Shown here: positions 1-64,000 of the stretch, one piece after another
Layout: every line of letters starts with the position of its first letter
Position numbering within the stretch: the stretch's first letter is position 1
Sequence record: MK327941.1
DNA from: Escherichia phage vB_EcoM_G37-3
Length of the DNA: 64,000 bases
Strand: one strand, 5' to 3'
The notes under the pieces: model-generated
What the model saw: the letters and a program-made list of their open reading frames with translations, nothing else
What the model was told of the DNA's origin: nothing
Databases searched by the model: none
Program-made: the position numbers and the translations under genes

Positions 1-2109
1 TTAAAATTTAACATTCTTAACCAGTTTCATAAAGTCTTGTGCGCGTTTGTCATTATGCAGAATACGATACCAGTTATCGACAATATCATACAGTAACGGG
101 CTATTCTCTTTAAACTTCGCACAAACTGCTTTAATTCGTTCGTTTGCTACCGTGAATTTTTCATCACAAATCTTTTTAGTTTCTTCGTCCATAATACAAC
201 GAGTACGAAGGAGTAACTTGGAAACCTCTTTATTATAATGACGACCGTACAGTCTGTCAATAAATTCTGGAACACAGCGTTCTAGTTCATCGTCATGAAA
301 CAACATAGTGATCACACCCAGATATTCGCCATACCCCAGATGATTGGTCTTAACCTTCTTAGCCAGACCAGCCAGCTTACCGCGAACAAATTCTAGCGCA
401 CATTCCAATTGTTCGTCAACGAGATATTTTTGTGTCTCGTTACGGGTAATAATATACTTTGTTACCCCGAAGTAGTCAAGCGCCGTGTGTAATGTATTTT
501 CATTATAGATCGATTGACGGCTACGGCTTTCGAATGCATCACCCACGCGGAACATGTGCAAGCCTGATAACTCGCGAATCTCTGCCGCTTTCATGTGATG
601 GCTGGTTTTATGCCAACTGTCACCAATCTTTTCCATAATATACACGTTAGGCAGCTTAGGAGTAGCTTCACGTTGTGTACGCTCGGTCTTCTCCGGTTTA
701 ACTGCTTTAGCACGCAGATCATCGGCCTCAGACACTTTAATCACGGTCATTTCAGAATCATCATAATACTGTTTGATGTACTCGAAAGTCTCCATATGTT
801 TTTCGTTGCGCTGACGGAACACCAGTACCTTTTTATTGATTCCGTATTCCTGGACCATGCCGTTAAGAGTCAGTGCACGCAGTTTCGGTTTATCGGTATC
901 ATCAATAAGACACGTAATATCTTCTTTATGCATCCATACAAAATGCGTAATGTTGTATTGACTGCTAACGAAAGCAGGGCGCAATTTACTGATTGTGTGA
1001 CGAGTACGATACAGAGTATACACCTGACCTTCTACGTCATTAGGCGAATCTTTACCCGCATTCACAAACTTATTATAGATTGCTACCGGATCGTCCCATT
1101 GTCCGATCTTACCCATCTTGCTAATAATATTGCGTTGCGTCGATGAATACCCGCTCATAAATTGAGCAAGTTTACGCTCTGTTTTAATGTTGGCGATCTT
1201 TTCTTTAACCTTTTCCAACATCATTTCATTGATTTCTGCAATGCGTTTTTCGATGTTCGCTTTAGTCTCAATTGACAAGTGAACTTCTTCACGCGATGGC
1301 ATAAGGTCCAGATCACCCAACTCAAAATTAATGTAAATGGTCTGGTGCTGGCGGTTTACAGCTTCTAACCATGTTCCGCGAACATATTCATACGGGATCG
1401 GATACTGGATCTTACCCATGATTGCATATACTACATAGGAATCGTTATCACGCCCATTACAAACATAATAATTATCAAAGCTAGGGAAATAATTAATTTC
1501 GATTGCATTGATATTAGGTTTGTGTTCCCCAAAATGACGCAGTACAAATTGCGCTTCTCGATGCCATGTCTGAATATCTTTTTCTTTCACCGGAATAGTG
1601 ATTTTCAGACCATTGTCTTCATAGGTCGGTTCGTCGAAAATCTGCACCATTTTCGGCATAGAGTTTTGCACAAATGCCGTAAAGCCATAAGCGCGACCAT
1701 TGTAATAGTTTACGATTGTAAAGGTGTCAGTGTAGCTATAAGCAGATTTCGCACCTAAACCAAAAGATCCGATATAATCATTAGTCTGGTCTTTTGTTGA
1801 TTCAAAGTAAACCGTAAACAGTTGTTCTAATTCTTTCTTAGACGGAATACCAGTACCATAATCGCGCACAGAAAAATACGGTTCGATTGCAGTCGGTAAA
1901 TGAATGTCAAACGGACGATCTAAGGTTCCGGCTTCTTTGTGAGTGTCGGTAGCATTGCACGAATACTCACGGACGCAAGCACGCTCACAATATTGATAAG
2001 TGTTCTTAGAAAGCACCATAAAAGCCTTGCTACTTGCTTTCAGTGAAAAATCAACCGCACCGCTCAAGTCACTGCCAAATACTTCTTCATTATCAATATG
2101 CATTTTCAT
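1..2109 (-). CDS. rIIA: rIIA protein (ATPase-like N-terminal region)
   Basis: 702-aa ORF with DYGTGIP and GSFGLGAKSAYSY motifs; ATG at 2109 behind GTGAGGA RBS; sits next to gp39 as in T4. Confidence 0.85.
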   Translation of the reverse strand: MKMHIDNEEVFGSDLSGAVDFSLKASSKAFMVLSKNTYQYCERACVREYSCNATDTHKEAGTLDRPFDIHLPTAIEPYFSVRDYGTGIPSKKELEQLFTVYFESTKDQTNDYIGSFGLGAKSAYSYTDTFTIVNYYNGRAYGFTAFVQNSMPKMVQIFDEPTYEDNGLKITIPVKEKDIQTWHREAQFVLRHFGEHKPNINAIEINYFPSFDNYYVCNGRDNDSYVVYAIMGKIQYPIPYEYVRGTWLEAVNRQHQTIYINFELGDLDLMPSREEVHLSIETKANIEKRIAEINEMMLEKVKEKIANIKTERKLAQFMSGYSSTQRNIISKMGKIGQWDDPVAIYNKFVNAGKDSPNDVEGQVYTLYRTRHTISKLRPAFVSSQYNITHFVWMHKEDITCLIDDTDKPKLRALTLNGMVQEYGINKKVLVFRQRNEKHMETFEYIKQYYDDSEMTVIKVSEADDLRAKAVKPEKTERTQREATPKLPNVYIMEKIGDSWHKTSHHMKAAEIRELSGLHMFRVGDAFESRSRQSIYNENTLHTALDYFGVTKYIITRNETQKYLVDEQLECALEFVRGKLAGLAKKVKTNHLGYGEYLGVITMLFHDDELERCVPEFIDRLYGRHYNKEVSKLLLRTRCIMDEETKKICDEKFTVANERIKAVCAKFKENSPLLYDIVDNWYRILHNDKRAQDFMKLVKNVKF

Positions 2110-2123
2110 AATATAATCCTCAC

Positions 2124-2381
2124 TTAATTAAAATCTTCTTTGTCCATCTCTGCGTAGATTACATCCCACGCCCATAAATCAATAAACGCATTATATGTCA
2201 CGGTGCAATCGTTATCAATCACTTCTTTCGCATATTTCTTGATGTTTTCGTAGGAAACTTGCGGATTAATTTTGTGTTTACGAAGATGCGCATATTCATA
2301 CCTCAAACACTCCATAAACAGGTCCATCGATTTCTTTTCTCGATGACACTTGGCGATCATAAAATCAAAACTTCGACTCAT
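2124..2381 (-). CDS. hypothetical protein (85 aa)
   Basis: ORF with AGGAG RBS 6 nt upstream of ATG at 2381. Confidence 0.5.
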   Translation of the reverse strand: MSRSFDFMIAKCHREKKSMDLFMECLRYEYAHLRKHKINPQVSYENIKKYAKEVIDNDCTVTYNAFIDLWAWDVIYAEMDKEDFN

Positions 2382-2391
2382 TTTCTACTCC

Positions 2392-2586
2392 TTATACATT
2401 TTCAATCACCCATTGCAGATGGGCTTCTGCGTCAACCAGTTCAGCGCGGCTTTTCTCTAAGCACTTGCTGTATTCTTTACGTTCCCAATCAGCTATTTCG
2501 TTTTTCAAGACTTCTTCATAGTAAGCAATTACGCCTTTCAGATCGGAAACTTTACGGCTTGCCAGTTCGATGTAATGGTTACGCAT
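2392..2586 (-). CDS. hypothetical protein (64 aa)
   Basis: ORF tightly packed between neighbours on the same strand. Confidence 0.4.
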   Translation of the reverse strand: MRNHYIELASRKVSDLKGVIAYYEEVLKNEIADWERKEYSKCLEKSRAELVDAEAHLQWVIENV

Positions 2587-2782
2587 TTTGATTCTCCTTT
2601 GTTACTAGATAACGAATTTGGTCTTGCATTGCGATCAGTTCCCAGCGTGCTACTTTCATCATGGAAACCGACTCTTTGAACATAATATTAGCTTTTTCCT
2701 TATTCCCTGTCAAGTAGATTTCTGCAATTTTTTCACAAAATTTTTGAGTTTCTTCATTCTTAAACGGTTTCATATAAGTCAA
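2579..2782 (-). CDS. hypothetical protein (67 aa)
   Basis: ATG at 2782 behind AAAGGTTGA RBS and its own early promoter. Confidence 0.5.
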   Translation of the reverse strand: MTYMKPFKNEETQKFCEKIAEIYLTGNKEKANIMFKESVSMMKVARWELIAMQDQIRYLVTKENQNA

Positions 2783-2802
2783 CCTTTTGTTTTCGATGGG
2801 GA

Positions 2803-2832
2803 CATTATGATATATCCCCGATCCAGTGTCAA
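2803..2832 (-). promoter_or_regulatory. sigma70-like early promoter (PeSL-type), TTGACA-N17-CATAAT
   Basis: -35 TTGACA and -10 CATAAT on minus strand; -10 flanked by inverted repeat GGGGA/TCCCC; coordinates approximate. Confidence 0.55.
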
Positions 2833-2839
2833 CAGATTT

Positions 2840-3139
2840 TTAATCTTTTTTCAATGCATCCATTACTCGCTCTGCGATCAGTTCTCGTAAGCACTGATAA
2901 CCATGATATTTGATGGCAATGTCACGCAGATCATTAACCAGTTCCCGTACTTCATGGTCTTTCAGATCGTCTCTGTATTTCGATTTAACCGTGTCTTTAG
3001 GTGGATTGTGGATAACCTGAAAACCTTGTTCTGCAATCAATGCGGCTTCGCGCTGGCGTTCATGCTGTACTGTATTTTTGATCAGGTCTGCTTCCATGAA
3101 CTTTGCCATACTCATCATCATGTTATTCTTTTTGCTCAT
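2840..3139 (-). CDS. hypothetical protein (99 aa)
   Basis: Internal ATG at 3139 behind GAGGA RBS; track start lacks an RBS. Confidence 0.5.
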   Translation of the reverse strand: MSKKNNMMMSMAKFMEADLIKNTVQHERQREAALIAEQGFQVIHNPPKDTVKSKYRDDLKDHEVRELVNDLRDIAIKYHGYQCLRELIAERVMDALKKD

Positions 3140-3173
3140 CGTTAAATCCTCATAAAAGAAAAGGGAGACTCCC

Positions 3174-3201
3174 ATTATAGAGAATCTCCCTTGTATGTCA
3201 A
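3174..3201 (-). promoter_or_regulatory. sigma70-like early promoter (PeSL-type), TTGACA-N16-TATAAT
   Basis: -35/-10 on minus strand with GGGAGA/TCTCCC inverted repeat around -10; approximate. Confidence 0.55.
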
Positions 3202-3761
3202 CTAAAATTTAAAGATGCAAACTCCCCGTGATGAATTTTTGCATATTCATCATATGCTCTAGCGGCTTCCTCCTGAGTAGCAAACGATCCTATGTATTTT
3301 CTGTATCCGTTTATCCTTATTTGTGCTTGCCACGGTCTTTTGCTAGATCCTTTGCGATGAGTAACACCATTATATATGCTCGTGCACCCGTCCATTTTCT
3401 TTTTATTGTACATGTTTTGTTGTTGTGTTGCCTCCCGTAAATTTGGTGGATTGTTGTTTTCTGGATTCCCGTCTATGTGGTCTATTACCTTAACCTGTGT
3501 TCCATATTCAAGAAACCAGACAATTCTATGTACAAGATATGTAGATGTTCTCTTTTTAACCTTATTGTAAACATCTATTGCCAAATGACCGTAATTTAAC
3601 TTTTTTGTTTTTACTTTATCACCGACTTGGTAGAAATATCCCTCTGGTAGACCATTAAAAGACGGACTATTTGTTTTGTGATATAGAACACCTTCCGTGT
3701 GTTCAAATCTGCGTTTTAATTCCTCTTGAATTTCAGTATTCCAAAATTTCGCACTTTTCAT
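3198..3761 (-). CDS. HNH homing endonuclease with C-terminal AP2 DNA-binding domain
   Basis: HNH motif HIDGNPENNNPPNL; AP2-like YNGVTHRKGSSKRPWQAQIRINGYRKYIGSFATQEEAARAYDEYA; directly downstream of gp39. Confidence 0.8.
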   Translation of the reverse strand: MKSAKFWNTEIQEELKRRFEHTEGVLYHKTNSPSFNGLPEGYFYQVGDKVKTKKLNYGHLAIDVYNKVKKRTSTYLVHRIVWFLEYGTQVKVIDHIDGNPENNNPPNLREATQQQNMYNKKKMDGCTSIYNGVTHRKGSSKRPWQAQIRINGYRKYIGSFATQEEAARAYDEYAKIHHGEFASLNFS

Positions 3762-3762
3762 A

Positions 3763-5586
3763 TTATGACGCCATCCATGCCTTCCTCATGTCTGAATCTT
3801 CGCTATAGAGCAAATCGAATAGCTCTTTATAGTTTTCCGGTAACGTGATGATCTCCATGACAGGATCGTTGATCACGCGATGATAATCTGATTCTGTGAG
3901 CGATGCTAAACCTTTGATATATCGAATGTTGTAACCTTTGATATTATCTCGGTCGTTCTCGAAATCTTCTAGGTCATAATACCATCGAACATCATCACCT
4001 TTCTTTGGTTCCGCAATGATAATAGGTGTTTTGATAAACCGGATTCGTCCATCTTCGAACAATTCAGGCCAACGTGCAAAGAAAGAGATCAGACTAGGTT
4101 TAATAGACCCGATCCCGTCAGTATCAGCGTCGGTCATAATCGCAATATTTTTGTATTGCATAACTTCCAATGCATCAACACCAAATTGCAAGCCAGTGAT
4201 CGCCATGATGTTAAAAATTTCGGCGTTCTTAACGATCTTTGCCTCCGGTTGTTCCCACGTTGTAAGAGTTTTGCCTCGCAACGGGAAACCTCCATGTAAA
4301 TCTTGATCACGTACAGAGATCAGATAGTTGATCGCGGAATCACCTTCCGTCAAAAACAGGGTAGTTTCTGCGTCAGTTCCAATAAGGTTAGCTTTAACGT
4401 GTTTTGCCACCTTAGCCCGTTTCGCTGCCTTTGCTGCCTTAGTCGCTGCCGCTTTATCTGCTGCCTCTTTGCGTGCCAGGACTACAGCAATAATAGGCAT
4501 GATAATGTTTTCTTTCTTAGCAATGACTTTAGCCAGCTTTTTAAAATCAAGATCAATATGACGCTTGATATCACCAGTCGGGTTAGTCAAGCGTTCTTTT
4601 GTCTGTGAATCAAAACGAAGGTTAGGCAATTCACGAACAATAAGAATACAGGTCAATCCAGACTTAACCGCAGCTTTAGTAACATCAACCTTATATTCTT
4701 TCTTGATTCGTTTTACAATCTCTTCACAAAGATCATCTGTCACATAATCAACGTGTGTTCCCCCGTTTTTGGTAAACAGACCGTTAGCAAAGGATACTGA
4801 TTTAAAACCTTCTCCCTCGACCGCAGGAACTAGGGCAAGTGAAAAGTTTTTATCTTCAATGACAAACGGATCATCATTGTATAGTTTAGCATAATCCTTG
4901 AACTTGCTGGTTATCTTTTTGCCATTAAACTTAAACGTGATCTTAGGAAAGATTACACTCAATGAATACATTCGATCGCAAATCACATCTGAAATTTCTT
5001 GTGACATGATCATACCTTCAAAATGATCGAAATCGGGGCAGAACGTAACCTTAGTTCCTTTCAGTTTTGACGGCTTAGATGACCAGCTAATATTTTCTGC
5101 ACCATTGGTACATTGAACGGTCAGTTCATTCTCTCCGTCACACGTCACACCAGTAAACCAGGACGAGAAAAATGATGTGAGCGCGCTTCCGATCCCATTC
5201 ATACCCATAGTAACACGATTTGTATCATCAAAGTTAGACCCTGCTTTAGCTCGTGTCCATGCAGCAACTGGTTGTGGAATCTGTTTCCCTTCTGGCGTCG
5301 TAACAATATGTTGCGGAATACCGCGACCATTATCTGTTACTGACACAATGTTATCTTTTATATCCACACTAATAACATTAGCGTACTCAAAATTCGTGCG
5401 GATCGCCTCGTCTACAGAGTTGTCGATAATTTCATCAATAATTTTAACTAGACCAGGAACATATGACACTTTGGTCCATTTTCCAAATAGGAAACGATTA
5501 TGTGATTCATAAGTCGTTGACCCGATGTACATTGAAGGTCTCTTAAGACAGTGAGCGCGATCATCTAACAGTAAAAATTCACTCAT
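3763..5586 (-). CDS. 39: DNA topoisomerase II large subunit gp39, unsplit (covers T4 gp39 plus gp60)
   Basis: 607-aa ORF; GHKL ATPase motifs IIDNSVDE, DNGRGIP, GGTHVDY, TOPRIM-like LFLTEGDSA; T4 has this split into genes 39 and 60. Confidence 0.9.
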   Translation of the reverse strand: MSEFLLLDDRAHCLKRPSMYIGSTTYESHNRFLFGKWTKVSYVPGLVKIIDEIIDNSVDEAIRTNFEYANVISVDIKDNIVSVTDNGRGIPQHIVTTPEGKQIPQPVAAWTRAKAGSNFDDTNRVTMGMNGIGSALTSFFSSWFTGVTCDGENELTVQCTNGAENISWSSKPSKLKGTKVTFCPDFDHFEGMIMSQEISDVICDRMYSLSVIFPKITFKFNGKKITSKFKDYAKLYNDDPFVIEDKNFSLALVPAVEGEGFKSVSFANGLFTKNGGTHVDYVTDDLCEEIVKRIKKEYKVDVTKAAVKSGLTCILIVRELPNLRFDSQTKERLTNPTGDIKRHIDLDFKKLAKVIAKKENIIMPIIAVVLARKEAADKAAATKAAKAAKRAKVAKHVKANLIGTDAETTLFLTEGDSAINYLISVRDQDLHGGFPLRGKTLTTWEQPEAKIVKNAEIFNIMAITGLQFGVDALEVMQYKNIAIMTDADTDGIGSIKPSLISFFARWPELFEDGRIRFIKTPIIIAEPKKGDDVRWYYDLEDFENDRDNIKGYNIRYIKGLASLTESDYHRVINDPVMEIITLPENYKELFDLLYSEDSDMRKAWMAS

Positions 5587-5685
5587 TATTAAACCTCTTC
5601 ATAACATAACCATAACTTACTGCAACCGCCACAAAGACGGCTGCAACAATCATATTAAAAATTGAGTGATTGTCAAGTATATGAC

Positions 5686-5859
5686 TCATGACACGCGCAC
5701 ATTTTTATCATAGTACCCGCCATTAATCCCGCGCGGGGCAGTTAATCCCTGTTTGCATTCTTTACCACATTCAGGGCATTCTGCCTTTTCACGTTCGGAA
5801 ATTTTGCGGATTTTCTGAAATTGACCGTGTTCTTCACAAGAATAATCATATAATGGCAT
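5686..5859 (-). CDS. FmdB-family zinc-ribbon protein (57 aa)
   Basis: MPLYDYSCEEHGQF...CPECG pattern; ATG at 5859 behind AAAGGGGA RBS, just after dexA stop. Confidence 0.5.
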   Translation of the reverse strand: MPLYDYSCEEHGQFQKIRKISEREKAECPECGKECKQGLTAPRGINGGYYDKNVRVS

Positions 5860-5860
5860 A

Positions 5861-6529
5861 TTATCCCCTTTGTTTCTTAACTGAATTTGGATCTGGATTT
5901 TCTGGCAAGTCTTCCAGACCCATAGCATAACGTTGTGCATAGATTAGCATAAGAATATCGCGAGCGCAATCATGAATTGCATCATGTGCGATAAAACCAT
6001 CTAGCGTACCCATTGGTAACGGACACTCACACATCCCGCGATGCATCAATGTACGCTCAATGGCGGTGCGAACATCTCGGATATTCCAGAATCGCACAGG
6101 TTCAAGGCTGAACGTCTCTCGTGTATTGTGTGCACGGCGGATCATATCAACTAGTAACGGAATATCAAACGCATTACCGCGTGACCACAATACGGATTTA
6201 ACCGGATCTACTCCTACGGCTTCACAGAATGCGTTAAAACGCGCTAAACCTTCTTTAGTTGATACTTCCGTACCATTTGTGATTAATTGCTTTCTCATGC
6301 CTTCTGAGGCGGTATTCTTCCACCATTCAACCACACCATGATCAAACACCCTTACACCTTTCTGAGAAGGAATATCAAATTTTACCAGAAAGGAATTGTC
6401 AACCAGTTCTTTAAATGTAGGTGGATTGTGCGGATCTTCTTTAAATCCGATTGCCGCCATATTGATAACCGCCCCATCAGGCGGATAACCTAAACTTTCA
6501 AAGTCAATCATTAAATCCACTGGAAGCAT
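5861..6529 (-). CDS. dexA: exonuclease A DexA (DEDD 3'-5' exonuclease)
   Basis: N-terminus MLPVDLMIDFESLGY matches T4 DexA; ATG at 6529 behind GGAGGA RBS; the first 24 codons of the track ORF are rejected as extension. Confidence 0.85.
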   Translation of the reverse strand: MLPVDLMIDFESLGYPPDGAVINMAAIGFKEDPHNPPTFKELVDNSFLVKFDIPSQKGVRVFDHGVVEWWKNTASEGMRKQLITNGTEVSTKEGLARFNAFCEAVGVDPVKSVLWSRGNAFDIPLLVDMIRRAHNTRETFSLEPVRFWNIRDVRTAIERTLMHRGMCECPLPMGTLDGFIAHDAIHDCARDILMLIYAQRYAMGLEDLPENPDPNSVKKQRG

Positions 6530-6530
6530 T

Positions 6531-6773
6531 TTAAATATCCTCCGCGATATGCCGGAACAACTCCAGATCGTTTTTATCCAGAATGAAACCGCTACAATCA
6601 ATAATCCCGTTACCGTAATTATCGGTTAACAGTCGTTCCGTTGCCATGTATGCGCGTACTTTGTTGTTAAAATTCATTACATGTTGTGCATAGTCACAAT
6701 GAATCTTTTGACGGTTCCACGCGACAATTGATTGTAGATGTATTACATTAGCCACATTATTAATAACAACCAT
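6531..6773 (-). CDS. hypothetical protein (80 aa)
   Basis: ATG at 6773 behind GAGGG RBS; track start is GTG without RBS. Confidence 0.45.
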   Translation of the reverse strand: MVVINNVANVIHLQSIVAWNRQKIHCDYAQHVMNFNNKVRAYMATERLLTDNYGNGIIDCSGFILDKNDLELFRHIAEDI

Positions 6774-6774
6774 A

Positions 6775-6951
6775 TCAAAACCCTCGCTTAGTGGAATGTT
6801 CTGGCATTTTATTGATACATTCAGCTTGGTAGTCACGAGATTTTTTTGACGAATTAAGAGCTACAGCCAAAAAATCCTGTAACTGTTCGTTTGTCATTTT
6901 TGGCTTACACCGCGTATCTAAACCCTTCGTTCTTCTAGCTTCATTAGCCAT
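6775..6951 (-). CDS. small protein (58 aa), tandem paralog A
   Basis: Below ORF-track cutoff; C-terminus YQAECINKMPEHSTKRGF; TGATATG junction to next gene. Confidence 0.4.
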   Translation of the reverse strand: MANEARRTKGLDTRCKPKMTNEQLQDFLAVALNSSKKSRDYQAECINKMPEHSTKRGF

Positions 6952-6952
6952 A

Positions 6953-7120
6953 TCAAAAACCTCGCTTAGTGAAATGCTCGATCATTTTATTGATACATGC
7001 AGCTTCACTATCGCCGGACACGTTCCAGCCGTATAGACCCCATCTAAAGCACATGGTAACAGTTCCATTGTGACGGCTTACCGTCACATCATTAAATTCT
7101 GGGATACTTCGCATAATCAT
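6953..7120 (-). CDS. small protein (55 aa), tandem paralog B
   Basis: Below ORF-track cutoff; C-terminus AACINKMIEHFTKRGF shared with paralog A; GAGGA RBS overlaps dda stop. Confidence 0.4.
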   Translation of the reverse strand: MIMRSIPEFNDVTVSRHNGTVTMCFRWGLYGWNVSGDSEAACINKMIEHFTKRGF

Positions 7121-7130
7121 AATAATTTCC

Positions 7131-8522
7131 TCAAATATAGTCTACTCGATACCTCGCACGGGTAACACCCACATATAATAACTGCATTGCCAATTCAAAG
7201 TCAACATTGTCTGTACACATGCAAGGAGTATACAGGAACACGCGGTCTACGCTGATCCCTTGTGACTTATGAATGGTGCAAGCTGGTAATGCTTTTACAT
7301 TCAAGAACATACGCTTCATCGTCCAGAATGAATCCCAATCTGGTTTAAATTTTGGATTCTCTTTCTTCATTTCGCGATATTGTCCGGCGACCGTATTCAG
7401 ATAGATAGAGAAAATGTTCTTCTGACGTTGTTCTGTCAGAATGTTGATTTCTACCAAATCCGGTTTATCTGTAGTGATTCCGACTGCATCTAAACCGACT
7501 TTCTGATTTAGGATTTCTTTGTCTTCGTCATCATCGACGCTTTCCACTTTCAGAGTATAGCCTAAAACTGGTTGCGGATCTACCCCCGTGCAACGTAATG
7601 TAAATTCACGCGGGATGACCTCTTTAACTCGGATCATCTCACCATTGTTAAAAATAACATTGGGAATCTTCTTCCCGCGTTCATCTCGCAGATATTCGAT
7701 CAATGGTTCCTGAGTAACCAGAATTTCATCTACAATCACTGGTTCATCGGTGTTATAAACGCGCTTACGTACAATTTCATTGAGTTTTTCGACGCTCTTG
7801 TTAGTGTAGGCCAGAATACGGTTTTCTAGAAGGTCTTCCGGCGTTTTAACGGTTTCGAAATAATGCTTCATAAACTCCGGCAGAGTTGAGCTATGGAATA
7901 CACCCTCGTTACCGCACTGCTTTTCGAATACCCATTTACCATTACGGACAGCGGTCGCCACATCAATTATTGGCGCATTAGATCGTTTAATCTCTGTAAG
8001 TTCTACATTCTGAAACCTTTCATCGGTGAAGAAAGGAGAGATCGACGTTGCACCGCTCGGATCAACTGGTCGTAACTGGTACAGATCACCCACGGCAATA
8101 ATAACAATTCGACCGTTGATACTCTTCATGAGAATATCAAATAGTTTCTTATCGACCATACTCGCTTCATCAACAATGATGATCTGAACATCATCTAGCT
8201 TAGGAGTATCTTTTTGTTCAAATACTTGAGTATCTTCATAGTTGGTCGGGTTAAGACGCAATAAAGCATGTAAAGTAAATGCTTGACGACCTACCGCCTT
8301 ACTCAAAACTTTTTTAGCCTGGTGGGTAGGCGTTGCCAAAACCACACCAGTTACACCACGGCGGACCATTTCCTGAACAATGAATTTCATCATTGCGGTT
8401 TTACCAGTACCCGCCGCACCCCGGACAGTTGTATGCTTCTTTTGTTCAATGCGTTTCATTAGAACATCAAAAGCATGTTTTTGCCCGTCTGTTAACATAT
8501 CGAAAGTTAATACTCTGCTCAT
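7131..8522 (-). CDS. dda: Dda DNA helicase (SF1)
   Basis: 463-aa ORF; Walker A GAAGTGKT; N-terminus aligns with T4 Dda. Confidence 0.9.
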   Translation of the reverse strand: MSRVLTFDMLTDGQKHAFDVLMKRIEQKKHTTVRGAAGTGKTAMMKFIVQEMVRRGVTGVVLATPTHQAKKVLSKAVGRQAFTLHALLRLNPTNYEDTQVFEQKDTPKLDDVQIIIVDEASMVDKKLFDILMKSINGRIVIIAVGDLYQLRPVDPSGATSISPFFTDERFQNVELTEIKRSNAPIIDVATAVRNGKWVFEKQCGNEGVFHSSTLPEFMKHYFETVKTPEDLLENRILAYTNKSVEKLNEIVRKRVYNTDEPVIVDEILVTQEPLIEYLRDERGKKIPNVIFNNGEMIRVKEVIPREFTLRCTGVDPQPVLGYTLKVESVDDDEDKEILNQKVGLDAVGITTDKPDLVEINILTEQRQKNIFSIYLNTVAGQYREMKKENPKFKPDWDSFWTMKRMFLNVKALPACTIHKSQGISVDRVFLYTPCMCTDNVDFELAMQLLYVGVTRARYRVDYI

Positions 8523-8836
8523 TATCCTAAAATCCTCACCTTGCGAACACAGATAGTATTGAGTTCTCGCCGTACCCGTTCTTTTTCATATTCAGGAATT
8601 TTATATTCGATACCATCCCGAACAATTTCAGAAGACCGGATTATGCCAAATTTTCGTTTAGGTACAACCTTGTATTTCGGTTCACCCGCCAATAGACTCT
8701 CACAATAATCTATCTGATCACACATTGACGCTAACGCAGCATCATGTGTTTCGCAAGTTAGGACGCGACCCTTCGCGTCCACTGAGTATTGAAAGAATCC
8801 GTCTTTATCACGATAACATACAGCAAATACATGCAT
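8522..8836 (-). CDS. hypothetical protein (104 aa)
   Basis: ORF whose stop overlaps dda start. Confidence 0.5.
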   Translation of the reverse strand: MHVFAVCYRDKDGFFQYSVDAKGRVLTCETHDAALASMCDQIDYCESLLAGEPKYKVVPKRKFGIIRSSEIVRDGIEYKIPEYEKERVRRELNTICVRKVRILG

Positions 8837-9591
8837 TATAAACCTACCTTCGCTTTCATCAATTCAATCCACGACGCATCAATCGGAAGCCCGTATTTCA
8901 CGCGTTCTTTTTGTGCTGGCGTTAAGTTCTCATACTTAGAAAGAGATTCAATCAAAACGCTGGTATATTTTAGCACGATTTCGGTATTGTTTGCAATAGC
9001 CTTAAGTTTTTCTTCTTTCTTGTTGATTTCGCTAAGGGCTTGCTTGAGATCTGCAATTTTCTGATAACGTTCTTCCATACGGAAGAGAGTATTTTTAATC
9101 GCTCGCTCGGCTGCCTCTGCTTTCTCCGGTTCGTTGTGCTTTTTATGGCGCTCGATTGCTAATTTCTTTTCTTCGATTGCCATTTCCTGATTTTTGATGC
9201 GATTCTCGTTAAGTTCGATCCACTCGATGTACTTCGCACGTAGGGCAATTTCATCATCAGAAAGTTTACCGTTAGTTCCTAGTTCCTGGATCTCTTTAAG
9301 AGATTCGATAGTGTGATTGCCACGGAAAGAATTATATTTCAGTTTAACCGGAATTACATTGCCATCAACATATCCCAGATTGCAATCAATGCGCTCTAAG
9401 GAGAGTCCGTCATCACCTTCACCGAAAGCCTCACCGGAATAGACGCAATGAGTCTGTCGGTAAATGTTACGCACAGTGACTAAGCTCATAGAGAAGTCTT
9501 TGTTGCGACGTGAAGCACCAGCCATGATAGAGTTCAGACGGAAAACAACCAGAGCCAATTCTTCGTTAGATTTAAAAGCAAACAGTTTCAT
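8836..9591 (-). CDS. hypothetical coiled-coil protein (251 aa); at the T4 srd position
   Basis: ATG at 9591 behind AAGGAGAATCAATT leader; Srd assignment is positional only. Confidence 0.45.
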   Translation of the reverse strand: MKLFAFKSNEELALVVFRLNSIMAGASRRNKDFSMSLVTVRNIYRQTHCVYSGEAFGEGDDGLSLERIDCNLGYVDGNVIPVKLKYNSFRGNHTIESLKEIQELGTNGKLSDDEIALRAKYIEWIELNENRIKNQEMAIEEKKLAIERHKKHNEPEKAEAAERAIKNTLFRMEERYQKIADLKQALSEINKKEEKLKAIANNTEIVLKYTSVLIESLSKYENLTPAQKERVKYGLPIDASWIELMKAKVGL

Positions 9592-9616
9592 AATTGATTC
9601 TCCTTAGTTGGTATGT

Positions 9617-9648
9617 GTGTATTATTGTCTATCTGGTTTGTGCTGTCA
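9617..9648 (-). promoter_or_regulatory. sigma70-like early promoter (PeSL-like)
   Basis: TTGACA on minus strand followed by an A/T-rich -10 candidate; approximate. Confidence 0.4.
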
Positions 9649-9652
9649 ACAC

Positions 9653-10156
9653 TTAAATTAAAGAAAATTTGTAAATCTCTATCAGATCGCCGTTACACGC
9701 GTAAACTTCCTCGATCTCATCAAGGATCATGGTCGTCCCTGTCTTGTATATGCACTCTCGCTCATCTGCCAACATAGCATACAAAGACAGTCGAGTAGTC
9801 GGATTGTCATACTCTTTAGACACCACTCTGTCAATAGCATGTTCGTAATAATTCATGCAAGGCTTGGTAGGTTTTATTGCAATAATCTTTCCTGTTGCAT
9901 AAACATCGGTTGCAAAGTCCTCTGCGGTTGATTGCAGTGGCGTAAAGCTCATAGGACGCTCTACAACGAAAGAATCACCTACAATTAAGGTATCCAGCTT
10001 ACGGCCTTCTCTTTTGCTCACACCGCGATACAAGGCTTCGTGATGCACTAACCGTTCAGTCTTTTCAATCAATCCATTAAGGATCGACATATCGATATTT
10101 TCTTTAGAGTTCATCACTTCATCAATGATGTTAAGTTCTTCTGGTGTAAATTGCAT
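9653..10156 (-). CDS. putative ADP-ribosyltransferase (ModA/ModB-like)
   Basis: R (LYRG), S-x-T (MSFT) and E-x-E (ADEREC) in the order of the R-S-EXE signature; lies at the T4 modA/modB position. Confidence 0.45.
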   Translation of the reverse strand: MQFTPEELNIIDEVMNSKENIDMSILNGLIEKTERLVHHEALYRGVSKREGRKLDTLIVGDSFVVERPMSFTPLQSTAEDFATDVYATGKIIAIKPTKPCMNYYEHAIDRVVSKEYDNPTTRLSLYAMLADERECIYKTGTTMILDEIEEVYACNGDLIEIYKFSLI

Positions 10157-10157
10157 A

Positions 10158-10189
10158 ATAAAAAAGCCTCCAATCTTTCGACGGGAGGC
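10158..10189 (-). terminator. intrinsic terminator hairpin that also contains the downstream RBS
   Basis: Minus strand GCCTCCCGTCGAAAGATTGGAGGC then T6, immediately before ATG at 10156. Confidence 0.5.
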
Positions 10190-10237
10190 ATAATAAAACC
10201 ATTATAGAGTAGTGTCAATCACAAAGTGTATGTGATC

Positions 10238-10245
10238 TATAAATA
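10238..10245 (+). promoter_or_regulatory. T4-type late promoter TATAAATA
   Basis: Exact TATAAATA about 30 nt upstream of plus-strand HNH ATG at 10275. Confidence 0.6.
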
Positions 10246-10274
10246 AGTTTGTTAGACCTAAAGGAGACCACAAA

Positions 10275-11204
10275 ATGAACTATAAACGTATTTATGATAA
10301 CCTGATTGAACGTGCTAAGACTCGAACTATCGACGGATATACAGAAAAGCATCACATCATACCACGTTGTATGAATGGAAGCGATGATGATAGCAATCTA
10401 GTTAGACTCACCCCAGAGGAACATTACATTGCTCACCTTCTGTTAGTTAAGATTTATCCAGATAACAGTAAATTGGTTTATGCTGCAAATATGATGTGCG
10501 TTTCTTCTGATTCACATAATGGAGAAAGACAGTCAAATAAACGTCATGGTTGGTTGCGTAGAAAAATGGCAGAGGCACATAGTAAAAGAATCCGCGATAG
10601 AATGGAGAACGATCCTGAATATAGAGCTAAGGTTTCGGAATGGGCTAGAAAAATGGGTAAAGCTATGAAAGGAGTTAAACGAGGACCGGAATTTAGCAGA
10701 AAGTTGGCAGAAAGAAACAGAAATACCGTGATGAAAGAAGAAACTAAACGTAAAATCGGGGAAGCCAACAAAGGAAGGAAACGTACAGAAGAATATAAAA
10801 GAAAACATAGTGAGCGGTATAAGGGTGAAGGTAATCCGATGTATGGTAAACGAGGAAAGGACCATCCGGCATATGGTACTAAACCGTGGAACAACCAAAC
10901 ATCATTTGTTGAGCAGAAAGCATGGTGGCGTTTCGCTGGCATGTTCTATGACTGGTATCAGAGAGATATTGACCGTGGAACACATAAACGCCACGGCCAT
11001 AAGAGAATGTTAGACGAGTTAGGTTTTGTTGGTTGGCGAGAAAAAGAGCCAGCCGCAGCAAGACGGTCAATTGAGATGTTCGCTAAAGGCTGGAATCCTT
11101 ATGAAGACCAAGAATGGTTAGATTATGTTAATACCCGCTTTCCAAACGACGATAGTTTTCCGCGTTCTTCAACATATACAAGACAAACAGATCTTTCGCA
11201 GTAA
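10275..11204 (+). CDS. HNH homing endonuclease with NUMOD3-like repeats
   Basis: HNH motif EKHHIIPRCMNGSDDDSNLVRLTPEEHYIAH; repeats GNPMYGKRGKDHPAYG; GGAG RBS; only sizeable plus-strand gene in the region. Confidence 0.85.
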   Translation: MNYKRIYDNLIERAKTRTIDGYTEKHHIIPRCMNGSDDDSNLVRLTPEEHYIAHLLLVKIYPDNSKLVYAANMMCVSSDSHNGERQSNKRHGWLRRKMAEAHSKRIRDRMENDPEYRAKVSEWARKMGKAMKGVKRGPEFSRKLAERNRNTVMKEETKRKIGEANKGRKRTEEYKRKHSERYKGEGNPMYGKRGKDHPAYGTKPWNNQTSFVEQKAWWRFAGMFYDWYQRDIDRGTHKRHGHKRMLDELGFVGWREKEPAAARRSIEMFAKGWNPYEDQEWLDYVNTRFPNDDSFPRSSTYTRQTDLSQ

Positions 11205-11646
11205 GCCCCAACGCCAAGAATTTACACATAATGAAATGGAGTTGGTCGACGGCTTCTAGGTATGTTTCCAAACGATCCGCCTCTGATAAATCACTAAAGA
11301 GGCGGTTTCGTGCTTCCATATGATTGGCTTTCCAGTGTTTCCACACCGCGCTAGCGTCTTTCCCGTTAGACATACCACCCAACGCAGTATACAGTTCTCG
11401 TGTTTCATCGTCAAGCGCATTGTCATTAGCTCGAATAAAATCTAAAATCTCTCCACACGTTTTCAATTCGTCAATTTTTGCTACCCACGGACGGTCCTTA
11501 GACACCTGATCCTGCAACGCTTTTTGCATATTCATCATATGCTGGAACGGGTTATCGCCGTTGGCGATAATTTCTTTATATTTTTCTTCTGCAAAATTCA
11601 GAGTTTCCGCATTTACTAAGTGTGCACAAGAATTAAATTCTGACAT
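11128..11646 (-). CDS. 56: dCTP pyrophosphatase gp56 (MazG-like)
   Basis: 172 aa from ATG at 11646 (track start is GTG); size and N-terminus fit T4 gp56. Confidence 0.75.
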   Translation of the reverse strand: MSEFNSCAHLVNAETLNFAEEKYKEIIANGDNPFQHMMNMQKALQDQVSKDRPWVAKIDELKTCGEILDFIRANDNALDDETRELYTALGGMSNGKDASAVWKHWKANHMEARNRLFSDLSEADRLETYLEAVDQLHFIMCKFLALGLTAKDLFVLYMLKNAENYRRLESGY

Positions 11647-11660
11647 ATTCACCTCATTAA

Positions 11661-12689
11661 TTAAAATTTACAATATTTCATAAACCGCATTTTAGCCATC
11701 AGACCTTGTACGGTGTTCTCTTTGATATATTCCATGATCTGGTCGCGTGTAGCGCCCTCGTCCTGAATCATGGCGTTAACGTCTTTAGAATGCCACGGGC
11801 AACGGTCCCACAATACAATCTTTTCCCCTGCATTGATAAACTTTTCCAGTCGGTGCATTGTATCGGCAGACCGTGGTTCCGCATCAAGTACAAACACTCG
11901 CTGGTTTGGGAAAGGGATTTCATCTAATCCCAAAGTACCGCCAGTAATTGCACACCCGTTATCAATAAACAATGAATCGATCGGACCTTCTAAGAAATAC
12001 ACTGGCCTACTCGGATCGGCGCGTTCAAGACCATAGACCTTACTCGCTAACTCATGAGTTTTAATCGTCATATATTTGGTCTTTCCGTAATCCTTTCTCA
12101 ATGCTCGCCCCTGAATGGATTCTATCTTGTTCTCGCGGTTAAAGATAGGAATCACTAAACGCGGTTCAGGTTGTGGATTCTTGAAAGTATCAGCTTTAAT
12201 GTGATTTGCTACCTTTTGCCATTCTCTCGTGAAATACAGAAGATCCCATTTATCGTGGGGAATGCAACGATCACTGACATACTTTATTATAGGATGATTA
12301 GCCGGAAGAGTATCTAACCTCTCGCAGAAAGGCAATGTTTGCACTTTCTTAATCTCCGGCTTTTCTACCTTTTTCAGTGGCTTGAACGTGGTGTTCTTGT
12401 TGTCGCCTTGTTCCTTCCGTCGTTCCATAAGCCATTCCCTGAATAGGTCCGGCTTATATTGTTTAAGAAATTCACCTAACGGCTGATTGTAGTTACAGTT
12501 GAAGCAACCACAACGCAAACTATCCTTATAGGTATAGATACGGAATCGCGCTTGAGTATGATTTTTCTTTGAGTCACCGCAGATCGGACAACTACAGACC
12601 AGCGTAAATGAGCTAGTATGCAACCGTTTAAAATTTCGTTCGCCGTATATGGCTTTTTCCGCTATTTCATAATCTGCGTAGTAAATCAT
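11661..12689 (-). CDS. 61: DNA primase gp61
   Basis: 342 aa; zinc ribbon CPICGDSKKNH...CFNCNY; TOPRIM-like EGPIDSLF; C-terminus aligns with T4 gp61. Confidence 0.9.
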   Translation of the reverse strand: MIYYADYEIAEKAIYGERNFKRLHTSSFTLVCSCPICGDSKKNHTQARFRIYTYKDSLRCGCFNCNYNQPLGEFLKQYKPDLFREWLMERRKEQGDNKNTTFKPLKKVEKPEIKKVQTLPFCERLDTLPANHPIIKYVSDRCIPHDKWDLLYFTREWQKVANHIKADTFKNPQPEPRLVIPIFNRENKIESIQGRALRKDYGKTKYMTIKTHELASKVYGLERADPSRPVYFLEGPIDSLFIDNGCAITGGTLGLDEIPFPNQRVFVLDAEPRSADTMHRLEKFINAGEKIVLWDRCPWHSKDVNAMIQDEGATRDQIMEYIKENTVQGLMAKMRFMKYCKF

Positions 12690-12698
12690 AATAACCTC

Positions 12699-12902
12699 TT
12701 ATAGCTCAAATTTCATGAAAGTTCCTACACTTTCATTTTCATTCTCTCCGTTTTCATCTAAGCCAAATTTGTAGACACTACCATCTGGCGATGTGTAAGA
12801 GAATACACGAAAACGGCCTACCGAATCAAGTTCTGTAAATTCATATTCTTTTCCGGCTTCAAAAAGTGCATATGTGCTTTTAAGACATTTCATCGTAATC
12901 AT
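12699..12902 (-). CDS. hypothetical protein (67 aa)
   Basis: ORF with ATGA start/stop overlap to upstream mini-ORF. Confidence 0.45.
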   Translation of the reverse strand: MITMKCLKSTYALFEAGKEYEFTELDSVGRFRVFSYTSPDGSVYKFGLDENGENENESVGTFMKFEL

Positions 12903-13042
12903 TTAAGCGCCACCGACAACAGAATGAGAACTACACCAACATACATTGTGATCTCGGATAACTTTTCTGTTTTTGTTTTGTGTCCAGATAATCCGAAAAC
13001 AACAACACCGATAATAGCGGACAGCAAGCCAACGATAAACAT
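12899..13042 (-). CDS. small membrane protein (47 aa)
   Basis: Below track cutoff; two hydrophobic segments; ATGA overlap with next gene. Confidence 0.35.
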   Translation of the reverse strand: MFIVGLLSAIIGVVVFGLSGHKTKTEKLSEITMYVGVVLILLSVALK

Positions 13043-13049
13043 GATGATA

Positions 13050-13226
13050 CTAAGCACCGTCTTTCTCCTTTTTGCGTTTTTCTTTACCCGCTACACTAGG
13101 TCCACGATTGGTAATAGATCCGCTCGTTTCACCTGCTGCGATCTTCTCAGGATTGCCGCCAGCATCGCCAGCGGTCATATCTTCTTTGAGTTTATTTTCT
13201 TCAACAAACTGTTTAAATCCAATCAT
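13050..13226 (-). CDS. small protein (58 aa)
   Basis: Below track cutoff; ATGA overlap with stop of 13223..13600. Confidence 0.35.
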   Translation of the reverse strand: MIGFKQFVEENKLKEDMTAGDAGGNPEKIAAGETSGSITNRGPSVAGKEKRKKEKDGA

Positions 13227-13600
13227 AGAATAATCTCTTTCAGTAAGTCAACAATCTGGTCTTTCGTCAGTTTATCCTGATTCTCTACAATCTTGATAAC
13301 ACAAGCATTAACATCTTTTCGAGTCACGCGGGAGATCGTTTTAATACGATGAAACGGTTCGTAGAAATATACTGCTTCATTATAGAGCGCAGCAATTTTT
13401 CGACGCATTTGATCTTTATCTGACAAGAAAACAAGTGCTGTTTTATGACCTTCTACACCCGACACGTTATATAGTTCAGCAACACCCCAGCGACCTTCCG
13501 GTTCAATCATTCCGGCGTGTTTACCGTCGATAAAAATAAGAATATCTCCGTTGAATGCGGTTTTAAATGCTACATCTTCCGGCGTAATCATATTTTTCAT
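13223..13600 (-). CDS. hypothetical protein (125 aa)
   Basis: ATG at 13600 behind AAGGAG RBS. Confidence 0.5.
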   Translation of the reverse strand: MKNMITPEDVAFKTAFNGDILIFIDGKHAGMIEPEGRWGVAELYNVSGVEGHKTALVFLSDKDQMRRKIAALYNEAVYFYEPFHRIKTISRVTRKDVNACVIKIVENQDKLTKDQIVDLLKEIIL

Positions 13601-13630
13601 AATATAGTCTCCTTAGAGTTTCATTATAGA

Positions 13631-14266
13631 TCAAGCGAATGTAGAAAGCAAATGTTTTGTTTCTTTCAGTTGTCGTTCAAGATCTTTGCGTTTCTCTTTA
13701 AGTTGCATTTTAGCATTATTTCGCTGTTTTTCAACATCTTTATCAATACTCTTATTCCAGTTATCAATATCAGAATAAGTTGGCATACCCAATTCTAGAC
13801 CTAATGCGGTTGGATACAGGGTAACAGTCCATAAACCGCTAATCTTCTTAAATAGGTCGGGGTGTAGTGTACTATCTACATCTTCCGGTGTCAACTCTTT
13901 TTCTTCTTTCAGTGGTGGGATCTCGTCATATGGTTCCAGTGCATTTACTTTAATATCAGATACCTCATCAAAGAATCCGCGTACATCCGCAGGAAATACA
14001 CAAGCAATTTCCCAACCGTGATCACGCAGAGAAGTAATATTTTTCACTCCCCCGCCATGTGTGATGATTGATGTGACATTGCCATCAAGGTCCACCGAAT
14101 TTACGAGAAATGGCTTATCGTCTGTCAGATCATTATAAAACTGTGCTTCGGCTGTAGTCATCTCCAGAAACAGATCTCGGATCGGACGACCATCAGGTGC
14201 GTTACCTTCCTTGAGAGTATAAAAGCGACTTACGATCCATTTTGGCGGTAAAGCATTAGCGATCAT
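13631..14266 (-). CDS. hypothetical protein (211 aa)
   Basis: ATG at 14266 behind AGGAG RBS. Confidence 0.55.
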   Translation of the reverse strand: MIANALPPKWIVSRFYTLKEGNAPDGRPIRDLFLEMTTAEAQFYNDLTDDKPFLVNSVDLDGNVTSIITHGGGVKNITSLRDHGWEIACVFPADVRGFFDEVSDIKVNALEPYDEIPPLKEEKELTPEDVDSTLHPDLFKKISGLWTVTLYPTALGLELGMPTYSDIDNWNKSIDKDVEKQRNNAKMQLKEKRKDLERQLKETKHLLSTFA

Positions 14267-14316
14267 GTTATATCTCCTATCAAATCATTCACCAGCGCCC
14301 CGCAGGGCGCATTTTA

Positions 14317-15729
14317 TTAGAAAGTCATGTTATTTGCTAGCTCGTCGAGTTTTTCTCGTTTCTCGGCTTGCTGTGCGCTTTGTGGTTTAACTTGTGCATT
14401 CTCCTGATCTGCGATCTGGTTTGGAACTTCATACCAACGCTGATTTCCTTTTTTCACACCAACGTTAAACCGTGAATAGTAGTTCTTATCGCCGTAACGA
14501 GACTTGATCTGCTTCATGAGTTGGACGCCCATTTTAGCCAGGTCTTCGGTTTCGATAACACCCAACATAAAATCTGCTGTAGCCGGAAGACCTGCTGATT
14601 CAGCGGTATCACTCATGTTAAGGTCTGACGCATCCCAACCCGCGCGGGTAGTCTGTGCCGCAGTCCAACCAACAACATCCCACTTAACAAAAAATCCTCG
14701 CAGTTCTTCCGCAATCGCCTTAACTAGTGTGTAACTATTTTCAGAGTATACACGCAAGCGAGACGATGCGCAAATCCCCAGATAGTCAACAATCACAACA
14801 TCAGGTTTAAACTGTTTCTTGAGTCGCAATTCATTCATTAACGCCTCAAAGTGATTGGAGTTCGCGCCACCAGTCGGATACTGCTTGATCATCAATTTTC
14901 CAACCGGACGATCTCCGATCTTCTTATTCTTAACACGCTTCATACGTGCGGAATATTCCGCAAAAGAAACATTACCATTATCCAATTCATCTAATGTAAT
15001 GTCAAGCAAGTTTGCGTCAATACGTTTGGCTACGACATGCTCTGCCATCTCCATTGAGATATACAATACATCATAACCACATTCCATATAATCCGCAGCA
15101 AGAGAACACAATCCAAGCGATTTACCAACATTTACACCAGCAAGCAACACATTTAGCGTTTTTCTTTCCGCCCCTCCTTTCGTGATTTTATTCAACATCG
15201 GCAGCTTAAACGGGATCTTATTCGCCTTAGTCTGATATAGCAAGAATCGTTTTTCAAAGTCATTAAACCAGTCATGACCTACATCAGAATCAAACGTAAT
15301 TGATAGTGCTTCCTGCATAATCTCAGGAATAGCTCCCTCGCCAGGCAATTTCTTATTCTGTTTCTCTTTTGGTAGTTGTGCGTTCGCCTGAATCTCTAGC
15401 GCCCGTGACATTGCATTATACATGGCACGGTCACGAATAAATTTTTCGGTTTCCTTCATCAACCAATCAAGGTCTTCCGGTGTATTCTCAAGCGAATCAA
15501 GAAGAGTTTTAGCCCCTTCATATGTTGTCTGATTGCCTCTCTCCTTGTCTAAAGCAATCTGTAATGCAGTTGGCGTAGGAATATTGGAATATTCGTCTAC
15601 GTGCTTTTTAATCAGCTTATAAATCAGTTTTTCTTCGTCTTCGGTGAAGTAGTCCGCTTTAAGGTGAGGCCATACATTCGTAAAGAATGCGCCATTGTAA
15701 ATCAACTGTGAAAAGATAGTTTTAATCAT
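14317..15729 (-). CDS. 41: replicative DNA helicase gp41 (DnaB-like)
   Basis: 470 aa; Walker A GVNVGKS; DnaB-family C-terminal RecA fold; at the T4 gene 41 position. Confidence 0.92.
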   Translation of the reverse strand: MIKTIFSQLIYNGAFFTNVWPHLKADYFTEDEEKLIYKLIKKHVDEYSNIPTPTALQIALDKERGNQTTYEGAKTLLDSLENTPEDLDWLMKETEKFIRDRAMYNAMSRALEIQANAQLPKEKQNKKLPGEGAIPEIMQEALSITFDSDVGHDWFNDFEKRFLLYQTKANKIPFKLPMLNKITKGGAERKTLNVLLAGVNVGKSLGLCSLAADYMECGYDVLYISMEMAEHVVAKRIDANLLDITLDELDNGNVSFAEYSARMKRVKNKKIGDRPVGKLMIKQYPTGGANSNHFEALMNELRLKKQFKPDVVIVDYLGICASSRLRVYSENSYTLVKAIAEELRGFFVKWDVVGWTAAQTTRAGWDASDLNMSDTAESAGLPATADFMLGVIETEDLAKMGVQLMKQIKSRYGDKNYYSRFNVGVKKGNQRWYEVPNQIADQENAQVKPQSAQQAEKREKLDELANNMTF

Positions 15730-15731
15730 AC

Positions 15732-16043
15732 TTAGCCCCCAACTACACGCATAACAAAGGTCTTGAGTTTATACCAGAAAGTTTCTTTTTTCAACTTTTC
15801 TTCTGCTTCTTTGATTTGCGCGGTTAACGCCTTAATGACGTGTGGATATACCACATCACGATCTGACGGCGTGGAGTAGTCGACCACAATACCTTTAGTG
15901 TCTGGATCGTATTCAACATTATGAATATAGACAATATGATGCTCTCCCTCTTCATCAACAATTATCAATTCCTGAATAACTGTCTTCATTGCTTCTTGAA
16001 TCAAGCCGTGTGCTTCTTCTAAACTTGTTGGTTTCTTATCCAT
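15732..16043 (-). CDS. hypothetical protein (103 aa) at the T4 gene 40 position
   Basis: ATG at 16043 behind GAGAGGA RBS; assignment by position only. Confidence 0.45.
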   Translation of the reverse strand: MDKKPTSLEEAHGLIQEAMKTVIQELIIVDEEGEHHIVYIHNVEYDPDTKGIVVDYSTPSDRDVVYPHVIKALTAQIKEAEEKLKKETFWYKLKTFVMRVVGG

Positions 16044-16062
16044 AATATAATCCTCTCTAGAT

Positions 16063-16088
16063 ATGAAAAAGGGGCACGTAGCCCCTTT
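16063..16088 (-). terminator. intrinsic terminator after uvsX
   Basis: Minus strand GC hairpin (AAAGGGGC...GCCCCTTT) followed by T-run. Confidence 0.55.
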
Positions 16089-16098
16089 ACTACCATTG

Positions 16099-17169
16099 TT
16101 ATGCTAACATATCTTCGATTTCTTTGTCAACTGCTTCGTCGCTGATCACTTGCCCCAGCTTATAATGATCGTTGATTGCTTCGTTAAACTTATCGTTTGT
16201 CAGAAGTGGTTTCCAGAACTCAATGCTATTGGTTTCTTTAGCACGGAACTTGCGTTCTTCGGTTTCCATCTCTCCGGTCTCGGTATTCAGGATTGAACGA
16301 GAATACCAGCCGTTTGACGGTTTCACTACCCAGCCTAACTCTACAGCCAATTCCAGCAAGCCAGAATAAGGATCGATACCACCGCTAAATGTTACGCTAA
16401 TCGGGAACTTAGATTTTTCTTTAACGGTTCGTGATTTTTCCGCATTCAGGATAAAATCATAACCAGTAATTTCGGTTCCTTCTTTCTGCTGACGACGACC
16501 AATAATGAAAACTTCATTGGCTGAATACATCGCGCCCGTACCGCCGGACATAACGGTCTTACTAAACATTTCTTGCGTTTCGTAAGTGTGGTTAATAGCG
16601 ATGCACGGGATATCATTCATAGTCAGATACGGCGTCACCATACGGAACAAGCCTTTAAGTGCTTTAGCTCGCGTCATATCCTGTGCGGATTTCTCATTAA
16701 TCGCGTCTTCAACTTCTTTTTTACTTGCTAAGTTACCGATTGAGTCAATAAAGATGATCACTTTATCTTCACGGGTAATTTGCTCAAGCTGGTTCATGAT
16801 TTCAAATTTAAGTTCTTCGATGTTCTTGATTGGAACATGCACCACGCGATCAGGATCTACACCCATAGATTCAAGATAAGCGGATGTAATACCGAACTCA
16901 GAATCAAAGAACAAACACGCCGCATCAGGATTCTGTTTCATGTATGCACTAACACAAGTTAATCCCATGTTTGATTTAAAGTGCTTAGACGGACCAGCAA
17001 AGAAAATCAGACCAGATTGAAAGCCTTTTTTAACATCACCCGAAAACGCAATATTCAGCATCGGGATCTTAGTGCGAGTATTTGTTTTTTCGTTAAAGAA
17101 GCTGGATTTAGACAGTACCGCAGTAGTTTTCAGTGTAGAGTTCTTTTTCAGTTTTTCCAGTACAGACAT
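16099..17169 (-). CDS. uvsX: UvsX recombinase (RecA-like)
   Basis: 356 aa; RecA-fold motifs; strong similarity to T4 UvsX. Confidence 0.92.
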   Translation of the reverse strand: MSVLEKLKKNSTLKTTAVLSKSSFFNEKTNTRTKIPMLNIAFSGDVKKGFQSGLIFFAGPSKHFKSNMGLTCVSAYMKQNPDAACLFFDSEFGITSAYLESMGVDPDRVVHVPIKNIEELKFEIMNQLEQITREDKVIIFIDSIGNLASKKEVEDAINEKSAQDMTRAKALKGLFRMVTPYLTMNDIPCIAINHTYETQEMFSKTVMSGGTGAMYSANEVFIIGRRQQKEGTEITGYDFILNAEKSRTVKEKSKFPISVTFSGGIDPYSGLLELAVELGWVVKPSNGWYSRSILNTETGEMETEERKFRAKETNSIEFWKPLLTNDKFNEAINDHYKLGQVISDEAVDKEIEDMLA

Positions 17170-17180
17170 TATTAATACCT

Positions 17181-17369
17181 CTATTCAGTTAATCCGTAAT
17201 ACTTTAATTGCTTCATTGTTATTCGATCTTTGTAGTGCTCTTGAATTAACTTTTTCATCGCATCAACATCGATCGTCACAAATACTTCGTTGCTGTGATT
17301 TCCGTGAACTTTCTTGAAATGCTCTATGCCTTCCTCACGTTCACGTTTAATCTTTTCAATGTCTCTCAT
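17181..17369 (-). CDS. hypothetical protein (62 aa)
   Basis: Internal ATG at 17369 just downstream of an early promoter; track start is GTG. Confidence 0.4.
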   Translation of the reverse strand: MRDIEKIKREREEGIEHFKKVHGNHSNEVFVTIDVDAMKKLIQEHYKDRITMKQLKYYGLTE

Positions 17370-17413
17370 AGTATATTTCTCACGTTGGCGGGTATCGTCA
17401 CACAACACCCGCC

Positions 17414-17441
17414 ATTATACACACTTTATCTTAAATGTCAA
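17414..17441 (-). promoter_or_regulatory. sigma70-like early promoter TTGACA-N16-TATAAT
   Basis: Near-consensus -35 and -10 on minus strand in the gp43 to uvsX intergenic region; approximate. Confidence 0.6.
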
Positions 17442-20109
17442 ACAGGTCAGTAAGCGATGCAACTTTTTCGTATTGCAGCTTTGCAGCCGTGGTAATGTTC
17501 TCCAGCGGTTTGACGAAAGTCTTATTAAACAACAAAGGCCAGTCTAACCACTTCAACACTTCTGATTCAATTTCTGGCGGAATACGAGTACCAGACAACC
17601 AACCAAAACAGATTTCTCCAAACGGATTTCGATCTTTAAGCGGTACAATCATAACCTTCTCGCCTTCACGAATCGGATCTAGTCCGAATTTTCTGGCATT
17701 ACGATTATAACACAATACACTCTTAACCGCATACGGACAACCCTTAATCGGATACCCGTTTGAATCGCTGTATTTCTGTAGGTTGTTTGCCGATGATACC
17801 GCAGCAACCTCAAGATAGTCAAGTTTTCGAAACTCTTGCTCAAAAATACCGTAGTATTCCTGCAATGACTCTTCCCCTTCCTGCAACATACGGCGAATAC
17901 ATTCTTTCAGTGATTTCTGACATGCTTTAGGGGTGGAGCTACGTTGCGTTTCCAAGCCCATGATTTTTAGCTTAGGTTCAGCAAAGCGCGTTCCTTCCAT
18001 ATCCCAAACATTAAGAGCATAACGCTTTTTGCCAGTCCAGAATCCACCGATACCCGCAGATTTCAACGGAGGACCAGCAATTGCCTCGCGGTCCATAAAC
18101 ATCAAGTGCTCGTAGTTGTTCATGTACTCGCATAACTCGCGATATCCCTTGTCGATAATAGGTTCCATTCGATGTTTACCGAAATTATCAAGGAAGTCAA
18201 CAAGTTTTTCGGTATCGTCGAAACGGTCTTCCCCGCCAACCTTATCAATAACATTGTTAACCAGCACATAAACGGAGTCAGTATCACAATAACGAACATA
18301 TGCAAAATCGGTTGTTCCGCAAAGATCGTTTAAGTATTCGTTAATCTTACGCTCAATCCACTGAATTGCAAGCTGACCGAACAGTGTGATCGCACTAGCG
18401 TTACGGAGATCATAAAAACGGAATTTAGGATTCCCCAACGCACCATAAAGGGAGTTGATCAAAACTTTTCGAGAAAGCTGGTTTGTATTGCACAAGATCG
18501 ACTCGTCTTTACATTCTTCCAGCAATTTCTCTAAGGCATCTTTACTTAATTCAGAAAGCATCGATTTAAACGCTTCATCAAAGTCGTGACGCACTTCAAC
18601 GCTATAGCTAATGGTTCCCCCATAAACATGATTTTCATCGTGTAGAATCGCTTTACAGAGTTCAGCATTGCGATCACATGCCAACATCATGTTTTTGTAC
18701 TGCTTACGCTGATCGAATACCTTTTTAATCTCAATCGGTACGATACCGTGAATATCTTTTCTATACATCCATCCGTTAGGCGAGCAAGAATACTCATCAC
18801 TCGGACGTGGTGCAGTTTTATTGATATACTCGTGCATCGGTGCAGCATCAAAAGATCCAGCGATTGTTTCAGGCGAAATATTAACCTGTCGAATAATAGA
18901 TGGGTACAGACTTGTTAAGTCAAAGCTCATCATCCAACGGTAAGCATTCGGCACAGGTTCTTTTACGAATGCGCCTGGATACGTCTGCTTAGGCTGTATC
19001 TTATTTTCCGGTACTACTTTACCCTCAGCTTTCAGAGATCCGAAGATAATAGCATCCCATACTTTCATTGGGTTATAAACATGGTTAAATTTAATCTTTG
19101 CATAGAAACATAGGCTATACACCAGATCAATAAAACCACGCTTTTTATCAATCGCCAGCACACGGTCAACGTCGCCGATGTTATAATCTATGTAAAGTTG
19201 ATGGTTGTCATCACGCAATTTCTTTAACGGACCATCATAATCAACCTTACCGATTCCGGTCTCATATTCAGCAACATAATCTAACGCATATGTTGGTTGA
19301 GTCGTAAAGCTAAATTTCTTGTACAGGTCAATATAATCAAGGCTTTCGATCCCCATGATCGTAAATGCTTCACGCTCGTTGCCAAAATCATCCTGTGAGA
19401 TTCGGGATTTAATCTTACCGCACGGGCTTAGACGGTTAGCGGTTCTACTTCCGAACTTATTACTGATACGTTTAATGATATACGGTATATCGAATGTTTC
19501 TGTGTTCCAGCCAGTGAAACCAACGGGTCGGTTTTCCTCAAAGAATCGGATGTATTCTAACAGCAATTCATCTTCTGTGTCGTAGACGTTATAAACAACG
19601 CGCTCTACAATATCAGGTCGAAGAATAGACTTGCTAGATTCCCAGATTTCACCGTTTTTTCCTTTCAAATCAAATACAAAGAAACGATCATGTACGGAAT
19701 CATAATGCGTAATTGCATCGATAGGATATTTCGCTTCTTCTGGTTTAGGAAATTCTGGGGCAGTGACCTCGATATCAACCCATGCTACACGGATTTTATT
19801 TCGGTCATATCGAATCTCGCCTTTATACGTATCAGACAGATAGGAGATGATAAAATCATCCATCCCTAGCGCCTCTTGCCCCATTTCTCCCATCTTTTTA
19901 CGCCATTTGTTGGCCTCGTTCATAGATGGGAATTTTTTAGCAATGCAAGGCTTGCCATAGATATCTTTATAATTCGTAACCATACCAGGCGCGGCATGAT
20001 GAAATAATGTTGGCGTATATTCAACGTAACGCTCTTGTTCTTGTCCAGCATCATCAATATAACGCTCGTAGATCTTATCACCTACTCGCTCACATGACAG
20101 AAAATACAT
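17431..20109 (-). CDS. 43: DNA polymerase gp43 (family B)
   Basis: About 892 aa from ATG at 20109 behind GAAGGAG RBS (track start is GTG); exonuclease and polymerase motifs match T4 gp43 along the whole length. Confidence 0.95.
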   Translation of the reverse strand: MYFLSCERVGDKIYERYIDDAGQEQERYVEYTPTLFHHAAPGMVTNYKDIYGKPCIAKKFPSMNEANKWRKKMGEMGQEALGMDDFIISYLSDTYKGEIRYDRNKIRVAWVDIEVTAPEFPKPEEAKYPIDAITHYDSVHDRFFVFDLKGKNGEIWESSKSILRPDIVERVVYNVYDTEDELLLEYIRFFEENRPVGFTGWNTETFDIPYIIKRISNKFGSRTANRLSPCGKIKSRISQDDFGNEREAFTIMGIESLDYIDLYKKFSFTTQPTYALDYVAEYETGIGKVDYDGPLKKLRDDNHQLYIDYNIGDVDRVLAIDKKRGFIDLVYSLCFYAKIKFNHVYNPMKVWDAIIFGSLKAEGKVVPENKIQPKQTYPGAFVKEPVPNAYRWMMSFDLTSLYPSIIRQVNISPETIAGSFDAAPMHEYINKTAPRPSDEYSCSPNGWMYRKDIHGIVPIEIKKVFDQRKQYKNMMLACDRNAELCKAILHDENHVYGGTISYSVEVRHDFDEAFKSMLSELSKDALEKLLEECKDESILCNTNQLSRKVLINSLYGALGNPKFRFYDLRNASAITLFGQLAIQWIERKINEYLNDLCGTTDFAYVRYCDTDSVYVLVNNVIDKVGGEDRFDDTEKLVDFLDNFGKHRMEPIIDKGYRELCEYMNNYEHLMFMDREAIAGPPLKSAGIGGFWTGKKRYALNVWDMEGTRFAEPKLKIMGLETQRSSTPKACQKSLKECIRRMLQEGEESLQEYYGIFEQEFRKLDYLEVAAVSSANNLQKYSDSNGYPIKGCPYAVKSVLCYNRNARKFGLDPIREGEKVMIVPLKDRNPFGEICFGWLSGTRIPPEIESEVLKWLDWPLLFNKTFVKPLENITTAAKLQYEKVASLTDLFDI

Positions 20110-20141
20110 AATATAAACTCCTTCATTTACGAAAGACACTC

Positions 20142-20170
20142 ATTATAGGGGAATCGACCTAGTTTGTCAA
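20142..20170 (-). promoter_or_regulatory. sigma70-like early promoter TTGACA-N17-TATAAT upstream of gene 43
   Basis: Consensus hexamers flanked by AGGGG/CCCCT inverted repeat; approximate. Confidence 0.6.
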
Positions 20171-20191
20171 TACCCCTATCCCATCAGTATC

Positions 20192-20554
20192 TTAGCGTCC
20201 GATCTGATATTTCTCGATCAGCGTCCACTCTTCTTTCTGTTTGAAAGACAGTACACGGAAATTATTAACTTCGGTAGTTTCAAAATCACTATCAATCAGG
20301 GTACACAGATTCCACTGCGCAAGAAGTTTTGCAATGTTATTACGGCGTAATTCATCTTCCCACGTCATTTTAACACTACGACCATCTAATTTCAACAACT
20401 CCTTGAAATGAACGATGTAATAGCGCCCTTTCTTCTGGAGAATATGACAAGACTGATACAGTGTCTTGTCACGATTGTTGGCAATGCCGCAGCGGGTTAA
20501 AGTTTCCTTAATTTTAAGGAAGTTTTCAGGACTAATCAAATTAATTTCAATCAT
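20192..20554 (-). CDS. regA: translational repressor RegA
   Basis: 120 aa; near-colinear with T4 RegA (TLTRCGIANN, YQSCHILQKKG, NNFRVLSFKQK). Confidence 0.9.
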   Translation of the reverse strand: MIEINLISPENFLKIKETLTRCGIANNRDKTLYQSCHILQKKGRYYIVHFKELLKLDGRSVKMTWEDELRRNNIAKLLAQWNLCTLIDSDFETTEVNNFRVLSFKQKEEWTLIEKYQIGR

Positions 20555-20555
20555 T

Positions 20556-21134
20556 TTACCACCTTTCTATAATCTTTTTAAGTCGTTTCCTTTCTGTCTG
20601 ATTCTTAGTAACACCCGCCAAAAGTTCATCGGTCGCATACGGTTTAATGTGCTTCAATAACTTGTCCATATATCCCTTTTCATTAGCCAAATCGAGATAA
20701 AACCGGGCGTCATCCATATTTACACAATATGCTTTCGCCACTGCCATTAAAACCAATTTTTGGTCCAATTCTTCTGTTAGTTTAGCCCATTTACCGTATC
20801 GTTTCCCCTTAGAAATACTCTGTAAGAGATAATCAAAATGCATTTGATCTGGGAGGCCATGACCGATTAAATTCATCACATACGCGCTATATAGACAATC
20901 TGCGTGCTGGGAAAGAGCGGTGTTAATCCATCTCTGGTTATATGCAGAATTGTTTCCCACATTAACGCGCTGTTTATCTAAGGTGATATGATCCATCAGA
21001 GCAAATAATGCATTGTCGGTTTTCTCGGTGAATGTGTCCGCTAGTTCAGACACTTTTTCCCAATCACGAGAGCGCCATGCAATTTCATGCTCGTTTAATT
21101 GTGTATCATCTTCACCGAAAAATTGACCTAACAT
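20556..21134 (-). CDS. 62: clamp loader small subunit gp62
   Basis: 192 aa; TAATG overlap with gp44 stop; at the T4 gene 62 position. Confidence 0.8.
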   Translation of the reverse strand: MLGQFFGEDDTQLNEHEIAWRSRDWEKVSELADTFTEKTDNALFALMDHITLDKQRVNVGNNSAYNQRWINTALSQHADCLYSAYVMNLIGHGLPDQMHFDYLLQSISKGKRYGKWAKLTEELDQKLVLMAVAKAYCVNMDDARFYLDLANEKGYMDKLLKHIKPYATDELLAGVTKNQTERKRLKKIIERW

Positions 21135-22108
21135 TATACAAACTCCAATTCAACCATTAATTGCATTAACAAAAAGACAATGTGAATCTCTTTATCAGCC
21201 GCGTGCGCAAACATCTGATTATTTTCACCGATAATCTCGGTCAGACGGATAATCGACGCTGGCTTAACTTGAGTATACAACTCATTATAAAGTTTCTTGA
21301 CAAATTGAGCGTATGTATTGGTATATCGCGGTGCAAGTTTACGCACATTAGCAAACTGTTTAGTTTTCAGTGCTTCCACCACATCGGTTACTTCGGTATT
21401 GCTACTTTCGATAACCATACTCAATACGCCAGCATCAATTTTACCATGTTTAGCGTAGCGGTCCAAAAGTTTCATTACGCGCCGGAAGTCTGGGAAGTTC
21501 TGCTTAACCAGTTCCGCTAATACGCGCATTTCTTCGACTGGCACACCTTCTTTATCAAGAATTGCTTTACACCGGACGATCATTTCTTTCATCATGCGAA
21601 GCTGATCATCTTTAGTCGGAGATCCAAACGTGATGGGATCAAAACGAGAACGTAACGCTGGGATAATACCTTCTAGATCGTTTGCTGTGATAATGAATGT
21701 CACGTTGTTTGAGTATGCCTCAGAGAAACTACGCAAGTGTCTTTGAGCGTCAGCCAACCCAGCTCGGTCATACTCATCGATAATAACAACTTTGCCTTTT
21801 TCTCGTTTTTCTTCATCGAGTGATACACTCTGCGCAAAGCGTGTAATCTCATCGCGGATAAAATCAATCTTACAATCTGCGCCGTTAACAAACAGATAAT
21901 CAACACCCACATCTTCGCAAAGCGCCTTAGCAACGGTTGTTTTACCAGTACCCGGCGATGGGCTATGCAGGATCATAGAAGGGATTCGGCCTTGCTTAAC
22001 AATCTGCGCGAAGATCTTTTTATCTGCTTCCGGCAGAATACATTCAGAAATTGATTTCGGACGGTATTTCTGTTCCCACTGAAACTCATTTTCATTAACA
22101 CTCAGCAT
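21134..22108 (-). CDS. 44: clamp loader ATPase gp44 (AAA+)
   Basis: ATG at 22108 behind GAGAGGTG RBS; Walker A SPSPGTGKTT, DEYD box; aligns with T4 gp44. Confidence 0.9.
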   Translation of the reverse strand: MLSVNENEFQWEQKYRPKSISECILPEADKKIFAQIVKQGRIPSMILHSPSPGTGKTTVAKALCEDVGVDYLFVNGADCKIDFIRDEITRFAQSVSLDEEKREKGKVVIIDEYDRAGLADAQRHLRSFSEAYSNNVTFIITANDLEGIIPALRSRFDPITFGSPTKDDQLRMMKEMIVRCKAILDKEGVPVEEMRVLAELVKQNFPDFRRVMKLLDRYAKHGKIDAGVLSMVIESSNTEVTDVVEALKTKQFANVRKLAPRYTNTYAQFVKKLYNELYTQVKPASIIRLTEIIGENNQMFAHAADKEIHIVFLLMQLMVELEFV

Positions 22109-22138
22109 ATAATCACCTCTCACAAATTACATCATTAA

Positions 22139-22162
22139 AACGGGGAGTATTTACACTCCCCA
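22139..22162 (-). terminator. hairpin (attenuator or terminator) between genes 45 and 44
   Basis: Minus strand GGGGAGTGTAAATACTCCCC followed by GTTTTAA. Confidence 0.45.
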
Positions 22163-22173
22163 CAAACATTATA

Positions 22174-22860
22174 TTAGTCGGTGTAGCTGGAGTCAAGGTC
22201 ACACGCGATCATATAAGATACGGTTTCACTTGCCAGCCATACAGCCTTACGGCGAGTGAAGCTCAGTTTGTAATCGCCGAAGTCAGTAGCAACCAGTTTC
22301 ATGTTATCTTTACGAATAAAGAAATGGAAGTCTGCGATTCCGGTATATTCGCCCATATCAAGACAAAACATCTCATTAGGATTATTTTTGTCAATCTCTT
22401 CCCAACCTTTGATCATCAGACGACCATCAATCGGAAGAAATTCAAGGCGATCCACTTTAAGCTGATTGCTCATTTTCATAAGCTGTTTCAGATCGTCGTT
22501 GCTCAGTTCGTAATCTACATCGCTTGCGGGTGGAGTAACTCGGCCTTTCGGTGATACGATAGCAGCAGCACTAGCACCAGGGTAATTAATTTTCAGACGA
22601 TCATTAGACACACGAATGTTACCAGTGCGGTCATCAACCGTAATATCTGCTTCATCGCCTACCAGATTCAGAATACCCAGGAAAGAGTTAAGATCATAGA
22701 TCCCGATTTCGTGTTCCAGTTCTTGATTCAGAGTCGCTTCACCATATACAACGTTTGTCATGTTTTTGGTGATCAGGACGTTTCCTTTTTTCAGGATGAT
22801 ACCTGGGTTAATAGCGGAAAAGTTTTTCAGGGTAGCAATGGTTTCTTTAGTCAGTTTCAT
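22174..22860 (-). CDS. 45: sliding clamp gp45
   Basis: 228 aa from ATG at 22860 behind AAGGTG RBS; aligns with T4 gp45. Confidence 0.88.
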   Translation of the reverse strand: MKLTKETIATLKNFSAINPGIILKKGNVLITKNMTNVVYGEATLNQELEHEIGIYDLNSFLGILNLVGDEADITVDDRTGNIRVSNDRLKINYPGASAAAIVSPKGRVTPPASDVDYELSNDDLKQLMKMSNQLKVDRLEFLPIDGRLMIKGWEEIDKNNPNEMFCLDMGEYTGIADFHFFIRKDNMKLVATDFGDYKLSFTRRKAVWLASETVSYMIACDLDSSYTD

Positions 22861-22890
22861 CAAATCACCTTTATCATGTTAATCAATTAA

Positions 22891-23268
22891 TTATGGGTTT
22901 ACTGCGTGTTCGTTACGAATCTTGAGCATTTTGTTTTGGAAGTTTTCCGCAGCTTGCTCATCAATAGCATGAGTATACTTAAATCCAATGTATGCTGTCA
23001 AGTATTGTTGCAGAGCATAGACAGTAACAGGATTCTTTGCGGTCTTCTTGCCTTCGAGATATATCAGATCACCACGAACATCAAACGCAAGTTTACGACG
23101 AATCACATTATCAACAAACTCATCAACAACAAAATGCCAAATGTTGCTATCGGTTCCAATATCAAAATTAACCACACATCCTCGTTTGACATAATCAAAC
23201 GGTATCGGGAATAGTTTATAGTCAAGTTCGATAAACATTAATTGTTCTTTTAGGCTCATACGTTTCAT
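22891..23268 (-). CDS. hypothetical protein (125 aa) at the T4 rpbA position
   Basis: Internal ATG at 23268 five nt after upstream stop; product by position only. Confidence 0.4.
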   Translation of the reverse strand: MKRMSLKEQLMFIELDYKLFPIPFDYVKRGCVVNFDIGTDSNIWHFVVDEFVDNVIRRKLAFDVRGDLIYLEGKKTAKNPVTVYALQQYLTAYIGFKYTHAIDEQAAENFQNKMLKIRNEHAVNP

Positions 23269-23272
23269 TCTA

Positions 23273-23650
23273 TCACTTCCCATCAGCAATTGCGATCAGA
23301 CGAGTTACTACGACGCCAGCGGCTTCAATCAGCAGTTCATCAGTGTCAATCTGATAACCCTTTTCGAGAATATCTTTACCTCGAATAGTTTTAGCGCCTT
23401 TAGCAATTGAATCATCGTAATACTTGCGCATTGCAGCGATCCATTCTTTTTGCACCATATCATCAATATGCGCGTACAGTTCAAAGCGTGCTTGCTGCGG
23501 GATAACCTTCATTTTAGCTTTCTCGCTTTCTGGCATTTGTAGTACCCACGCTTTACGGATCTTGTTCATTGCTCGGTCAAATTCGAGACTGGTTTTCTTG
23601 TTCTGAATGTCTGCTACAGTAATTTTAGCCAGGTTTGCGGAAGTAGTCAT
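23273..23650 (-). CDS. hypothetical protein (125 aa)
   Basis: ATG at 23650 behind GGAGA RBS. Confidence 0.45.
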   Translation of the reverse strand: MTTSANLAKITVADIQNKKTSLEFDRAMNKIRKAWVLQMPESEKAKMKVIPQQARFELYAHIDDMVQKEWIAAMRKYYDDSIAKGAKTIRGKDILEKGYQIDTDELLIEAAGVVVTRLIAIADGK

Positions 23651-23680
23651 AATATTAATCTCCAAAATAAAATCAGTATA

Positions 23681-23911
23681 TCACGTTCTAAAGTTTGTTG
23701 CAACCCCAGCATCAGGGTAATCAAGTTTATCAAAGTTGGGGACCAGCATAAACTCATGATGACGACAAGACAACATTTTTGTTATGTCTGCATCGCTGTA
23801 TATGCTGTTTTTCATATCCCCCATACTAACTACATATTCTTCACCGGAATATAGATTGATTAAGGTATACAATTCTAACTCCGGCTGCGTTACTCTGTCA
23901 AATGTTAACAT
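23681..23911 (-). CDS. hypothetical protein (76 aa)
   Basis: ORF overlapping the 3' end of gp46 by 14 nt. Confidence 0.4.
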   Translation of the reverse strand: MLTFDRVTQPELELYTLINLYSGEEYVVSMGDMKNSIYSDADITKMLSCRHHEFMLVPNFDKLDYPDAGVATNFRT

Positions 23912-25580
23912 TCATTTCAGTGAATCGCCCACGTTTAACCATCTTGAGATGACGGCTAAAATCATCAGGGTTATGGTCACGATGGCTGATAATATACACG
24001 TTATCATCTAACTTGTCAATGATGGAATCAAGTGCTTTTACGCCCTGAACGTCCGTAGCCCCATCATAAATTTCGTCGAGTACCAACAAAGAAATATTAG
24101 TACCAGATACTTTACCAGCAACATCACGCCATGTAAAGAGCATCGCAAGGTCAATACGTGCCTTTTCGCCTTGACTGAACGATGTATACGAAAACGATTC
24201 ACGCCCCCGTGATTTGATTGTTTCGTTAAACTCTTCATCTAGCGTAAAGATATAATCCGCTTCCATGATATCAAGATAATACGCAATCCGATCATTGAAA
24301 TATGGAATATATTTCTTGACGATAGACGCCTTAACACCGGAATCCTTCAACATTTCTGTTACAAATCCACGGTGATATTTTTCAAGAACTAGCTTTGATT
24401 TTTCATTAGTAATCTCTACCAGTTCGTGTTCCAGTTTAGCAAGTTCTTCGGAATTGTCAACCCTTTCTTTTTGTAATTCCTGAATTGCTTTCTGGATCTG
24501 TTTAGCCCGACCGACAGATGCCGTTAAATTCGCTCTCTGTGACTCTATAGCGCGTTTAATTTCCAAGACCTTAGTTTGTGCTGTCTGGAAAGAATTTGCT
24601 TTCTCTGCGTATTCTACGCGTTTCTCGTCAATAAGAGACAGTTTATGTTCCGCTTGTGCTTTTTGTTCGCGTACAGCCTGATCATTACCCTGAATGATCG
24701 GTTGTGTGCACGTAGGACAGATCCCGCCTTTCTCGTGCATATGGATAACACGGTCAAAGTTCTGGATCTGCGCACCAATCTGTGCGATAGCAGTATTAAT
24801 TTTAGCCAATGCCGCGCTAGGATCTTCCGGCATAACAACAGCCAATAGCTCATCGGTCAAGCGCGTTTCTTCGGCTTTAAATGCTTTAGCCGATTCTACC
24901 TCTTTATCATACATATTCTGTAAACGCTGGATATTCTCGGCACTCGCCTTGCTAGCGTCTTCTATGTACTTTTTATGAGTGTTGATTTGTTGCTGAACGT
25001 GATTAGCTTTCATTTCCTGCATTTGGATATTCTGGGTAATCTCGCGCACATACGCTTTATTCAGTTTATCCATTTCGCCTAGCGTAGCAATATCAAGCAA
25101 ATCCTCGACCAGTTTACGGCGACCCGCTGCCGGAAGACTCATAAACGGAACATAACCAGCAGTGCCTAAAACAACGATCTGTTTAAAGCTGGCTAGGTTC
25201 ATGCCTATGATACCTTCAAAATATTCCTGAAAGTCTTTGGTGCTTGCGCTCTCGTCGATCTTTTGACCGTCGCGATGCACTTCGAATACTTCCGGCTTTT
25301 GACCACGTTTGATATAAAACTCTTTCCCGTCCAGTTCAAACCAGACTTCGACTAACAGTTTCTTTTTGTTGACGCTGTTAATCAATTGGCCTTTCTTGAT
25401 ACTACGAAACGGTTTACCGAACAACACAAAGCAAAGCGCCTCAATCATTGTTGATTTACCAGCACCGTTAACACCAGTGATTAGTGTCTTTTTGAATCCG
25501 TCTAGCTGAATCTCAACAGGTTCAGCACCCACGCTCATTATATTTTGATAGCGCAAGGTTTTAAAATTTAACTTTGCCAT
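23898..25580 (-). CDS. 46: recombination nuclease subunit gp46 (Rad50/SbcC-like ATPase)
   Basis: 560 aa from ATG at 25580 behind GGAGTG RBS; Walker A GVNGAGKST, long coiled coil, C-terminal LVLDE; matches T4 gp46. Confidence 0.9.
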   Translation of the reverse strand: MAKLNFKTLRYQNIMSVGAEPVEIQLDGFKKTLITGVNGAGKSTMIEALCFVLFGKPFRSIKKGQLINSVNKKKLLVEVWFELDGKEFYIKRGQKPEVFEVHRDGQKIDESASTKDFQEYFEGIIGMNLASFKQIVVLGTAGYVPFMSLPAAGRRKLVEDLLDIATLGEMDKLNKAYVREITQNIQMQEMKANHVQQQINTHKKYIEDASKASAENIQRLQNMYDKEVESAKAFKAEETRLTDELLAVVMPEDPSAALAKINTAIAQIGAQIQNFDRVIHMHEKGGICPTCTQPIIQGNDQAVREQKAQAEHKLSLIDEKRVEYAEKANSFQTAQTKVLEIKRAIESQRANLTASVGRAKQIQKAIQELQKERVDNSEELAKLEHELVEITNEKSKLVLEKYHRGFVTEMLKDSGVKASIVKKYIPYFNDRIAYYLDIMEADYIFTLDEEFNETIKSRGRESFSYTSFSQGEKARIDLAMLFTWRDVAGKVSGTNISLLVLDEIYDGATDVQGVKALDSIIDKLDDNVYIISHRDHNPDDFSRHLKMVKRGRFTEMNVNI

Positions 25581-25824
25581 TAATCCACTCCGCAATCACA
25601 CATTCCATAATATTAAATGCTAACACATCTTCATCAATGTTGTAAACACTTGCCGCCTTCACTTTAACTAATGTGTCTCTGCGATCTGGCAACATGATCA
25701 CATAATCCAGTGTCGCCGGATCATATGTCATAAAGGGATCAACATAAATCCCTTTATTCAATGCCAGATATTCGCGAAGACCTTCTATAACCCTGTGTCT
25801 AAGGTAGGTCATCGATAGAATCAT
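25561..25824 (-). CDS. hypothetical protein (87 aa)
   Basis: ATGA overlap with upstream gene. Confidence 0.4.
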   Translation of the reverse strand: MILSMTYLRHRVIEGLREYLALNKGIYVDPFMTYDPATLDYVIMLPDRRDTLVKVKAASVYNIDEDVLAFNIMECVIAEWINGKVKF

Positions 25825-26381
25825 TTTAGTTTATGTTCCTCTAAAAATTCTTCAATTTCACCTTGCAGGTCTTCCGCTTGCTGTTCCAGAATATCGCGAA
25901 ATTCACCTACAGTCAAGCGGTAATCACATTTCACCAGTCGATGCGGGAGAATATACCCTTTATACATTGTCTCTGACGCTTCCAGGAATACCCCACTATG
26001 CATGACAGAGATCCAACCTGTTAGCGTCAATGGAGTATTCGGAAAATAATACTTGCTGGATTGTTTCCACTGGACGAAAGCACCATATACAATCGGATTA
26101 TATTCACCAACCACAATCTTAATAATGGATTCTACTTTGTCTTTTACAAAGTCGCCAATGTCCATAGTTATCATCAACTCTTTTGGATTAATGATTTTAA
26201 GGTAACGACGGTAGCCGTCATCATACCACATCTTAACAACTGACCGATCAATATTCGCTTTCAGATAACCATAGATCGGATTCTTGTAATATGATTGTTT
26301 TAGTGTGTATGTGTGCACCAATTTAATAAAATGTTCCATTACCAGCAAATCAGAATCAGCCGCGACCATAGTCGTATTCAT
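25821..26381 (-). CDS. hypothetical protein (186 aa)
   Basis: Internal ATG at 26381 behind GAGGA RBS. Confidence 0.5.
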   Translation of the reverse strand: MNTTMVAADSDLLVMEHFIKLVHTYTLKQSYYKNPIYGYLKANIDRSVVKMWYDDGYRRYLKIINPKELMITMDIGDFVKDKVESIIKIVVGEYNPIVYGAFVQWKQSSKYYFPNTPLTLTGWISVMHSGVFLEASETMYKGYILPHRLVKCDYRLTVGEFRDILEQQAEDLQGEIEEFLEEHKLK

Positions 26382-26673
26382 AATATGTTCCTCGTTCAAT
26401 TTCATATTGTTTCAGGTCTTCTAAAAGTTCATCCACTGCTTGTTTCAGCACATGACGCAGCGTAAAGTAATAGCTTTCATCAAATTCTATTTCCGCGCGA
26501 GGAATAGAGCGAAACTTGCACTTAACGGTAGTATCAGTGAGTCGCTTTTCGACCATCATCCGAACTTCTTCATGCTCTTTGGAATACCATACATCAACGG
26601 AGATCCCCTTGCGTCGAGCAAACATAGGCAATGCCGCATTAAATTCCATTACCTTTTGTGCAAGTGTTTTCAT
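26356..26673 (-). CDS. hypothetical protein (105 aa)
   Basis: ORF on the common strand. Confidence 0.45.
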   Translation of the reverse strand: MKTLAQKVMEFNAALPMFARRKGISVDVWYSKEHEEVRMMVEKRLTDTTVKCKFRSIPRAEIEFDESYYFTLRHVLKQAVDELLEDLKQYEIERGTYYEYDYGRG

Positions 26674-26921
26674 CGTACAGACTCCATAGACCCACGAGCA
26701 ATAACATTCTGGGTAATATCAGCAACCTTACGGGATACGATGTTTGTTAGCCCCTCTTTGGTGATATTTTCACGATCAAATGGGATTTCGTCATGAGTCC
26801 ACAAACCATAGTTAGACCGAAATGATAGCATATACTGACCATCTCGCACAACCTCAAATACATGGATCTTAGTGAATTTCGATAAACCTTCGTTGATTTC
26901 TTTCAGTGCATTAGTAATCAT
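26670..26921 (-). CDS. hypothetical protein (83 aa)
   Basis: ATG at 26921 behind GGAGG RBS; downstream of an early promoter. Confidence 0.45.
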   Translation of the reverse strand: MITNALKEINEGLSKFTKIHVFEVVRDGQYMLSFRSNYGLWTHDEIPFDRENITKEGLTNIVSRKVADITQNVIARGSMESVR

Positions 26922-26946
26922 AACAACCTCCAATCAATTTTTAGAG

Positions 26947-26975
26947 AGTATAACGGGGATTTCTCCCCGCGTCAA
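26947..26975 (-). promoter_or_regulatory. early promoter (PeSL-type) TTGACG-N17-TATACT
   Basis: Spacer is the hairpin CGGGGAGAAATCCCCG; approximate. Confidence 0.5.
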
Positions 26976-28001
26976 CTAACTTTTTGCGTTATTTACTTCG
27001 GCTAAAAGTTCATCAGAAATACGCTTGACCGCCGCAAGTTCTTCCGGTTCTAGGTTTTGTTCTTCCAGATATTCATAGACCATCTGAATAGTGCTTTTAA
27101 CTTCAATAACACCCGTTTCCTGTGATGCGCTACTCTCCAGTTTATGGACCACTTTTAGCTTGTGTACAACGGCCTCTAACGCGCTTTCTAACTTACTTAA
27201 CCCATTATCAGCGACCGTTGCGATAAGACGCACACTAAGCCCTTTAAAGCGTTCTACATCGATTTTATCATCTGACGGGTAAGTGATACGCGCATGATAA
27301 GTTTTGTCATTCTGAATAAACTCTTTTTTGTGTGTATCGGTATCGAATACCCAAAAACCACGCGGATCGTTTTCGTCACCCGCCGTTAGTGTGTATGGTG
27401 TACCAATATACGTTACGTTACCGCCATCACTGATAGTATGAAAGTGACCCGAAAACACTTCACGGTATTTCTTGAGGAAGTCCGCGCTATAACCTTCGGA
27501 TTTTAGCCCTTTATAGAAATAGTAACCGGACAATTCCCAATGGCCTACACAATATTCACTGAATGAGTTTTGAATAAACTCTAAAATCTCTGATTTATTG
27601 TCATCACAAAACCACGGGAACAGGTCAAATGATACACCATCAAAGGTAACTGTTTCCGGTTTATCGATAACCTTAATGCAATCATACTGGCTTAACACTT
27701 CACGCGGTGCGTTAGGCTGGATCTTGTTTCGTTTAAACATATCATGATTCCCGACCGTGGTATAACAAGTAATATCAGCCTCTTCCAGTAGCGGTATGAC
27801 CTTAGTACGGTTAAATTTCATGGTTTCATGGGTAATTGCTTTTCGGCAATCAAACCAATCCCCTGTTTGAATCCATGTCTTAATATTATGCTCTTTGGAG
27901 TATTCAACCGCTTTCTTGATGGTATCAAGAATATACTCATGCACCCACGGATCATCGCCACCGATACCAGTATGCAGATCACCTAAAAGCAAAATTTTCA
28001 T
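26976..28001 (-). CDS. 47: recombination nuclease subunit gp47 (Mre11/SbcD-like)
   Basis: 341 aa; calcineurin-like motifs LLLGDLH, GDWFD, GNHD, GHFH. Confidence 0.9.
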   Translation of the reverse strand: MKILLLGDLHTGIGGDDPWVHEYILDTIKKAVEYSKEHNIKTWIQTGDWFDCRKAITHETMKFNRTKVIPLLEEADITCYTTVGNHDMFKRNKIQPNAPREVLSQYDCIKVIDKPETVTFDGVSFDLFPWFCDDNKSEILEFIQNSFSEYCVGHWELSGYYFYKGLKSEGYSADFLKKYREVFSGHFHTISDGGNVTYIGTPYTLTAGDENDPRGFWVFDTDTHKKEFIQNDKTYHARITYPSDDKIDVERFKGLSVRLIATVADNGLSKLESALEAVVHKLKVVHKLESSASQETGVIEVKSTIQMVYEYLEEQNLEPEELAAVKRISDELLAEVNNAKS

Positions 28002-28043
28002 AGTCTCTTCCTCTCTTCGTTTTCGATGCTCTCACTATATCAC

Positions 28044-28069
28044 AGAAAAATAAAAAGGGAAACCCCTTT
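28044..28069 (-). terminator. intrinsic terminator
   Basis: Minus strand AAAGGGGTTTCCCTTT hairpin followed by TTATTTTTC. Confidence 0.5.
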
Positions 28070-28092
28070 CAGAGTCTCCCTTATAAAAGCCA

Positions 28093-28380
28093 TTACAGCA
28101 TACTTAATACCGTTTGCCGTGTACTGACCCACATAGCAGAAAGCAGTTCTGGCGTGTGTGGCTGTTTGTAGATATCACGTAATTTTCCGATAGCGTAGAT
28201 ATACGCATCACGATTATCATCGATGATAGCTTGTTCAGCCCACCGCTTAAGGCGTGCAATCTCTCGCGAGTTCTTACGCAAGATCTTTTCCGCTTTCTTA
28301 GCGGCTTTAGCCTCTAGTTCTGCTTGTACTTTGTCTACTTCATTCACTGCAATCTTGTCATGCTGTTCATCATAAGTCAT
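28093..28380 (-). CDS. hypothetical protein (95 aa)
   Basis: ORF on the common strand. Confidence 0.45.
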   Translation of the reverse strand: MTYDEQHDKIAVNEVDKVQAELEAKAAKKAEKILRKNSREIARLKRWAEQAIIDDNRDAYIYAIGKLRDIYKQPHTPELLSAMWVSTRQTVLSML

Positions 28381-28381
28381 G

Positions 28382-28615
28382 TTATTTTACCTCTGGGATA
28401 TAATCAATTATTAAAGAAAATTCATCTTCTGATACATTATAGCTATGTGAGATTGTACCCGTCAAGACCTCAAGATCCGGTGATTTGATATTGCACGGAT
28501 CGATAATCACCGGAACGCCGCAATCTCTCAAAAATAATTTGGCGAAATACGGCACGAGGTCAGTTTCAAACTCTGCTTCTTCCAGCAAACGGGAAATGTT
28601 AATTTTCAATCTCAT
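28382..28615 (-). CDS. hypothetical protein (77 aa)
   Basis: ORF overlapping the 3' end of gp55. Confidence 0.4.
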
Positions 28616-29132
28616 AAAATTGGTCCAGGCTAGGCAATTCCTCAGTCAATACATCTTCAACCTTTGGCGCTTTCGGTTTATTGACCGATTCCTCGTAGTT
28701 GTTGATTTTATCGTAAATGTCCTGTATGAATGCCTCATCAGCAATCTGGCACATATCAGCGTCGCGTTCGTCATATACATGATGCACAAAATATTTGTAT
28801 TTTGCGGCTGTCGCTGTTCTCTCTTTTTTAATGCGCTGTACAAAAGCATTAAAGCACGCTTGCGTGATGTAAGCATGAGGATTTTTATACTTTGTCTCGT
28901 CAAAATTAATCAAACCCTTGACCGCCGCTTCGATTCCGTCGTCGATCATTTCTTCGCGCCATGTTTGACTATAACCAGAAAAGTTAAAACGACGTGATAG
29001 ATTTTTAGAGATTTGCATAATTGCTAGGCCGATTTGATCGCTCATTGGAACTTGCCGACCTTCTGCTGCAATTCGTTGTTTCCAACGGCAAATTTCTTCG
29101 TAAAGCTCTTTATTGTTTACATAATCAGACAC
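28599..29132 (-). CDS. 55: late-transcription sigma factor gp55 (GTG start)
   Basis: 177 aa; [44 protein letters not shown] match T4 gp55; first codon reads GTG behind GAGGGTG RBS. Confidence 0.85.
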
Positions 29133-29172
29133 TTCGCACCCTCGCTATTATTTAGGAAATAACCCTTTCGGG

Positions 29173-30642
29173 CTATTCCCCATTACCATTATACTTTCTT
29201 TGCTTAGTTATCCACACTCTAACCATCTCTACAGATTCGCCGTCAGACGGATCAAGAGTTTTTCCCTTTTTCTTCATGCGGTACTTAAATCCGTTAAATC
29301 TTGCATTCTCTTGCTCGTTAAAATCGAACATCTTTTTAAATGATTTTCGCCCTTTACGCTCACCACATTCTAGCGGAATCATTCGGTCTGTTATTACATT
29401 GGCATTAGGTAGAAACGTTTTTAGATAATCTACCAACGCCCAATCAGGAACATATAGATTAACATTCTCCTTGCTCTCGTTGTCTCTCAGGTTACAACGC
29501 AAACATAATTGAAATGCTGGTTCCAGATAATCAGACACATGACGCGCTTTCAAAAACTCATTTGTCGGGAGATCACAACTATTAGCAAGACCTTTTAAAA
29601 TATCAATCTCCCATCGTTGAGGGTTAAAGCTGAACATCACAGCAACATTTTTATGATGAATGTAAGAGTTAAGACCATAAGATCCGTAAGGTATCCGCTC
29701 ACCAATACCATTTGTACACGCTTCTCGGTCCCGATTCACGGTATAAATGAAGTCATCACCACATTCATTTTTAACCATATCAACAAGACGTTCAAAGGTA
29801 TTGTTTGTTTCTGACTGGTGACGCGACCAGCGTTCGGAGTCTGTCATAAGGATGATATTAACTCTATCTGTATTTTTATACTCTTTGAAATATAGTCTGG
29901 ATTCTAGCGCACTCGGAACAAAATCGCAATTTGCATAGTATCGTAGATACTTCCCACTATATGTATCAAAGAGATTTGCACATGCTATCGTAACCTTTTT
30001 AAAGTCTCCCCACGTACCGTGTTTGTTATCGTTCAAGAAAACAATTTTCGACCCATTCTTCCGGTGTCCTTCGTTATGTTTTACCATAACGTTGATTTTC
30101 TTCTCTAATAACGCCTCATAAAGCCCTCTAAGAGAAGAATCGATCATATCAGTACCATCCTTTGCACTTTCTATCTTTTCTTTGATAGCGGCCTTCTCAG
30201 AGTCTTTTAGAACTAAGTTCTGTAGGCATTCCGATTCGTCGGCGATTGGTTCGCAATGCTTCGTGATAAGTTCAAGATTAGACTTAAACGGATACTCATT
30301 AAATTCAACCAGTTGAGGAACTTCATCAATGTAAAGAGCATATTCACCAAACATTTTTGAACGTTCCATATTAGATAACGCTGTATGTGTAATGAATATC
30401 ACATCAGCACCGTCTTTAACTGATTGCATTATCGACGCTTGCACTGTCTTAAGGCTTCTTAGTCTTGTGCTATCAATCAAGACAGCACGACCGCCCATTC
30501 TTTTAAACTTATTGTAAGATTGTTCACTTAAAACACGAGATGGCGAAGCAATAACCGCTTTTTCTTTTGTCTCTAGGACGTGGGAAAGTATAGCATCAGT
30601 TTTCCCCGCCGCTGGCAATGCGATTAATGTTTCAATCTTCAT
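29173..30642 (-). CDS. P-loop NTPase with SF2-helicase-like N-terminal motifs, function unknown
   Basis: 489 aa; motif I LPAAGKT, Ia-like ASPSRVLSEQ, II-like YIDEVPQ; no clear motif VI; not at a T4 core position. Confidence 0.55.
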   Translation of the reverse strand: MKIETLIALPAAGKTDAILSHVLETKEKAVIASPSRVLSEQSYNKFKRMGGRAVLIDSTRLRSLKTVQASIMQSVKDGADVIFITHTALSNMERSKMFGEYALYIDEVPQLVEFNEYPFKSNLELITKHCEPIADESECLQNLVLKDSEKAAIKEKIESAKDGTDMIDSSLRGLYEALLEKKINVMVKHNEGHRKNGSKIVFLNDNKHGTWGDFKKVTIACANLFDTYSGKYLRYYANCDFVPSALESRLYFKEYKNTDRVNIILMTDSERWSRHQSETNNTFERLVDMVKNECGDDFIYTVNRDREACTNGIGERIPYGSYGLNSYIHHKNVAVMFSFNPQRWEIDILKGLANSCDLPTNEFLKARHVSDYLEPAFQLCLRCNLRDNESKENVNLYVPDWALVDYLKTFLPNANVITDRMIPLECGERKGRKSFKKMFDFNEQENARFNGFKYRMKKKGKTLDPSDGESVEMVRVWITKQRKYNGNGE

Positions 30643-30929
30643 TAGAAACCCTTACGTCGTGCTTTCTGGCATTTCTTGATCATTTTATCAGAAATTTCGC
30701 GCTTAGGTGCAATCTCTTTCACACCGAAAGCACTAATGCCAAATTCAGAGAGAATATATTCAACCAACAATTCACGCACACGCGCTTTACCGATATTCAC
30801 GCCGTTATTTTTCAGATATGTCTGGCCTTCGACTTGCATCAGATCTAAATCCGCGTCGGTAATATTGATTTCTTCCATGCGCCCAAATCGAGAGTAAACC
30901 ATGTGTGCGATTGCATTGTGTACTAACAT
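30642..30929 (-). CDS. hypothetical protein (95 aa)
   Basis: Internal ATG at 30929 behind GAGGA RBS; basic C-terminus. Confidence 0.45.
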   Translation of the reverse strand: MLVHNAIAHMVYSRFGRMEEINITDADLDLMQVEGQTYLKNNGVNIGKARVRELLVEYILSEFGISAFGVKEIAPKREISDKMIKKCQKARRKGF

Positions 30930-30950
30930 AATATATTCCTCACTCAAGAA

Positions 30951-31109
30951 TTACTTAATGATACTTACTTTACCAGATCCGTGACAATGAGCGCAACACC
31001 CATCACCACGCAATCCTGTTCCGTTACAATGTTTACACTTCTTCAACGGTAAAGCCATTATAGCAAATAAAGCAATAATGAATACCGAAACTAAATTCTC
31101 AATAATCAT
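30951..31109 (-). CDS. small membrane-anchored zinc-ribbon peptide (52 aa)
   Basis: Below track cutoff; N-terminal hydrophobic helix then CKHCNGTG...CCAHCHGSG; start overlaps 3' end of nrdH. Confidence 0.35.
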   Translation of the reverse strand: MIIENLVSVFIIALFAIMALPLKKCKHCNGTGLRGDGCCAHCHGSGKVSIIK

Positions 31110-31368
31110 AAATCGCCCTCAGTTCTTTATAGCCTCCAATGTGCTCGTTGTCAATGAATATCTGGGGGTATACAAACCGGAGGCTCTTTGAGTTCAGCCT
31201 CCCAGCCAGTTCTTCAATCATATCACGGTCGGGAATAATGTCAACCCCGACCTGCTTGAATACTGGTTTAAGTGTATACGGAATACCCAGGTCATCCAGT
31301 AGCTTCATTGCACTAATACAACCATAACAATGATAAGCCTCTTTCGGTATGCCGTATATCTCGATCAT
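31099..31368 (-). CDS. nrdH: glutaredoxin-like protein NrdH
   Basis: 89 aa; redox motif CYGC near N-terminus; next to nrdG/nrdD. Confidence 0.7.
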   Translation of the reverse strand: MIEIYGIPKEAYHCYGCISAMKLLDDLGIPYTLKPVFKQVGVDIIPDRDMIEELAGRLNSKSLRFVYPQIFIDNEHIGGYKELRAIYDY

Positions 31369-31841
31369 TTCTCAGCCTTTAATCTTTCTAGTTCTTCTTC
31401 CAGTTCCTTGATCCGTTGGTCACGTTCAAAGTCACGCTGTAGCTTAGTGGCAAATACTCGCTTAAACTGATTGTAATCATCGATTTTAAACACTTCTTCT
31501 TCGCCATAGCGACGCACAGAAACTTCGTAGTTATTGAAGAATTGTTGCATCATTGCTTCGGATGATAGTTCTGCTGATACTACTTTAAAATATTGATCTT
31601 CGGTAGGTGAAAACCAATTGCAAGCATAAAGATAAACCTTTTCATTGTCTGGACACTGGTAAGCCTTACCATCGATTTCAATCACAGAAACATATTCAGG
31701 TATACTAGATGAATCAATAGCTAAGACTTTAAACGCACGGTCCCCGATAAACTCGGAGATCACACGATTCGCATCACTGGTTGCAAATGCTTTACGCGCT
31801 TGTTCGTTTTTCCACTGATAGGTCATACCAACAACAAACAT
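31365..31841 (-). CDS. paralog-family protein P1 (one beta-domain plus C-terminal helix)
   Basis: GMTYQWKNEQARKAF...AFKVLAIDS...IEIDGKAY...QYFKVV; ATG at 31841 behind GAGGT RBS. Confidence 0.55.
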   Translation of the reverse strand: MFVVGMTYQWKNEQARKAFATSDANRVISEFIGDRAFKVLAIDSSSIPEYVSVIEIDGKAYQCPDNEKVYLYACNWFSPTEDQYFKVVSAELSSEAMMQQFFNNYEVSVRRYGEEEVFKIDDYNQFKRVFATKLQRDFERDQRIKELEEELERLKAEK

Positions 31842-31842
31842 A

Positions 31843-32667
31843 TTACCAACCTCGCTCTTTACCAATCAAAAATTCAACTTCACGACGTTTAATGTCTTCT
31901 TGAAGGTCTTTAATCTTCTGGCGATCTTGCATGATTTCATCCATCTTGTCAAGTGCCGCAATGAAATCATCGAAACGTTCAAAGGTTTTACCTTCATTTG
32001 CTTCGCCAAATTTAACCATTGTCAGGCCGTAACGACTACTAAACAGACGTTTCAACTGTCCAACGATTTTAGAATCAGTGGTTATAATTTCCAATTCTTC
32101 TACTTCACGAAAGAATTTTCTATCAGAATCAATAAACCAGCTAGTTCCTTTATGGTCTCTATCTTCGGTTGCGCTCATTAGAGTATGGTCTTTACCATCA
32201 ATTTCAATTACATCAATTTGCCCACATGGACTAACATTTTTAACAGTAAAAGGTCTATAATTTATTGCTCGTGCAATAACATAATTAAGGTTAGATACGT
32301 TTTCAGCATAATGGCAGAAGTCGGTCATAGCATTCGCATCTTTCCAAGTATAAGTTTTACCAACTTCCCATTTCTGGGGAACTTCTTCAACTTCACGAAA
32401 GAATTTTCTATCGAATGGACTAAAGAAATATGTTGCAGTCCAAATGTCTTTTCCTGTAGCAGTTTTCGCCGTATGATAAACACCGTCTAGCTCTATTGCA
32501 TTAATCCAACCGTTACCCTCGATCTCGATGATGGTAAATGGCTTGTCACCAATAGCTGCACTAATATCGCTGTTAAGTGGAGAAAGAACACCTTCTCCGT
32601 TAGTAATAAACTCAGTTTTAGCGTTTTCATCTTTCCAGGTGTAAGTTTTACCAATTTCCCATTTCAT
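31843..32667 (-). CDS. paralog-family protein P2 (two tandem domains)
   Basis: Two copies of W-E-[IV]-GKTYTWKD...PFT[IV]...IEIDGK...DRKFFREVEE. Confidence 0.6.
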   Translation of the reverse strand: MKWEIGKTYTWKDENAKTEFITNGEGVLSPLNSDISAAIGDKPFTIIEIEGNGWINAIELDGVYHTAKTATGKDIWTATYFFSPFDRKFFREVEEVPQKWEVGKTYTWKDANAMTDFCHYAENVSNLNYVIARAINYRPFTVKNVSPCGQIDVIEIDGKDHTLMSATEDRDHKGTSWFIDSDRKFFREVEELEIITTDSKIVGQLKRLFSSRYGLTMVKFGEANEGKTFERFDDFIAALDKMDEIMQDRQKIKDLQEDIKRREVEFLIGKERGW

Positions 32668-32679
32668 AATATATTCCCC

Positions 32680-33165
32680 TTAACCGATTTTATCAAGTTC
32701 GTTTAATGCTTTCTCTGCTTCCTGTATAGCTTGCACTCTTTCCGGCATTTTGTCAAGAAAATCTTTCAACTCTTCAAAACTGGAGATATGACGCAAGGCA
32801 TTAGCACCGATAGCCGCATGTGATTTGCATTCAAAGCGGATTTTATAATTATCCATAGCCAATTTGAGAAGGTCTATTAGATCATATTCATGACCAGGCA
32901 ATAAAACTTCTTTGAAGCACGCTCGGTCGCCATCGGAAAACCATATATTATCACCAACATCGATAGAACTAATATAATCCCCTTCGTGATTATAGATTGA
33001 ACGTACATTACCCCAACGGTCTACCGTAGCGACAGTAAATGGTTTATCTAGATATGTAAACACACCATCAATATTAGGTTTTTGTTCGTAACGCCAACAA
33101 TCACGCAAAATGCGCTTTTCGTCCTCACCAACCAACTTATATGTCTTCCCTTCTTCCCATTTCAT
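32680..33165 (-). CDS. paralog-family protein P3
   Basis: MKWEEGKTYK...PFTVATVD...; C-terminal LKDFLDKMPERV helix; ATG at 33165. Confidence 0.55.
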   Translation of the reverse strand: MKWEEGKTYKLVGEDEKRILRDCWRYEQKPNIDGVFTYLDKPFTVATVDRWGNVRSIYNHEGDYISSIDVGDNIWFSDGDRACFKEVLLPGHEYDLIDLLKLAMDNYKIRFECKSHAAIGANALRHISSFEELKDFLDKMPERVQAIQEAEKALNELDKIG

Positions 33166-33169
33166 AATA

Positions 33170-33695
33170 TCATCTCTCATTTTTGATACGTGATTCTAAT
33201 TGGATCATACGGTCGCGCGTTTGCTTGTATTCTCGAATAGCACCGATCCGGCTAGGCATACCATCAAGCACGCTCTTAATCCCTTCTATGGTAGTGATTT
33301 TAGCAATGCTATTATGTAACCCCATCTTATCGATCAACTGAATGTCGTAGGCTTCCATAAGCAGACCCAGACGTTCTAAAGTTAGGTCTTCTTTTTTCTT
33401 CCGATTCTGGAATCTTAGGTTCAATAGTAACTTCGGTAAAGAAACGGCGCTCACCTGACCAAAACCACACACCGGAACAACCAATAGGGGATTCTTTTAG
33501 CGTCATAGAGTCGTAACCACTGCCGATAATAGTAATTTCTCTAACATCACCATCATCGTCAATGTCTTCTACCATAAAAGGGCGACCAGCCAACAAGTCA
33601 ACAATACATCTGTTAATAGACGACGAAAATTTAGTCAGTTCGGCTTTCGACGCTTCGCATTCAATCTTGTAAGTTTTACCAACTTCCCATTCCAT
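33170..33695 (-). pseudogene. paralog-family member P4 interrupted by a frameshift
   Basis: N-terminal domain in frame of 33327..33704, C-terminal helix (GMPSRIGAI) in frame of 33170..33484; frames meet at an A6 run near 33392..33397. Confidence 0.45.
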
Positions 33696-33705
33696 AATAA
33701 TCACC

Positions 33706-34209
33706 TCAAATAATTTTCACTGGAATACTATTAACAATCTTGTATTGTACTTGATTGTCAGACCCCCGCCACGGCTTCTTCGTTGGCATATCTTTAATAT
33801 AACGACCATCGATGAACATGTCAACTGATTCTACAATTTTTCTTTGCTCATCATTCAATTGGTCAAGGGTATAACCGGACCATAGCCAAATATCTTTATT
33901 TGGCATCCATGATTTTACTTCATCGATGATCCGCTGTACACCCTTTAAATTGCGTTTATACAGTGGATCGCCACCTAAGAATGTTAGCCCCTGAATAAAA
34001 TCAGGTCTAAGCAGATCCAGAATCAATCCCATTGTATCATCGGTGAATGGTTCCCCGTTCTTAGGATTGAGTATGCTAGCATTAAAGCAACCATCACATG
34101 CGTGTGAACATCCGGTAACGTAAAGGGAGACTCTCACTCCCTCACCGTTAACCATATCACAATCTTTAATATCGGCATAGCGTAGTTTGCCGTATGTATC
34201 AGAACTCAT
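33706..34209 (-). CDS. nrdG: anaerobic ribonucleotide reductase activating protein NrdG (radical SAM)
   Basis: CSHACDGC cluster, GGDPL motif; aligns with T4 NrdG; ATG at 34209. Confidence 0.85.
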   Translation of the reverse strand: MSSDTYGKLRYADIKDCDMVNGEGVRVSLYVTGCSHACDGCFNASILNPKNGEPFTDDTMGLILDLLRPDFIQGLTFLGGDPLYKRNLKGVQRIIDEVKSWMPNKDIWLWSGYTLDQLNDEQRKIVESVDMFIDGRYIKDMPTKKPWRGSDNQVQYKIVNSIPVKII

Positions 34210-34351
34210 ATTCAATTACCCCGAACTCGTTTACAATCTGCGCTTTATAGTAACCACCGCGAGATGCCAATAGATAAGCTGGGCTTAGGTATTCGTATTC
34301 ACGGATTTCTACTTGTGCGTTTTCAGTTTCCCAAATCAGTAAAGTCCACAT
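34199..34351 (-). CDS. small protein (50 aa)
   Basis: Below track cutoff; AGGAGAATCAAAT leader after an early promoter; stop overlaps nrdG start. Confidence 0.35.
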   Translation of the reverse strand: MWTLLIWETENAQVEIREYEYLSPAYLLASRGGYYKAQIVNEFGVIEYEF

Positions 34352-34393
34352 ATTTGATTCTCCTGTAAAGTTGTATCTCGTCTTGATGAATAT

Positions 34394-34422
34394 AGTATAG
34401 GGGATCTCGCGATCCCCGTCAA
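34394..34422 (-). promoter_or_regulatory. early promoter (PeSL-type) TTGACG-N17-TATACT
   Basis: Spacer hairpin GGGGATCGCGAGATCCCC; approximate. Confidence 0.5.
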
Positions 34423-34431
34423 GCGTTTATT

Positions 34432-34953
34432 TTAATTTTTTCGAATGTATTCAGACCATTCCTTCCCTGTCAGTTCGGTCCCATTCTGGAAACTGAAATA
34501 TTCATACGGCATCGAGTCAAGATAAAACAGGATCATACATCGCGCCATATAATACCAATCACGATTAAAGTAAACTACGTTATCACCATTACCATCAGCA
34601 CCTTTATCATAACCATCGCGGGTACGGGCAACCCATTGAATAGTATCATTTTTCTCACGGATAATAACAGGTTCCCAATATCCAGCACATCCAGCATGAC
34701 CACACGAACAAGTAAGGAAATATTGACCTTTTGCTTTGTTGTCATCCCATTCACGATGGATTGGTTCGATCTCGTGAAACAATGCCAAGCAATCATGATT
34801 ATGCAACACTGGCTTACCATCAATCAATGCATGGAATGTATACAAACGACCAGTAGACAGATAGCTATCCTCACGCTCAACCAGTTCAATAGCAATCTTT
34901 TTAGCTCGTTCTTTGTGTCGTTGTGCTTTACGCTTACGGTTTAATGATTTCAT
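34432..34953 (-). CDS. hypothetical Cys-rich protein (173 aa)
   Basis: Cluster CSCGHAGCAGYW; ATG at 34953 behind GGGGTG. Confidence 0.5.
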   Translation of the reverse strand: MKSLNRKRKAQRHKERAKKIAIELVEREDSYLSTGRLYTFHALIDGKPVLHNHDCLALFHEIEPIHREWDDNKAKGQYFLTCSCGHAGCAGYWEPVIIREKNDTIQWVARTRDGYDKGADGNGDNVVYFNRDWYYMARCMILFYLDSMPYEYFSFQNGTELTGKEWSEYIRKN

Positions 34954-34970
34954 ATTCACCCCACACATTA

Positions 34971-35510
34971 TCAAAGGTCGCGATATAGTACATTATGAAA
35001 ATGAGAACTTGCATTACCAATATTGTAGATAATAAATTCTTCATCCGGCGCTTGCGCTACAAATTGAGTATGAGCAACCGCCACAACCTTAAAAATACGA
35101 TCCGTGATCTTGTGTTTAATTTCTGCCCCTACTTCCATAGGAACATATTCATTTGTTTCTGTTTCAGTCGCAAAACAGCCATCTTCTTCATAAGCACGAA
35201 TAAATCGGTCGCAATCAGTACGCTTAACAAATTCAAGAGTATATAATTCTCGTGAATTGTCGGTATAGACCAATACAGAATTATTATGATAGCGAATCAC
35301 ATACAGGTTATTATCATCGTCAATTACGCAAAAGCTACGGATTCCTTCGCCTTGACTCCAGCAGATATTAACCACCGTTCCTCTAATAAAAAAACTTTCC
35401 TTTAAATTAAAACTAGCCAATGTGCTAGCGTGCATTTTAACAACAACACCATCACCAATTTCCAGTTTACGAAGTTTAACTTCTTTGCTCAGTACACAAA
35501 ACATCATCAT
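34971..35510 (-). CDS. hypothetical protein (179 aa)
   Basis: ATG at 35510 behind GAGAGGA RBS and early promoter. Confidence 0.5.
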   Translation of the reverse strand: MMMFCVLSKEVKLRKLEIGDGVVVKMHASTLASFNLKESFFIRGTVVNICWSQGEGIRSFCVIDDDNNLYVIRYHNNSVLVYTDNSRELYTLEFVKRTDCDRFIRAYEEDGCFATETETNEYVPMEVGAEIKHKITDRIFKVVAVAHTQFVAQAPDEEFIIYNIGNASSHFHNVLYRDL

Positions 35511-35539
35511 GTTGTCCTCTCGTTGTTTTCGATGTGAGC

Positions 35540-35567
35540 ATTATACATTAGCTAATCATGTTGTCAA
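35540..35567 (-). promoter_or_regulatory. sigma70-like early promoter TTGACA-N16-TATAAT
   Basis: Consensus hexamers on minus strand; approximate. Confidence 0.55.
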
Positions 35568-35576
35568 CACCCCAAA

Positions 35577-35605
35577 ACGAAAAAGCCGACCCTTTCGGAT
35601 CGGCT
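35577..35605 (-). terminator. intrinsic terminator after nrdD
   Basis: Minus strand AGCCGATCCGAAAGGGTCGGCT followed by TTTTCGTTTT. Confidence 0.6.
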
Positions 35606-35610
35606 GAAAT

Positions 35611-37473
35611 TTACATGTGCTTAACGCGGTTTACCATCTCGGAGTGTTTCCCGTGGTTGAATGGACGCAGATCAACAGATCCAAGATATCCACTAACGCG
35701 ACGGATAACATTCATCTTTTCCAGATTGTCATTACCGCAATCAGGACAAACAAAACCAGACTCGGTCGCTCTCATTTCCTTAGTGGATCCGCATACATGA
35801 CATACATCAGAAGGAGTATTAACACCGAAGTAGTGCAATTTATCCATTGCATAGTCTACTACAGTTTCAAGACCTTTCAGGTTGTTTTTCATGTCTGGGA
35901 ACTCAACATAAGAGATCATGCCACCGGACGCCAGCCAGTGATAATCTTTCTCAAAGTCGATTTTCTCAAATGGAGTGACTTTCCGGTCTACGTCAAGATG
36001 GAATGAGTTGGTGTACCAGTCTTTATCGGTAGCACCCTTAACAATACCAAATTGCTCTCGGTCCAGTCGATTAAATCGATAGCAAAGGCTCTCGGCTGGC
36101 GTACCGTAAAGACTAAACCCAAGTCCGGTTTCATCCTTCCATTTTTCAGTATAATGACGCAAGATCTTAAGAATATGTTTACCGTATCGCTGCGCATCTT
36201 CCGAATCAAACGGATGAACATCAAACAGGACGCTCAATACCTCATGTAAACCAATATATCCAAGAGAGATACTAGCGCGACCATCTTTCAGAACTTCCAA
36301 AATTTCATCGTTTTGATGAATACGGAAAAATGCACCTTCTGTATACAGTACAGGAGCAACATTGGCTTTAGCCCCTTTTAAAGCGTCTACGCGACTCATG
36401 AGCGCATCAAAGCAAATAGGCATACGATTAGCTAGCTCTTGTTCGAATAGCTCAATTCTGCGCATTACAGACGCTTTACCAGCACGACGCGCGGCAATAA
36501 GGGCAATACGCGGAAGATTTAGAGTCACAACACCTAAGTTATTACGTCCGTCTAATACTTCTTCGCCTTTCTCATTATGCCACACACCCAGGAAGCTACG
36601 ACAACCCATCGGGCTAACCGGAACACTAGATCCGGTGATACTACGGTTATTCTTCGCAGAGATATAATCAGGGTAAAGACGCTTACTCGAACATTCCAAT
36701 GCAAGTTGCTTAATGTCGTAGTTCGGATCTTCCGGTTTAAGGTTTAATCCTTCTTCTAAGAACATCACCAGCTTAGGAAACACCGGAGTGATACCATCTT
36801 TACCTAAACCTTTAGTTCGAACGTTCAGGATCGCTTTCTGAATCAGTTTTTCTTCCCAGCTAGTACCCATACCAAAGGTTAAAGTCACAAAAGGCGTTTG
36901 ACCGTTGGTGGAGAACAAAGTGTTGATTTCATATTCCAACGCTTGATACCCGTCTAAAGTTTCTTTTTCTGTCTTCTCTTGTGCATAGAGAGTATCAGCT
37001 TTGATTCCGTAGGTTTCGGCATCAGCAAGGTGTTTATGATATGTTTTCTCAACATACGGTGCTAACACCTGATCGATGTTTGCGATTGTGGTCCCGCCAT
37101 ATTGATGACTTGCCACCTGTGCGATAATTTGAGCGGTTACAGCACAAGCAACGCCGATTGATTTCGGACTTTCGATTTGTGCGCTACCCAATTTAAAACC
37201 ATTCTCTAACATGTCTTTTAGATTAACAAGACAGCAGTTAGTAAACGGCATAGCGGGTGCATAATCCATATCATGATAATGAATATCACCGTCTACATGC
37301 GCTTTATAGATGTGCTCAGGTAACACGGTTTTAGCAATCTGTTTAGACACAGCACCAGCAATCAGATCTCGACGTGTCGGGAATGTTCGCGCGTCTTTGT
37401 TCGCGTTCTCTTTGCTTACTTCGTTTTCTTTACCCGTTGCGATCTCTGTAATGTCTTTGATTAGTTTTTCCAT
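35611..37473 (-). CDS. nrdD: anaerobic ribonucleoside-triphosphate reductase NrdD (class III)
   Basis: 620 aa; C-terminal zinc ribbon CHVCGS...CPDCG and glycyl radical motif RVSGYLG; continuous ORF, no intron. Confidence 0.92.
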   Translation of the reverse strand: MEKLIKDITEIATGKENEVSKENANKDARTFPTRRDLIAGAVSKQIAKTVLPEHIYKAHVDGDIHYHDMDYAPAMPFTNCCLVNLKDMLENGFKLGSAQIESPKSIGVACAVTAQIIAQVASHQYGGTTIANIDQVLAPYVEKTYHKHLADAETYGIKADTLYAQEKTEKETLDGYQALEYEINTLFSTNGQTPFVTLTFGMGTSWEEKLIQKAILNVRTKGLGKDGITPVFPKLVMFLEEGLNLKPEDPNYDIKQLALECSSKRLYPDYISAKNNRSITGSSVPVSPMGCRSFLGVWHNEKGEEVLDGRNNLGVVTLNLPRIALIAARRAGKASVMRRIELFEQELANRMPICFDALMSRVDALKGAKANVAPVLYTEGAFFRIHQNDEILEVLKDGRASISLGYIGLHEVLSVLFDVHPFDSEDAQRYGKHILKILRHYTEKWKDETGLGFSLYGTPAESLCYRFNRLDREQFGIVKGATDKDWYTNSFHLDVDRKVTPFEKIDFEKDYHWLASGGMISYVEFPDMKNNLKGLETVVDYAMDKLHYFGVNTPSDVCHVCGSTKEMRATESGFVCPDCGNDNLEKMNVIRRVSGYLGSVDLRPFNHGKHSEMVNRVKHM

Positions 37474-37484
37474 TGTATCACCTA

Positions 37485-37509
37485 TGAAAAAGCGGGATTT
37501 TCTCCCGCT
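37485..37509 (-). promoter_or_regulatory. GC hairpin plus T-run about 12 nt upstream of nrdD start (attenuator or operator candidate)
   Basis: Minus strand AGCGGGAGAAAATCCCGCT then TTTTTC, running into the nrdD RBS. Confidence 0.4.
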
Positions 37510-37518
37510 CGTTGATAG

Positions 37519-38013
37519 TTATTTTACCAGTTCTGCTAATTCTTTTTCCGCCGATTCCAGTTCAGCCTTAAGCTGTTTAATCTCTTGTCGCTTCTTATTA
37601 GCGGCTTCCTGCTTACTATTTCGGATAACCTGATCTAGATACAACTCCCAATCCTGAATATTTTTGATAATGTAACCGTCAACATTAATTGGTCGGAGAT
37701 TCAGTAAAGCTTCCAGTTTAGTCGCAAAAACTTTAATTGCTGGTGTGAAGTATTCATATTCGTTATCTTCAAACCAATAACCTAGACTTGCATTATCAAT
37801 ACGAAGACGAAGTTCAAGATCAAGGTCTTTATCTTCGGTGTAAAGATCTTTCACCTGACCCAGCGAACTAACAACAACTTTAAAACGAATTTTATCTACA
37901 CCACCAAACACATCAGTAAGTATACCAGCAATTGAGCTATTAGCGCAAGATTGGTCGCTGAATGCGTCAAGGTTTTCTTTAGTTACAGTATACCAAACAT
38001 CTTGTACCCACAT
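37519..38013 (-). CDS. paralog-family protein P0 (divergent)
   Basis: KIRFKVVVSS...GYWFEDNEYEYF and C-terminal coiled coil resemble the P1-P7 family. Confidence 0.45.
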   Translation of the reverse strand: MWVQDVWYTVTKENLDAFSDQSCANSSIAGILTDVFGGVDKIRFKVVVSSLGQVKDLYTEDKDLDLELRLRIDNASLGYWFEDNEYEYFTPAIKVFATKLEALLNLRPINVDGYIIKNIQDWELYLDQVIRNSKQEAANKKRQEIKQLKAELESAEKELAELVK

Positions 38014-38043
38014 AATATAATCCTCTCGTTGTTAAGTGGGAGT

Positions 38044-38071
38044 ATTATAGCATACTCCCTTCGCATGTCAA
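38044..38071 (-). promoter_or_regulatory. early promoter (PeSL-type) TTGACA-N17-TATAAT
   Basis: -10 inside inverted repeat GGGAGTA/TACTCCC; approximate. Confidence 0.55.
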
Positions 38072-39246
38072 GCACTAACTTTTTTCTTTACTGCTTTCAC
38101 CTTCTGGCGAATTGCTCGAATCTCTTCGATCTCTTTTTCAGTATCTTTAACAATTTCTTTGCGATTCTGAATATCTTTATCGAGATTATCATCAAGTTTA
38201 GGCAGCATGTCAATCAAGAACTTTTTAAAGTCTTTCAGGTTTCGGATAACAGCACCTTCACCCATTACCGCCACGCCTACACCATCCGGCAGGTCGCCAA
38301 ACAGTTTAACCAGTTCAGACAGATGATCATGATCTTCTAGTGCTTCTTCCGGTTCAGATGGCAGTTCCACAAAGTAATAACGTTCATCATTGCTGATCAG
38401 GTGATACCAGCAAAGCCCAAAAGATTTAGGAGTATATTCTACACCACCAACTTCAACTGCGTCAACACTTCCGAAAGAATCTACTTTAGTTACCTTAAAT
38501 CCATGTTCCAGCGTTTTAATAATTTCAATAACATGACTGGATACGGTTTCAGTATTAAACCAATGAGGCAAATTATGTGGATTTGGCTTGTATCGTTCGC
38601 CTACTTTAAATCTCTGACCACGCTCTTGCATACGGACATATTCAACTCGCGTGATTTCCGCGAAGTATTCAAATTCGCCACCGTCAAACACAGAAGCCCA
38701 TTGATCACAAAAACGATCTGCCTTAACAGTTTCACCTTTCGCGGTGATCATGGTAGCTGATCCGTGCAATTCTTCTTCAACTAAAAAGCCATATTCGACA
38801 AAATCAACAAGTTTCATAGCTTCTTTGTGATCTGGATCATGCTCTCCCCAGAATCGCTTAAATTCTTGCAAACCTTCTGGGGTAAACGAATAACATTTAC
38901 CTTTTTCAAAGTAAGTCGGCATTGCATCCTCTTTCTTGTTCATCGCTTCGTATGCCTCTTTTGAGATGCGTTTAAAGTATTTACGCTCATTGTGCATAAT
39001 CATAGTAGCCCAATAATCAACAATATCATTAGCGGAATAAACTACATCTCCAGCTTCAATAGTAATAACATGACCGTGGTCATCTTTTTCTAATACTTTA
39101 AAGCCCTTTTCTACGATTTCAGCAACACGAATATGACCACGGCGCGAAGCATCGGTCAGAATAATTGAATAGCGAGAAAAGTCTAGAAACTCATCTTTAC
39201 CGCCTTCACGGAATGCATAGTAATGACCTTCAAAGAATTTAGCCAT
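38068..39246 (-). CDS. paralog-family protein P5 (three tandem domains)
   Basis: Three G-F-[KL]-V...ERKYF-like repeats plus C-terminal coiled coil; GAGAGGATTATATT leader. Confidence 0.6.
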   Translation of the reverse strand: MAKFFEGHYYAFREGGKDEFLDFSRYSIILTDASRRGHIRVAEIVEKGFKVLEKDDHGHVITIEAGDVVYSANDIVDYWATMIMHNERKYFKRISKEAYEAMNKKEDAMPTYFEKGKCYSFTPEGLQEFKRFWGEHDPDHKEAMKLVDFVEYGFLVEEELHGSATMITAKGETVKADRFCDQWASVFDGGEFEYFAEITRVEYVRMQERGQRFKVGERYKPNPHNLPHWFNTETVSSHVIEIIKTLEHGFKVTKVDSFGSVDAVEVGGVEYTPKSFGLCWYHLISNDERYYFVELPSEPEEALEDHDHLSELVKLFGDLPDGVGVAVMGEGAVIRNLKDFKKFLIDMLPKLDDNLDKDIQNRKEIVKDTEKEIEEIRAIRQKVKAVKKKVSA

Positions 39247-39277
39247 AATATAATCCTCTCGTTGTTTAGATGGGAGT

Positions 39278-39306
39278 ATCTTACTACTCCCGTTTCATCA
39301 TGTCAA
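39278..39306 (-). promoter_or_regulatory. early promoter (PeSL-type) TTGACA-N17-TAAGAT
   Basis: -10 inside inverted repeat GGGAGTA/TACTCCC; approximate. Confidence 0.5.
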
Positions 39307-39869
39307 GCGTTAAATGACTTTTGGATCTCTTTCAGTTCAGCTACTTTATCGGCGCTATATTTTGCTTGATGTTCCATGCGCTTAAGCTCACCTTTGATAT
39401 AGGTTTCTAGCTTAGGTTTATTCTCAATCAGAAAATCTTTCAAGTCATCGGCATTTTTAAAGTATAGCTGATTATCAAAGCTAAAATCTTCCAGCGTCAA
39501 TGATACCAAAGAAGACTTCGCAAACAAGTTAATCAGATCTTCCAGAGATTCTTCTTTCTTAATTGGTTTCATTTCTTCAAACTGCTTTTTAGTGATGCGT
39601 TTAAAGTATTTTCGCTCGTTTGCAGCAATCAGAACAGATGCACCTTCATACTCATGAGTTTCTACCAGATACACACGCCCCATCGCATCAACAGTGAGAA
39701 CTTTAAAGCCGTTACAAAGCACGTCATACAAGAACTTATTATGTTGCGGACATCGTTTGATAAATTCTGCGACTGTTTCTGCACTACGGAAAGTATAGTA
39801 ACGACCTCGTTCAAAAACAGCGTCATTGGGTGACTTAACCGAATATACTTTGTATGTTTTCTGTACCAT
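39303..39869 (-). CDS. paralog-family protein P6
   Basis: GFKVLTVDAMGRVYLVE...ERKYFKRI; C-terminal LKDFLIENKPKL; ATG at 39869. Confidence 0.55.
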   Translation of the reverse strand: MVQKTYKVYSVKSPNDAVFERGRYYTFRSAETVAEFIKRCPQHNKFLYDVLCNGFKVLTVDAMGRVYLVETHEYEGASVLIAANERKYFKRITKKQFEEMKPIKKEESLEDLINLFAKSSLVSLTLEDFSFDNQLYFKNADDLKDFLIENKPKLETYIKGELKRMEHQAKYSADKVAELKEIQKSFNA

Positions 39870-39883
39870 AATATAATCCTCTA

Positions 39884-40156
39884 TCATTTCACTAATTGAA
39901 CAGCACGGAACAGAATGCGGTCACACGGAAGCAGCATAAATTCCCAACGCGGATCAAAGTCTTTAGCGGTATATGTTTTCCCATCAACCGAGATTTCACT
40001 TACATAACCAATAGGTGACACTTTAAGAACAGTAAATCCATTCTTGATGACTTCGTAGGTATCTTTCAATCCTTCGTAGTCATCCTCTAGGAAGTCTTTA
40101 CGTGCTTGCTCAGATTTAAAAACATAGGCCACACCGGATTTAAACATCTTACGCAT
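39884..40156 (-). CDS. paralog-family protein P7 (single domain, 90 aa)
   Basis: GFTVLKVSPIGYVSEISVDGKTY...RILFRAV; AAGGAGAATCAACA leader. Confidence 0.5.
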   Translation of the reverse strand: MRKMFKSGVAYVFKSEQARKDFLEDDYEGLKDTYEVIKNGFTVLKVSPIGYVSEISVDGKTYTAKDFDPRWEFMLLPCDRILFRAVQLVK

Positions 40157-40187
40157 TGTTGATTCTCCTTCTTGATTAGATGGGAGT

Positions 40188-40216
40188 ATTTTACTACTCC
40201 CATTTCATGTTGTCAA
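40188..40216 (-). promoter_or_regulatory. early promoter (PeSL-type) TTGACA-N17-TAAAAT
   Basis: -10 inside GGGAGTA/TACTCCC inverted repeat; approximate. Confidence 0.5.
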
Positions 40217-40219
40217 CCA

Positions 40220-40693
40220 CTATCTTAATCTTTGTATGAATTGTTTCTTATACTTCTTCGTGATCTCTTCTCTTGTATCCGCGTCACAGTAATCGAAACC
40301 TTCTGCGTCCATAATAGCAACCATCTCCGCTCGTGTCAAGCGTGAAAATCGTTTTACTTTATCAACAGCATATTGAGGATGTAAATGATTGTTGGTGTAG
40401 TCTCCTTTGATGTAATTAACATAGTTTGTAGCCCAAACAACGAAATCAGCACCTAAAGCACCAACACCAAACCGTTTAAAGTCTCCGGTCAACGATCCTT
40501 CTAGGCGGTTGCAACACGAATGAAGCAATCCCCTTACGCGGCCTTGCCCTTTCCCATCTAGATCGTGGTCGTGGTCAAGATGGTTTTTGCTCATATCCTC
40601 AAAAAGTGGCAATTGACAAAGGGGGCAAATGCCCCCCTGTTTTTCGAATAGTTCTTGTTTGTACTCTTTAGCACTCTTAGCAGTCAGTAACAT
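40220..40693 (-). CDS. 49: endonuclease VII gp49 (Holliday junction resolvase)
   Basis: 157 aa from ATG at 40693; zinc motif CPLCQ...HLDHDHDLDG...RGLL, aligns with T4 gp49. Confidence 0.88.
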   Translation of the reverse strand: MLLTAKSAKEYKQELFEKQGGICPLCQLPLFEDMSKNHLDHDHDLDGKGQGRVRGLLHSCCNRLEGSLTGDFKRFGVGALGADFVVWATNYVNYIKGDYTNNHLHPQYAVDKVKRFSRLTRAEMVAIMDAEGFDYCDADTREEITKKYKKQFIQRLR

Positions 40694-40717
40694 AAATTCA
40701 CCCTCCAAAGAAGGTAT

Positions 40718-40999
40718 TTAACCATTAATCTTGTTTTTGACTACAAAGGATCGGAACTCATCAAAACCACCGATATAATCACCATCATAGAAAATCTGCG
40801 GCATGGTGGCAATAACTTCTACCCCTGCGCGATCCTGAATATCGGCAATGATAGAATCAATCTTTACCGGACGACCGTTTTCGTCCACACCATCATTAAC
40901 CGGAATGTAGATGTAAGGGATCTTACGCGCTTCACAAAGGCGCTTTGCATTCTGGCAATACTTACAGTTGTAACCTTCAAAACCAAAAATTTCTACCAT
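40718..40999 (-). CDS. nrdC: thioredoxin/glutaredoxin NrdC
   Basis: 93 aa; active site CKYC; MPQIFYDGDYIGGFDEF matches T4 NrdC. Confidence 0.8.
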   Translation of the reverse strand: MVEIFGFEGYNCKYCQNAKRLCEARKIPYIYIPVNDGVDENGRPVKIDSIIADIQDRAGVEVIATMPQIFYDGDYIGGFDEFRSFVVKNKING

Positions 41000-41007
41000 G
41001 TTATACC

Positions 41008-41820
41008 TCAATCTACGTTAGTTACATAAACTTCTTGCGTATCAGAAGACTTACCACCTGAACGATCTAGGCAATAGGTCTTATTCAACAGGACGCAGTT
41101 TAAATCATTCCGCTTGATAAAGTCAAGGAGATGATCATTTACCTTTCCCTTATGATGCGTGACATTACTGATACCAAACTGAAAACCACGCGCCATAATC
41201 GATTCTACCCACTGATAGAATTTAATCTCTTCCTCGTCACTCCAGAACTTATTATATTCCGCAGAAGTGATAAGGTACGGCGGGTCCAAATAAACGAAAT
41301 CACCTGGCAAGATCTCGATCTCGTCATAGCGACCAGACGTAAAACTGATTCGACCGTCTTTGTTTTCTTCCTTAAAATTCAGGACACGCTCTACCGCGTT
41401 TTCGTTAAAAGTCCGGCGACCAAAATTAGCATTAAATTCTCCCTTCCTGTTATGGCGGTTAATGTTGCTAAAACTGTGCTGAATCAGAACAAACAGAGAT
41501 AGCGGATCTGGATTCTCATTATACTTCTTGCGGAATGCCATATAAGAATCTTTATCATCACGAGACAAACCATTCTCGGCAATAATCAGCTTGATCGTAG
41601 AAACCGGATCAGGACACTCGTCAATCGCTTTGTACGCGTCAATTAAGCGGTGATCATAGTCATTAGCCAGAACACCCCCTTCGACGTACAGAGACACGCT
41701 CAAGCCACCACAAAAGGCATCAACAAAGCGGTTATAGTGCTTAGGGAAATACTTACTAACACTTGGCAATAACTTTTCCTTATTGCCAGTATAGGGAATT
41801 AAACCTAATGCTTTCTTCAT
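41008..41820 (-). CDS. dam: DNA adenine methyltransferase Dam
   Basis: 270 aa; FCGG (motif I) and DPPY (motif IV); close match to T4 Dam. Confidence 0.9.
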   Translation of the reverse strand: MKKALGLIPYTGNKEKLLPSVSKYFPKHYNRFVDAFCGGLSVSLYVEGGVLANDYDHRLIDAYKAIDECPDPVSTIKLIIAENGLSRDDKDSYMAFRKKYNENPDPLSLFVLIQHSFSNINRHNRKGEFNANFGRRTFNENAVERVLNFKEENKDGRISFTSGRYDEIEILPGDFVYLDPPYLITSAEYNKFWSDEEEIKFYQWVESIMARGFQFGISNVTHHKGKVNDHLLDFIKRNDLNCVLLNKTYCLDRSGGKSSDTQEVYVTNVD

Positions 41821-42251
41821 TATCCCTTCCTCAAATAAGTTCGCTCAATCTCTACCAGTTCGAAAAATTCATCCCAATCACACGGAAAATTGCAGTTTCC
41901 AAAATGGTCTTCATTGTAAAGCTCTTTACCGGATGGCAACTTAATATCTGTTACAGTATACCAACCGCAACAATCACAATCACCCTCAACAACAGAAACT
42001 TTCGTCGGAATTTGCATCATTGCCAGATAGGTCGGCACGTCAGACTGTTCAAAGATCATGTAACCTTCATTGTCAAACGAAACAAAATTATCATCGCCCA
42101 AAAAAGGGATATAGTGGTCATAATCGGTTACAGGTTGACCGTGCAATTCCCATTCTACAATTTTAACATTACCACTAAACTTGATACCCATCATATCAAC
42201 CATAAAATGAGTATCGTCAATGTAAATCTTACTAGGAGTTGGATAAACCAT
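41820..42251 (-). CDS. hypothetical Cys-rich protein (143 aa)
   Basis: GDCDCCGW and CNFPCDW clusters; GAGGATTATATA leader. Confidence 0.5.
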   Translation of the reverse strand: MVYPTPSKIYIDDTHFMVDMMGIKFSGNVKIVEWELHGQPVTDYDHYIPFLGDDNFVSFDNEGYMIFEQSDVPTYLAMMQIPTKVSVVEGDCDCCGWYTVTDIKLPSGKELYNEDHFGNCNFPCDWDEFFELVEIERTYLRKG

Positions 42252-42261
42252 TATATAATCC

Positions 42262-42558
42262 TCATATCTCAGAGAATAGAATCTCTGTTAGCTTCACTGA
42301 CTGCTCTCTGAATGTTAGCGTATACTCGAAAGGAAAGTCAACACCTAATTTCAGAAGAGAATAGCCTACCGCCTCTTTATGCTTATCTGTTAGGGCAATC
42401 CTAACCAATTCCAGTTGAATCTCTTTAGGCGGTGAATGGATAGTAACACGGGTATCATGCAATGTCCAGTCACCATTACGAATCAAGATTAACGGTTTAT
42501 CGTCATTGAAGATCACCGACCCCTTTCCGGTCGGTGAGTGTTTTATACTAATCATCAA
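42262..42558 (-). CDS. hypothetical protein (98 aa)
   Basis: ORF on the common strand. Confidence 0.45.
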   Translation of the reverse strand: MMISIKHSPTGKGSVIFNDDKPLILIRNGDWTLHDTRVTIHSPPKEIQLELVRIALTDKHKEAVGYSLLKLGVDFPFEYTLTFREQSVKLTEILFSEI

Positions 42559-42769
42559 ATTCTAAGAAATATTCTGGAACGATATAACCGTTAAAGTCAT
42601 TGCACTTATAAAAATGTGGTGCATTTAATGCTGGATGAGCGTTTGTAAAGAGTTTACCCTCTAGAAACAGAATGTAATTAATAGGTCTAATACCTACAGA
42701 ATCAGGGTCTAAACCTTTTTCTTTCAGTTCAGCCAGCGTTAAAACTCGTCCAGATCGTAACTTAGCCAT
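42548..42769 (-). CDS. hypothetical protein (73 aa)
   Basis: ORF on the common strand. Confidence 0.4.
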   Translation of the reverse strand: MAKLRSGRVLTLAELKEKGLDPDSVGIRPINYILFLEGKLFTNAHPALNAPHFYKCNDFNGYIVPEYFLEFDD

Positions 42770-43055
42770 GATTTACCCCTAATTCATCAAGATTATGTCG
42801 CAGCATTTCAGAGTATTTTTCTACTTCCTTGATCTTAGTGTGGATCTCCACGATCTCATCTTCACTATCAGAAAGTTTAATAGCAATCGCGAGCGTGCTT
42901 TTACCAGCTTTCATAGTCTCTTTCCGTTCAACCAATAGATCCGCGTGTTTCAATAGCAATTCTTCACGTCGAACATAAGCGACGGTCAAAGCCTCATCAG
43001 CGATTTCTAAAGCATTTTCAGCGACACCAACAACCATTTTACGAGTAGACAGCAT
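42762..43055 (-). CDS. hypothetical protein (97 aa)
   Basis: ORF on the common strand. Confidence 0.45.
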   Translation of the reverse strand: MLSTRKMVVGVAENALEIADEALTVAYVRREELLLKHADLLVERKETMKAGKSTLAIAIKLSDSEDEIVEIHTKIKEVEKYSEMLRHNLDELGVNHG

Positions 43056-43069
43056 AAATTCACCTCACA

Positions 43070-43378
43070 TTATTTCACGTTAACGCCGTCATAAATCCAG
43101 CCGACGCTATTTGGTTTAACAGTTTTACCATAGGATGCATACTTAATCAAGCATGGGTTAACATCATTATCAAATCTTCCTAAACGTACTCCCAAATCAG
43201 GAATATCCATGTATGCGGCTTTATATCCCCATGTGCCATATTCAGAATCAATCTCAACCGGACGGCCTTTAAAAGCATACACTACACCGTGACGGTCAAC
43301 GATAACATAACAATAACCAGCCGGAAGATACACAGTTTCGCCGTAAACTTTAACTGGAGTAGCAGAAGAGATAAACAT
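43070..43378 (-). CDS. hypothetical protein (102 aa)
   Basis: Internal ATG at 43378 behind GTGAGGATTATATT leader and early promoter. Confidence 0.45.
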   Translation of the reverse strand: MFISSATPVKVYGETVYLPAGYCYVIVDRHGVVYAFKGRPVEIDSEYGTWGYKAAYMDIPDLGVRLGRFDNDVNPCLIKYASYGKTVKPNSVGWIYDGVNVK

Positions 43379-43402
43379 AATATAATCCTCACATCGTTCA
43401 TT

Positions 43403-43441
43403 TGATGCGGTCATTATATGATAACCGCATTTTCATGTCAA
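43403..43441 (-). promoter_or_regulatory. early promoter (PeSL-type) TTGACA-N17-TATAAT
   Basis: -10 inside GCGGT/ACCGC inverted repeat; approximate. Confidence 0.5.
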
Positions 43442-43447
43442 CAGTTT

Positions 43448-43756
43448 TTAAAAATCTTCTTCCGGTTTATATCGACCGTCATCAACTGGTTTTGGGCTGA
43501 ATCCGGTATGTTTGCGCGGCTTCGCTTCCGGTTTCCCCGCAATCATCAAACCAAAACATTTCAGCCCCTTATAACACATAACAATATCAACCACGGTCCA
43601 CGTTATAGGCCATACGATTGCAGCAATACAAAATGCTCCTGTATCGACCTCTTTGGTGTCCTTGTCGAATCTGGCGTACAAGCAGAATACTAGATACGAG
43701 ATCATTGCACCCGTAGTCCAGATATAAAGCACACTGACAATATCTTGTGTTGTCAC
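43448..43756 (-). CDS. membrane protein (about 102 aa, two TM segments; GTG start)
   Basis: AAGGAGGA RBS 5 nt before an in-frame GTG at 43756, directly after upstream stop. Confidence 0.45.
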   Translation of the reverse strand: MTTQDIVSVLYIWTTGAMISYLVFCLYARFDKDTKEVDTGAFCIAAIVWPITWTVVDIVMCYKGLKCFGLMIAGKPEAKPRKHTGFSPKPVDDGRYKPEEDF

Positions 43757-43766
43757 GTTATCCTCC

Positions 43767-44045
43767 TTACATGTCTTGCAGTGCATAAAAGCATTTTTCT
43801 TCATAGTCATAGAAAATGTCAAAGTATGCTTTTTCTACATACTCACCATTGATCCAAGCGGCAGTAACAATCAGAGTGGTCCAGTTCGATCCGCTCTCAA
43901 CGGTAAAGGTTTTAATACCCAGCTTCGCTGCCAAGTCGAACGCAAACCGGACGCAACCACGGCAGGAAGTGATATTTGAAGTTTTGATTTTAAAGCCACC
44001 GCGAGTTTTGGTAATTTCTACTTTAGCGAAAGACAGGTTGCTCAT
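43767..44045 (-). CDS. hypothetical protein (92 aa)
   Basis: AAGGAGAATCAAA leader after an early promoter. Confidence 0.5.
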   Translation of the reverse strand: MSNLSFAKVEITKTRGGFKIKTSNITSCRGCVRFAFDLAAKLGIKTFTVESGSNWTTLIVTAAWINGEYVEKAYFDIFYDYEEKCFYALQDM

Positions 44046-44087
44046 TTTGATTCTCCTTAAGAAAGTGTGTTTCGTTTTGATGTGTGT

Positions 44088-44116
44088 AGTATAGGGGATA
44101 TGTGATCCCCTGTCAA
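44088..44116 (-). promoter_or_regulatory. early promoter (PeSL-type) TTGACA-N17-TATACT
   Basis: Spacer hairpin GGGGATCACATATCCCC; approximate. Confidence 0.5.
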
Positions 44117-44123
44117 CAACTTT

Positions 44124-44333
44124 TTATGATTTTAGTGAATTAACCACTACATCAAAATGATGTACAGAGTACACCTTATTAAACACATATTCATCGTGTT
44201 TAGGAATAGCCCCTAATCGCTCTATTTCGCTCGCTGACACGATAAACCGTTTATCCGGTGCATTTACCTTATATGCTTCAACAACGCACGGAAAACGCGT
44301 TTTAGCGAGTTCGGGATAGTTTTCTGACTCCAT
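44124..44333 (-). CDS. hypothetical protein (start uncertain)
   Basis: Track ORF 44124..44453 overlaps the upstream ORF by 100 nt; internal Met at 44333 chosen, no RBS support. Confidence 0.3.
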   Translation of the reverse strand: MESENYPELAKTRFPCVVEAYKVNAPDKRFIVSASEIERLGAIPKHDEYVFNKVYSVHHFDVVVNSLKS

Positions 44334-44352
44334 CAGGACAATGAATACCCTG

Positions 44353-44694
44353 TTACATTGATTGTAGAATCCTGTTTTTGATTTCATCAAGTTTTCTTCT
44401 ATGTTCAAGTCGTGCAATCTTCTTTTCATGATTTCGTTGGTTCTTGTCTTCACAGTTTACCCACTCAACAAGATCTTTACCTAACTCGAAAGCCCATTCT
44501 CGGTCTTGCTTTACGTTTTGTAGGTATGGACTTTCTGACACTCTACGAAGTGATGTTGTCGTAACAAGAATGATCCCAGGAATGGTCGGATGTTCCTTTC
44601 CATATACAATCGGACGGGAATCACTTTCGACACCTTGTAAGAAGGTGTATCCTGAATCATTCAGCAACAAATACATTTTCGGTTCGTTCATCAC
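44353..44694 (-). CDS. hypothetical protein (113 aa)
   Basis: ORF on the common strand. Confidence 0.45.
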   Translation of the reverse strand: MMNEPKMYLLLNDSGYTFLQGVESDSRPIVYGKEHPTIPGIILVTTTSLRRVSESPYLQNVKQDREWAFELGKDLVEWVNCEDKNQRNHEKKIARLEHRRKLDEIKNRILQSM

Positions 44695-44948
44695 AGATTC
44701 CTCAACCAGTTATTAAAGCGAGCAAAGCATGATTCTTTTCGTGCTTTTTCTGCTTTACGGGCAAATCTATCCAAGAAACACCATTCATAATCATCATTGT
44801 AAATTCCCTCAAAGGAAGCTCCAGCTTTGCGTAATTCTTTGGTTGTTACCAAGAAACTATCATAGAAGGGAGTTCCTCTAACAATGATCGGAAGTTTAAC
44901 ACCTTTCAAGAAAGAATAATCGGCATCATTAATAATTTCAATTTTCAT
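44691..44948 (-). CDS. hypothetical protein (85 aa)
   Basis: ORF with stop/start overlap to neighbours. Confidence 0.45.
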   Translation of the reverse strand: MKIEIINDADYSFLKGVKLPIIVRGTPFYDSFLVTTKELRKAGASFEGIYNDDYEWCFLDRFARKAEKARKESCFARFNNWLRNL

Positions 44949-45193
44949 TTTACATTATCTCCATAGATCTTTCCAGCAATATCAATTTCACCAGCACGAA
45001 CATCTAGGATAAGATGCGGTAGGTGTATGCAGTTTTCCCACCCTACGCGCTTCATTTCTTCTACGGTAACGTAAGCCCACCCGTTAGCTGTAATAACGTC
45101 TACTTCAACCTTGAGAGGAAAGCAAGACTTTTCTATGTCTTCGAATCCGACAATATGTTTTGTTGTTGAATATGGAATATATCCTGTGATCAT
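44945..45193 (-). CDS. hypothetical protein (82 aa)
   Basis: ORF with stop/start overlap to neighbours. Confidence 0.45.
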   Translation of the reverse strand: MITGYIPYSTTKHIVGFEDIEKSCFPLKVEVDVITANGWAYVTVEEMKRVGWENCIHLPHLILDVRAGEIDIAGKIYGDNVK

Positions 45194-45435
45194 TTTGTGA
45201 TCTCCTTATACTCAACACACCATAAGCGGGTAGCCCATGATAAACGCTCATACCGCTGGCAGAAATCGGACCATAGATATTGTGTACCGTCTTGCATGGT
45301 TGAAATATGCGTTTTCTCACCTACTTTCACGAAAGAAGTATTCGATTTTGTGATCTCGACCGGAGTATATCCGAAAGCTGTCGGTATTACTGATTCGTTG
45401 GTCTTCATTCTATATTCCTCACTCTTCTGTTTCAT
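45190..45435 (-). CDS. hypothetical protein (81 aa; start uncertain)
   Basis: ORF with overlap to neighbours. Confidence 0.4.
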   Translation of the reverse strand: MKQKSEEYRMKTNESVIPTAFGYTPVEITKSNTSFVKVGEKTHISTMQDGTQYLWSDFCQRYERLSWATRLWCVEYKEITK

Positions 45436-45616
45436 TTCTTTTATATGGTACTATAACAGGATTAATACAGCAAGCACCAATTACGTTATGAGCACCACAA
45501 TTTAAGCATTTATAATCATGGAACTTATTAAGGAATCGCCCGAACTCATAACCGACTAACGCCGCGTGTACTTGAGTCTCGATCTCATCCATATCAGCCA
45601 ATGTTTTAACCTTCAT
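45419..45616 (-). CDS. small Cys-rich protein (65 aa)
   Basis: CLNCGAHNVIGACC cluster; GAGGATTATATT leader before ATG at 45616. Confidence 0.4.
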   Translation of the reverse strand: MKVKTLADMDEIETQVHAALVGYEFGRFLNKFHDYKCLNCGAHNVIGACCINPVIVPYKRNETEE

Positions 45617-45626
45617 AATATAATCC

Positions 45627-45917
45627 TCAAATACTGGTTTTGCGAAGATGGTCATTACATGCTTTTAATGCATCAGTCGAGGTGTCATAGCGAGTATTAT
45701 CATAGCACCAGTAACCATCTGTCAACTGATAAATTAATCCATCCTTTTTAGCGTCGATGAAAGACAATTCTTTGAAAGTTTCTACTTTCTTTGCTGATAC
45801 TCCACGGTCACGGCGTTTATAGAGTTTAGCTAAAACGCGTTCAGCTTGTTCCTCTTTATCGCCAGACAGATCCCAGATGACGTTTCTGATATGCTTGATT
45901 AATTGTTCAGTGGTCAT
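45627..45917 (-). CDS. hypothetical protein (96 aa)
   Basis: AAGGAGAATCAAAT leader after an early promoter. Confidence 0.5.
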   Translation of the reverse strand: MTTEQLIKHIRNVIWDLSGDKEEQAERVLAKLYKRRDRGVSAKKVETFKELSFIDAKKDGLIYQLTDGYWCYDNTRYDTSTDALKACNDHLRKTSI

Positions 45918-45947
45918 ATTTGATTCTCCTTAGTTGGTATGGTTATC

Positions 45948-45975
45948 ATTATACGGGGATTTCTCCCCGTGTCAA
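45948..45975 (-). promoter_or_regulatory. early promoter (PeSL-type) TTGACA-N16-TATAAT
   Basis: Spacer hairpin CGGGGAGAAATCCCCG, the same hairpin as at 26947..26975; approximate. Confidence 0.55.
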
Positions 45976-45978
45976 CAA

Positions 45979-46200
45979 TTAAATGATCTCTGCTTCACCG
46001 TTAAGGAAGAAAGACCATGTTTTGTTAGGATAACGAAGCGCCCATGATTCAGCAGTTTTAACACCAGCTTCGAACAATTGACGGCTGGTTACTTTAGCCA
46101 TACCATCTTCGATGGCAACGTTTTCAATAATCATCGGGTACTTAGCACCACGCATGAAACCGAAGCCAGCGGAAGATTTGATAATTTTAACAGTTGCCAT
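45979..46200 (-). CDS. hypothetical protein (73 aa)
   Basis: Internal ATG at 46200 behind AGGAGAATCAAAA leader. Confidence 0.45.
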   Translation of the reverse strand: MATVKIIKSSAGFGFMRGAKYPMIIENVAIEDGMAKVTSRQLFEAGVKTAESWALRYPNKTWSFFLNGEAEII

Positions 46201-46239
46201 TTTTGATTCTCCTAGAAAGTGTCGTGTTTCGATGGGTGT

Positions 46240-46268
46240 ATTATGCAATAACACCGGATCGCTGTCAA
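46240..46268 (-). promoter_or_regulatory. early promoter (PeSL-type) TTGACA-N17-CATAAT
   Basis: Hexamers on minus strand with conserved ACACCCATCGAAAC leader; approximate. Confidence 0.5.
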
Positions 46269-46286
46269 CACTTTCTAAGAAAAATT

Positions 46287-46571
46287 TTAAATTAATCGAA
46301 TATAACCAAGAATTTCAGCGCCTTTAGCCAGTCCTAAAACTTCCCATTCAAGGTCGCCGTAGTCATAATTTGCAACCATCAACTGACCATTTTTCATGCA
46401 GCAATCATGAGAGAAAATTTTCCCCGTATAAACTACGATAGTAATAAACTTTCCTGATTCTGGCGGTGTGGAAGACAAAGCGACCATATGACCATTCAGC
46501 TTAGTCACCAGTGATGGAACAATAAAATTCGGGCTTACCTGAATACCGTTAAATTCGTTTGTGTCTTTCAT
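46287..46571 (-). CDS. hypothetical protein (94 aa)
   Basis: ORF on the common strand. Confidence 0.45.
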   Translation of the reverse strand: MKDTNEFNGIQVSPNFIVPSLVTKLNGHMVALSSTPPESGKFITIVVYTGKIFSHDCCMKNGQLMVANYDYGDLEWEVLGLAKGAEILGYIRLI

Positions 46572-46918
46572 GCCAGACCTCGCAAAACACTAATAGCATA
46601 ATCATGCTGGTTATTCATAATATCAATTGCATTGTGATAACGAGCTAAACCATCAAGGATAAATTCTTGTTTATCCTGTTTCAGTTTTGTATCACGCGCA
46701 GCCATAAGAGCATCAAGAACAGGTCCAAAGTGATTATCTAATTCATCTTCGGTTGCAATGTTTCCTATTGCCTCGTCGATCCGTGATTCTAATGCTTGCT
46801 TTTCGTTGATCACTTGCTGGGTATATTCCAACACATCAAGAATATCGCGGGTAACGTCGCCATGATAAGGTATTCCCGCATGAAAATGATCAATTAATCG
46901 CTGAATATCAATGTTCAT
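46568..46918 (-). CDS. hypothetical protein (116 aa)
   Basis: ORF with ATGA-type overlap. Confidence 0.45.
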   Translation of the reverse strand: MNIDIQRLIDHFHAGIPYHGDVTRDILDVLEYTQQVINEKQALESRIDEAIGNIATEDELDNHFGPVLDALMAARDTKLKQDKQEFILDGLARYHNAIDIMNNQHDYAISVLRGLA

Positions 46919-47253
46919 TTGTAACCCTCCTCTGAAAGCACATCCCAGATCGTTGCGTCAAGATGCATTAAATTCCACATAATAGAGTCATAACTACCGA
47001 AGCCAGAAGTAAAAATTACATCACACTGGCGATATGTCTTATGAAAATCGGTGGCTGTCTCTGCATCAATCGGCATATCGTCACCGGAAAGCACCAGACA
47101 TTTAAGAATCATAACTCTGTTAGCCGTTGGCGCTTGCTTAGTCTTTTCAGCATATTTTTCGATGATCCGTTTTGCCTTTTCTTCTTTGATACGTCCAGAC
47201 CAAATCCGGTTTCGGTATTGATTCATAATAATTTCAATCACATCATTTTGCAT
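46915..47253 (-). CDS. hypothetical protein (112 aa)
   Basis: ORF with overlap to neighbours. Confidence 0.45.
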   Translation of the reverse strand: MQNDVIEIIMNQYRNRIWSGRIKEEKAKRIIEKYAEKTKQAPTANRVMILKCLVLSGDDMPIDAETATDFHKTYRQCDVIFTSGFGSYDSIMWNLMHLDATIWDVLSEEGYK

Positions 47254-47452
47254 TCTTCACGGTCTCCATAATTGTTTTGTAAGCCAGCTTAAGATGATCA
47301 CCGAAAAACTTTGCAGTGTTACCCTTCGGATCGCGGAGCATGGTTTCTACGATCTCATCGGCAGTAACAATTTCTCCTTTCTTTGCTGCATGTTCTACCA
47401 TATACTTCAAAGTTTCTTCGGAAGCAAGTGCTGCGGCTACTGGATTAATCAT
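47243..47452 (-). CDS. hypothetical protein (69 aa)
   Basis: AAAGGAGAACCAAA leader after an early promoter. Confidence 0.45.
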   Translation of the reverse strand: MINPVAAALASEETLKYMVEHAAKKGEIVTADEIVETMLRDPKGNTAKFFGDHLKLAYKTIMETVKNAK

Positions 47453-47481
47453 TTTGGTTCTCCTTTGTTGTCGATGTGTGC

Positions 47482-47510
47482 ATTATGCTATACCCTATTC
47501 CTGTTGTCAA
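47482..47510 (-). promoter_or_regulatory. early promoter (PeSL-type) TTGACA-N17-CATAAT
   Basis: Hexamers on minus strand; approximate. Confidence 0.5.
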
Positions 47511-47520
47511 CACCTAAAAA

Positions 47521-47551
47521 CGAAAAAGCCACCCTTTCGGATGGCTTTTTG
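47521..47551. terminator. bidirectional intrinsic terminator hairpin
   Basis: AAAAAGCCACCCTTTCGGATGGCTTTTT with A/T runs on both sides. Confidence 0.6.
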
Positions 47552-47780
47552 ATTATATTTTATTCACGTCCATTTGTATAGTAGTGTTTGAATCGACCTT
47601 TGCTAAACTAGTTAAACATAGTAACCAATTCACCATCCCTTTCCAATGATAACCCTTCCTCGTCTTAGACGGGTCTTCCGATTCGGCAGTAATTGAACAC
47701 GCGAAAGTATGAGGAAGCCAAATAGTTGTGTTAATGCTAGTATTCTTTTACTTCTGGTATGCATCCCACGGTGACTAACA

Positions 47781-48179
47781 TTAAGCCAGTTGAGTGAGTT
47801 TATAAATTGTTTTAAAGCATAGAGCTTTGATATCGTCTAAAACACTCTGTAACGAGCTATCAACATCATTATAAATCTCACTAGCCATTTGCGTTAACTC
47901 TTGCAAATAGGCAATTTCGCTAATCTCCTTGCGGACGACCAACTTTGGCTGATAACGACCAGTGATCCCAATATTGGTTTCAGTGAAATTATCAACCAAT
48001 TCTTGCATTTCAAGATAGAACTCTTCTAGAGCCTTATGTTTTGCATAAGATCCAGGACCAGTTACCCCAAAATGCGCAGAATGCATATAAGTAACACTCA
48101 TCAGACATTCACCGATAAAGCGGTCAACTTTATTAGCCTTTCCCTCTTCGGACGTCTTTAGAAAATCACTGAATTTCAT
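47781..48179 (-). CDS. Dps-like (ferritin superfamily) protein
   Basis: 132 aa from ATG at 48179 behind GGAGA RBS; ferroxidase-type spacing H-x12-H-x15-D-x3-E (SAHFGVTGPGSYAKHKALEEFYLEMQELVDNFTE). Confidence 0.55.
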   Translation of the reverse strand: MKFSDFLKTSEEGKANKVDRFIGECLMSVTYMHSAHFGVTGPGSYAKHKALEEFYLEMQELVDNFTETNIGITGRYQPKLVVRKEISEIAYLQELTQMASEIYNDVDSSLQSVLDDIKALCFKTIYKLTQLA

Positions 48180-48468
48180 GTTCTCGATTCTCCATATTAT
48201 GCAACAGAACAAATTGTTGTGCGGCATATCCCCCCATAATAAAACACTGCCTAGAATCCATACATTTACTACGAGCATACATCTTCATAATATGGGCATG
48301 AAATTTCTGGCTGGTTTCAATGGAAGGAGATATTTTGTTTACATATACTATCATTGCGCCGTCGAAATAATCAGTAAAGTCACCAGTTGGATCATATTGA
48401 TCAGCACTGACACTTCCGACCGCAGTCAAGCATATTGCCGCTGTTAGAGTTTTACGAATAAATGACAT
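48166..48468 (-). CDS. secreted/periplasmic protein (100 aa) with N-terminal signal peptide
   Basis: MSFIRKTLTAAICLTAVGSVSA signal-like N-terminus; GGGGGA RBS. Confidence 0.5.
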   Translation of the reverse strand: MSFIRKTLTAAICLTAVGSVSADQYDPTGDFTDYFDGAMIVYVNKISPSIETSQKFHAHIMKMYARSKCMDSRQCFIMGGYAAQQFVLLHNMENREHEIQ

Positions 48469-48502
48469 AAGTCATTCCCCCAGATTGAAAATATTCAGTT
48501 AT

Positions 48503-48510
48503 ATTTATAA
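48503..48510 (-). promoter_or_regulatory. T4-type late promoter TATAAATA
   Basis: Minus-strand TATAAATA in the loop of a 9-bp inverted repeat CCCCAGATT/AATCTGGGG, between tk and the secreted-protein gene. Confidence 0.45.
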
Positions 48511-48536
48511 TCTGGGGCTTTATTTATGATTAACTC

Positions 48537-49133
48537 TTATTTGGTAGTACCGTCAATAAAATGTTTACGGCACACAGAAACATATTTATCCTCTGCGCCG
48601 ACTTCTATTTGAGCACCATCGCGAATAACATTACCCTCTTTATCTACACGAAGGACCATTGTTGCTTTCTTGCCACAATGACAAATACCTTTCATTTCGA
48701 CCAGTTTATCAGCAAGTGCCATCAATGCCGCAGATCCTTCAAATAGATTGCCCTGAAAGTCAGTGCGAAGGCCATAGCACAGTACAGGGATATTTGCATC
48801 ATCGACAAGCGCACACAAGCCTAAAACATGCTCTTTAGTCATAAATTGGGCTTCGTCTACAAAAACTGCATCTGGACGCCATCGATCCGGTCTACGTTTA
48901 CCTAACGATTCACGATAAACCAAATCGAAAAGATCATCCGATTTAGTGAAGGTGATCGCTGGAGCACTTAGACCAATTCGGGAAACAACTTCACTTTCTG
49001 AATATCGATTATCAATCGCTGGCTTAAGAATTAATACTCGCATATCACGTTCGGTATAGTTATAAGCACTTTGTAACAGAGAAGTTGATTTGCCAGCGTT
49101 CATAGATGCATAGTAGAAATATAATTGCGCCAT
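48537..49133 (-). CDS. tk: thymidine kinase
   Basis: 198 aa; P-loop NAGKST, zinc ribbon CHCGKKA...VCRKH; colinear with T4 Tk. Confidence 0.92.
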   Translation of the reverse strand: MAQLYFYYASMNAGKSTSLLQSAYNYTERDMRVLILKPAIDNRYSESEVVSRIGLSAPAITFTKSDDLFDLVYRESLGKRRPDRWRPDAVFVDEAQFMTKEHVLGLCALVDDANIPVLCYGLRTDFQGNLFEGSAALMALADKLVEMKGICHCGKKATMVLRVDKEGNVIRDGAQIEVGAEDKYVSVCRKHFIDGTTK

Positions 49134-49426
49134 TAATTAATCTCCAAAAATCCAGCAAGACCTAAACCGATATAAGTCCAGATACCAATAAAAAAGATGT
49201 TAATGCTCATGACAAGGATAAACCCTTTTAGCGTTTTAGGATATCCGACCCAATATTCCCGACCATCTTCTAACCGGATCAACTTATTTCCTTGCGAGTC
49301 CATATCAACCACAACATGTTTATTTCGAGATTGCAATAGATATTGTTTTACAATCTCCACACCCGCCATAATAACAATAACGAAAATAAAAGTCCACACA
49401 ACAAGATTAATGATAGTCTCAAGCAT
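49133..49426 (-). CDS. membrane protein (97 aa, two TM segments)
   Basis: Hydrophobic N- and C-terminal segments; TAATG overlap with tk. Confidence 0.5.
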   Translation of the reverse strand: MLETIINLVVWTFIFVIVIMAGVEIVKQYLLQSRNKHVVVDMDSQGNKLIRLEDGREYWVGYPKTLKGFILVMSINIFFIGIWTYIGLGLAGFLEIN

Positions 49427-49661
49427 TTTCTATCACCTCCACCCAATCAGGTGTTTCCTGAAAGACTCCTTCACCTTCATGATGGTCGCAACCTTTATTG
49501 CTGCAATACATCCACCAATCCCACATTCCCCACGGTAAACGCTGCATATCGTCGTTACAGCAAGTGAATATAATAGGCCAACCACATCTAACACATCGGC
49601 AGTTTTCCTTCATGTGTGCGGTATTAGGCTTCTTCATAGATGACTCCAATATAATCGACAT
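49419..49661 (-). CDS. small Cys-rich protein (80 aa; start uncertain)
   Basis: CRCVRCG...CCNDD...CSNKGCDHHEGEG. Confidence 0.4.
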   Translation of the reverse strand: MSIILESSMKKPNTAHMKENCRCVRCGWPIIFTCCNDDMQRLPWGMWDWWMYCSNKGCDHHEGEGVFQETPDWVEVIENA

Positions 49662-49828
49662 TTACATTTAGGGCAATGCGGTTCTTTAATATAATACCCG
49701 TCTGTCTTTGGAACACTAACAGGAGCGGTTTTTATATTGTATTCAGTGAAACAACGAAAACAAGTTACGTTTTCTACAGACTGACGTTTCACCCAATCAC
49801 CGGAATATAGATCATTTTTATTTGTCAT
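49634..49828 (-). CDS. small zinc-ribbon-like protein (64 aa)
   Basis: CFRCF...CPKCKC; internal ATG at 49828. Confidence 0.4.
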   Translation of the reverse strand: MTNKNDLYSGDWVKRQSVENVTCFRCFTEYNIKTAPVSVPKTDGYYIKEPHCPKCKCRLYWSHL

Positions 49829-50273
49829 ATTCAACCACCACAATGTTAATGTCTGGAGTAGCAATATTAATGATCTCTTCTACACATTCCCACTCAAGGC
49901 CACCGATACCGCAACCGATTTTAGGAATATAGAAAGGCTGTATAGCACCTTCAAAAACATCATTGATAGTCTCAAATCCTTTCAGGATAGCACCATATTC
50001 AGCATTTGGACCCGGTCGGAATTGGGTATAGAGATTCACCCCGCACCAGTTATAACCATTAACTTGATGCGTCCAGACACTAAACCCACCCAGCTTTTCT
50101 ACCTTACCGCGAGAAGTTTGCTTGTCAATCTCTAACGCTTGCGGGAACTCTTTCGCGATCTTTGCAGCAATACCAGCGCCCATAGTATGAAAACAATTAC
50201 AACCATGAATTAAATGACCGTTTCCTTGTTTAAACAGGGCGATGAGATCGCCCTTTACAGTATCAATAATCAT
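49818..50273 (-). CDS. macrodomain protein, TARG1/OARD1-like (putative ADP-ribosyl hydrolase)
   Basis: VKGDLIALFKQGNGHLIHGCNCFHTMGAGIAAKIAKEF matches the OARD1/TARG1 GDLF...HC.S.D..MGAGIA signature; GAGAGGTTTATATT leader. Confidence 0.7.
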   Translation of the reverse strand: MIIDTVKGDLIALFKQGNGHLIHGCNCFHTMGAGIAAKIAKEFPQALEIDKQTSRGKVEKLGGFSVWTHQVNGYNWCGVNLYTQFRPGPNAEYGAILKGFETINDVFEGAIQPFYIPKIGCGIGGLEWECVEEIINIATPDINIVVVEYDK

Positions 50274-50288
50274 AATATAAACCTCTCA

Positions 50289-50648
50289 TTAGTCACGGGA
50301 AGACAACCCAGCCATAAAACGGCTTAACAGTGTGTCGCGATAAGCAAAGCATAATTGCTTATCAGGGGCAGTATCACAAAGGTTGCGTTTTGTTTTAGCA
50401 AAGCTGGCAATACTCAGATCCCACGCTCGATTTTTTCGTTTTTCGTCTCGACCTTGTTTGTATGCTTCATCAAGTTCGAGCGCGATAAAATCACTACACA
50501 TGTTATCATCATCACAGAAAGTTTTAATGATCTTTTTGTTGATCTCAAATCCTTTGTATTCGAACTTTGGATAAGGGCGCTCATTACTAGCAAGCGCACC
50601 AGCAGAGAACATCATAGCAATCATAGCAATTATTGTCAACTTTTTCAT
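50289..50648 (-). CDS. secreted/periplasmic protein (119 aa) with signal peptide and 4 Cys
   Basis: MKKLTIIAMIAMMFSAGALA signal-like N-terminus. Confidence 0.5.
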   Translation of the reverse strand: MKKLTIIAMIAMMFSAGALASNERPYPKFEYKGFEINKKIIKTFCDDDNMCSDFIALELDEAYKQGRDEKRKNRAWDLSIASFAKTKRNLCDTAPDKQLCFAYRDTLLSRFMAGLSSRD

Positions 50649-50655
50649 ATATTCC

Positions 50656-51246
50656 TCAATAGCGTTTAGTCTTAAGAATGCCTTTACTCTTTAGATGGTT
50701 AGCCTTTTTTAGTACGTCATCAGCATAACCTAATCCGGCTTTATAGTTCCATCCAGCATTGTAAGAAGCTAGCGCGAGTCGGATATTACCGTTTCGAACA
50801 TCCAGCCAGTATGCTAACTCATCCATCGCGTAGAATGCAGAAACCTCGCGATTCATGATAAAGTTGATAGTCTGGCGATCACTCATTTTAACACCGCGCT
50901 TTGCATTTTTCGCTTTCACCGTTTTAAGGTAATTTTGAAATAATCCATAAGCATGATGATTTTTCTTTGGTGCTAAGTTTGCACCCGCGCTTGATTCTTG
51001 CCATGCGATACCCGCCAGGATGTGACCTAAACCCTTTCCGTTATAGCGAATATTCGGATGGTACTTTTTCAACTTACCGCTTTTCTCAAATTGCTCGCCG
51101 TATTGATAGGCGAAATGTAAATTATCTAGTTGGTGTGGTGTAAAGTTGTCTATCGGCGCTTTTTTGATCGGTGCGCTAGTCGATGCGTGTGTAGCACCAA
51201 CGGCTAGTGACAGACTCAATACTATCGCTTTTAGAACTTTTAACAT
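50656..51246 (-). CDS. secreted lytic transglycosylase (SLT domain)
   Basis: Signal-like N-terminus MLKVLKAIVLSLSLAVGATHA; SLT motifs GIAWQESS and AYGLFQ. Confidence 0.65.
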   Translation of the reverse strand: MLKVLKAIVLSLSLAVGATHASTSAPIKKAPIDNFTPHQLDNLHFAYQYGEQFEKSGKLKKYHPNIRYNGKGLGHILAGIAWQESSAGANLAPKKNHHAYGLFQNYLKTVKAKNAKRGVKMSDRQTINFIMNREVSAFYAMDELAYWLDVRNGNIRLALASYNAGWNYKAGLGYADDVLKKANHLKSKGILKTKRY

Positions 51247-51332
51247 TAATTTCTCCTGTTTGGCTTAACTTTCTGATTCCATAATATAGCCCTATCACCA
51301 GAAAGTCAAGCATTATTTTTAACCAATTTCCA

Positions 51333-51755
51333 TTATTGGTCTACCTTCAAAACAACCGCCGACATTTTACCCGCCAGTCGTTTTGGATTCTCTATAATCA
51401 TTCGGCAGCATAGACCGTGATATGGCTTACCCTCTTCGATTAGATCTACTGTCATCCCGATCCACATGTTACCGTCAGTAATTTCTAATCGATTCGGTCG
51501 GTCTTCCATTTTCAGGAAGTCGAAGATCTCCGGCAAACGAGTTTCTATCTTATTGAATAGTTCCATTGTCTTATGTTCATCGATATGACGATCGGTTAGA
51601 CGGTCGATCATATGCGGACTAAAGCGAATGAAAATATACTCACCATAACCATCATTCAAGCACTTTTCTTTGATCTTCGCATTGGTTTTGCGCATTTCGG
51701 TTTCGAAGAATCTACGCAGCTTACTACGGCGAACATGTACGTTAATTGTTTCCAT
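51333..51755 (-). CDS. hypothetical protein (140 aa)
   Basis: Internal ATG at 51755 behind AAGGA RBS. Confidence 0.45.
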   Translation of the reverse strand: METINVHVRRSKLRRFFETEMRKTNAKIKEKCLNDGYGEYIFIRFSPHMIDRLTDRHIDEHKTMELFNKIETRLPEIFDFLKMEDRPNRLEITDGNMWIGMTVDLIEEGKPYHGLCCRMIIENPKRLAGKMSAVVLKVDQ

Positions 51756-51759
51756 TTTA

Positions 51760-52095
51760 TTATCCTTTCTTAAACAAATTGCGAATCCAGTATACAAACG
51801 GGATTTCTTTAAACTTGAACTTGTCAATAGTTAATTCTTTAGTAGCAAGATGAATACCATAAGCATCATGTGTCACGATATGCCATTTTCTATAGTCCAA
51901 ATGTGAACAACCGTCTGGATCTAGGTTAATAAGAGTTTCTCGCTCACTAGGATTATTTTTCCACAATTTTGTAATAGGATCGCACATAATTCGACCTAGC
52001 GTACCATGAATAATCTCACAACGGTAAAGTTTTCCAGCAGTGAGATAGGCGCACCCGTCATAGTCTGTATAAACAAACACTTCTTTAACACTCAT
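51760..52095 (-). CDS. small protein, GCSHL-motif tandem paralog A
   Basis: DPDGCSHLDYRKWHIV; AAGGAGTATTAAA leader after an early promoter. Confidence 0.45.
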   Translation of the reverse strand: MSVKEVFVYTDYDGCAYLTAGKLYRCEIIHGTLGRIMCDPITKLWKNNPSERETLINLDPDGCSHLDYRKWHIVTHDAYGIHLATKELTIDKFKFKEIPFVYWIRNLFKKG

Positions 52096-52123
52096 TTTAA
52101 TACTCCTTTGTTTCGATGGGGGT

Positions 52124-52152
52124 ATATTACTACCCCCGTTTTGTTGTGTCAA
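52124..52152 (-). promoter_or_regulatory. early promoter (PeSL-type) TTGACA-N17-TAATAT
   Basis: -10 inside GGGGGTA/TACCCCC inverted repeat; approximate. Confidence 0.5.
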
Positions 52153-52398
52153 CTACTTTTTCAAGATTTTTTTAATTGCGTTCCAAAGACCTTTATTCTC
52201 AGGTTGTTTTGGTTCTTCGATCAGTGTCCAGGTTCGACCGTCTAAGTGTGCACAATTTTTAAGACAAATAAAAATCTGGTGTCCTTTATCATCACGGATA
52301 TAACCACTATTCGCAAATCTTTCATGTGGTGTATATTCATACAGTGTATTTGGTGTAATATACTTGCGGTTACTATAAGGTGTCATCACATACATCAT
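52153..52398 (-). CDS. small protein, GCSHL-motif tandem paralog B
   Basis: ICLKNCAHLDGRTWTLI; ATGA overlap with paralog C. Confidence 0.45.
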   Translation of the reverse strand: MMYVMTPYSNRKYITPNTLYEYTPHERFANSGYIRDDKGHQIFICLKNCAHLDGRTWTLIEEPKQPENKGLWNAIKKILKK

Positions 52399-52589
52399 GG
52401 TACTAACTCCCATTTATCACCGCGAAGATGAGAACATCCACCATCAAGAAGGATCGTAATACGAAACCCCGCATCATCTTCAATATACCCGATAGTCGGT
52501 GGATTTTCGTCGTCTCGTGTCGGGGTAAAATCATACATCTTTCCGGGCGTAATATCTTGTCCTTTATTACTATTGGTATAAACTTGCAT
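52395..52589 (-). CDS. small protein, GCSHL-motif tandem paralog C
   Basis: LLDGGCSHLRGDKWELV; GGAGA RBS. Confidence 0.45.
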   Translation of the reverse strand: MQVYTNSNKGQDITPGKMYDFTPTRDDENPPTIGYIEDDAGFRITILLDGGCSHLRGDKWELVP

Positions 52590-52610
52590 TTTCTTAATCT
52601 CCTATATTAA

Positions 52611-53309
52611 CTAACCACGGGTATAGTGTTCCAGAACAACGGTCAGATGAATATATTCTAATAAATCCTTCCAAAAGTCAACATCTGGTTCTTCCGGCAT
52701 ACCGTTTTTCTTTGCCTCTTCACGCGCGAGTTTAACACGCTCGTAGAGATCTTTCAATTCTTCCCGCACATTATCAAAGGTTCTTTCTCCTAACTTACAC
52801 GCTAAAATAGAAGAACGTCGCGCGAGCGGGAATTGTAGATCACCAGTTTGATAGATTTCAAGTAGCTGATAACCAACACGCAGAGCATGAGAAAGATCTT
52901 TCCAGTTACTGAAATACTTTTCAGATTTTGCTACCTGCTTTTTGAGATAACCAGACAAACCCCACATCCCAACATGATAGAATTTATCGCGATGTGTTCT
53001 GATGTATTCCCATTCTCTGGAGGATTCAATCAACATGTTACTAGGCGCGTGCACCATGTCAATAGCGCCGATATCGCCTTTACATGCCAGATTGATAAAC
53101 CGTTTTAGACTGAACATATTAACGTCAATATCGTCTTTGGTGTTCTTGATACCTTGACCGCTAGTGCTTTGGTCATAGTGTTCTTTCATCGATCCTAAGA
53201 TAATTTCTTTCGCAGTCGGAACAAAGATACCACGATAATCTTTATCTGAATTTTCAGTATCAAGGCCGTATAAGTGAGATCCGAAGACCATTTTAACCAT
53301 AGTATGCAT
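52611..53309 (-). CDS. Pol-beta superfamily nucleotidyltransferase, function unknown
   Basis: 232 aa; NTase signature GS-x9-DxD (FGSHLYGLDTENSDKDY) and downstream DIDV; helical C-terminal half; GAGGG RBS. Confidence 0.6.
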   Translation of the reverse strand: MHTMVKMVFGSHLYGLDTENSDKDYRGIFVPTAKEIILGSMKEHYDQSTSGQGIKNTKDDIDVNMFSLKRFINLACKGDIGAIDMVHAPSNMLIESSREWEYIRTHRDKFYHVGMWGLSGYLKKQVAKSEKYFSNWKDLSHALRVGYQLLEIYQTGDLQFPLARRSSILACKLGERTFDNVREELKDLYERVKLAREEAKKNGMPEEPDVDFWKDLLEYIHLTVVLEHYTRG

Positions 53310-53327
53310 AATTAAACCCTCAGTTGA

Positions 53328-53921
53328 TTAAACGTATTCAGCGACAACATTGTGTTTAAAATTACCACTTCTTTTTGGATTTGGATTTTTCAATCGACTA
53401 TGTATTAAATTTTTGTTATATCCGGTTGCTTTAGACGCTTCTCCAATACTTTGATAAACAACACCATCAACACGAATCGGACGAGACTTATTAAACAGTT
53501 TATTCAATCCGGTATCATATGCATGGTTTTGGTTTTCTTGTCTTGTTGCGATCTCAAGATTCCAAACACAATTACAAGATTTTACCCCACTTTTATGATT
53601 AATTTCAAGCCCTTCACAATCACCTATAAAGTGTTCAGCGACTAGTCTATGAATATAGCGATATTTCTTAGTTTCCCCGTCATGCAAGCATACATTATAA
53701 TAACCATCACCAGCGCGTTTAGGTCGGAGTAGTTTACCTTTAACACGTTTTATAGTAGGGAACTCACCAAATTGATTTCGCTGGATAAAAGGAATCTCTC
53801 GGTCAAGTGAACGGATTCGACCATAGTTAGATACTTGATAAAACCCCCCATAGCCCTTAATCTGCTTCCATATCTCGGGGATTTCAACACCATCAATAAC
53901 AACAAGTTTAAGTTCTTCCAT
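53328..53921 (-). CDS. HNH homing endonuclease (NUMOD4-like plus HNH_3-type)
   Basis: YQVSNYGRIRS, HRLVAEHF...NHKSG...NLEIATRQENQNH; GAGGTG RBS. Confidence 0.85.
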   Translation of the reverse strand: MEELKLVVIDGVEIPEIWKQIKGYGGFYQVSNYGRIRSLDREIPFIQRNQFGEFPTIKRVKGKLLRPKRAGDGYYNVCLHDGETKKYRYIHRLVAEHFIGDCEGLEINHKSGVKSCNCVWNLEIATRQENQNHAYDTGLNKLFNKSRPIRVDGVVYQSIGEASKATGYNKNLIHSRLKNPNPKRSGNFKHNVVAEYV

Positions 53922-53933
53922 ATATCACCTCAT

Positions 53934-53964
53934 AAAAATAAAGCCAACCCTTTCGGATTGGCTT
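53934..53964 (-). terminator. intrinsic terminator
   Basis: Minus strand AAGCCAATCCGAAAGGGTTGGCTT followed by TATTTTTAT. Confidence 0.6.
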
Positions 53965-53969
53965 GTGTA

Positions 53970-54386
53970 TTACATAGATTCCGTAAAGGTACGGGTGATA
54001 ATATCAAGTTGCTGTTCGCGTGTCAAGGCATTGAAGCGGGTAGCATAACCACTGATTCGAATTGTAAGCTGCGGGTACTTTTCAGGATTTTCTAACGCAT
54101 CAAGAAGAGTCTCCCGACGCAGTACGTTCGCGTTTAGGTGCATTCCCCCTTCGATAATCGGTTTACCCGCATCGATTTCGCAAATTCGAAAATTGGTCTT
54201 ATGCAGCGCCAGCGAATCGACGTCTTCTGCGGTGATCACATGGTCTTCTGCGAAAGTTTTACTAACAATTACTTTAGCGCCGATCAGTGCTTTCGGTTCG
54301 GATACCAGAATCATAGGCGCGAAGTGTCCACCAATAATAGTACCTTTATGCTCACCTTTCATGATTTGAATTGCTTTAAATTCCAT
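53970..54386 (-). CDS. autonomous glycyl radical cofactor (GrcA/YfiD-like; T4 Y06I-type)
   Basis: C-terminal [15 protein letters not shown]...[37 protein letters not shown] is near-identical to the GrcA glycyl radical domain. Confidence 0.85.
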
Positions 54387-54396
54387 AATTCACCTC

Positions 54397-54522
54397 TTAT
54401 AGATCAGGACGTTCGTCATTAATTTTACCAACCAAAACACCATAGAGTTTATCAGGTTGGATTTTACGATTCTTTTTAATTGTAGCACGAAATCGACGAG
54501 CTACGCTATCTTTATTTTTCAT
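54397..54522 (-). CDS. small basic protein (41 aa)
   Basis: Below track cutoff; TAATG overlap with upstream stop; Lys/Arg-rich. Confidence 0.3.
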   Translation of the reverse strand: MKNKDSVARRFRATIKKNRKIQPDKLYGVLVGKINDERPDL

Positions 54523-55013
54523 TAGTTGATACCTAAGCCAATGAAAATAGGTTGGTCTTCTACACTACCCCTTCCAACACTAAATCGATTCAATTCTAAA
54601 AACTGCAATACGCTGTCAGTAAATCCGCGCATGGTAGTATCTAGGATAAAAATTGTTTTGTCAAGACTACGACCTCGCCATGTGATCGGATTCAGGAAAG
54701 TTCGGATCGACGTACAATCTACATTTGAAATATTTACATTTTCACCGCGACCGCGATCTCGGATCGTTTTGGCATGTTCCCGCGTCGTTGAAACGATAAA
54801 GACACTATAGCCTTTTCTCGTATAATGGTCATATAACTTGATTGTAGCGTCTGTATGCCCTGTCTGACGTCCTAAATTGATTGAGACAATGGAATCTAGG
54901 TCATCAGCAAAATTGCGTCGCTTACGACGTTCTATGATGCCATTTACGGCAGATACACACGCAGCATAAATCAAATCTTTACTTTCTAATTCTAAATCAA
55001 TGTCAATATTCAT
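54522..55013 (-). CDS. hypothetical protein (163 aa)
   Basis: ORF with GGAGA RBS downstream of a GC hairpin. Confidence 0.5.
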   Translation of the reverse strand: MNIDIDLELESKDLIYAACVSAVNGIIERRKRRNFADDLDSIVSINLGRQTGHTDATIKLYDHYTRKGYSVFIVSTTREHAKTIRDRGRGENVNISNVDCTSIRTFLNPITWRGRSLDKTIFILDTTMRGFTDSVLQFLELNRFSVGRGSVEDQPIFIGLGIN

Positions 55014-55075
55014 GGTAAAGTCTCCAGTGAACGGGGAGAGATCCTTAGATTGTCTCCCCGTTGATGGTTAATATT

Positions 55076-55465
55076 TTATTTTGGATCTGGGTATTTGCTG
55101 TGTGGTAGCTGAAAATGAACACCGTCTTTAAACGATACCCAATCCCCACCCCATTCAACAGGAACACCCAATTCTCGACCAGCTTGTTTAAATGCATCCG
55201 CGATCATGCGGTAGTATTTCATGTTCCATGTATCCTTATCTTTCGGATACGCTACAACATCAACCGCGAAACCGTGAAGATGACGAGATTTCATAGTCTT
55301 AGATTTACCTTCCGCAACATATTTCTTTTGCGTTTCTAGACTACGCACACCTTCCGTAATACCAAAATCGACCAGAGTCAGTTCTAACGCACGATGAACG
55401 ACTTTTACCAGATCAGGATGTACACCAACAAGCCGATCTTTGCTTCTTTGAGATAATTTAAACAT
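55076..55465 (-). CDS. endolysin, peptidase M15 family (L-alanyl-D-glutamate peptidase type)
   Basis: 129 aa; zinc-binding motifs SRHLHGFAVDV and DGVHFQL; AGGGGGTG RBS. Confidence 0.75.
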   Translation of the reverse strand: MFKLSQRSKDRLVGVHPDLVKVVHRALELTLVDFGITEGVRSLETQKKYVAEGKSKTMKSRHLHGFAVDVVAYPKDKDTWNMKYYRMIADAFKQAGRELGVPVEWGGDWVSFKDGVHFQLPHSKYPDPK

Positions 55466-55493
55466 TATTCACCCCCTTTGTGAGTGATAATAT

Positions 55494-55685
55494 TTAGATT
55501 CCGGCGATCCTGCATATAGTTCTTGTATTAGCACCAATCAGGATCGCATTAACGACAACCATTCCCCAATCAACCCACTGATTATTATAAATGCTAAACC
55601 CGTTTGCAAGACCAAATACAAGCATTCCGGTACACATACTCAGAGCAATAATCAACATCACGGTAAAACCAAATGCAAATCTCAT
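55494..55685 (-). CDS. small membrane protein (63 aa)
   Basis: Two hydrophobic segments; immediately upstream of endolysin. Confidence 0.45.
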   Translation of the reverse strand: MRFAFGFTVMLIIALSMCTGMLVFGLANGFSIYNNQWVDWGMVVVNAILIGANTRTICRIAGI

Positions 55686-55686
55686 A

Positions 55687-55902
55687 TTATTTTCCTTTTC
55701 TCTGTTTACGTTTATAAAAGTAATACATTACCTCATCGCGTCCGGTGATCCAACATGCTAGGGCGGTAAACAGGTTTACAATTCCCAACACACCTACTGA
55801 CGCGGCGCTGTCAACAGACATAGGAACAGTAAAGGCCATAGCTAACATAGCAACGCCACAAATGACATTAAGCACCATTATAATAAGACCGAAGAAAACC
55901 AT
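55687..55902 (-). CDS. small membrane protein (about 71 aa)
   Basis: Internal ATG at 55902 behind GGAGGA RBS; two to three hydrophobic segments, basic C-terminus. Confidence 0.45.
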   Translation of the reverse strand: MVFFGLIIMVLNVICGVAMLAMAFTVPMSVDSAASVGVLGIVNLFTALACWITGRDEVMYYFYKRKQRKGK

Positions 55903-55904
55903 TG

Positions 55905-56084
55905 TCAATCCTCCGACACAAGAAAACCAACAATCACGCCAGTGATAAGACATGATGCACCGCTAATCAGACAACCCGCGCCCATAGTTTCCCACCAGAT
56001 CAGAGAAGCGACAATAACACAGAATCCCCATACTACCGCAATCACAACATAGGCAAGGGTCGCCCAAAACATATATTTGTTCAT
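55905..56084 (-). CDS. small membrane protein (59 aa)
   Basis: ATGA overlap with upstream gene; two hydrophobic segments. Confidence 0.45.
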   Translation of the reverse strand: MNKYMFWATLAYVVIAVVWGFCVIVASLIWWETMGAGCLISGASCLITGVIVGFLVSED

Positions 56085-56269
56085 AATAAATCCCATTCAC
56101 CAAACAAATAAGAAAAAAGCCATATCAACAGAAACGAGGCAATTGATCCGGCAAGCAAAATGATATTAGAGAATCCGCCGTCTATCCAGGCGACAAAACA
56201 GAATACGCCAGTATAGAAGCATAAACCCATTACAAAGCATACTATAAGCAACCATAGACAAAACTCCAT
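56081..56269 (-). CDS. small membrane protein (62 aa)
   Basis: GGAGGG RBS; hydrophobic throughout. Confidence 0.45.
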   Translation of the reverse strand: MEFCLWLLIVCFVMGLCFYTGVFCFVAWIDGGFSNIILLAGSIASFLLIWLFSYLFGEWDLL

Positions 56270-56321
56270 AGAAAGCCCTCCAGCGAGATAAATTAGTGCG
56301 GGTAGTGGAATGTACTACCCG

Positions 56322-56489
56322 CTTTGTTAATCAACGCAGAGCTTCTTCTAGCGCGATCCCAAACCATCCACAAACAACGCCCATACAGACAGCTACAAGA
56401 AGATTCATTCTCTCTTTAGGGATCATTGCAATCATAACAACAACCATACAGAAAGCCATTACCATTGAAGTTAACATTTGTTCAACCAT
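56322..56489 (-). CDS. small membrane protein (55 aa)
   Basis: Below track cutoff; AAGGTG RBS; hydrophobic. Confidence 0.35.
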
Positions 56490-56491
56490 TA

Positions 56492-56830
56492 TCACACCTT
56501 TAAAGTCATAGACGCATAAACATTAATGCCAGGCCAGTTAGGATCGCAATTATACTCAACATCCCACAAATAAAGCGGTTTAGATGTATCAGCCAAGTTT
56601 TTAAAATCTTCTACCCACATTTCAAGGCTATATGATGGATAAACTAGGCTATCATATCCGCCGTAACGTTGGCCTACTGGTCGGTCAGTAAAAACTACCT
56701 CAAGATCCGGTAATTCTTTTTCAAGGATAACCGCCAGCGCATAAATCAGACGGTCTTCCTTGTTACGCTGCCGAAGGACCGTTGTCAATTGGTTTTTCTG
56801 GTTCACTAGCAAGCACCTACACATTTTCAC
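56492..56830 (-). CDS. hypothetical protein (112 aa)
   Basis: ORF on the common strand. Confidence 0.45.
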   Translation of the reverse strand: MKMCRCLLVNQKNQLTTVLRQRNKEDRLIYALAVILEKELPDLEVVFTDRPVGQRYGGYDSLVYPSYSLEMWVEDFKNLADTSKPLYLWDVEYNCDPNWPGINVYASMTLKV

Positions 56831-57083
56831 AGAATGAAATTTTCACAGACACAATTTTACCATAAGTGAAGAATGAATATACATTATCGAGATATTCAAC
56901 GTCACCTACAATCACATCAAACTGCGGATCAGCCACTGCCGCAACATATTCTACCAGTTCATCAAGAGAATGCAACTTAATTTCATCAATTCGGCTGTAT
57001 TTGGTTGCATCTTTGATTTTAAAACCACGTTCTTTCAGCTTATCAATCAGAATTTCACGCGGAGTTTCAAACAGTTTGCTCAT
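56817..57083 (-). CDS. hypothetical protein (88 aa)
   Basis: GAGGATTATATT leader. Confidence 0.45.
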   Translation of the reverse strand: MSKLFETPREILIDKLKERGFKIKDATKYSRIDEIKLHSLDELVEYVAAVADPQFDVIVGDVEYLDNVYSFFTYGKIVSVKISFCENV

Positions 57084-57104
57084 AATATAATCCTCACATT
57101 AAAT

Positions 57105-57302
57105 CTAAAATTTGTTAACGACGAATTGCATAATTAGACTAATCACAAACATTGCAAACCAAGTATAAATGCAACAGATAAAAGCTACATACAATTCAAT
57201 CTGGTCAGAGAATACACCGGGTAAAAGCATTAGCAAAATAACAACAGTAAAGACGCTAGCGATACCCGCAACAAAACCAATATCATTTTTACTAATCGTC
57301 AT
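57105..57302 (-). CDS. small membrane protein (65 aa)
   Basis: GGTGA RBS before ATG at 57302; two hydrophobic segments. Confidence 0.45.
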   Translation of the reverse strand: MTISKNDIGFVAGIASVFTVVILLMLLPGVFSDQIELYVAFICCIYTWFAMFVISLIMQFVVNKF

Positions 57303-57502
57303 CAAGTCACCGTTTTGTAAAGAAACACAATAAAATCCAAGACAAGAAAGACAGTGTAAATGATCATCGTCAAGACAGTAAACACTGTCAAATTTTCATC
57401 GTTAGTTAATTCATAGTCGCCCATCCATACAATCACAAGATATAGCATTGAAAGAATGGAAGCACCTACGAAGTTAAAAAAAACATATTCTTGAGCGTCA
57501 TA

Positions 57503-57685
57503 TTAACAACCATCGCGGCTTAAGTCAACAGCAATTGCATACAGCATAATGAATATGCTAGCAGATCCGAGAATCAATGCACCATCACATTTTGAAACTC
57601 GCTCATCAAAATGTAACATTATCCATCCGAGGATGTTAAAGGCGCAGACCGCGCCTATGTTCGCTAACCAATTAATCTTTTTCAT
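57503..57685 (-). CDS. small membrane protein (60 aa)
   Basis: AAGGT RBS; hydrophobic segments. Confidence 0.45.
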   Translation of the reverse strand: MKKINWLANIGAVCAFNILGWIMLHFDERVSKCDGALILGSASIFIMLYAIAVDLSRDGC

Positions 57686-57693
57686 AATATACC

Positions 57694-58020
57694 TTAGAAA
57701 GAAACAGTTTTCAAGAAATCCAGATTTTTAGTACCGAAAACAGAAAAGTAGTGTTTTCCTTTTTCGGTTTTAGAGAAAGCGATTGTCTTCTCTACATGGT
57801 GACGGAAGCCAGACAGACGATCACCCAGGTCAAGGCGGCAAGCGTAAGTAGTGCCGTTTTCGAAAGTAACCTCGATTTGAGTTTTGTCATATTCGCTTTC
57901 ATAGGCTTTTGCTGCCGCGTCCTGTGCTTTACGCTCGAAGTCTTCGAAGTGGAATACTTCGTTTGCGTTAGCGAATACAGAAGATTCAGAGAAGATAACT
58001 TTAACAGATACTGGTTTCAT
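57694..58020 (-). CDS. hypothetical protein (108 aa)
   Basis: AAGGAGTATCAAA leader after an early promoter. Confidence 0.5.
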   Translation of the reverse strand: MKPVSVKVIFSESSVFANANEVFHFEDFERKAQDAAAKAYESEYDKTQIEVTFENGTTYACRLDLGDRLSGFRHHVEKTIAFSKTEKGKHYFSVFGTKNLDFLKTVSF

Positions 58021-58043
58021 TTTGATACTCCTTAGTAGTTCGT

Positions 58044-58073
58044 GTTTCGTTTCGATGGGTGTATTATGCTATA
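58044..58073 (-). repeat. PeSL core repeat copy 1 (GTTTCGTTTCGATGGGTGTATTATGCTATA)
   Basis: Near-identical 30-mer recurs at about 59022 and 61012; approximate. Confidence 0.6.
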
Positions 58074-58091
58074 CACCCTCTCGCGTGTCAA
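58063..58091 (-). promoter_or_regulatory. early promoter (PeSL-type) TTGACA-N17-CATAAT
   Basis: -10 inside GGGTGTA/TACACCC inverted repeat; approximate. Confidence 0.55.
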
Positions 58092-58099
58092 CAACTTTT

Positions 58100-58288
58100 T
58101 TAGTCTTTTTTCATAATTTCTAGAGCAGTTTCTACAGCACCTTTCCAACCTTCCCACATAATGGACATAGTAAGGAAGTTAAAGCACCCGCAGGAATCAA
58201 CCTTTTTAGAGATAAACCATTCTACAAACGCTTCGCTCATACCATGCTCTTTAGCGGATTCGCGTAATTGTTCAATTTGGTCTTCCAT
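58100..58288 (-). CDS. hypothetical protein (62 aa)
   Basis: ORF on the common strand. Confidence 0.4.
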   Translation of the reverse strand: MEDQIEQLRESAKEHGMSEAFVEWFISKKVDSCGCFNFLTMSIMWEGWKGAVETALEIMKKD

Positions 58289-58310
58289 AGTATCACCTCA
58301 ACACTTAACG

Positions 58311-58505
58311 TTATTCAAACTCAAACGGTCTATTCAACCTATTGTAAAAGTACATATAACAAGCAAAATTATGCTTTGGCTGTACCGTATCAGATAGACA
58401 CGCTTTTACAGCCTCGCGGTCCGATGGGTCTACACCCTCAGCTTTAAGTAATGCTAAAATCTGGTTATAGCGTACTCTTAGTTGTACTAATGGTTTATCC
58501 CCCAT
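58311..58505 (-). CDS. hypothetical protein (64 aa)
   Basis: ORF on the common strand. Confidence 0.4.
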   Translation of the reverse strand: MGDKPLVQLRVRYNQILALLKAEGVDPSDREAVKACLSDTVQPKHNFACYMYFYNRLNRPFEFE

Positions 58506-58514
58506 ATTACCCCC

Positions 58515-58742
58515 TTATAGTTGATCAGCAATGTATGCGGTGCATTTGCGGAGTTTAGCCATAGCACCACCTTTCATGTCGCTTGCGCCTACAATGTTCA
58601 TGATCTCTAAGCGATCAGCCGGATTCAGTCTAGTAGCCAAGATCTGGTTAGCCAGTTCCATTTTACCCATCTGCGGTTCCATCTCAAACATTTCACGCTC
58701 AAAGTCGATAATTTCTTTTGCTGCGTCTTTAAAGTTAATCAT
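58515..58742 (-). CDS. hypothetical protein (75 aa)
   Basis: GGGAGGACCAAA leader after an early promoter. Confidence 0.45.
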   Translation of the reverse strand: MINFKDAAKEIIDFEREMFEMEPQMGKMELANQILATRLNPADRLEIMNIVGASDMKGGAMAKLRKCTAYIADQL

Positions 58743-58771
58743 TTTGGTCCTCCCGTTTCGTTGATGGTTGT

Positions 58772-58800
58772 ATTGTAGGGGAGTTATCCTCCCCTGTCAA
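58772..58800 (-). promoter_or_regulatory. early promoter (PeSL-type) TTGACA-N17-TACAAT
   Basis: Spacer hairpin GGGGAGGATAACTCCCC; approximate. Confidence 0.5.
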
Positions 58801-58808
58801 CACTTTTA

Positions 58809-58994
58809 TCAGAAATATGCAATATAGTTTGCCAGTCCTACAGAGTCATCATTCGGCATTGCTTTTACCGCCAGTTCAAACCCTGCTTCAACTTTCTGTT
58901 TAGCGGATTCTTCGTTATAACCCCAGATGACCAGAATAGCTACTACGTTTTCTTTGCTTACTGCTTTCAGTGCTTTAGTGATGCGACGTGCCAT
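58809..58994 (-). CDS. hypothetical protein (61 aa)
   Basis: ACGGAGAATCAAAT leader after an early promoter. Confidence 0.45.
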   Translation of the reverse strand: MARRITKALKAVSKENVVAILVIWGYNEESAKQKVEAGFELAVKAMPNDDSVGLANYIAYF

Positions 58995-59021
58995 AATTTG
59001 ATTCTCCGTTTAAGAAAGTGT

Positions 59022-59050
59022 GTTTCGTTTCGATGGGTGTATTATGCTAT
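59022..59050 (-). repeat. PeSL core repeat copy 2
   Basis: Same 30-mer as at 58044 and 61012; approximate. Confidence 0.6.
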
Positions 59051-59069
59051 AGGCGTGATCTGGTGTCAA
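59041..59069 (-). promoter_or_regulatory. early promoter (PeSL-type) TTGACA-N17-CATAAT
   Basis: Hexamers on minus strand; approximate. Confidence 0.55.
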
Positions 59070-59094
59070 CAACTTTTTTAAAAAATTTTAGGCA

Positions 59095-59266
59095 ATAAAA
59101 AAGCCACTCCGAAGAGTGGCTTATAGGGAAGGTAGCGAATCTTCCTTATCTCCAACCTGCTAGCGGCCTAGCAAGTGAATGCTTTAGCGTACCGGATCAC
59201 CCCCATACGCTGTAATAAATGCGGCTAGGTGACGTCCAAATCATTCTAACCGCGCTGTCTTTAGTT
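59095..59266 (-). ncRNA. candidate structured small RNA (about 170 nt) behind a late promoter
   Basis: No ORF longer than 14 codons; four predicted hairpins (GCGGTTAG/CTAGCCGC, AGCGTA/TACGCT, GCTAG/CTAGC, GGAAG/CTTCC); ends in terminator GCCACTCTTCGGAGTGGC plus T-run. Confidence 0.4.
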
Positions 59267-59271
59267 CACTA

Positions 59272-59490
59272 TTATTTATATCGCTTTCTCTCGCGACGTT
59301 TTTGATCTTCTTCCTTGATAGAGTTAAACGCATCAAAAAGACACATGACACTAATAATAAACATAACCGTATTTTCTACGATATCCCACGGCTTCGCATC
59401 GGTACAGATTCCCCAAACTGTAAGAAATGCAAATAGTGCAGAAGAGATCACAAGCATGATACTTGCTAAGATATAAAAAGTCATTTTCAT
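59272..59490 (-). CDS. small membrane protein (72 aa)
   Basis: Two hydrophobic segments, basic C-terminus; ATGA overlap with upstream gene. Confidence 0.45.
   Translation of the reverse strand: MKMTFYILASIMLVISSALFAFLTVWGICTDAKPWDIVENTVMFIISVMCLFDAFNSIKEEDQKRRERKRYK
59273..59280 (-). promoter_or_regulatory. T4-type late promoter TATAAATA
   Basis: Exact TATAAATA on minus strand overlapping the last codons (Y-K-stop) of the upstream gene. Confidence 0.5.
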
Positions 59491-59669
59491 GGTTTTACCT
59501 CAATTCTTCGATATTCATCACACATCCACGCAGTAAGCAAGAATCCCAACACATAAGCAACAAAATACGTTAATGCTTCTTCTGGTTTCGTGCTATGTAT
59601 CATCAGTAAACCAGCGAGAACGGTCTTAACAATTGCATTTAAAATAATTAACCACGCAAATAATTTCAT
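59487..59669 (-). CDS. small membrane protein (about 60 aa)
   Basis: Internal ATG at 59669 forms ATGA overlap with upstream stop. Confidence 0.45.
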   Translation of the reverse strand: MKLFAWLIILNAIVKTVLAGLLMIHSTKPEEALTYFVAYVLGFLLTAWMCDEYRRIEVKP

Positions 59670-59890
59670 CGTTTGCCCCATTTCGGTCGAGTCTTTTCAA
59701 ACTTATACATTCCGTAACAATCTCGAATCATCCACGTAACAAGAGCACCAGTCAACACAGACAATACACAGAAGAAGTAAAACGGTCCGGTTGCATTATC
59801 AACATGAGCAAGCCAGGTAAAGAAAACACATGCAAGGAATGTAAAGAACATCATAAAACACAAGAAAGCAAAATATTTTATGCTACTCAT
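59666..59890 (-). CDS. small membrane protein (about 74 aa)
   Basis: Track start reads TTG; internal ATG at 59890 preferred; two hydrophobic segments. Confidence 0.4.
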   Translation of the reverse strand: MSSIKYFAFLCFMMFFTFLACVFFTWLAHVDNATGPFYFFCVLSVLTGALVTWMIRDCYGMYKFEKTRPKWGKR

Positions 59891-59993
59891 AGCGCCACCA
59901 TACAACAGATCATAAGAAAACCCAACGCAATAAGAATTGCATCAAATTTAGTGAACTCAGATCCACCTATCAACATCATTCGTTCCTGTTCAT

Positions 59994-60236
59994 TCATAGA
60001 TCACAGAGCCATCTTAAAGCACCACATAAAGCGATCAAAAGACTAGGTATAAACGAGACTAAAACAAGACTACAAAAATCATCTAAGGTAACGCCGGAAT
60101 AGCTACCTACTGTAACAACACCGATCATCAGACACAGAAAGAAAACAAATGCAATCAGAAACAAAGTATTGCTAAACAGTTTAGTGATCATTAGACACCC
60201 CACGACGATCAATTTCAAAAACTTTTTTACCATCAA
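59994..60236 (-). CDS. small membrane protein (start uncertain)
   Basis: Hydrophobic ORF overlapping upstream ORF; track start reads TTG. Confidence 0.4.
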   Translation of the reverse strand: MMVKKFLKLIVVGCLMITKLFSNTLFLIAFVFFLCLMIGVVTVGSYSGVTLDDFCSLVLVSFIPSLLIALCGALRWLCDL

Positions 60237-60384
60237 CGAAGCATGTCACAACTGCCTCGTTGACTTCCGCAAATTGTTGTGTTACCCACTTAAGGTCAGA
60301 GCGAAACAATGTTCTATTAATAACAAATGTTTTACCTTTCTTATCCATACCCATAAATTTTGCTTTAACCATATCCAATTCCAT
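60181..60384 (-). CDS. hypothetical protein (67 aa)
   Basis: ORF on the common strand. Confidence 0.4.
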   Translation of the reverse strand: MELDMVKAKFMGMDKKGKTFVINRTLFRSDLKWVTQQFAEVNEAVVTCFVDGKKVFEIDRRGVSNDH

Positions 60385-60393
60385 ATTATCACC

Positions 60394-60552
60394 TTATTTG
60401 CTAATCGCTAAACCCAATCCGAAGAGAGCACCCGATGCTACAGTATACCCGAAAGTTTCAAAGGAAGTAAAGATATCTAAGCCGCCAGCTAACAGAGTTG
60501 CTGTAAACAGAGTACCAGCTACGAACATAAAAGTTTTACCGATAAATTTCAT
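60394..60552 (-). CDS. small membrane protein (52 aa)
   Basis: Below track cutoff; AAGGAGAATCAAA leader after an early promoter; Gly-rich hydrophobic. Confidence 0.35.
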   Translation of the reverse strand: MKFIGKTFMFVAGTLFTATLLAGGLDIFTSFETFGYTVASGALFGLGLAISK

Positions 60553-60583
60553 TTTGATTCTCCTTTCGTTTGTTTGTGGGGGT

Positions 60584-60612
60584 ATCTTACTACCCCCGTT
60601 TCATGTTGTCAA
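60584..60612 (-). promoter_or_regulatory. early promoter (PeSL-type) TTGACA-N17-TAAGAT
   Basis: -10 inside GGGGGTA/TACCCCC inverted repeat; approximate. Confidence 0.5.
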
Positions 60613-60618
60613 CTATTT

Positions 60619-60993
60619 TTAAGAATATTTTACTTCGTCTACAATATCTTTCATGACATTGATTTCCATTCCGGTCAGAACACGTTGGAACATGTGCTGC
60701 ACATACGCTTTCAGGTATTCATTTGATGGCTTGCTATCGAAAGTCTTTTTAGTGTAGTAGTCATCACCGAAAGCTACTGTAATTACATTTTCGTCGTCGT
60801 TCCAAGCGATATAAGCAAATTTGCCGTTATCCCAGAAGCGAGCACTAATTGCTACTTTTGTTGAATCGAATCCTACTTCGCTGTGAGATTCAAGAACTAC
60901 TTGCGTGCCAGTTTCTTTATGAATGTAGTAGCGGGATACTAAGTCAAAGTTACGGGTGTAGTGACATTCAAATTTATCTTTAAACATCATCAT
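60619..60993 (-). CDS. hypothetical protein (124 aa)
   Basis: ATG at 60993 behind TAGGAGAATCAAA leader; upstream part of track ORF overlaps the promoter. Confidence 0.5.
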   Translation of the reverse strand: MMMFKDKFECHYTRNFDLVSRYYIHKETGTQVVLESHSEVGFDSTKVAISARFWDNGKFAYIAWNDDENVITVAFGDDYYTKKTFDSKPSNEYLKAYVQHMFQRVLTGMEINVMKDIVDEVKYS

Positions 60994-61011
60994 TTTGATT
61001 CTCCTAAGTGT

Positions 61012-61041
61012 GTTTCGTTTCGATATGTGCATTATGCTATA
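61012..61041 (-). repeat. PeSL core repeat copy 3
   Basis: Same 30-mer as at 58044 and 59022 with two substitutions; approximate. Confidence 0.6.
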
Positions 61042-61059
61042 GTCGTTTATGGTTGTCAA
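61031..61059 (-). promoter_or_regulatory. early promoter (PeSL-type) TTGACA-N17-CATAAT
   Basis: Hexamers on minus strand; approximate. Confidence 0.55.
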
Positions 61060-61102
61060 CACCTAAAAACAAAAAACCCCGAAAATTTTTCGGGGTATAA
61101 AA

Positions 61103-61573
61103 TTACAGTTTGGTCGTCCACTCCAGGTCTAGATCTTCGACATACTCATGAGATCGGACAATCTCTAAATCGAACTCTAGGTCAGTGCCAAATTTACGCG
61201 CACCAACATCATAAGAAAGCGTGATATGCGGTACATATTCAGGATAATCCCACGTCGCACCTAAAGCAGTGCCGATATCGTGTCTGAATTGCATGTAGTC
61301 GCTTTCAAATGCCAACACAAGTGCATTAGTACCGGATTGAGTTTCAAACACTTTCAGATGACACAGAGAGCCTAAGAACTTCTCCCCTTCTTCTGGGATA
61401 AACGGAACATAGACACGAGAATATAAGATAGTGCTATGCAGTTTATCACGAGGAACGGCATTAGGCAGATCGTAGAACTCCTGCAATTTTTCAATGCGGT
61501 CTAGTGTATCCTCAGTGAATTTAACCGCCGCATATGTACCTTTAACGGATTCTCTAAACGGGGTCATAATCAA
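61103..61573 (-). CDS. 57B: 2H phosphoesterase, T4 gene 57B (Acb1) homolog
   Basis: 156 aa; two H-x-[TS]-x motifs (HSTIL, HITLS); sits downstream of 57A and gene 1 as in T4. Confidence 0.7.
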   Translation of the reverse strand: MIMTPFRESVKGTYAAVKFTEDTLDRIEKLQEFYDLPNAVPRDKLHSTILYSRVYVPFIPEEGEKFLGSLCHLKVFETQSGTNALVLAFESDYMQFRHDIGTALGATWDYPEYVPHITLSYDVGARKFGTDLEFDLEIVRSHEYVEDLDLEWTTKL

Positions 61574-61836
61574 GCCTCCGTGATCAGTTCTACTTCCTCT
61601 TCTGCGTCTTCCGCTGCTTCGTCTTTAGGGAGAAGTGCTTTCACTTCTTCGACAATAGCATCAAGGGAAACAGTCCCGTTTTCGTCTGGCTGAATACCCA
61701 GAATGCGTACCAGTTCCATCAATACACGCTCACGATCTTTCAGTTGGCCTTCTAAGAATGCGGCCTTTTCTTGAGTGTCAAACAGACGTACTTTCAGGAC
61801 ATTAATCATTTGTTCATGCTGATTGGACATATTCAC
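61570..61836 (-). CDS. 57A: tail fibre assembly chaperone gp57A-like coiled-coil protein
   Basis: 88 aa, heptad-rich acidic coiled coil; between gene 1 and 57B. Confidence 0.55.
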   Translation of the reverse strand: MNMSNQHEQMINVLKVRLFDTQEKAAFLEGQLKDRERVLMELVRILGIQPDENGTVSLDAIVEEVKALLPKDEAAEDAEEEVELITEA

Positions 61837-61862
61837 ATCTCCTACTTGTTGATAACTTTTTA

Positions 61863-62519
61863 TTAAATGTTCGCGAGAATCGCGCTTTCAAATTCTTCTA
61901 ATGTACCATTATTTATGATAATGGTTTCACCGTCAATAGGCAAAATTCCTTTTTCGGTGGAGTGAGTCGATACAATACCAGTATCACGATGAATATGCAA
62001 CACCTTAGCACCCATAGCACGCATGAGAGCAATTTCAATAGGCTGACGCACATCAACCACTACAAAATACCCTTCTTCATTTTTGCGCTTCATAAACTCA
62101 TTCACGAAGAGATTACACCAATAAAGCGGATTGATCAAGTTAACCATTATATCAGTACCGAGAGTGGTTAACATGAGACGAATAGACCAGACGTTATTAT
62201 GTTTTTCGCCGATCTCATTAACGACCTTGTAAATCTCAGCCAGACGATCACAAGTAAAGGAACTACCGCCATACTTCGAATCTAGCATAAGCAGACACTG
62301 AATAAACCACTTATGCGCGGTATAGGTATCAATACCTAGATCGGCTTCTCTGTCACGCCCCAACCCGTCAAAGTCAAGATAAGTCAGACCTAAGTCTGGT
62401 TGACATTCGCACAATATTTCTTTGATCGGTGCTGCCAGTTGATAACTATGTCCATCAATGATTAACGCGGCAGTGTCTTTTCCTACTCGCTTTTTACCAC
62501 AAAGTGCAATCAATTTCAT
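61863..62519 (-). CDS. 1: deoxynucleoside monophosphate kinase (gene 1)
   Basis: 218 aa; P-loop GKKRVGKDT; colinear with T4 gp1. Confidence 0.88.
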   Translation of the reverse strand: MKLIALCGKKRVGKDTAALIIDGHSYQLAAPIKEILCECQPDLGLTYLDFDGLGRDREADLGIDTYTAHKWFIQCLLMLDSKYGGSSFTCDRLAEIYKVVNEIGEKHNNVWSIRLMLTTLGTDIMVNLINPLYWCNLFVNEFMKRKNEEGYFVVVDVRQPIEIALMRAMGAKVLHIHRDTGIVSTHSTEKGILPIDGETIIINNGTLEEFESAILANI

Positions 62520-62534
62520 TATATAAGCCTCTTA

Positions 62535-63125
62535 TTACTTTCTAAAAGCAGGGTGCATAGCTTTAATACCTTCCACCCTCTGACGATCCGCCGCCTGAAT
62601 TGCTGGGCGAGGAACGATCAGTTGACCATCACGTTCAATGCTCATTGTTTTAAAGGGAAGAATTGCAGTACACACCAGAGATTCATGCATATCATCGGTG
62701 TATGTTAACTCAAGTTCCCCCAATTGTGAACACCAACAACCATAAAAGTTAAAAGTGCACACAATGTTACGTCGTTCGTTGTCCATCATGTGAACTTGAA
62801 CGGCTTCCGGCATTGAATCCTTCCACGCAGTGGAGTTACCGTTATTGTAGTCTACTATAGAAAGCATCCATGTGTAAAGGTTTAGATAGCTTTCCAAATG
62901 CTCATCGACAATAAACCGGACTACCAACGGGTCAAACTCCACATGACTAGACGGATAATCAGCGACCGCCAAACCATATTGTCCAGCAACTTGCTTAGTC
63001 GGTGGAATGGTTATAGCCGGAAGTGTAACACCTTGAGCATTTAAAGTAAAGCCTTTTGTTAGTTGTCCATCTGGAATATTGATCTGCCAGTTGCTGGGGT
63101 TAGCATAGTTAAAGAGATTAGACAT
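62535..63125 (-). CDS. hypothetical protein (196 aa), possibly gp3-like tail completion protein by position
   Basis: Lies where T4 has gene 3 next to gene 1; late-promoter-like TAATAAATA upstream; no motif recognised. Confidence 0.35.
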   Translation of the reverse strand: MSNLFNYANPSNWQINIPDGQLTKGFTLNAQGVTLPAITIPPTKQVAGQYGLAVADYPSSHVEFDPLVVRFIVDEHLESYLNLYTWMLSIVDYNNGNSTAWKDSMPEAVQVHMMDNERRNIVCTFNFYGCWCSQLGELELTYTDDMHESLVCTAILPFKTMSIERDGQLIVPRPAIQAADRQRVEGIKAMHPAFRK

Positions 63126-63315
63126 TACTGATTCCTCAAATGAAAATATTTATTAACAATTGTCGCTTTGCGACGTGCCGGAGGCATTGACTACTTTTTA
63201 ACCGAAACAAATTTTCTATTATTCTAAAGATCTTTCTTCGTTTTGGTTATGTTTTAACCAATAACTATATTTTTATACAGTAATAAATAAAACGGGTACT
63301 ATACGAGGACTTCTT

Positions 63316-63570
63316 ATGACAGAAGACATTTTGTTAAAACTCTATGATCGTCTGGATAACGAATTAGCAACATTGCGGGGTGAAGTTCTCTATTTGTCTA
63401 AATGCAATACAGATCTGCTTAAGCAGATTGCAGAAAGGGATGATCAAATAAAATCCCTTTCAGGTGCATTACGTGATCGCGACAAGGCATTAGAGATTTT
63501 ACAGCGTGTTACCAATAAGGAAGAATTAAAAGACTTCTTACATGGTTATGCTCATGCTATCGATCTATAA
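63316..63570 (+). CDS. hypothetical coiled-coil protein (84 aa), plus strand
   Basis: AGGA RBS; AT-rich upstream region; followed by a terminator hairpin. Confidence 0.55.
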   Translation: MTEDILLKLYDRLDNELATLRGEVLYLSKCNTDLLKQIAERDDQIKSLSGALRDRDKALEILQRVTNKEELKDFLHGYAHAIDL

Positions 63571-63571
63571 T

Positions 63572-63600
63572 AAAAAAGCCCGTCATTGACGGGCTTAATC
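63572..63600. terminator. bidirectional intrinsic terminator
   Basis: AAGCCCGTCATTGACGGGCTT hairpin with T/A runs on both strands, between convergent genes. Confidence 0.6.
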
Positions 63601-64000
63601 TTAACTATTGATCATATCAATGACGTTTTGTAGCTCTGATATGGATAGCGTTTCTGTATATCCATCGGGCATATCTTCTTTACTAACATAGAAACCTTTA
63701 TACTTTTTCTTTATTGCACATTCCATAGAAAGAGCATCATCACCGTTATCGTATTTTTTATAAAATGTCAACTCATGACGAAATATAGATTTTGAAGATT
63801 GGTTTTGTATTCTTTTTATTAATCTGTTGTTGGTTATACCAAATTTTATAGCAACCGCAACATCTTCTTTGTATAAAGTTTGTACATAAATGTATGCAGG
63901 TTTATTCCTCTTAAATCCATGATTGCTACACATAGGGCAACCGCTATTTTTTGATACGTAGTCTCCTAAGTTTGGCGTAAATTCATGTCCGCTACTACAA
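63601..64000 (-). CDS. GIY-YIG-like domain protein, 5'-partial (runs off window edge)
   Basis: AYIYVQT...KFGITNN resembles a GIY/YIG pair; reading frame stays open upstream of Met at 63933 to position 64000. Confidence 0.4.
   Translation of the reverse strand, partial: CSSGHEFTPNLGDYVSKNSGCPMCSNHGFKRNKPAYIYVQTLYKEDVAVAIKFGITNNRLIKRIQNQSSKSIFRHELTFYKKYDNGDDALSMECAIKKKYKGFYVSKEDMPDGYTETLSISELQNVIDMINS

Follow-up and report, generated by a model that had tools for sequence, protein, structure and literature searches.

A stand-alone Krischvirus macrodomain, orthologous and syntenic to T4 Tk.4, probably counters DarT2

Introduction

The open reading frame (ORF) at 49818..50273 of the Escherichia phage vB_EcoM_G37-3 sequence (MK327941.1; the whole 64,000-nucleotide stretch analysed is referred to as the window) raises the question of which ADP-ribose linkage its macrodomain product would remove during infection and which residues would take part. 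The original prediction, made from the sequence alone, described the product as a TARG1/OARD1-type macrodomain that could reverse host DarT-type DNA ADP-ribosylation or tune the ADP-ribosylation performed by the phage itself. The window belongs to a Krischvirus, an RB49/JSE-like T4-type coliphage. In RefSeq, the gene is labeled "phosphatase; A1pp motif", and the records of Krischvirus and many other phages label it "phosphatase" or "hypothetical protein". The A1pp/macro annotation of tk.4 orthologs is reported to date from 2006, when a study of six genomes, RB49 among them, found a full domain match in four of the six orthologs (PMC1524935).

DarTG2 is described as a bacterial defence that ADP-ribosylates DNA, and a 2025 preprint reports tk.4 as the only T4 gene needed for DarTG2 resistance and renames it adfM (bioRxiv 10.1101/2025.11.20.689424). 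The evidence in that preprint is genetic: tk.4 is the single HIDEN-SEQ match on DarTG2 hosts, and the clean knock-out is sensitised. Neither the macrodomain identity nor the anti-DarT role reported for the T4 protein is new, and the gene is an ordinary one: as Tk.4 of an RB49-like coliphage it has been annotated for a long time, and its T4 counterpart was recently tied to DarTG2 protection.

Results

The ORF at 49818..50273 lies on the minus strand, which the original prediction did not give, and has an ATG start codon and a product of 151 aa, as read from the ORF list and the translation. The N-terminus reads MIIDTVKGDLIALFKQGNGHLIHGCNCFHTMGAGIA, both motifs quoted in the prediction are present in the product, and the key residues are H23-G-C-N26-C27, M31-G-A-G-I-A36, N80-L-Y-T-Q84 and P117-K-I-G-C-G-I-G-G125. 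A Shine-Dalgarno-like GAGAGG, read from the sequence at 50282..50287 (minus strand), is located 8 nt 5' of the ATG and directly after the stop codon of vs (50289-50291), and the ATG lies 15 nt downstream of this stop codon. At the other end, the stop of the ORF overlaps the ATG (49828) of the next ORF by 11 nt.

Profile searches and structure prediction, two of the checks suggested with the original prediction, agree on a macrodomain. The Pfam family PF01661 (Macro) matches with 28.7 bits, above its gathering score of 22, over positions 1-118 of the 118 in the profile, and PHROG 335 matches with an E value of 1.1e-61. The PADLOC DarG model (E 3.9e-14) aligns with the ORF at model positions 3-141 of 329, and the NCBIfam model NF048014 (antitoxin_DarG) reaches 48 bits where its cut-off is 250, with only positions 2-141 of 338 covered. 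The sequence matches in the PDB are DarG, BT1257, SCO6735, TARG1 and Poa1p; the best match of the single sequence is DarG 5m3i (E 5e-8), and an alignment profile of the ORF matches 16 PDB macrodomains with E values down to 8e-16. The AlphaFold2 model of the protein (pLDDT 94.7, pTM 0.89) confirms, as a prediction, the three-layer alpha/beta/alpha macro fold. Foldseek searches with this model return TARG1, DarG, Poa1p and viral macrodomains at a probability of 1.0, with TM values of 0.75-0.80 to TARG1 and DarG. The first three ranks are occupied by TARG1 chains, which places the protein closest to the ALC1-like/TARG1-like structural class, and yeast Poa1p is also among the top structural matches (E 8e-9). 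Homologs are present in 2731 phage records covering many host genera, and chance does not account for the macrodomain assignment. In sequence alignments of 56 and 80 homologs, N26, M31-GAGIA-36 and I119-GCGIGG-125 show no or almost no variation, and these residues would provide the ADP-ribose-binding loops, namely the conserved Asn and a pair of Gly-rich loops for phosphate binding.

By both sequence and synteny, the ORF is orthologous to T4 tk.4 (AdfM, "anti-DarT factor macrodomain"). T4 Tk.4 aligns with it over the full length at 44% identity (153 columns, E 9e-45) and, as a tblastn query, finds 49818..50273 as its single match in the window, where the genes follow the same order as in T4, regB-vs.1-vs-tk.4-(small ORFs)-tk-rI. 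A T4-like tk-regB block is found in approximately 20 of 80 IMG/VR loci. T4 AdfA (61.2) and AdfN (30.3) have no tblastn match in the window, although AdfN would be expected outside it anyway, so that this negative result carries no information.

Directly upstream of the tk.4 ortholog is vs (50289..50648, minus strand), a valyl-tRNA synthetase modifier homolog (PHROG 1256, E 1.8e-33; JSE and T4 annotation), which is preceded by the vs.1 homolog (50656..51246, minus strand), with an SLT transglycosylase domain (Pfam SLT, 25.7 bits; PHROG 600) and a signal-peptide-like N-terminus in its translation. The next ORF downstream (49634..49828, minus strand) encodes a 64-aa Cys-rich zinc-binding protein (Pfam PF23903, E 1e-23) that is 78% identical to AlexBoehm L004:4713-4907; in Krischvirus and Vequintavirus, this ORF and the macrodomain gene are inherited together. 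The neighbourhood of small Cys-rich and secreted proteins that had been predicted is indeed present, in the form of two Phage_zn_bind ORFs, the SLT-domain protein Vs.1 and the signal-peptide-like N-termini of Vs and Vs.1. The antiholin RI and a 97-aa ORF with hydrophobic segments, as read from its translation, are also encoded near tk.4, and no tRNA genes or Rfam matches are found in the 64 kb.

A consensus scan identifies a candidate sigma-70-like promoter, TTGACT-17-TATTAT, upstream of vs.1 (51281..51309, minus strand), at a position matching an annotated promoter of GEC-3S (NC_025425); this element is likely the early promoter for vs.1-vs-tk.4-...-tk-rI. Because matches to the sigma-70 consensus show no enrichment relative to shuffles (26, with 19.3 +/- 4.3 expected), the expression timing of tk.4 can only be inferred. 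A candidate intrinsic-terminator hairpin, with a stem of 12 bp and then a T run, is found by scanning downstream of rI.-1 (47523..47550, minus strand), at the place equivalent to an annotated GEC-3S terminator, and likely marks the end of the transcription unit.

When all ORFs in the 80 IMG/VR loci were clustered, the idea of a linked toxin or ADP-ribosyltransferase was rejected, as nothing recurs apart from genes belonging to the T4-like tk-regB block; among the approximately 60 loci outside this block, neither an adjacent ADP-ribosyltransferase nor any other recurrent partner is found. The zinc-binding ORF was likewise rejected as a universal partner, as T4 has unrelated small ORFs in this place and the ORF is nearby in only 5 of the 80 loci. 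In the window, the macrodomain gene is flanked by vs and the zinc-binding ORF, with no adjacent darT gene, and its product, at 151 aa versus about 330-340 aa for DarG, does not include the C-terminal DarT-binding domain of DarG. Because it has neither a DarT partner nor this C-terminal domain, the Tk.4 ortholog is a putative eraser of the orphan-antitoxin type.

The active site departs from that of TARG1. HMM alignments, both profile and pairwise, and a MAFFT alignment all put Gln84 where TARG1 has its catalytic Lys84, and the catalytic Asp125 is replaced by an aligned Gly124. The TARG1/OARD1-type description is therefore retained for the fold and the ADP-ribose-binding loops and has to be abandoned for the catalytic dyad (K84 to Gln84, D125 to Gly124); a lack of catalytic residues, which the original prediction had itself named as evidence against it, is what was found with respect to TARG1 chemistry. 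The catalytic Lys80 of DarG, which is the Lys of the T-K-K motif in 5m3i, is not conserved either and aligns with the same Gln84. The residue found at this position in SCO6735 is Gln85, and in both SCO6735 and BT1257 the aligned residue is the Gln of a G-Q-H motif. Gln84 is present in 55 of the 56 and 79 of the 80 homologs and also in T4 Tk.4. The extended mobile loop of SCO6735, with its Lys89/Lys93, is absent from the phage protein, as gaps of 5 residues relative to SCO6735 and 6 relative to BT1257 follow Gln84.

In SCO6735, Gln85 is reported to be essential to the hydrolysis of thymidine-ADP-ribose DNA, and SCO6735 is reported to rescue DarT toxicity (PMC9411070). A hydrolase activity of the phage protein without the DarG/TARG1 catalytic Lys would rest on the analogy with SCO6735. 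That the T4-type AdfM clade is without the DarG/TARG1 lysine and has the SCO6735-type glutamine was not found stated in the available parts of the cited papers, and this Gln-for-Lys exchange makes Q84, N26 and H23 concrete mutagenesis targets for the mechanism of phage erasers.

Discussion

An anti-DarT role may be assigned to the macrodomain of the window because the T4 ortholog tk.4 is needed against DarTG2. The predicted reversal of DarT-type DNA ADP-ribosylation gains support through this ortholog (44% identity, DarTG2 knock-out phenotype) and is not new. Furthermore, PhiKZ gp104, which is also named AdfM, is reported to strip DarT2-made ADP-ribose off DNA in vitro, with lower activity in a mutant of the conserved Asn (PMC13309987); this Asn (N23) aligns with Asn26, which is invariant in 80 of 80 loci. 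We infer that the protein has the same role as T4 AdfM, through enzymatic removal of thymidine-linked ADP-ribose. By analogy, the Krischvirus Tk.4 ortholog is probably an orphan-antitoxin-type macrodomain that erases the thymidine-linked ADP-ribose made by DarT2 by Gln-dependent catalysis.

The AdfM ortholog would be made early in infection from the vs.1-vs-tk.4-...-tk-rI unit and would bind the ADP-ribose that host DarT2 toxins place on thymidines of single-stranded phage DNA. Hydrolysis of the N-glycosidic link would then restore replicable DNA and permit growth on DarTG2-carrying E. coli. The expected route of catalysis is the Gln-dependent one of SCO6735, in which Gln84 would act with Asn26 and the H23-G-C-N-C loop, rather than the chemistry of TARG1, based on Lys/Asp, or that of DarG, based on Lys. 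In practical terms, the value of the analysis is a correct annotation, AdfM/Tk.4-type anti-DarT2 macrodomain, to replace "phosphatase" and "hypothetical protein", and this annotation bears on forecasting which therapeutic coliphages grow on DarTG2-carrying strains.

The identity to T4 Tk.4, at only 44%, was counted as a point against the anti-DarT explanation. ICP1 AdfB was considered as a related macrodomain and rejected, as AdfB is a DarT binder and not a macrodomain; a Thoeris-related role was also rejected, as the macrodomains of the Migulavirinae preprint concern only the host ThsA effector.

A bolder proposal, possible but rather doubtful, is that the Tk.4/AdfM clade constitutes a distinct catalytic subclass, in which a scaffold of TARG1/DarG length is combined with an SCO6735-like Gln and the invariant H-G-C-N-C ... 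N-x-Y-T-Q residues. Such a subclass may use water-mediated chemistry and accept broader substrates than DarG. If so, the substrates could include protein- or RNA-linked ADP-ribose besides thymidine-ADP-ribose DNA, the clade would be a general eraser against ADP-ribosyltransferase-based immunity, and cooperation with the co-inherited 64-aa zinc-binding protein would be possible in Krischvirus and Vequintavirus.

It is unlikely that other ADP-ribose substrates are the main or an additional target, in response to ADP-ribosyltransferase defences other than DarT2; the candidates would be Asp/Glu-linked protein ADP-ribose and phosphate- or base-linked ADP-ribose on RNA or DNA. SCO6735, which has the Gln-type site as well, is reported to accept protein in addition to DNA as a substrate (PMC9411070), enzymes of the TARG1 class are reported to cleave phosphate-linked nucleic-acid ADP-ribose and O-acetyl-ADP-ribose as well (PMC8883491), and the spread of the family over 2731 phage records and many host genera may exceed the reach of DarTG2. 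However, T4 tk.4 is reported as a match specifically in the DarTG2 screen (bioRxiv 10.1101/2025.11.20.689424).

The RefSeq label "phosphatase; A1pp motif" would instead suggest a small-molecule enzyme, which would remove NAD-derived metabolites in the course of infection as a Poa1p-like ADP-ribose-1''-phosphate phosphatase or as a deacetylase of O-acetyl-ADP-ribose. Poa1p ranks among the best structural matches (E 8e-9), shares the L-I-H-x-C-N-C...G-G-I-A loop, has its own H23 aligned with H23 of the phage protein and is represented in the PDB by H23A and S30A mutants, but it carries Ser, not Gln, where Gln84 sits; the likeness seen is one of fold and loop 1 only. To our knowledge, there is no evidence of Tpt1-type tRNA splicing in T4-type infection. 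Such splicing is given as the known source of the substrate (PMC8883491), the "phosphatase" label is reported to stem from the old domain name A1pp and not from an assay (PMC1524935), and the phenotype reported for the T4 knock-out concerns DarTG2 specifically (bioRxiv 10.1101/2025.11.20.689424), which together make a small-molecule function very improbable.

The window does contain the predicted Mod-like arginine ADP-ribosyltransferase, outside the tk.4 unit at 9653..10156 (minus strand), with LYRG...SFT...DERE motifs. This ORF matches PHROG 832, "RNA polymerase ADP-ribosylase" (E 1e-20), and T4 ModB (33% identity, E 8e-11) and ModA (E 2e-6, aligned through the DExE motif) in BLASTP searches, and it adjoins srd as in T4; in relatives it is annotated as ModB/ADP-ribosyltransferase, and an NCBIfam search with it gave no match, so that the assignment draws on PHROG, BLASTP and synteny. 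We know of no TARG1/DarG-class macrodomain that reverses the arginine-linked products of a Mod-like ADP-ribosyltransferase. The presence of this gene, together with a putative alt gene reported for RB49 (PMC1524935), would suit a macrodomain that reverses or limits the ADP-ribosylation or RNAylation of host proteins by the Alt/Mod enzymes of the phage. However, T4 ModB RNAylation is reported to hit specific arginine residues and to be reversed by ARH1, and arginine-linked ADP-ribose is removed by ARH1-type hydrolases, whereas TARG1/MacroD act on acidic residues (PMC8883491). In addition, the macrodomain and Mod-like genes are 40 kb apart, and the roughly 60 of 80 IMG/VR loci outside the T4-like block contain no recurrent partner; tuning of the phage's own ADP-ribosylation, the second role originally proposed, is therefore not supported and has very little probability.

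Neutralisation of DarT2 by binding, or sequestration of ADP-ribosylated DNA or ADP-ribose without hydrolysis, is scarcely credible. In its favour, the catalytically dead mutants SCO6735 Q85A, DarG K80A and TARG1 K84A are reported to retain inhibition of DarT in vitro through interaction (PMC9411070), phage ICP1 AdfB is reported to act through direct binding (PMC11481870), and the canonical catalytic Lys is missing from the phage protein. Against it, N26, the G-rich loops and Q84 are almost invariant in very divergent phages, which fits an enzyme and not a binder of fast-evolving toxins, and the DarT-binding domain of DarG is missing as well.

As a probable eraser of DarT2-made ADP-ribose, the Krischvirus protein can be compared with several known macrodomains. 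It is 151 aa long versus 155 aa for T4 Tk.4, both genes have vs on one side and the small ORFs ahead of tk on the other, and both proteins contain the motifs H-G-C-N-C-F-H-T-M-G, N-L-Y-T-Q-F-x-P-G-P-N and P-x-I-G-x-G-I-G. However, 56% of the residues differ, and the small ORFs downstream are unrelated, belonging to Phage_zn_bind families here and to DUF7202/DUF7438 in T4.

Human TARG1/OARD1 (PDB 4J5R/4J5S) is the top Foldseek match (28-29% identity, TM 0.75-0.80) and has the VKGDL...H...MGAGIA...PRIGCG...W motifs in common with the phage protein; TARG1 is also reported to remove thymidine-linked ADP-ribose from DNA (PMC9411070). With DarG of DarTG2 (PDB 5M31/5M3E/5M3I; NF048014), the macrodomain class and presumably the biological substrate are shared, and the ORF covers the N-terminal ~140 positions of the DarG models. 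The Gln at the position of the catalytic Lys and the H-x-C-N of loop 1 are features of SCO6735 (Streptomyces coelicolor, PDB 5E3B) and BT1257 (Bacteroides, PDB 2FG1). However, the residue before the Gln is Thr83 in the phage protein, as in TARG1 and DarG, and Gly in SCO6735 and BT1257, and SCO6735 is encoded by a bacterial chromosomal gene rather than by a phage.

PhiKZ gp104 is likewise a stand-alone phage macrodomain, counters DarTG2 and shares the conserved Asn and the G-rich loops. In contrast to the protein of the window, to which it is only 26% identical, gp104 keeps the DarG-like T-K motif and is reported to be imported into the phage nucleus (Cell Rep 2026, PMC13309987). The gp104 and Tk.4-type macrodomains are likely independent acquisitions.

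The tk.4 gene and its relatives

The 151-codon ORF tk.4 (49818..50273, (-)) starts with ATG, and its product begins with MIIDTVKGDLIALFKQGNGHLIHGCNCFHTMGAGIA; both motifs quoted in the original prediction are found in this translation. On the coding strand, the TAA stop codon of vs is followed by TGAGAGGTTTATATT and then by the ATG of tk.4, which has a Shine-Dalgarno sequence, GAGAGG, located 8 nt to its 5' side. The 3' end of tk.4, stop codon included, overlaps the ORF that follows (ATG at 49828) by 11 nt, and tk.4 is therefore packed in an operon-like array.

The 2.3-kb region around tk.4 is 99.9% identical to that of Escherichia phage vB_EcoM_G5211 and 98-99% identical to those of 57 RB49/JSE/GEC-3S-type phages (Krischvirus, Straboviridae), and the Krischvirus tk.4 proteins share at least 95% identity with the one encoded here. 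The nearest relatives beyond Krischvirus, such as that of the Vequintavirus phage AlexBoehm, are approximately 68-69% identical, and the homologs of other Straboviridae are below 52%. T4 Tk.4, which has tk.4 as its sole match in the window, aligns over the full length with 44% identity (E 9e-45), and the gene order regB, vs.1, vs, tk.4, three small ORFs, tk, rI and rI.-1 is the same in T4. Among 80 IMG/VR viral loci encoding a tk.4 homolog, approximately 20 have a tk-regB-type syntenic block around it. Public records already carry annotations of both gene and domain, and a function has been published for the family. RefSeq labels the JSE protein "tk.4, phosphatase; contains A1pp phosphatase motif", and a 2006 comparison of T4 and five T4-like genomes, RB49 among them, reported A1pp-domain matches in tk.4 orthologs, full in four of six (PMC1524935). 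Neither tRNA genes nor Rfam families at the gathering threshold are found in the 64-kb window; the former agrees with the published description of RB49 (PMC1524935).

Neighboring genes and expression signals

The original prediction placed the gene among small Cys-rich and secreted proteins, and the domain matches and N-termini agree: two Pfam "Phage_zn_bind" ORFs, Vs.1 with an SLT domain and the antiholin RI lie near tk.4. It is no more, however, than the tk-regB early region conserved in T4-type phages. The N-termini of vs (50289..50648, (-); MKKLTIIAMIAMMFSAGALA) and of vs.1 (50656..51246, (-); MLKVLKAIVLSLSLAVGATHA), which encodes the SLT transglycosylase domain, read as signal peptides. 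Export would be odd for a protein named "valyl-tRNA synthetase modifier", as Vs is; in T4, HIDEN-SEQ in minimal glucose medium is reported to show stronger depletion for vs than for any other gene (10.1101/2025.11.20.689424).

The ORF overlapping the tk.4 stop codon (49634..49828, (-)) encodes a Cys-rich protein of 64 aa (PF23903, Phage_zn_bind_2) that is 78% identical to the product of AlexBoehm L004:4713-4907, located two genes 3' of the AlexBoehm macrodomain gene. The genes upstream of the two macrodomain loci are unrelated, which suggests that the macrodomain and zinc-finger genes may form a small module exchanged laterally between unrelated coliphage lineages; in T4, the small ORFs at this place differ (DUF7202/DUF7438). 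A second Cys-rich ORF (49419..49661, (-); PF23895, Phage_zn_bind, E 6e-34), which adjoins tk in 7 of the 80 viral loci, and a 97-aa ORF with two hydrophobic segments (49133..49426, (-); PHROG 16027) are both located between tk.4 and tk.

A sigma-70-like site (TTGACT-17-TATTAT, 51309..51281, (-)) lies upstream of vs.1 at a position where GEC-3S has an annotated promoter, and a sequence scan places a strong terminator-like hairpin at 47550..47523 (-). Expression of tk.4 from this site to the hairpin is suggestive only, because the sigma-70 consensus scan as a whole shows no enrichment over shuffles. Another candidate site (TTGACA-17-TATGAT with a TG extension, 50611..50639, (-)), matching the consensus at 11 of 12 positions, falls within the first codons of vs and could give a transcript that begins 5' of tk.4 and lacks a complete vs.

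Macrodomain fold

Profile, PDB sequence and structure searches all bear out the proposed macrodomain. Pfam Macro scores 28.7 bits (gathering score 22) with the whole profile covered, PHROG 335 matches at E 1.1e-61 and the PADLOC DarG model at E 3.9e-14. A phmmer search of the PDB retrieves M. tuberculosis DarG (5m3i, 5e-8), BT1257, SCO6735, TARG1 and Poa1p, and with a 56-sequence family profile the macrodomain matches strengthen to E 1e-16 to 1e-11. The AlphaFold2 model computed from this 56-sequence alignment (pLDDT 94.7, pTM 0.89) retrieves TARG1 as the top Foldseek match (E 3e-9, TM 0.75-0.80), followed by Poa1p, the T. aquaticus and M. tuberculosis DarG proteins, BT1257 and SCO6735.

Among the structures of the viral library BFVD, Acinetobacter phage 133 Tk.4 (245 aa) matches best, and its macrodomain is fused to extra sequence. 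Such fusions are also seen in 260-aa proteins of Erwinia phage vB_Eam-MM7 (Gp101) and Escherichia phage SUSP2, and in a Marseillevirus "SNF2 subfamily protein" (38% identity), which recalls the macro-SNF2 architecture of ALC1.

Active site

The "TARG1-type" label holds for the fold and class and fails for the catalytic residues. In HMM alignments, N80-L-Y-T83-Q84 of the tk.4 family corresponds to Y-L-I-T-K84 of TARG1, N-F-P-T-K80 of DarG and N-M-I-G-Q of SCO6735 and BT1257, and P117-K-I-G-C-G-I-G124-G corresponds to P-R-I-G-C-G-L-D125-R of TARG1. The protein therefore lacks both the Lys/Asp dyad of TARG1 and the Lys of DarG, and carries Gln84 and Gly124 instead. Gln84 is kept in 55 of 56 database homologs and in 79 of the 80 IMG/VR loci, and T4 Tk.4 likewise carries it. 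The equivalent residue of SCO6735, Gln85, is reported to be essential (Q85A and Q85E are inactive); this enzyme strips DNA of thymidine-linked ADP-ribose, relieves cells of DarT toxicity and has been proposed to act through an activated water (PMC9411070). As judged from the alignments, the catalytic residues of tk.4 are of the SCO6735 Gln type. That the Gln-type Tk.4 clade works by a mechanism of its own, or accepts a wider range of substrates, is a rather unlikely reading.

The H-x-C-N loop of SCO6735 and BT1257 is common to the phage family, as is the H-x-C-N-C of yeast Poa1p, whose H23 aligns to H23 of tk.4 (the Poa1p sequence used is 100% identical to the 6lfq chain). The Lys-bearing mobile loop of SCO6735 and BT1257, which is 5-6 residues longer, is absent from the tk.4 family. 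The invariant Asn26 aligns to the Asn of PhiKZ AdfM whose mutation is reported to lower the activity of that protein (PMC13309987).

The Mod-like ADP-ribosyltransferase

The ORF at 9653..10156 (-), proposed to encode a Mod-like ADP-ribosyltransferase, matches PHROG 832 (E 1e-20), is 33% identical to T4 ModB, aligns to ModA through the DExE motif and adjoins srd, and its counterparts in relatives are annotated as ModB; the assignment is thus borne out by match, alignment and position. The further suggestion that the macrodomain reverses the products of this enzyme is unlikely on the basis of linkage chemistry, because T4 ModB RNAylates specific arginine residues, a modification that ARH1 reverses. 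Arginine-linked ADP-ribose is a substrate of ARH1, whereas TARG1 and MacroD act on ADP-ribose linked to acidic residues (PMC8883491).

A 309-aa HNH/NUMOD3 homing-endonuclease-like ORF (10275..11204, (+)), encoded on the other strand, separates this ORF from the gene-56 (dCTPase) homolog and overlaps the 3' end of that homolog. Just two of the 58 Krischvirus records (JSE) contain the insert, which is therefore sporadic and mobile; in T4, gene 56 adjoins a different, unrelated endonuclease, SegF.

Probable anti-DarT function

The predicted action against DarT is supported by way of the T4 ortholog. In a November 2025 preprint, a T4 transposon library was screened on DarTG2-expressing E. coli, and tk.4 is reported as the single significant gene; its clean deletion sensitized T4 to DarTG2, the gene was renamed adfM (anti-DarT factor macrodomain), and enzymatic removal of ADP-ribose from DNA was proposed (10.1101/2025.11.20.689424). 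A literature search retrieved no biochemical work on Tk.4-family proteins. Identity with the DarG antitoxin itself is rejected, as tk.4 spans just the N-terminal macro part of DarG models (48 bits against the NCBIfam model, cut-off 250) and no darT is present among the ORFs neighboring it.

Homologs of the T4 anti-DarT factors AdfA (61.2) and AdfN (30.3) are absent from this window. When all ORFs of the 80 viral loci are clustered, no gene beyond those of the T4-like block recurs as a partner, in keeping with the "orphan antitoxin" role described for the T4 NADAR protein AdfN (PMC11825919). The name AdfM was given independently in 2026 to PhiKZ gp104, which is reported to strip DarT2-made ADP-ribose off DNA in vitro (PMC13309987); this phage macrodomain is more DarG-like and shares only 26% identity with tk.4.

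Follow-up and report, generated by a model that had tools for sequence, protein, structure and literature searches.

The vs.1–vs gene pair of an RB49-like phage: a predicted secreted lytic transglycosylase and a 'valyl-tRNA synthetase modifier' with export signals

The small transglycosylases that are specialised for secretion systems include IpgF, IagB and VirB1 in addition to EtgA of enteropathogenic Escherichia coli (EPEC), and EtgA is controlled by a partner protein. In phage T4, the accepted role of the Vs protein is to bind and stabilise the cytoplasmic valyl-tRNA synthetase, ValRS (Muller and Marchin, 1975; 1977, as cited in PMC8076793), and ValRS-binding activity has been reported for T4 Vs alone. 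The SLT similarity of the adjacent gene, vs.1, has been published for six T4-like phages, with reference to earlier PSI-BLAST matches (Nolan et al., 2006). Published data show that vs.1 and vs of T4 give rise to early RNA and that both proteins can be detected by mass spectrometry. Both genes proved non-essential on LB plates in the HIDEN-SEQ transposon screen.

We analysed a stretch of 64,000 nucleotides from Escherichia phage vB_EcoM_G37-3 (MK327941.1; 'the window'), an RB49-like T4-type phage (Krischvirus). A preliminary description of this DNA had proposed that region 50289–51246 encodes two exported proteins, one a lytic transglycosylase and the other a cysteine-containing periplasmic protein. 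The region consists of exactly two ORFs, both on the minus strand, at 50656..51246 (196 aa) and 50289..50648 (119 aa). Transcription runs from the 196-aa gene to the 119-aa gene; what the preliminary description called the second gene is second in plus-strand order. The plus-strand ORFs within the region, for example 50355..50669, were discarded as mirror ORFs of the minus-strand genes.

By megablast, the 2.1 kb spanning the pair is 99.9% identical to Escherichia phage vB_EcoM_G5211 and 98.9–99.4% identical to RB49, JSE, Phi1 and many others; dozens of near-identical genomes already label the two genes 'vs.1 conserved hypothetical protein' and 'vs valyl-tRNA synthetase modifier'. The gene order regB–vs.1–vs–tk.4–tk is the T4 order, with regB at 51333..51827 (Pfam REGB_T4, E 1.9e-48), the macro-domain gene tk.4, a neighbour of vs, at 49818..50273, and the gene for thymidine kinase, tk, at 48537..49133. 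The 196-aa product is 52% identical to T4 Vs.1 (E 2e-55) and the 119-aa product 27% identical to T4 Vs (E 4e-8), and the window and T4 proteins fall into common PHROG families, phrog_600 for Vs.1 (E 4.9e-60 for the window protein) and phrog_1256 for Vs (E 1.8e-33). Judged by their sequences, the two genes are the RB49-type copies of T4 vs.1 and vs, and as such were already known. The finding is mostly a re-discovery of two catalogued genes, with an SLT assignment that was already in print, and the only surprising point is how the name of Vs stands against its export signals. The preliminary description was sound in its descriptive claims, but missed both the T4 identities and this conflict of names.

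Our preferred reading, to which we give a probability of about 60%, is that an early operon exports a small peptidoglycan-cleaving enzyme, Vs.1, together with a disulfide-stapled periplasmic partner, Vs, the partnership being something that we infer from the evidence below.

The assignment of Vs.1 begins with residues 76–167, which match the Pfam SLT profile (PF01464, GH23) with 25.7 bits, above the gathering cut-off of 21.3 (E 9.1e-6). The motifs GIAWQESS (residues 79–86) and AYGLFQ (99–104), pointed out in the preliminary description, are present, as is SYNAG. That description had made its proposal depend on finding the catalytic Glu in an alignment. We aligned 15 homologues, from T4-like phages of Escherichia, Klebsiella, Erwinia, Salmonella, Serratia, Acinetobacter, Aeromonas, Vibrio and Cronobacter as well as from a Vi1-like and a FelixO1-like phage, so that Straboviridae, Ackermannviridae and Ounavirinae are all represented. 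Glu84 of the WQES motif (codon 50995..50997, minus strand), the predicted catalytic residue by its conservation and by alignment with EtgA, is invariant in 15 of 15, together with G101, Y162, N163, G165 and Y174. Among 121 sequences, E84 (E84–S85, WQESS) and the other family-defining residues are at least 90% conserved; in the YGLFQN motif G101 is invariant and Q104 is conserved to at least 90%. The invariant residues are those that define the family-1 lytic transglycosylases, and we regard Vs.1 as a bona fide SLT-domain protein.

The AlphaFold2 model of mature Vs.1 (pLDDT 91.3, pTM 0.88) agrees with this assignment. Its best PDB matches in Foldseek are all lytic transglycosylases (MltD, Slt, Slt70 and Cj0843), with a probability close to 1. 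The top seven are MltD and Slt entries, at probabilities of 0.99–1.00 but with E-values of only about 6.6e-3 to 5e-2 and a TM-score of about 0.5, which marks Vs.1 as a divergent member of the group. By sequence profile, the closest solved relative is EtgA (E 2.4e-4), the small transglycosylase that belongs to the type III secretion system of EPEC; its AIAWNES aligns with the E84 motif. The precursor has a mass of 21.9 kDa and the predicted mature form, which is basic and consists of a single domain, about 19.8 kDa. By profile, motifs and modelled fold, then, Vs.1 is a family-1 lytic transglycosylase, and peptidoglycan cleavage is its predicted activity. Using tblastn, we found the Vs.1 family in 2,087 phage records from three phage families, Ackermannviridae and Ounavirinae among them, which makes vs.1 one of the non-structural genes most commonly retained by large virulent phages of Gram-negative bacteria.

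Signal peptides were called with a hand-written rule that asks for a basic n-region, for a 9-residue window whose Kyte–Doolittle values average 2.0 or more, for the absence of acidic residues as far as the core, and for a small-x-small site; the calls rest on this rule and on conservation across homologues. Both window proteins and both T4 orthologues pass. The N-termini of Vs.1 and Vs have a basic n-region, a hydrophobic core of 12–14 residues and a small-x-small site, with cleavage predicted after THA in Vs.1 (residues 1–21, 51184..51246, minus strand; MLKVLKAIVLSLSLAVGATHA/STS) and after ALA in Vs (residues 1–20, 50589..50648, minus strand; MKKLTIIAMIAMMFSAGALA/SNE). The corresponding mature T4 proteins would start at Asp21 of Vs (DTSYTEIR) and Ser19 of Vs.1 (SEHTFSNVQLDNMR). 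Of the 109 ORFs of 70 aa or more on the minus strand of the window, only six satisfy the rule, three of them small multi-TM proteins and one the rI homologue; against this background, two adjacent passes are not a matter of chance.

The signals extend through both families. In the Vs.1 family 98 of 120 members pass, and most of the others have either a truncated start or a signal-like N-terminus that falls short of the charge criteria. The Vs family gives 38 of 39, the exception being an N-terminally truncated entry, and seven of its members, the CC31 clade, carry an L-x-G-C lipobox in place of the A-x-A site, a lipoprotein signature. A seeming RB43-type Vs.1 without a signal peptide was dismissed, because the annotated start in Dev_CS701 lies too far downstream and the full ORF starts MKKIIFAASIFLCSFSGNA. 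We predict that both proteins are exported by Sec and cleaved. The preliminary description had likewise taken both proteins to be exported, and had been prepared to give this view up if no signal peptide was predicted; the passes by the two window proteins and by the large majority of their relatives sustain it. The SignalP table of Nolan et al. (2006) covers novel ORFs only and includes neither vs nor vs.1.

An exported transglycosylase could be an accessory lysis enzyme, possibly with a release like that of SAR endolysins, or one that helps spanins to thread the wall, in which case Vs would be unrelated to it. The 'lysin' label that some database records attach to Vs.1 homologues, and the nearness of a vs.1 homologue to spanin genes in Sf18 and AsFcp_4, speak for this. 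We nevertheless consider it improbable. A core of 12–14 residues followed by THA/S (AHS/S in T4), an A-x-A-type site, is by a heuristic reading that of a typical cleaved signal peptide and not the membrane-spanning helix of a SAR anchor; moreover, vs.1 is early and non-essential, whereas T4 lysis requires e and t. As the preliminary description had recognised, the window has a separate M15 endolysin gene (55076..55465, minus strand; motif SRHLHGFAVD). In our preferred reading, of early export of an enzyme and its partner, the lysis enzyme is this M15 peptidase, and Vs.1 would not be.

For Vs, a cluster 97% identical to the window protein carries PF26829 ('ValRS_modifier'), and a family search from nine diverse seeds yielded 40 clusters, all with PF26829. 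The cysteines, already remarked on in the preliminary description, are C45, C51, C91 and C100; in the family alignment these four and two Gly are the sole invariant residues, and the four Cys are retained throughout approximately 58 family members. They form two local pairs, C-x5/6-C and C-x8-10-C, and there is no other metal-ligand pattern. When 1.84 billion representative proteins were searched exhaustively with an HMM, 27 real Vs clusters, 77–134 aa in length, and one spurious repeat protein came up. Neither this search nor the nine-seed search found a cellular homologue, making the family phage-only in both, and the exhaustive profile search found no Vs–SLT domain fusion among the 1.84 billion representatives. 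Each of 19 additional distant members, down to E of about 1e-4, has a hydrophobic signal-like N-terminus and four Cys, and the RB43-type copy of Vs likewise has a signal and four Cys.

The AlphaFold2 model of Vs (pLDDT 84) has four helices, with the Cys positions in the helix 1–2 turn and in the loop that precedes helix 4. Its structural matches in BFVD are Vs proteins only (TM 0.82 to a T4-type Vs model), and the fold, a generic bundle of helices, has no structural neighbour that would be informative. No likeness of sequence or fold was found between Vs and the known muramidase inhibitors Spackle, Ivy, MliC/PliC, PliG and PliI. The predicted mature mass is about 11.6 kDa; T4 Vs has a precursor of 13.1 kDa and a predicted mature form of 11.0 kDa.

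The family-wide predictions of a signal or lipobox, together with the Cys pairs, are not those expected of a cytoplasmic protein. We also considered a signal-less cytoplasmic Vs made from an internal start, but there is no conserved internal Met, and T4 Vs has no Met before residue 100. When made at full length with an N-terminal His tag, T4 Vs does not dissolve in the cytoplasm of E. coli, as expected if the signal peptide is blocked and the disulfides cannot form, although this result is not specific. In lineages that lack vs, Vs.1 has Cys pairs of its own near the N- and C-termini, another sign of an oxidising compartment.

Linkage of the two genes was assessed by a local HMM scan of the window and 18 further loci. 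The vs gene directly follows vs.1 in 11 distinct phages (the window phage, T4, KPV15, Cronus, STP4-a, PS2, Henu6, CC31, Acj133 and two metagenomic phages), and the genes overlap or abut in T4, where the ORFs overlap by 8 nt, and in seven other phages. In the window, the Shine–Dalgarno sequence of vs, GAGGA (50653..50657, minus strand, read from the sequence), overlaps the TGA stop of vs.1, and for this reason vs.1 and vs are probably translationally coupled. The pair stays together in Acinetobacter phages, from whose neighbourhood regB, tk.4 and tk have gone. In Dev_CS701, vs lies 1.1 kb downstream of vs.1, and the scan found no vs within 2.5 kb of vs.1 in Sa157lw, Sf18, AsFcp_4, K397 and AS-gz. 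That the genes are adjacent within a syntenic T4 block lends little weight to a joint function, and many phages keep Vs.1 without Vs.

Two further observations concern the surroundings of the pair. In seven phages vs is followed by a third gene (phrog_4957, 130–143 aa), which also has a signal peptide and which is absent from the window and from T4; NCBIfam gave no match for its product, for Vs.1 or for Vs. The vs.1 homologues of Sf18 and AsFcp_4 are no more than a few genes away from the spanin genes.

Upstream of vs.1, the 86-bp gap that separates it from regB contains a site that resembles a sigma-70-type early promoter, TTGACT-17-TATTAT (51281..51309, minus strand), with 10 of 12 matches in a consensus scan; T4 has no equivalent gap. 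The Shine–Dalgarno sequence of vs.1, read from the sequence, is GGAG (51253..51256, minus strand), 6 nt upstream of the ATG. According to a note in the T4 record GGAG is the RegB cleavage motif, but we do not take it for a conserved RegB target, because T4 vs.1 has GAGG instead.

The consequences of losing either gene are known from the HIDEN-SEQ data for T4. In liquid LB, mean insertion counts were 26.6 for vs and 22.6 for vs.1, compared with 127.7 for tk, 178.6 for regB, 289.6 for tk.4, 652 for vs.3 and 767 for tk.3, so that insertions in the two genes were roughly 5–25 times rarer than in neighbouring non-essential genes. In M9-glucose, vs was the most depleted of all T4 genes (log2FC −2.19, adjusted p 0); vs.1 had a log2FC of −0.87 (p 0.0055, adjusted 0.155). 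The cost in LB that is common to the loss of vs and of vs.1 fits a shared process, but polarity of the vs.1 insertions on vs is an alternative cause.

For the 119-aa protein, the preliminary description had suggested the role of a periplasmic inhibitor or partner. This is compatible with the universal signal or lipobox, the invariant Cys pairs, the linkage to vs.1 and the similar fitness effects. The stricter form of the idea would make Vs an immunity-type inhibitor of Vs.1 that prevents early lysis, comparable to the immunity proteins of type VI secretion system muramidases or to Spackle and the gp5 lysozyme. The arrangement suits it, an enzyme gene being followed by the gene of a small exported protein or lipoprotein with an overlapping stop and start; EtgA-type enzymes are generally known to be partner-controlled, and in M9 the loss of vs is worse than that of vs.1. 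However, the loss of the enzyme itself is not neutral, which does not fit a Vs that merely restrains a harmful Vs.1, and the T4 transposon data are accommodated less well by a pure inhibitor than by co-function. We therefore judge pure inhibition to be unlikely.

Still less probable, and on a level with the lysis enzyme, is the suggestion that the two proteins contribute to superinfection exclusion or protect against lysis from without, by altering the wall or blocking the tail lysozyme of later phages alongside Imm and Spackle. Early expression and a predicted periplasmic location are features of Spackle too, and Vs evolves fast (the T4 and RB49 types are 27% identical, against 52% for Vs.1), as in an arms race. 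Yet Vs bears no likeness to Spackle, the fitness cost was seen in single-infection competitive assays and depends on the medium, and an enzyme that cuts the wall would be an odd tool with which to protect it.

The partnership of exported enzyme and exported Vs that we prefer contradicts the accepted annotation, in which Vs binds a cytoplasmic synthetase. That annotation has its own history. The vs mutants were reportedly selected on a temperature-sensitive valS host, which would place the action of Vs in the cytoplasm, and the purified ValRS-binding factor is said to have been about 10 kDa in size. The original T4 sequence record gives the ORF no name beyond 'ORF 60.9', which means that vs was assigned to it later.

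If the annotation is correct, Vs is cytoplasmic and binds ValRS, its N-terminus being unused for export or its pool only partly exported; the adjacency of the genes is then inherited synteny, and Vs.1 acts alone. The classical biochemistry cited in PMC8076793 and accepted in the HIDEN-SEQ preprint stands behind this, as does the name 'ValRS modifier' in all databases; the M9-specific defect of vs could reflect translation under amino-acid limitation, and several phage families have Vs.1 without Vs. Against these points, a signal peptide or lipobox in essentially every member of the family down to E of about 1e-4 would be difficult to account for if Vs were cytoplasmic, and Vs in a lipidated form could not reach the synthetase. 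Nor do four invariant Cys in two local pairs without any other metal-ligand pattern, the late attachment of the name vs to ORF 60.9, and the persistence of vs beside vs.1 where the rest of the block has gone sit well with it. We keep the annotation as a serious alternative, if the more doubtful of two accounts of the name. The other, to which we lean only tentatively and which we would not call probable, holds that the 'ValRS modifier' is not cytoplasmic but a Sec-exported, disulfide-stapled periplasmic protein, lipid-anchored in some phages, that works with Vs.1 on the host wall; the link to ValRS would then be a contact that arose once the cells were broken open, or else the vs locus would have been wrongly tied to ORF 60.9. 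On this second account, the fitness defect of vs mutants, with its dependence on the medium, would be a matter of envelope physiology and not of translation.

Our preferred reading of the locus, early export of a wall-cutting enzyme and a partner, would work as follows. The vs.1–vs pair would be transcribed early from the sigma-70-type promoter ahead of vs.1. The 21.9-kDa Vs.1 precursor would be exported by Sec and cleaved to a single-domain enzyme of about 19.8 kDa, which may make limited cuts in the host peptidoglycan during infection, well before lysis, in the manner of small 'specialised' transglycosylases such as EtgA. Vs, translated right behind Vs.1 and probably coupled to it, would also be exported, to become a four-helix protein of about 11.6 kDa with two local disulfides, and would act in the periplasm within the process that Vs.1 carries out, as partner or regulator. 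Candidate purposes of such cuts are the remodelling of the sacculus during infection and the making of room for lysis proteins that span the envelope; the latter is suggested by the position of vs.1 near spanin genes in two other phage lineages.

What remains of interest in Vs.1 is that it is made early, that its loss costs fitness and that it would cut the wall long before lysis. For Vs, the name, by now carried by hundreds of genomes and a Pfam family, implies a role in the cytoplasm, and the sequence family argues against it. Were the conflict settled, either a textbook annotation would be corrected or a protein with an unusual dual location would come to light, and the strongest medium-dependent T4 phenotype of a recent genome-wide screen would also be explained.

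Among known systems, the nearest is the T4 pair itself. T4 Vs.1 (ORF 61.4, UniProt P13311, Y06E_BPT4; phrog_600) resembles the window protein in its mature domain (52% identity), its position after regB, its signal peptide, its catalytic motifs and its lack of Cys; only the RB49-type protein has the longer linker after the signal peptide (STSAPIKKAPIDN), and only the RB49-type gene has a promoter-like site of its own in the 86-bp gap. T4 Vs (ORF 60.9, P13310; PF26829, phrog_1256) agrees with window Vs in family, position, signal peptide, four aligned Cys and predicted fold, but identity is only 27%, and the ValRS binding reported for the T4 protein is at odds with the predicted localisation. 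The housekeeping enzymes Slt70, Slt and MltD of Pseudomonas aeruginosa, and Cj0843 share with Vs.1 the catalytic fold and the E-S, G-L-x-Q and Y-N-x-G motifs; Vs.1 is without their superhelical U and L domains, LysM and lipid anchor, with an identity of 16–24% and a TM-score of about 0.5. EtgA of EPEC is, like Vs.1, a small single-domain family-1 enzyme with a signal peptide, although the similarity is weak. The association of EtgA-type enzymes with a secretion machine is absent for Vs.1, whose neighbours are regB, tk.4 and tk, and the likeness is one of size and catalytic domain only. For the possible role of Vs, the nearest functional analogue is T4 Spackle (gp61.3), described in the literature as a small helical protein that is made early, carries a signal peptide, resides in the periplasm and binds a muramidase.

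In seven T4-like phages, vs is followed immediately by a phrog_4957 gene of 130-143 aa (positions within the comparison loci L007:2737-3156, L008:2722-3141, L002:2740-3132, L003:2815-3231, L004:2818-3219, L006:2827-3258 and L018:2818-3243). The N-terminus of its product is conserved, reading for example ...FSVNA up to the predicted signal-peptide cleavage site and WEKLPGYPE beyond it among enterobacterial members. In those seven phages, vs.1, vs and phrog_4957 would thus form a block of three secreted-protein genes, with export predicted from sequence. Neither the window nor T4 has the phrog_4957 gene. In Cronobacter phage Dev_CS701 vs lies apart from vs.1: its homologue (L013:4165-4485; E 5.8e-12), annotated as hypothetical, is found 1.1 kb downstream of vs.1, with two genes without signals in between.

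Two records annotate vs.1 in shortened form. In Dev_CS701 (L013:2423-3070), where only a 77-aa piece of the gene is annotated, the full-length ORF carries a predicted signal peptide. In Klebsiella phage KPV15 (L002:1880-1902), the vs.1 start ATGAAAAAGCG is 1 base off the frame of the remaining gene, at an A run, and because this start is out of frame the record annotates just a truncated 120-aa ORF. Candidate causes of the displacement are a sequencing error, a genuine frameshift and slippage. For further Klebsiella phages of the KP15-like group, tblastn matches start only from residue 3 of the query; this would be consistent with an out-of-frame start of the KPV15 type, the sequence itself having been read in KPV15 only.

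In the window, the signal-peptide codons of vs contain a near-perfect sigma-70 consensus-like site, TTGACA-17-TATGAT with TG (50611..50639, minus strand; 11/12 match in a consensus scan). The site may serve tk.4 as an internal promoter, or it may have arisen by chance. Transcripts from it cannot yield Vs without its signal peptide, as the nearest in-frame start codon is not close downstream. Beside vs lies the orthologue of T4 tk.4, a macro-domain gene (49818..50273, minus strand; Pfam Macro E 1.3e-6; phrog_335). The T4 gene has been renamed adfM and proposed to oppose DarT2 toxicity by taking ADP-ribose off DNA (HIDEN-SEQ preprint).

Besides Vs.1 and Vs, the sole clear exported protein in the window, as judged by a hand-written signal-peptide heuristic run on minus-strand ORFs of at least 70 aa, is a 100-aa protein (48166..48468, minus strand) with the signal-like N-terminus MSFIRKTLTAAICLTAVGSVSA, cleavage being predicted before DQ. 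Its match to phrog_1246 (E 2.7e-25), a lysis-inhibition family, identifies this protein as the rI homologue. The M15 endolysin mentioned in the preliminary description could be located as a 129-aa protein (55076..55465, minus strand), identified by the SRHLHGFAVD motif of M15-type peptidases. Three successive small ORFs of 72, 74 and 79 aa (59272..60233, minus strand), strongly hydrophobic and apparently multi-spanning, may together encode a group of small membrane proteins.

The cysteine content of Vs.1 differs among the phages compared. In Sa157lw, Sf18, AsFcp_4 and K397 (L009, L010, L011 and L012), with no vs within 2.5 kb, Vs.1 has conserved cysteines directly behind the signal peptide and close to its C-terminal end, and in Sa157lw and K397 there is an additional C-x5-C pair in mid-protein. 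Unlike the Vs.1 proteins of these four phages, those of the T4 and RB49 types contain no cysteine.

Follow-up and report, generated by a model that had tools for sequence, protein, structure and literature searches.

Gp54 of phage Bas11 (PDB 9axb; PF25180; phrog_7421) is a non-essential protein of about 65-66 residues that directly activates the CapRelSJ46 defense protein and whose native function is unknown (PMC11578894). It is also the nearest solved structure to the products of three adjacent genes, here called p64, p81, and p111 after their lengths in residues, that we analyzed in a 64,000-nucleotide stretch (hereafter, the window) of Escherichia phage vB_EcoM_G37-3 (MK327941.1). Like Gp54, the three are small phage proteins, predicted to form SH3-like beta-barrels, that are encoded among small hypothetical genes. 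However, the Gp54 barrel is six-stranded, with an extra C-terminal strand (PMC11578894), whereas the predicted barrel of the trio family is five-stranded, and Gp54 lacks the T-x-G-K-x-Y and D-D-x-G motifs of this family. Homology to the Gp54-Bas11 family is not established, given a faint local profile similarity with an hhalign probability of 30% over 27 columns (strand 3, strand 4, C-x-H, and W), family hidden Markov model (HMM) scores of 4-5 bits (4.2-4.8 bits for Bas10 gp57, a near-identical Gp54 homolog), and the different Pfam and PHROG assignments. PF25180 matched none of the three proteins, the family consensus, or 92 relatives. Gp54 is thus an analog and not a demonstrated relative. 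True members of the trio family are carried elsewhere by Bas11-related phages (i.e., bas10_0081, bas09_0072, and bas09_0082).

The trio itself is already present in databases, as direct sequence members of phrog_6261 and phrog_15978 and as ORF095 to ORF097 of Phi1/RB49, each of which is annotated in Phi1 as "hypothetical protein"; it belongs to the small phage accessory barrels. Neither the PHROG entries nor those of Phi1/RB49 describe a function, fold, or family, and no model is available in Pfam or NCBIfam. Eukaryote-type SH3, KOW, Tudor, and PhnA-like barrels have the same topology as that predicted for the family, and the most variable loop of the family, between strands 2 and 3, was taken as the n-Src position of SH3 domains. 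A canonical SH3 domain was rejected for lack of any Pfam SH3 match, and a Cys/His metal mini-domain with three or four invariant ligands was rejected because each domain has one Cys and one His. DUF6501 (PF20111) gave sub-threshold matches in 7 of the 92 relatives (best E value, 0.0017); neither DUF6501 nor DUF7244 (PF23896) was matched by the three proteins or the family consensus.

About 58 Krischvirus genomes (RB49, Phi1, GEC-3S, JSE, and others) match the region analyzed at 94-98% identity, and the proteins of the window are 90-100% identical to annotated hypothetical proteins of Krischvirus genomes. By sequence, the window is from a Krischvirus, that is, an RB49/Phi1-like, T4-type coliphage. 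The initial annotation had described three consecutive open reading frames of 111, 81, and 64 codons, and these were recovered (Table 1). It had also named p111 as the first gene; since the trio lies on the minus strand, p111 is the last of the three to be transcribed. The order of transcription is vs.6/GrcA-like, HNH, nrdC.11, p64, p81, p111, regB, and vs.1. The translational coupling by ATGA overlaps proposed for the trio holds at the p64/p81 junction and fails at the p81/p111 junction, where a 57-nt spacer was found instead. The early promoter proposed for p111 was found as a TTGACA-17-TAATAT sequence motif that is also annotated at the corresponding place in GEC-3S.

Table 1. Features of the p64-p81-p111 locus (positions counted from the first nucleotide of the window; barrels, promoter, and stem-loop are predictions)
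Feature	Position	Strand	Remarks
vs.6/GrcA-like gene	53970-54386	minus	First in listed transcription order
HNH homing endonuclease gene	53328-53921	minus	Between vs.6/GrcA-like gene and nrdC.11
nrdC.11/RlaP-type nucleotidyltransferase gene	52611-53309	minus	Upstream neighbor, 21 nt from p64; PF10127 recorded on orthologs
GGAG Shine-Dalgarno of p64	52599-52602	minus	Potential RegB cleavage motif, from sequence
p64 gene	52395-52589	minus	64 aa; Phi1 ORF097; bare barrel domain, pI 4.4
p64 stop/p81 start overlap	52395-52398		ATGA
p81 gene	52153-52398	minus	81 aa; Phi1 ORF096
p81 barrel		minus	aa 1-61
p81 tail	52156-52215	minus	aa 62-81; basic, amphipathic
Sigma70-like early-type promoter	52124-52152	minus	TTGACA-17-TAATAT; for p111 and regB; consensus scan 10/12
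G5/C5 stem-loop	52118-52137	minus	GGGGGUA-GUAAUA-UACCCCC; RNA fold -15.3 kcal/mol, z = -2.7
GGAG Shine-Dalgarno of p111	52103-52106	minus	Potential RegB cleavage motif, as for p64
p111 gene	51760-52095	minus	111 aa; Phi1 ORF095
p111 barrel with inserted loop	51865-52089		aa ~3-77
p111 C-terminal tail	51763-51864		aa 78-111
GGAU Shine-Dalgarno of regB	51762-51765	minus	Inside last p111 codons (AAG AAA GGA TAA; K-K-G-stop)
regB, site-specific RNA endonuclease gene	51333-51755	minus	Downstream neighbor; annotated in Phi1 and GEC-3S; PF10715 recorded on orthologs

Two features of the surrounding annotation differ between genomes. The HNH/NUMOD4 homing endonuclease gene is annotated in the window, pEJ01, JK32, and the contig L017, and its presence in FL04 and MIZ4/5 was inferred from 100% query coverage; Phi1, GEC-3S, ECD7, and L018 lack it, as RB49 probably does (86% coverage). 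On sequence comparison, this pattern suggests a mobile element that is polymorphic for presence or absence. The p111 ortholog is labeled "endoribonuclease" or "Endoribonuclease RegB" in JK32 (L011, 1557-1895), MK327932, MT478991, and MW748999, a label that appears to have been carried over from the adjoining regB.

The three reading frames are established as real genes under purifying selection in their minus-strand frames, given pN/pS values across six Krischvirus genomes of 0.10 for p111, 0.27 for p81, and 0.22 for p64. The corresponding values for the neighbors were 0.08 (regB) and 0.01 (nrdC.11), and the pN of p64 and p81 was 5-80 times that of regB and nrdC.11. Sequence comparisons indicate that the three proteins are homologous, distantly related members of one family. 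Smith-Waterman alignments scored above the background of 2,000 shuffles for p81/p64 (z = 18.9; score reached in 0/2,000), p111/p64 (z = 6.4; 0/2,000), and p111/p81 (z = 3.6; 15/2,000), the last being weak when taken alone. Profile searches agreed: phrog_6261 matched p111 (E = 1e-37; aa 3-76), p64 (E = 2e-29), and p81 (E = 6e-6); phrog_15978 matched p81 (E = 7e-61) and also p64; and a family HMM built from 124 members, with p111 and its ortholog excluded, recovered p81 (E = 1e-28), p64 (E = 4e-26), and p111 (E = 2.4e-16). The same HMM detected no fourth open reading frame with an E value of <0.1 in all six frames of the window. These alignments and HMM searches sustain the single family put forward by the initial annotation. 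Its Tyr-rich N terminus followed by a common motif is also recognizable, the motif now reading C-[SA]-H-L-x(2-3)-[KRT]-W-x-[LI]-[VI].

Word-indexed searching returned close orthologs only. An exhaustive profile search against 1.84 billion cluster representatives returned 166 at an E value of ≤1e-3, most of them 58-70 aa long, and when an alignment of 92 sequences was used as the query in a second search, 137 proteins were recovered, none of which had a Pfam domain. All of the latter are unnamed or "hypothetical," and the view of the trio as a small family with no assigned function stands. The longer contigs bearing members are 40-165 kb, which is phage-like in size. Using tblastn with the consensus, we found members in Krischvirus (three places per genome), Vibrio myophages, Drexlerviridae including Bas09, Pseudomonas Flaumdravirus, the 42-kb Shigella phage phiSD1, and a Maribacter phage, with no match in Tequatrovirus. 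Judged from these searches, the family is a widespread, phage-restricted group of mini-proteins of ~60-65 residues. Bas09 PaulSarasin (L003) carries members at 656-922 and 3977-4189, and Bas10 IsaakIselin (L006) carries one at 47187-47381; weak members adjoin strong ones in the small-gene early region of Drexlerviridae (bas09_0074, bas09_0083, and bas10_0082).

The family signature begins with V-x-T-x-Y-x-G-C-x-Y-[IL]-T-x-G-K-x-Y and continues as I-x-D-D-x-G ... I ... C-[AS]-H-L-x-G-x-x-W-x-[IV]-[VI]. Over 235 sequences (p64 numbering), the most conserved positions are Y19 (100%), W60 (98%), K17 (96%), T14 (95%), D39 (91%), G16 (87%), C52 (86%; Ser in 12%), L55 (85%), and H54 (84%; Phe, Tyr, or Trp instead in about 11%), and the D38-D39 pair is conserved. 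Positions 22-33 have an entropy near 4 bits, close to maximally variable, and contain indels. All 10 signature residues examined (T14, G16, K17, Y19, D39, G41, C52, H54, L55, and W60) are present in p64. p81 has N at G16 and T at K17 and keeps the others, and p111 retains the T, G, K, Y, C, H, L, and W, with its D-D-x-G hairpin diverged.

No Pfam, NCBIfam, or PADLOC model was matched above threshold by the three proteins, the consensus of the family, or 92 relatives. SH3 HMMs found no match among the three proteins and 92 relatives, in which there were single sub-threshold matches to Tudor_5 and MSSS. Matches to FosA and cyclophilin fell far below the cutoff and were taken as chance, and those to an RpoN subunit and DPP4 in a PDB-sequence profile search (E > 0.1) were at chance level. 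Among longer, multidomain relatives, P0058 has a sub-threshold Tad2-like/DUF2829 segment; the other fused segments match only PHROGs of unknown function. A search of the literature on RB49 anti-defense turned up no mention of these genes, nor did one by PHROG and Pfam identifier.

The predicted fold of each member is an SH3-like beta-barrel of five strands. AlphaFold2 (AF2) confidently modeled p64 as an all-beta barrel (pLDDT, 85) and p111 as a barrel (pLDDT, ~90) with a tail (aa 86-111) of pLDDT under 50. The predicted barrel has five strands, the last of which is preceded by a 3-10 turn, and fold searches matched SH3 domains as well as DNA- and RNA-binding SH3-like barrels (the integrase C-terminal domain, NusG/Spt5 KOW, and Hpy99I). 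The fold matches in BFVD were uncharacterized phage proteins throughout, one of them a DUF7244 protein. In the AF2 models, the C-[SA]-H-L motif lies on a short 3-10 helix ahead of the last strand.

The predicted promoter for p111 and regB begins directly after the p81 stop codon and is conserved in the related contigs L016 and L017; no promoter motif was found for p64 and p81 themselves. The G5/C5 hairpin, which holds the -10 box in its loop and has no U-tract after it, is also conserved in both contigs, and regB of the more distant T4-like contig L014 has a similar hairpin in front of it. The hairpin might modulate promoter activity or stabilize the upstream mRNA at its 3' end. All three genes have putative ribosome-binding sites containing GGAG. 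RegB is specific for GGAG in the translation initiation regions of early mRNAs, and RB49 regB uses GGAU as its ribosome-binding site (PMC3014915). Because the GGAU of regB lies within the end of p111, autoregulatory cleavage by RegB would fall in the p111 reading frame.

The reading that we favor, with a probability of roughly 45%, is that the trio are early protein-binding modules directed against host targets, for takeover or counterdefense, in which the loops would confer specificity and two of the members would be tail-anchored. p64 and p81 would probably be cotranscribed with nrdC.11 in the first minutes of infection, and p111 would be expressed early with regB from its own promoter; RegB, by cutting the GGAG ribosome-binding sites, would later shut off all three. 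The barrel would act as a cytoplasmic protein-binding module, with the conserved core as a stable scaffold and the variable loops setting target specificity, and its targets would be host proteins involved in host takeover or counterdefense. p81 and p111 would each use the cationic, amphipathic helix at the C terminus to attach the barrel to the membrane or to a second partner. Such barrels may themselves be detected by host defense sensors, as is Gp54 of Bas11. Alternatively, the conserved polar residues T14, K17, and D39 could form a small-ligand or catalytic site.

The position of the genes raises another explanation, namely, a role alongside the adjacent RNA enzymes, in which the barrels would, for example, regulate RegB or nrdC.11 in the manner of an antitoxin, inhibit one of them, or serve as its cofactor. 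RegB is reported to have a RelE/YoeB-like fold. Krischvirus shares the order nrdC.11-member(s)-regB with the distant T4-like contig, which encodes a 78-aa member, RlaP/nrdC.11, a single 64-aa member, the hairpin, and regB in succession and so has one member between RlaP and regB and another upstream of RlaP. The p111 stop codon is 4 nt from the regB start, with the regB ribosome-binding site inside p111, and one Bas09 member overlaps the start of a polynucleotide kinase gene. However, linkage to regB was found in T4-like phages only: around members from other groups (Drexlerviridae, a Vibrio phage, Flaumdravirus, phiSD1, and metagenomic phages), neither regB nor RlaP occurs in the sequence examined, mostly 3-4 kb on either side. 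Gene neighborhoods at 11 other loci were heterogeneous, with no recurring partner and no clue to a pathway. Moreover, T4 has regB, yet its syntenic slot holds vs.3, vs.4, and vs.5, which encode unrelated helical proteins, and the acidity of most barrels (see below) argues against direct RNA binding. We therefore consider a partnership with the RNA enzymes unlikely.

Binding to nucleic acid in its own right, by a Tudor-, chromo-, or integrase-C-terminal-like barrel that would modulate host or phage DNA or transcription early in infection, is suggested by the DNA- and RNA-binding barrels among the fold matches (integrase C-terminal domain, NusG/Spt5 KOW, and Hpy99I) and by the basic full-length p81 and p111 (pI 9.3 and 8.3). 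Against it, this basic charge comes from the C-terminal tails alone, the barrels having pI values of 7.8 (p81) and 6.0 (p111). Across the family, the barrels are mostly acidic (median pI, 4.7; pI below 6 in 84% of members), which makes direct binding of nucleic acids unlikely, and there is no conserved basic patch apart from K17. The chance that this explanation is correct appears slim.

In the favored reading, the tails of p81 and p111 would be docking helices. That of p81 is GLWNAIKKILKK, and p111 ends in FVYWIRNLFKKG; their terminal segments (LWNAIKKILKK and FVYWIRNLFKK) are cationic and strongly amphipathic. Both tails resemble a cationic C-terminal helix of high hydrophobic moment (muH), with a tail pI of about 10 and a muH of 0.69 for p81 and 0.60 for p111 (about 0.6-0.8 for the terminal segments). 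The reference peptides, the amphipathic helices by which MinD and FtsA are targeted to the membrane through their C termini, gave 0.27-0.57. The p81 and p111 tails share with them a C-terminal position, a cationic charge, and amphipathicity, without homology. The p81-type tail is kept in the distant members P0015 and P0017. Selection at the protein level on the p111 tail is not demonstrable, since its DNA is also nearly identical between lineages, and its conservation may be only the mark of a recombination boundary next to regB.

The number of copies at the nrdC.11-regB locus ranges in T4-like phages from one before regB (L014) through two (L016) to three (Krischvirus). To this extent, the "expanding" family of the initial annotation is apt, but a recent local burst is not what the relationships show. 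Among the matches of p64, p81 ranked 24th and p111 ranked 186th. By sequence, members in unrelated phages are at least as close to the paralogs as these are to one another and, as the three are not each other's nearest relatives, the trio represents either long-diverged members of the family or separate acquisitions.

Several alleles document how the locus changes. In the metagenomic contig L016 (ENA scaffold_28569, 45-296), p64 and p81 are fused into an 83-aa protein (P0009) whose N-terminal half is p64 and whose C-terminal half is JK32-type p81, joined at G-Y-I-K-D-D-K-G-Y; this chimera is evidence of recombination between tandem paralogs. In a divergent Krischvirus lineage (L017/L018), the genes encode 64, 81/80, and 100 aa, and the third keeps the last 18 residues of p111. 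The p111 barrel has 32-58% nucleotide identity to that of L017, against 82-98% in most 60-nt windows of the flanks.

Sharp local divergence was also seen in two other settings. The p81 allele of JK32 (L011, 1957-2202) carries many amino acid changes, including a change of the motif His to Tyr, whereas the flanking proteins differ from those of the window at few residues and the 4.2-kb region averages 94.9% nucleotide identity; this far greater divergence of p81 points to allele replacement at p81 alone. In an unrelated lineage (metagenomic phage contigs L023-L025; ~2501-2758), members lie in a small-gene island flanked by a Mu-F-like head gene and the portal gene. Their alleles have an identical, basic N-terminal 40 aa and an identical C-terminal 8 aa (GTWYHPIR), with unrelated middles of ~30 aa that are 47% identical in nucleotide sequence versus about 90% in the flanks.

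The barrels, and one loop especially, are established as hot spots of divergence despite purifying selection. This hyperdivergence could reflect relaxed constraint combined with mosaic recombination and not an arms race. A further reading, in which the genes are dispensable leftovers, that is, selfish or neutral "filler" reading frames of a hyperplastic region, would fit the unrelated genes in the T4 slot, the natural p64/p81 fusion that leaves two genes, and the non-essentiality in the laboratory of the structurally nearest protein, Gp54 of Bas11 (PMC11578894). We regard it as improbable in view of the pN/pS values of 0.10-0.27 and the persistence of the family across very different phage groups. 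In addition, the trio is fixed in the Krischvirus records found (58/58), with p111 full-length in all 58 records with a match and p64 at least 80% covered in 60 of 64 matching records.

Finally, a metal- or redox-dependent mini-protein, in which Cys-x-His, possibly with Asp-Asp, would bind a metal or supply a reactive thiol, is highly improbable: C52, H54, and the D38-D39 pair are indeed among the best-conserved features, but each domain has a single conserved Cys and a single conserved His, these are replaced by Ser and by aromatic residues at the frequencies given above, the p81 allele of JK32 reads C-A-Y-L, and the 3-10 helix bearing the motif in the AF2 models is a structural element of the SH3 fold. 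Metal binding by C-x-H was rejected on this substitution pattern, and the same Cys-to-Ser and His-to-aromatic replacements make the motif look structural, with a role in packing, and neither metal-binding nor catalytic.

Extended from the trio to the whole family, the favored reading of target-binding early modules becomes more speculative, and we hold the extension to be rather doubtful. The family would then be a stable, phage-wide "mini-binder" scaffold in which the loop between strands 2 and 3 is diversified, tracking rapidly evolving host targets such as defense proteins. Diversification would proceed by allele replacement and recombination between paralogs, several divergent tandem copies would broaden the range of targets, and the barrels could also serve as molecular patterns seen by CapRel-like sensors.

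The factors of host takeover and anti-defense that have yet to be discovered reside mainly among the small early proteins of phages. Here, three "hypothetical proteins" are placed in a defined family, for which we give a signature, a predicted fold, a size of 166 representative clusters, and the location of a hypervariable loop; its members occur in experimentally tractable phages (i.e., RB49/Phi1 and the BASEL phages Bas09 and Bas10). If the barrels are not target-specific binders, they would constitute an ordinary accessory gene family; if they do bind specific targets, the family would represent many natural inhibitors or defense triggers.
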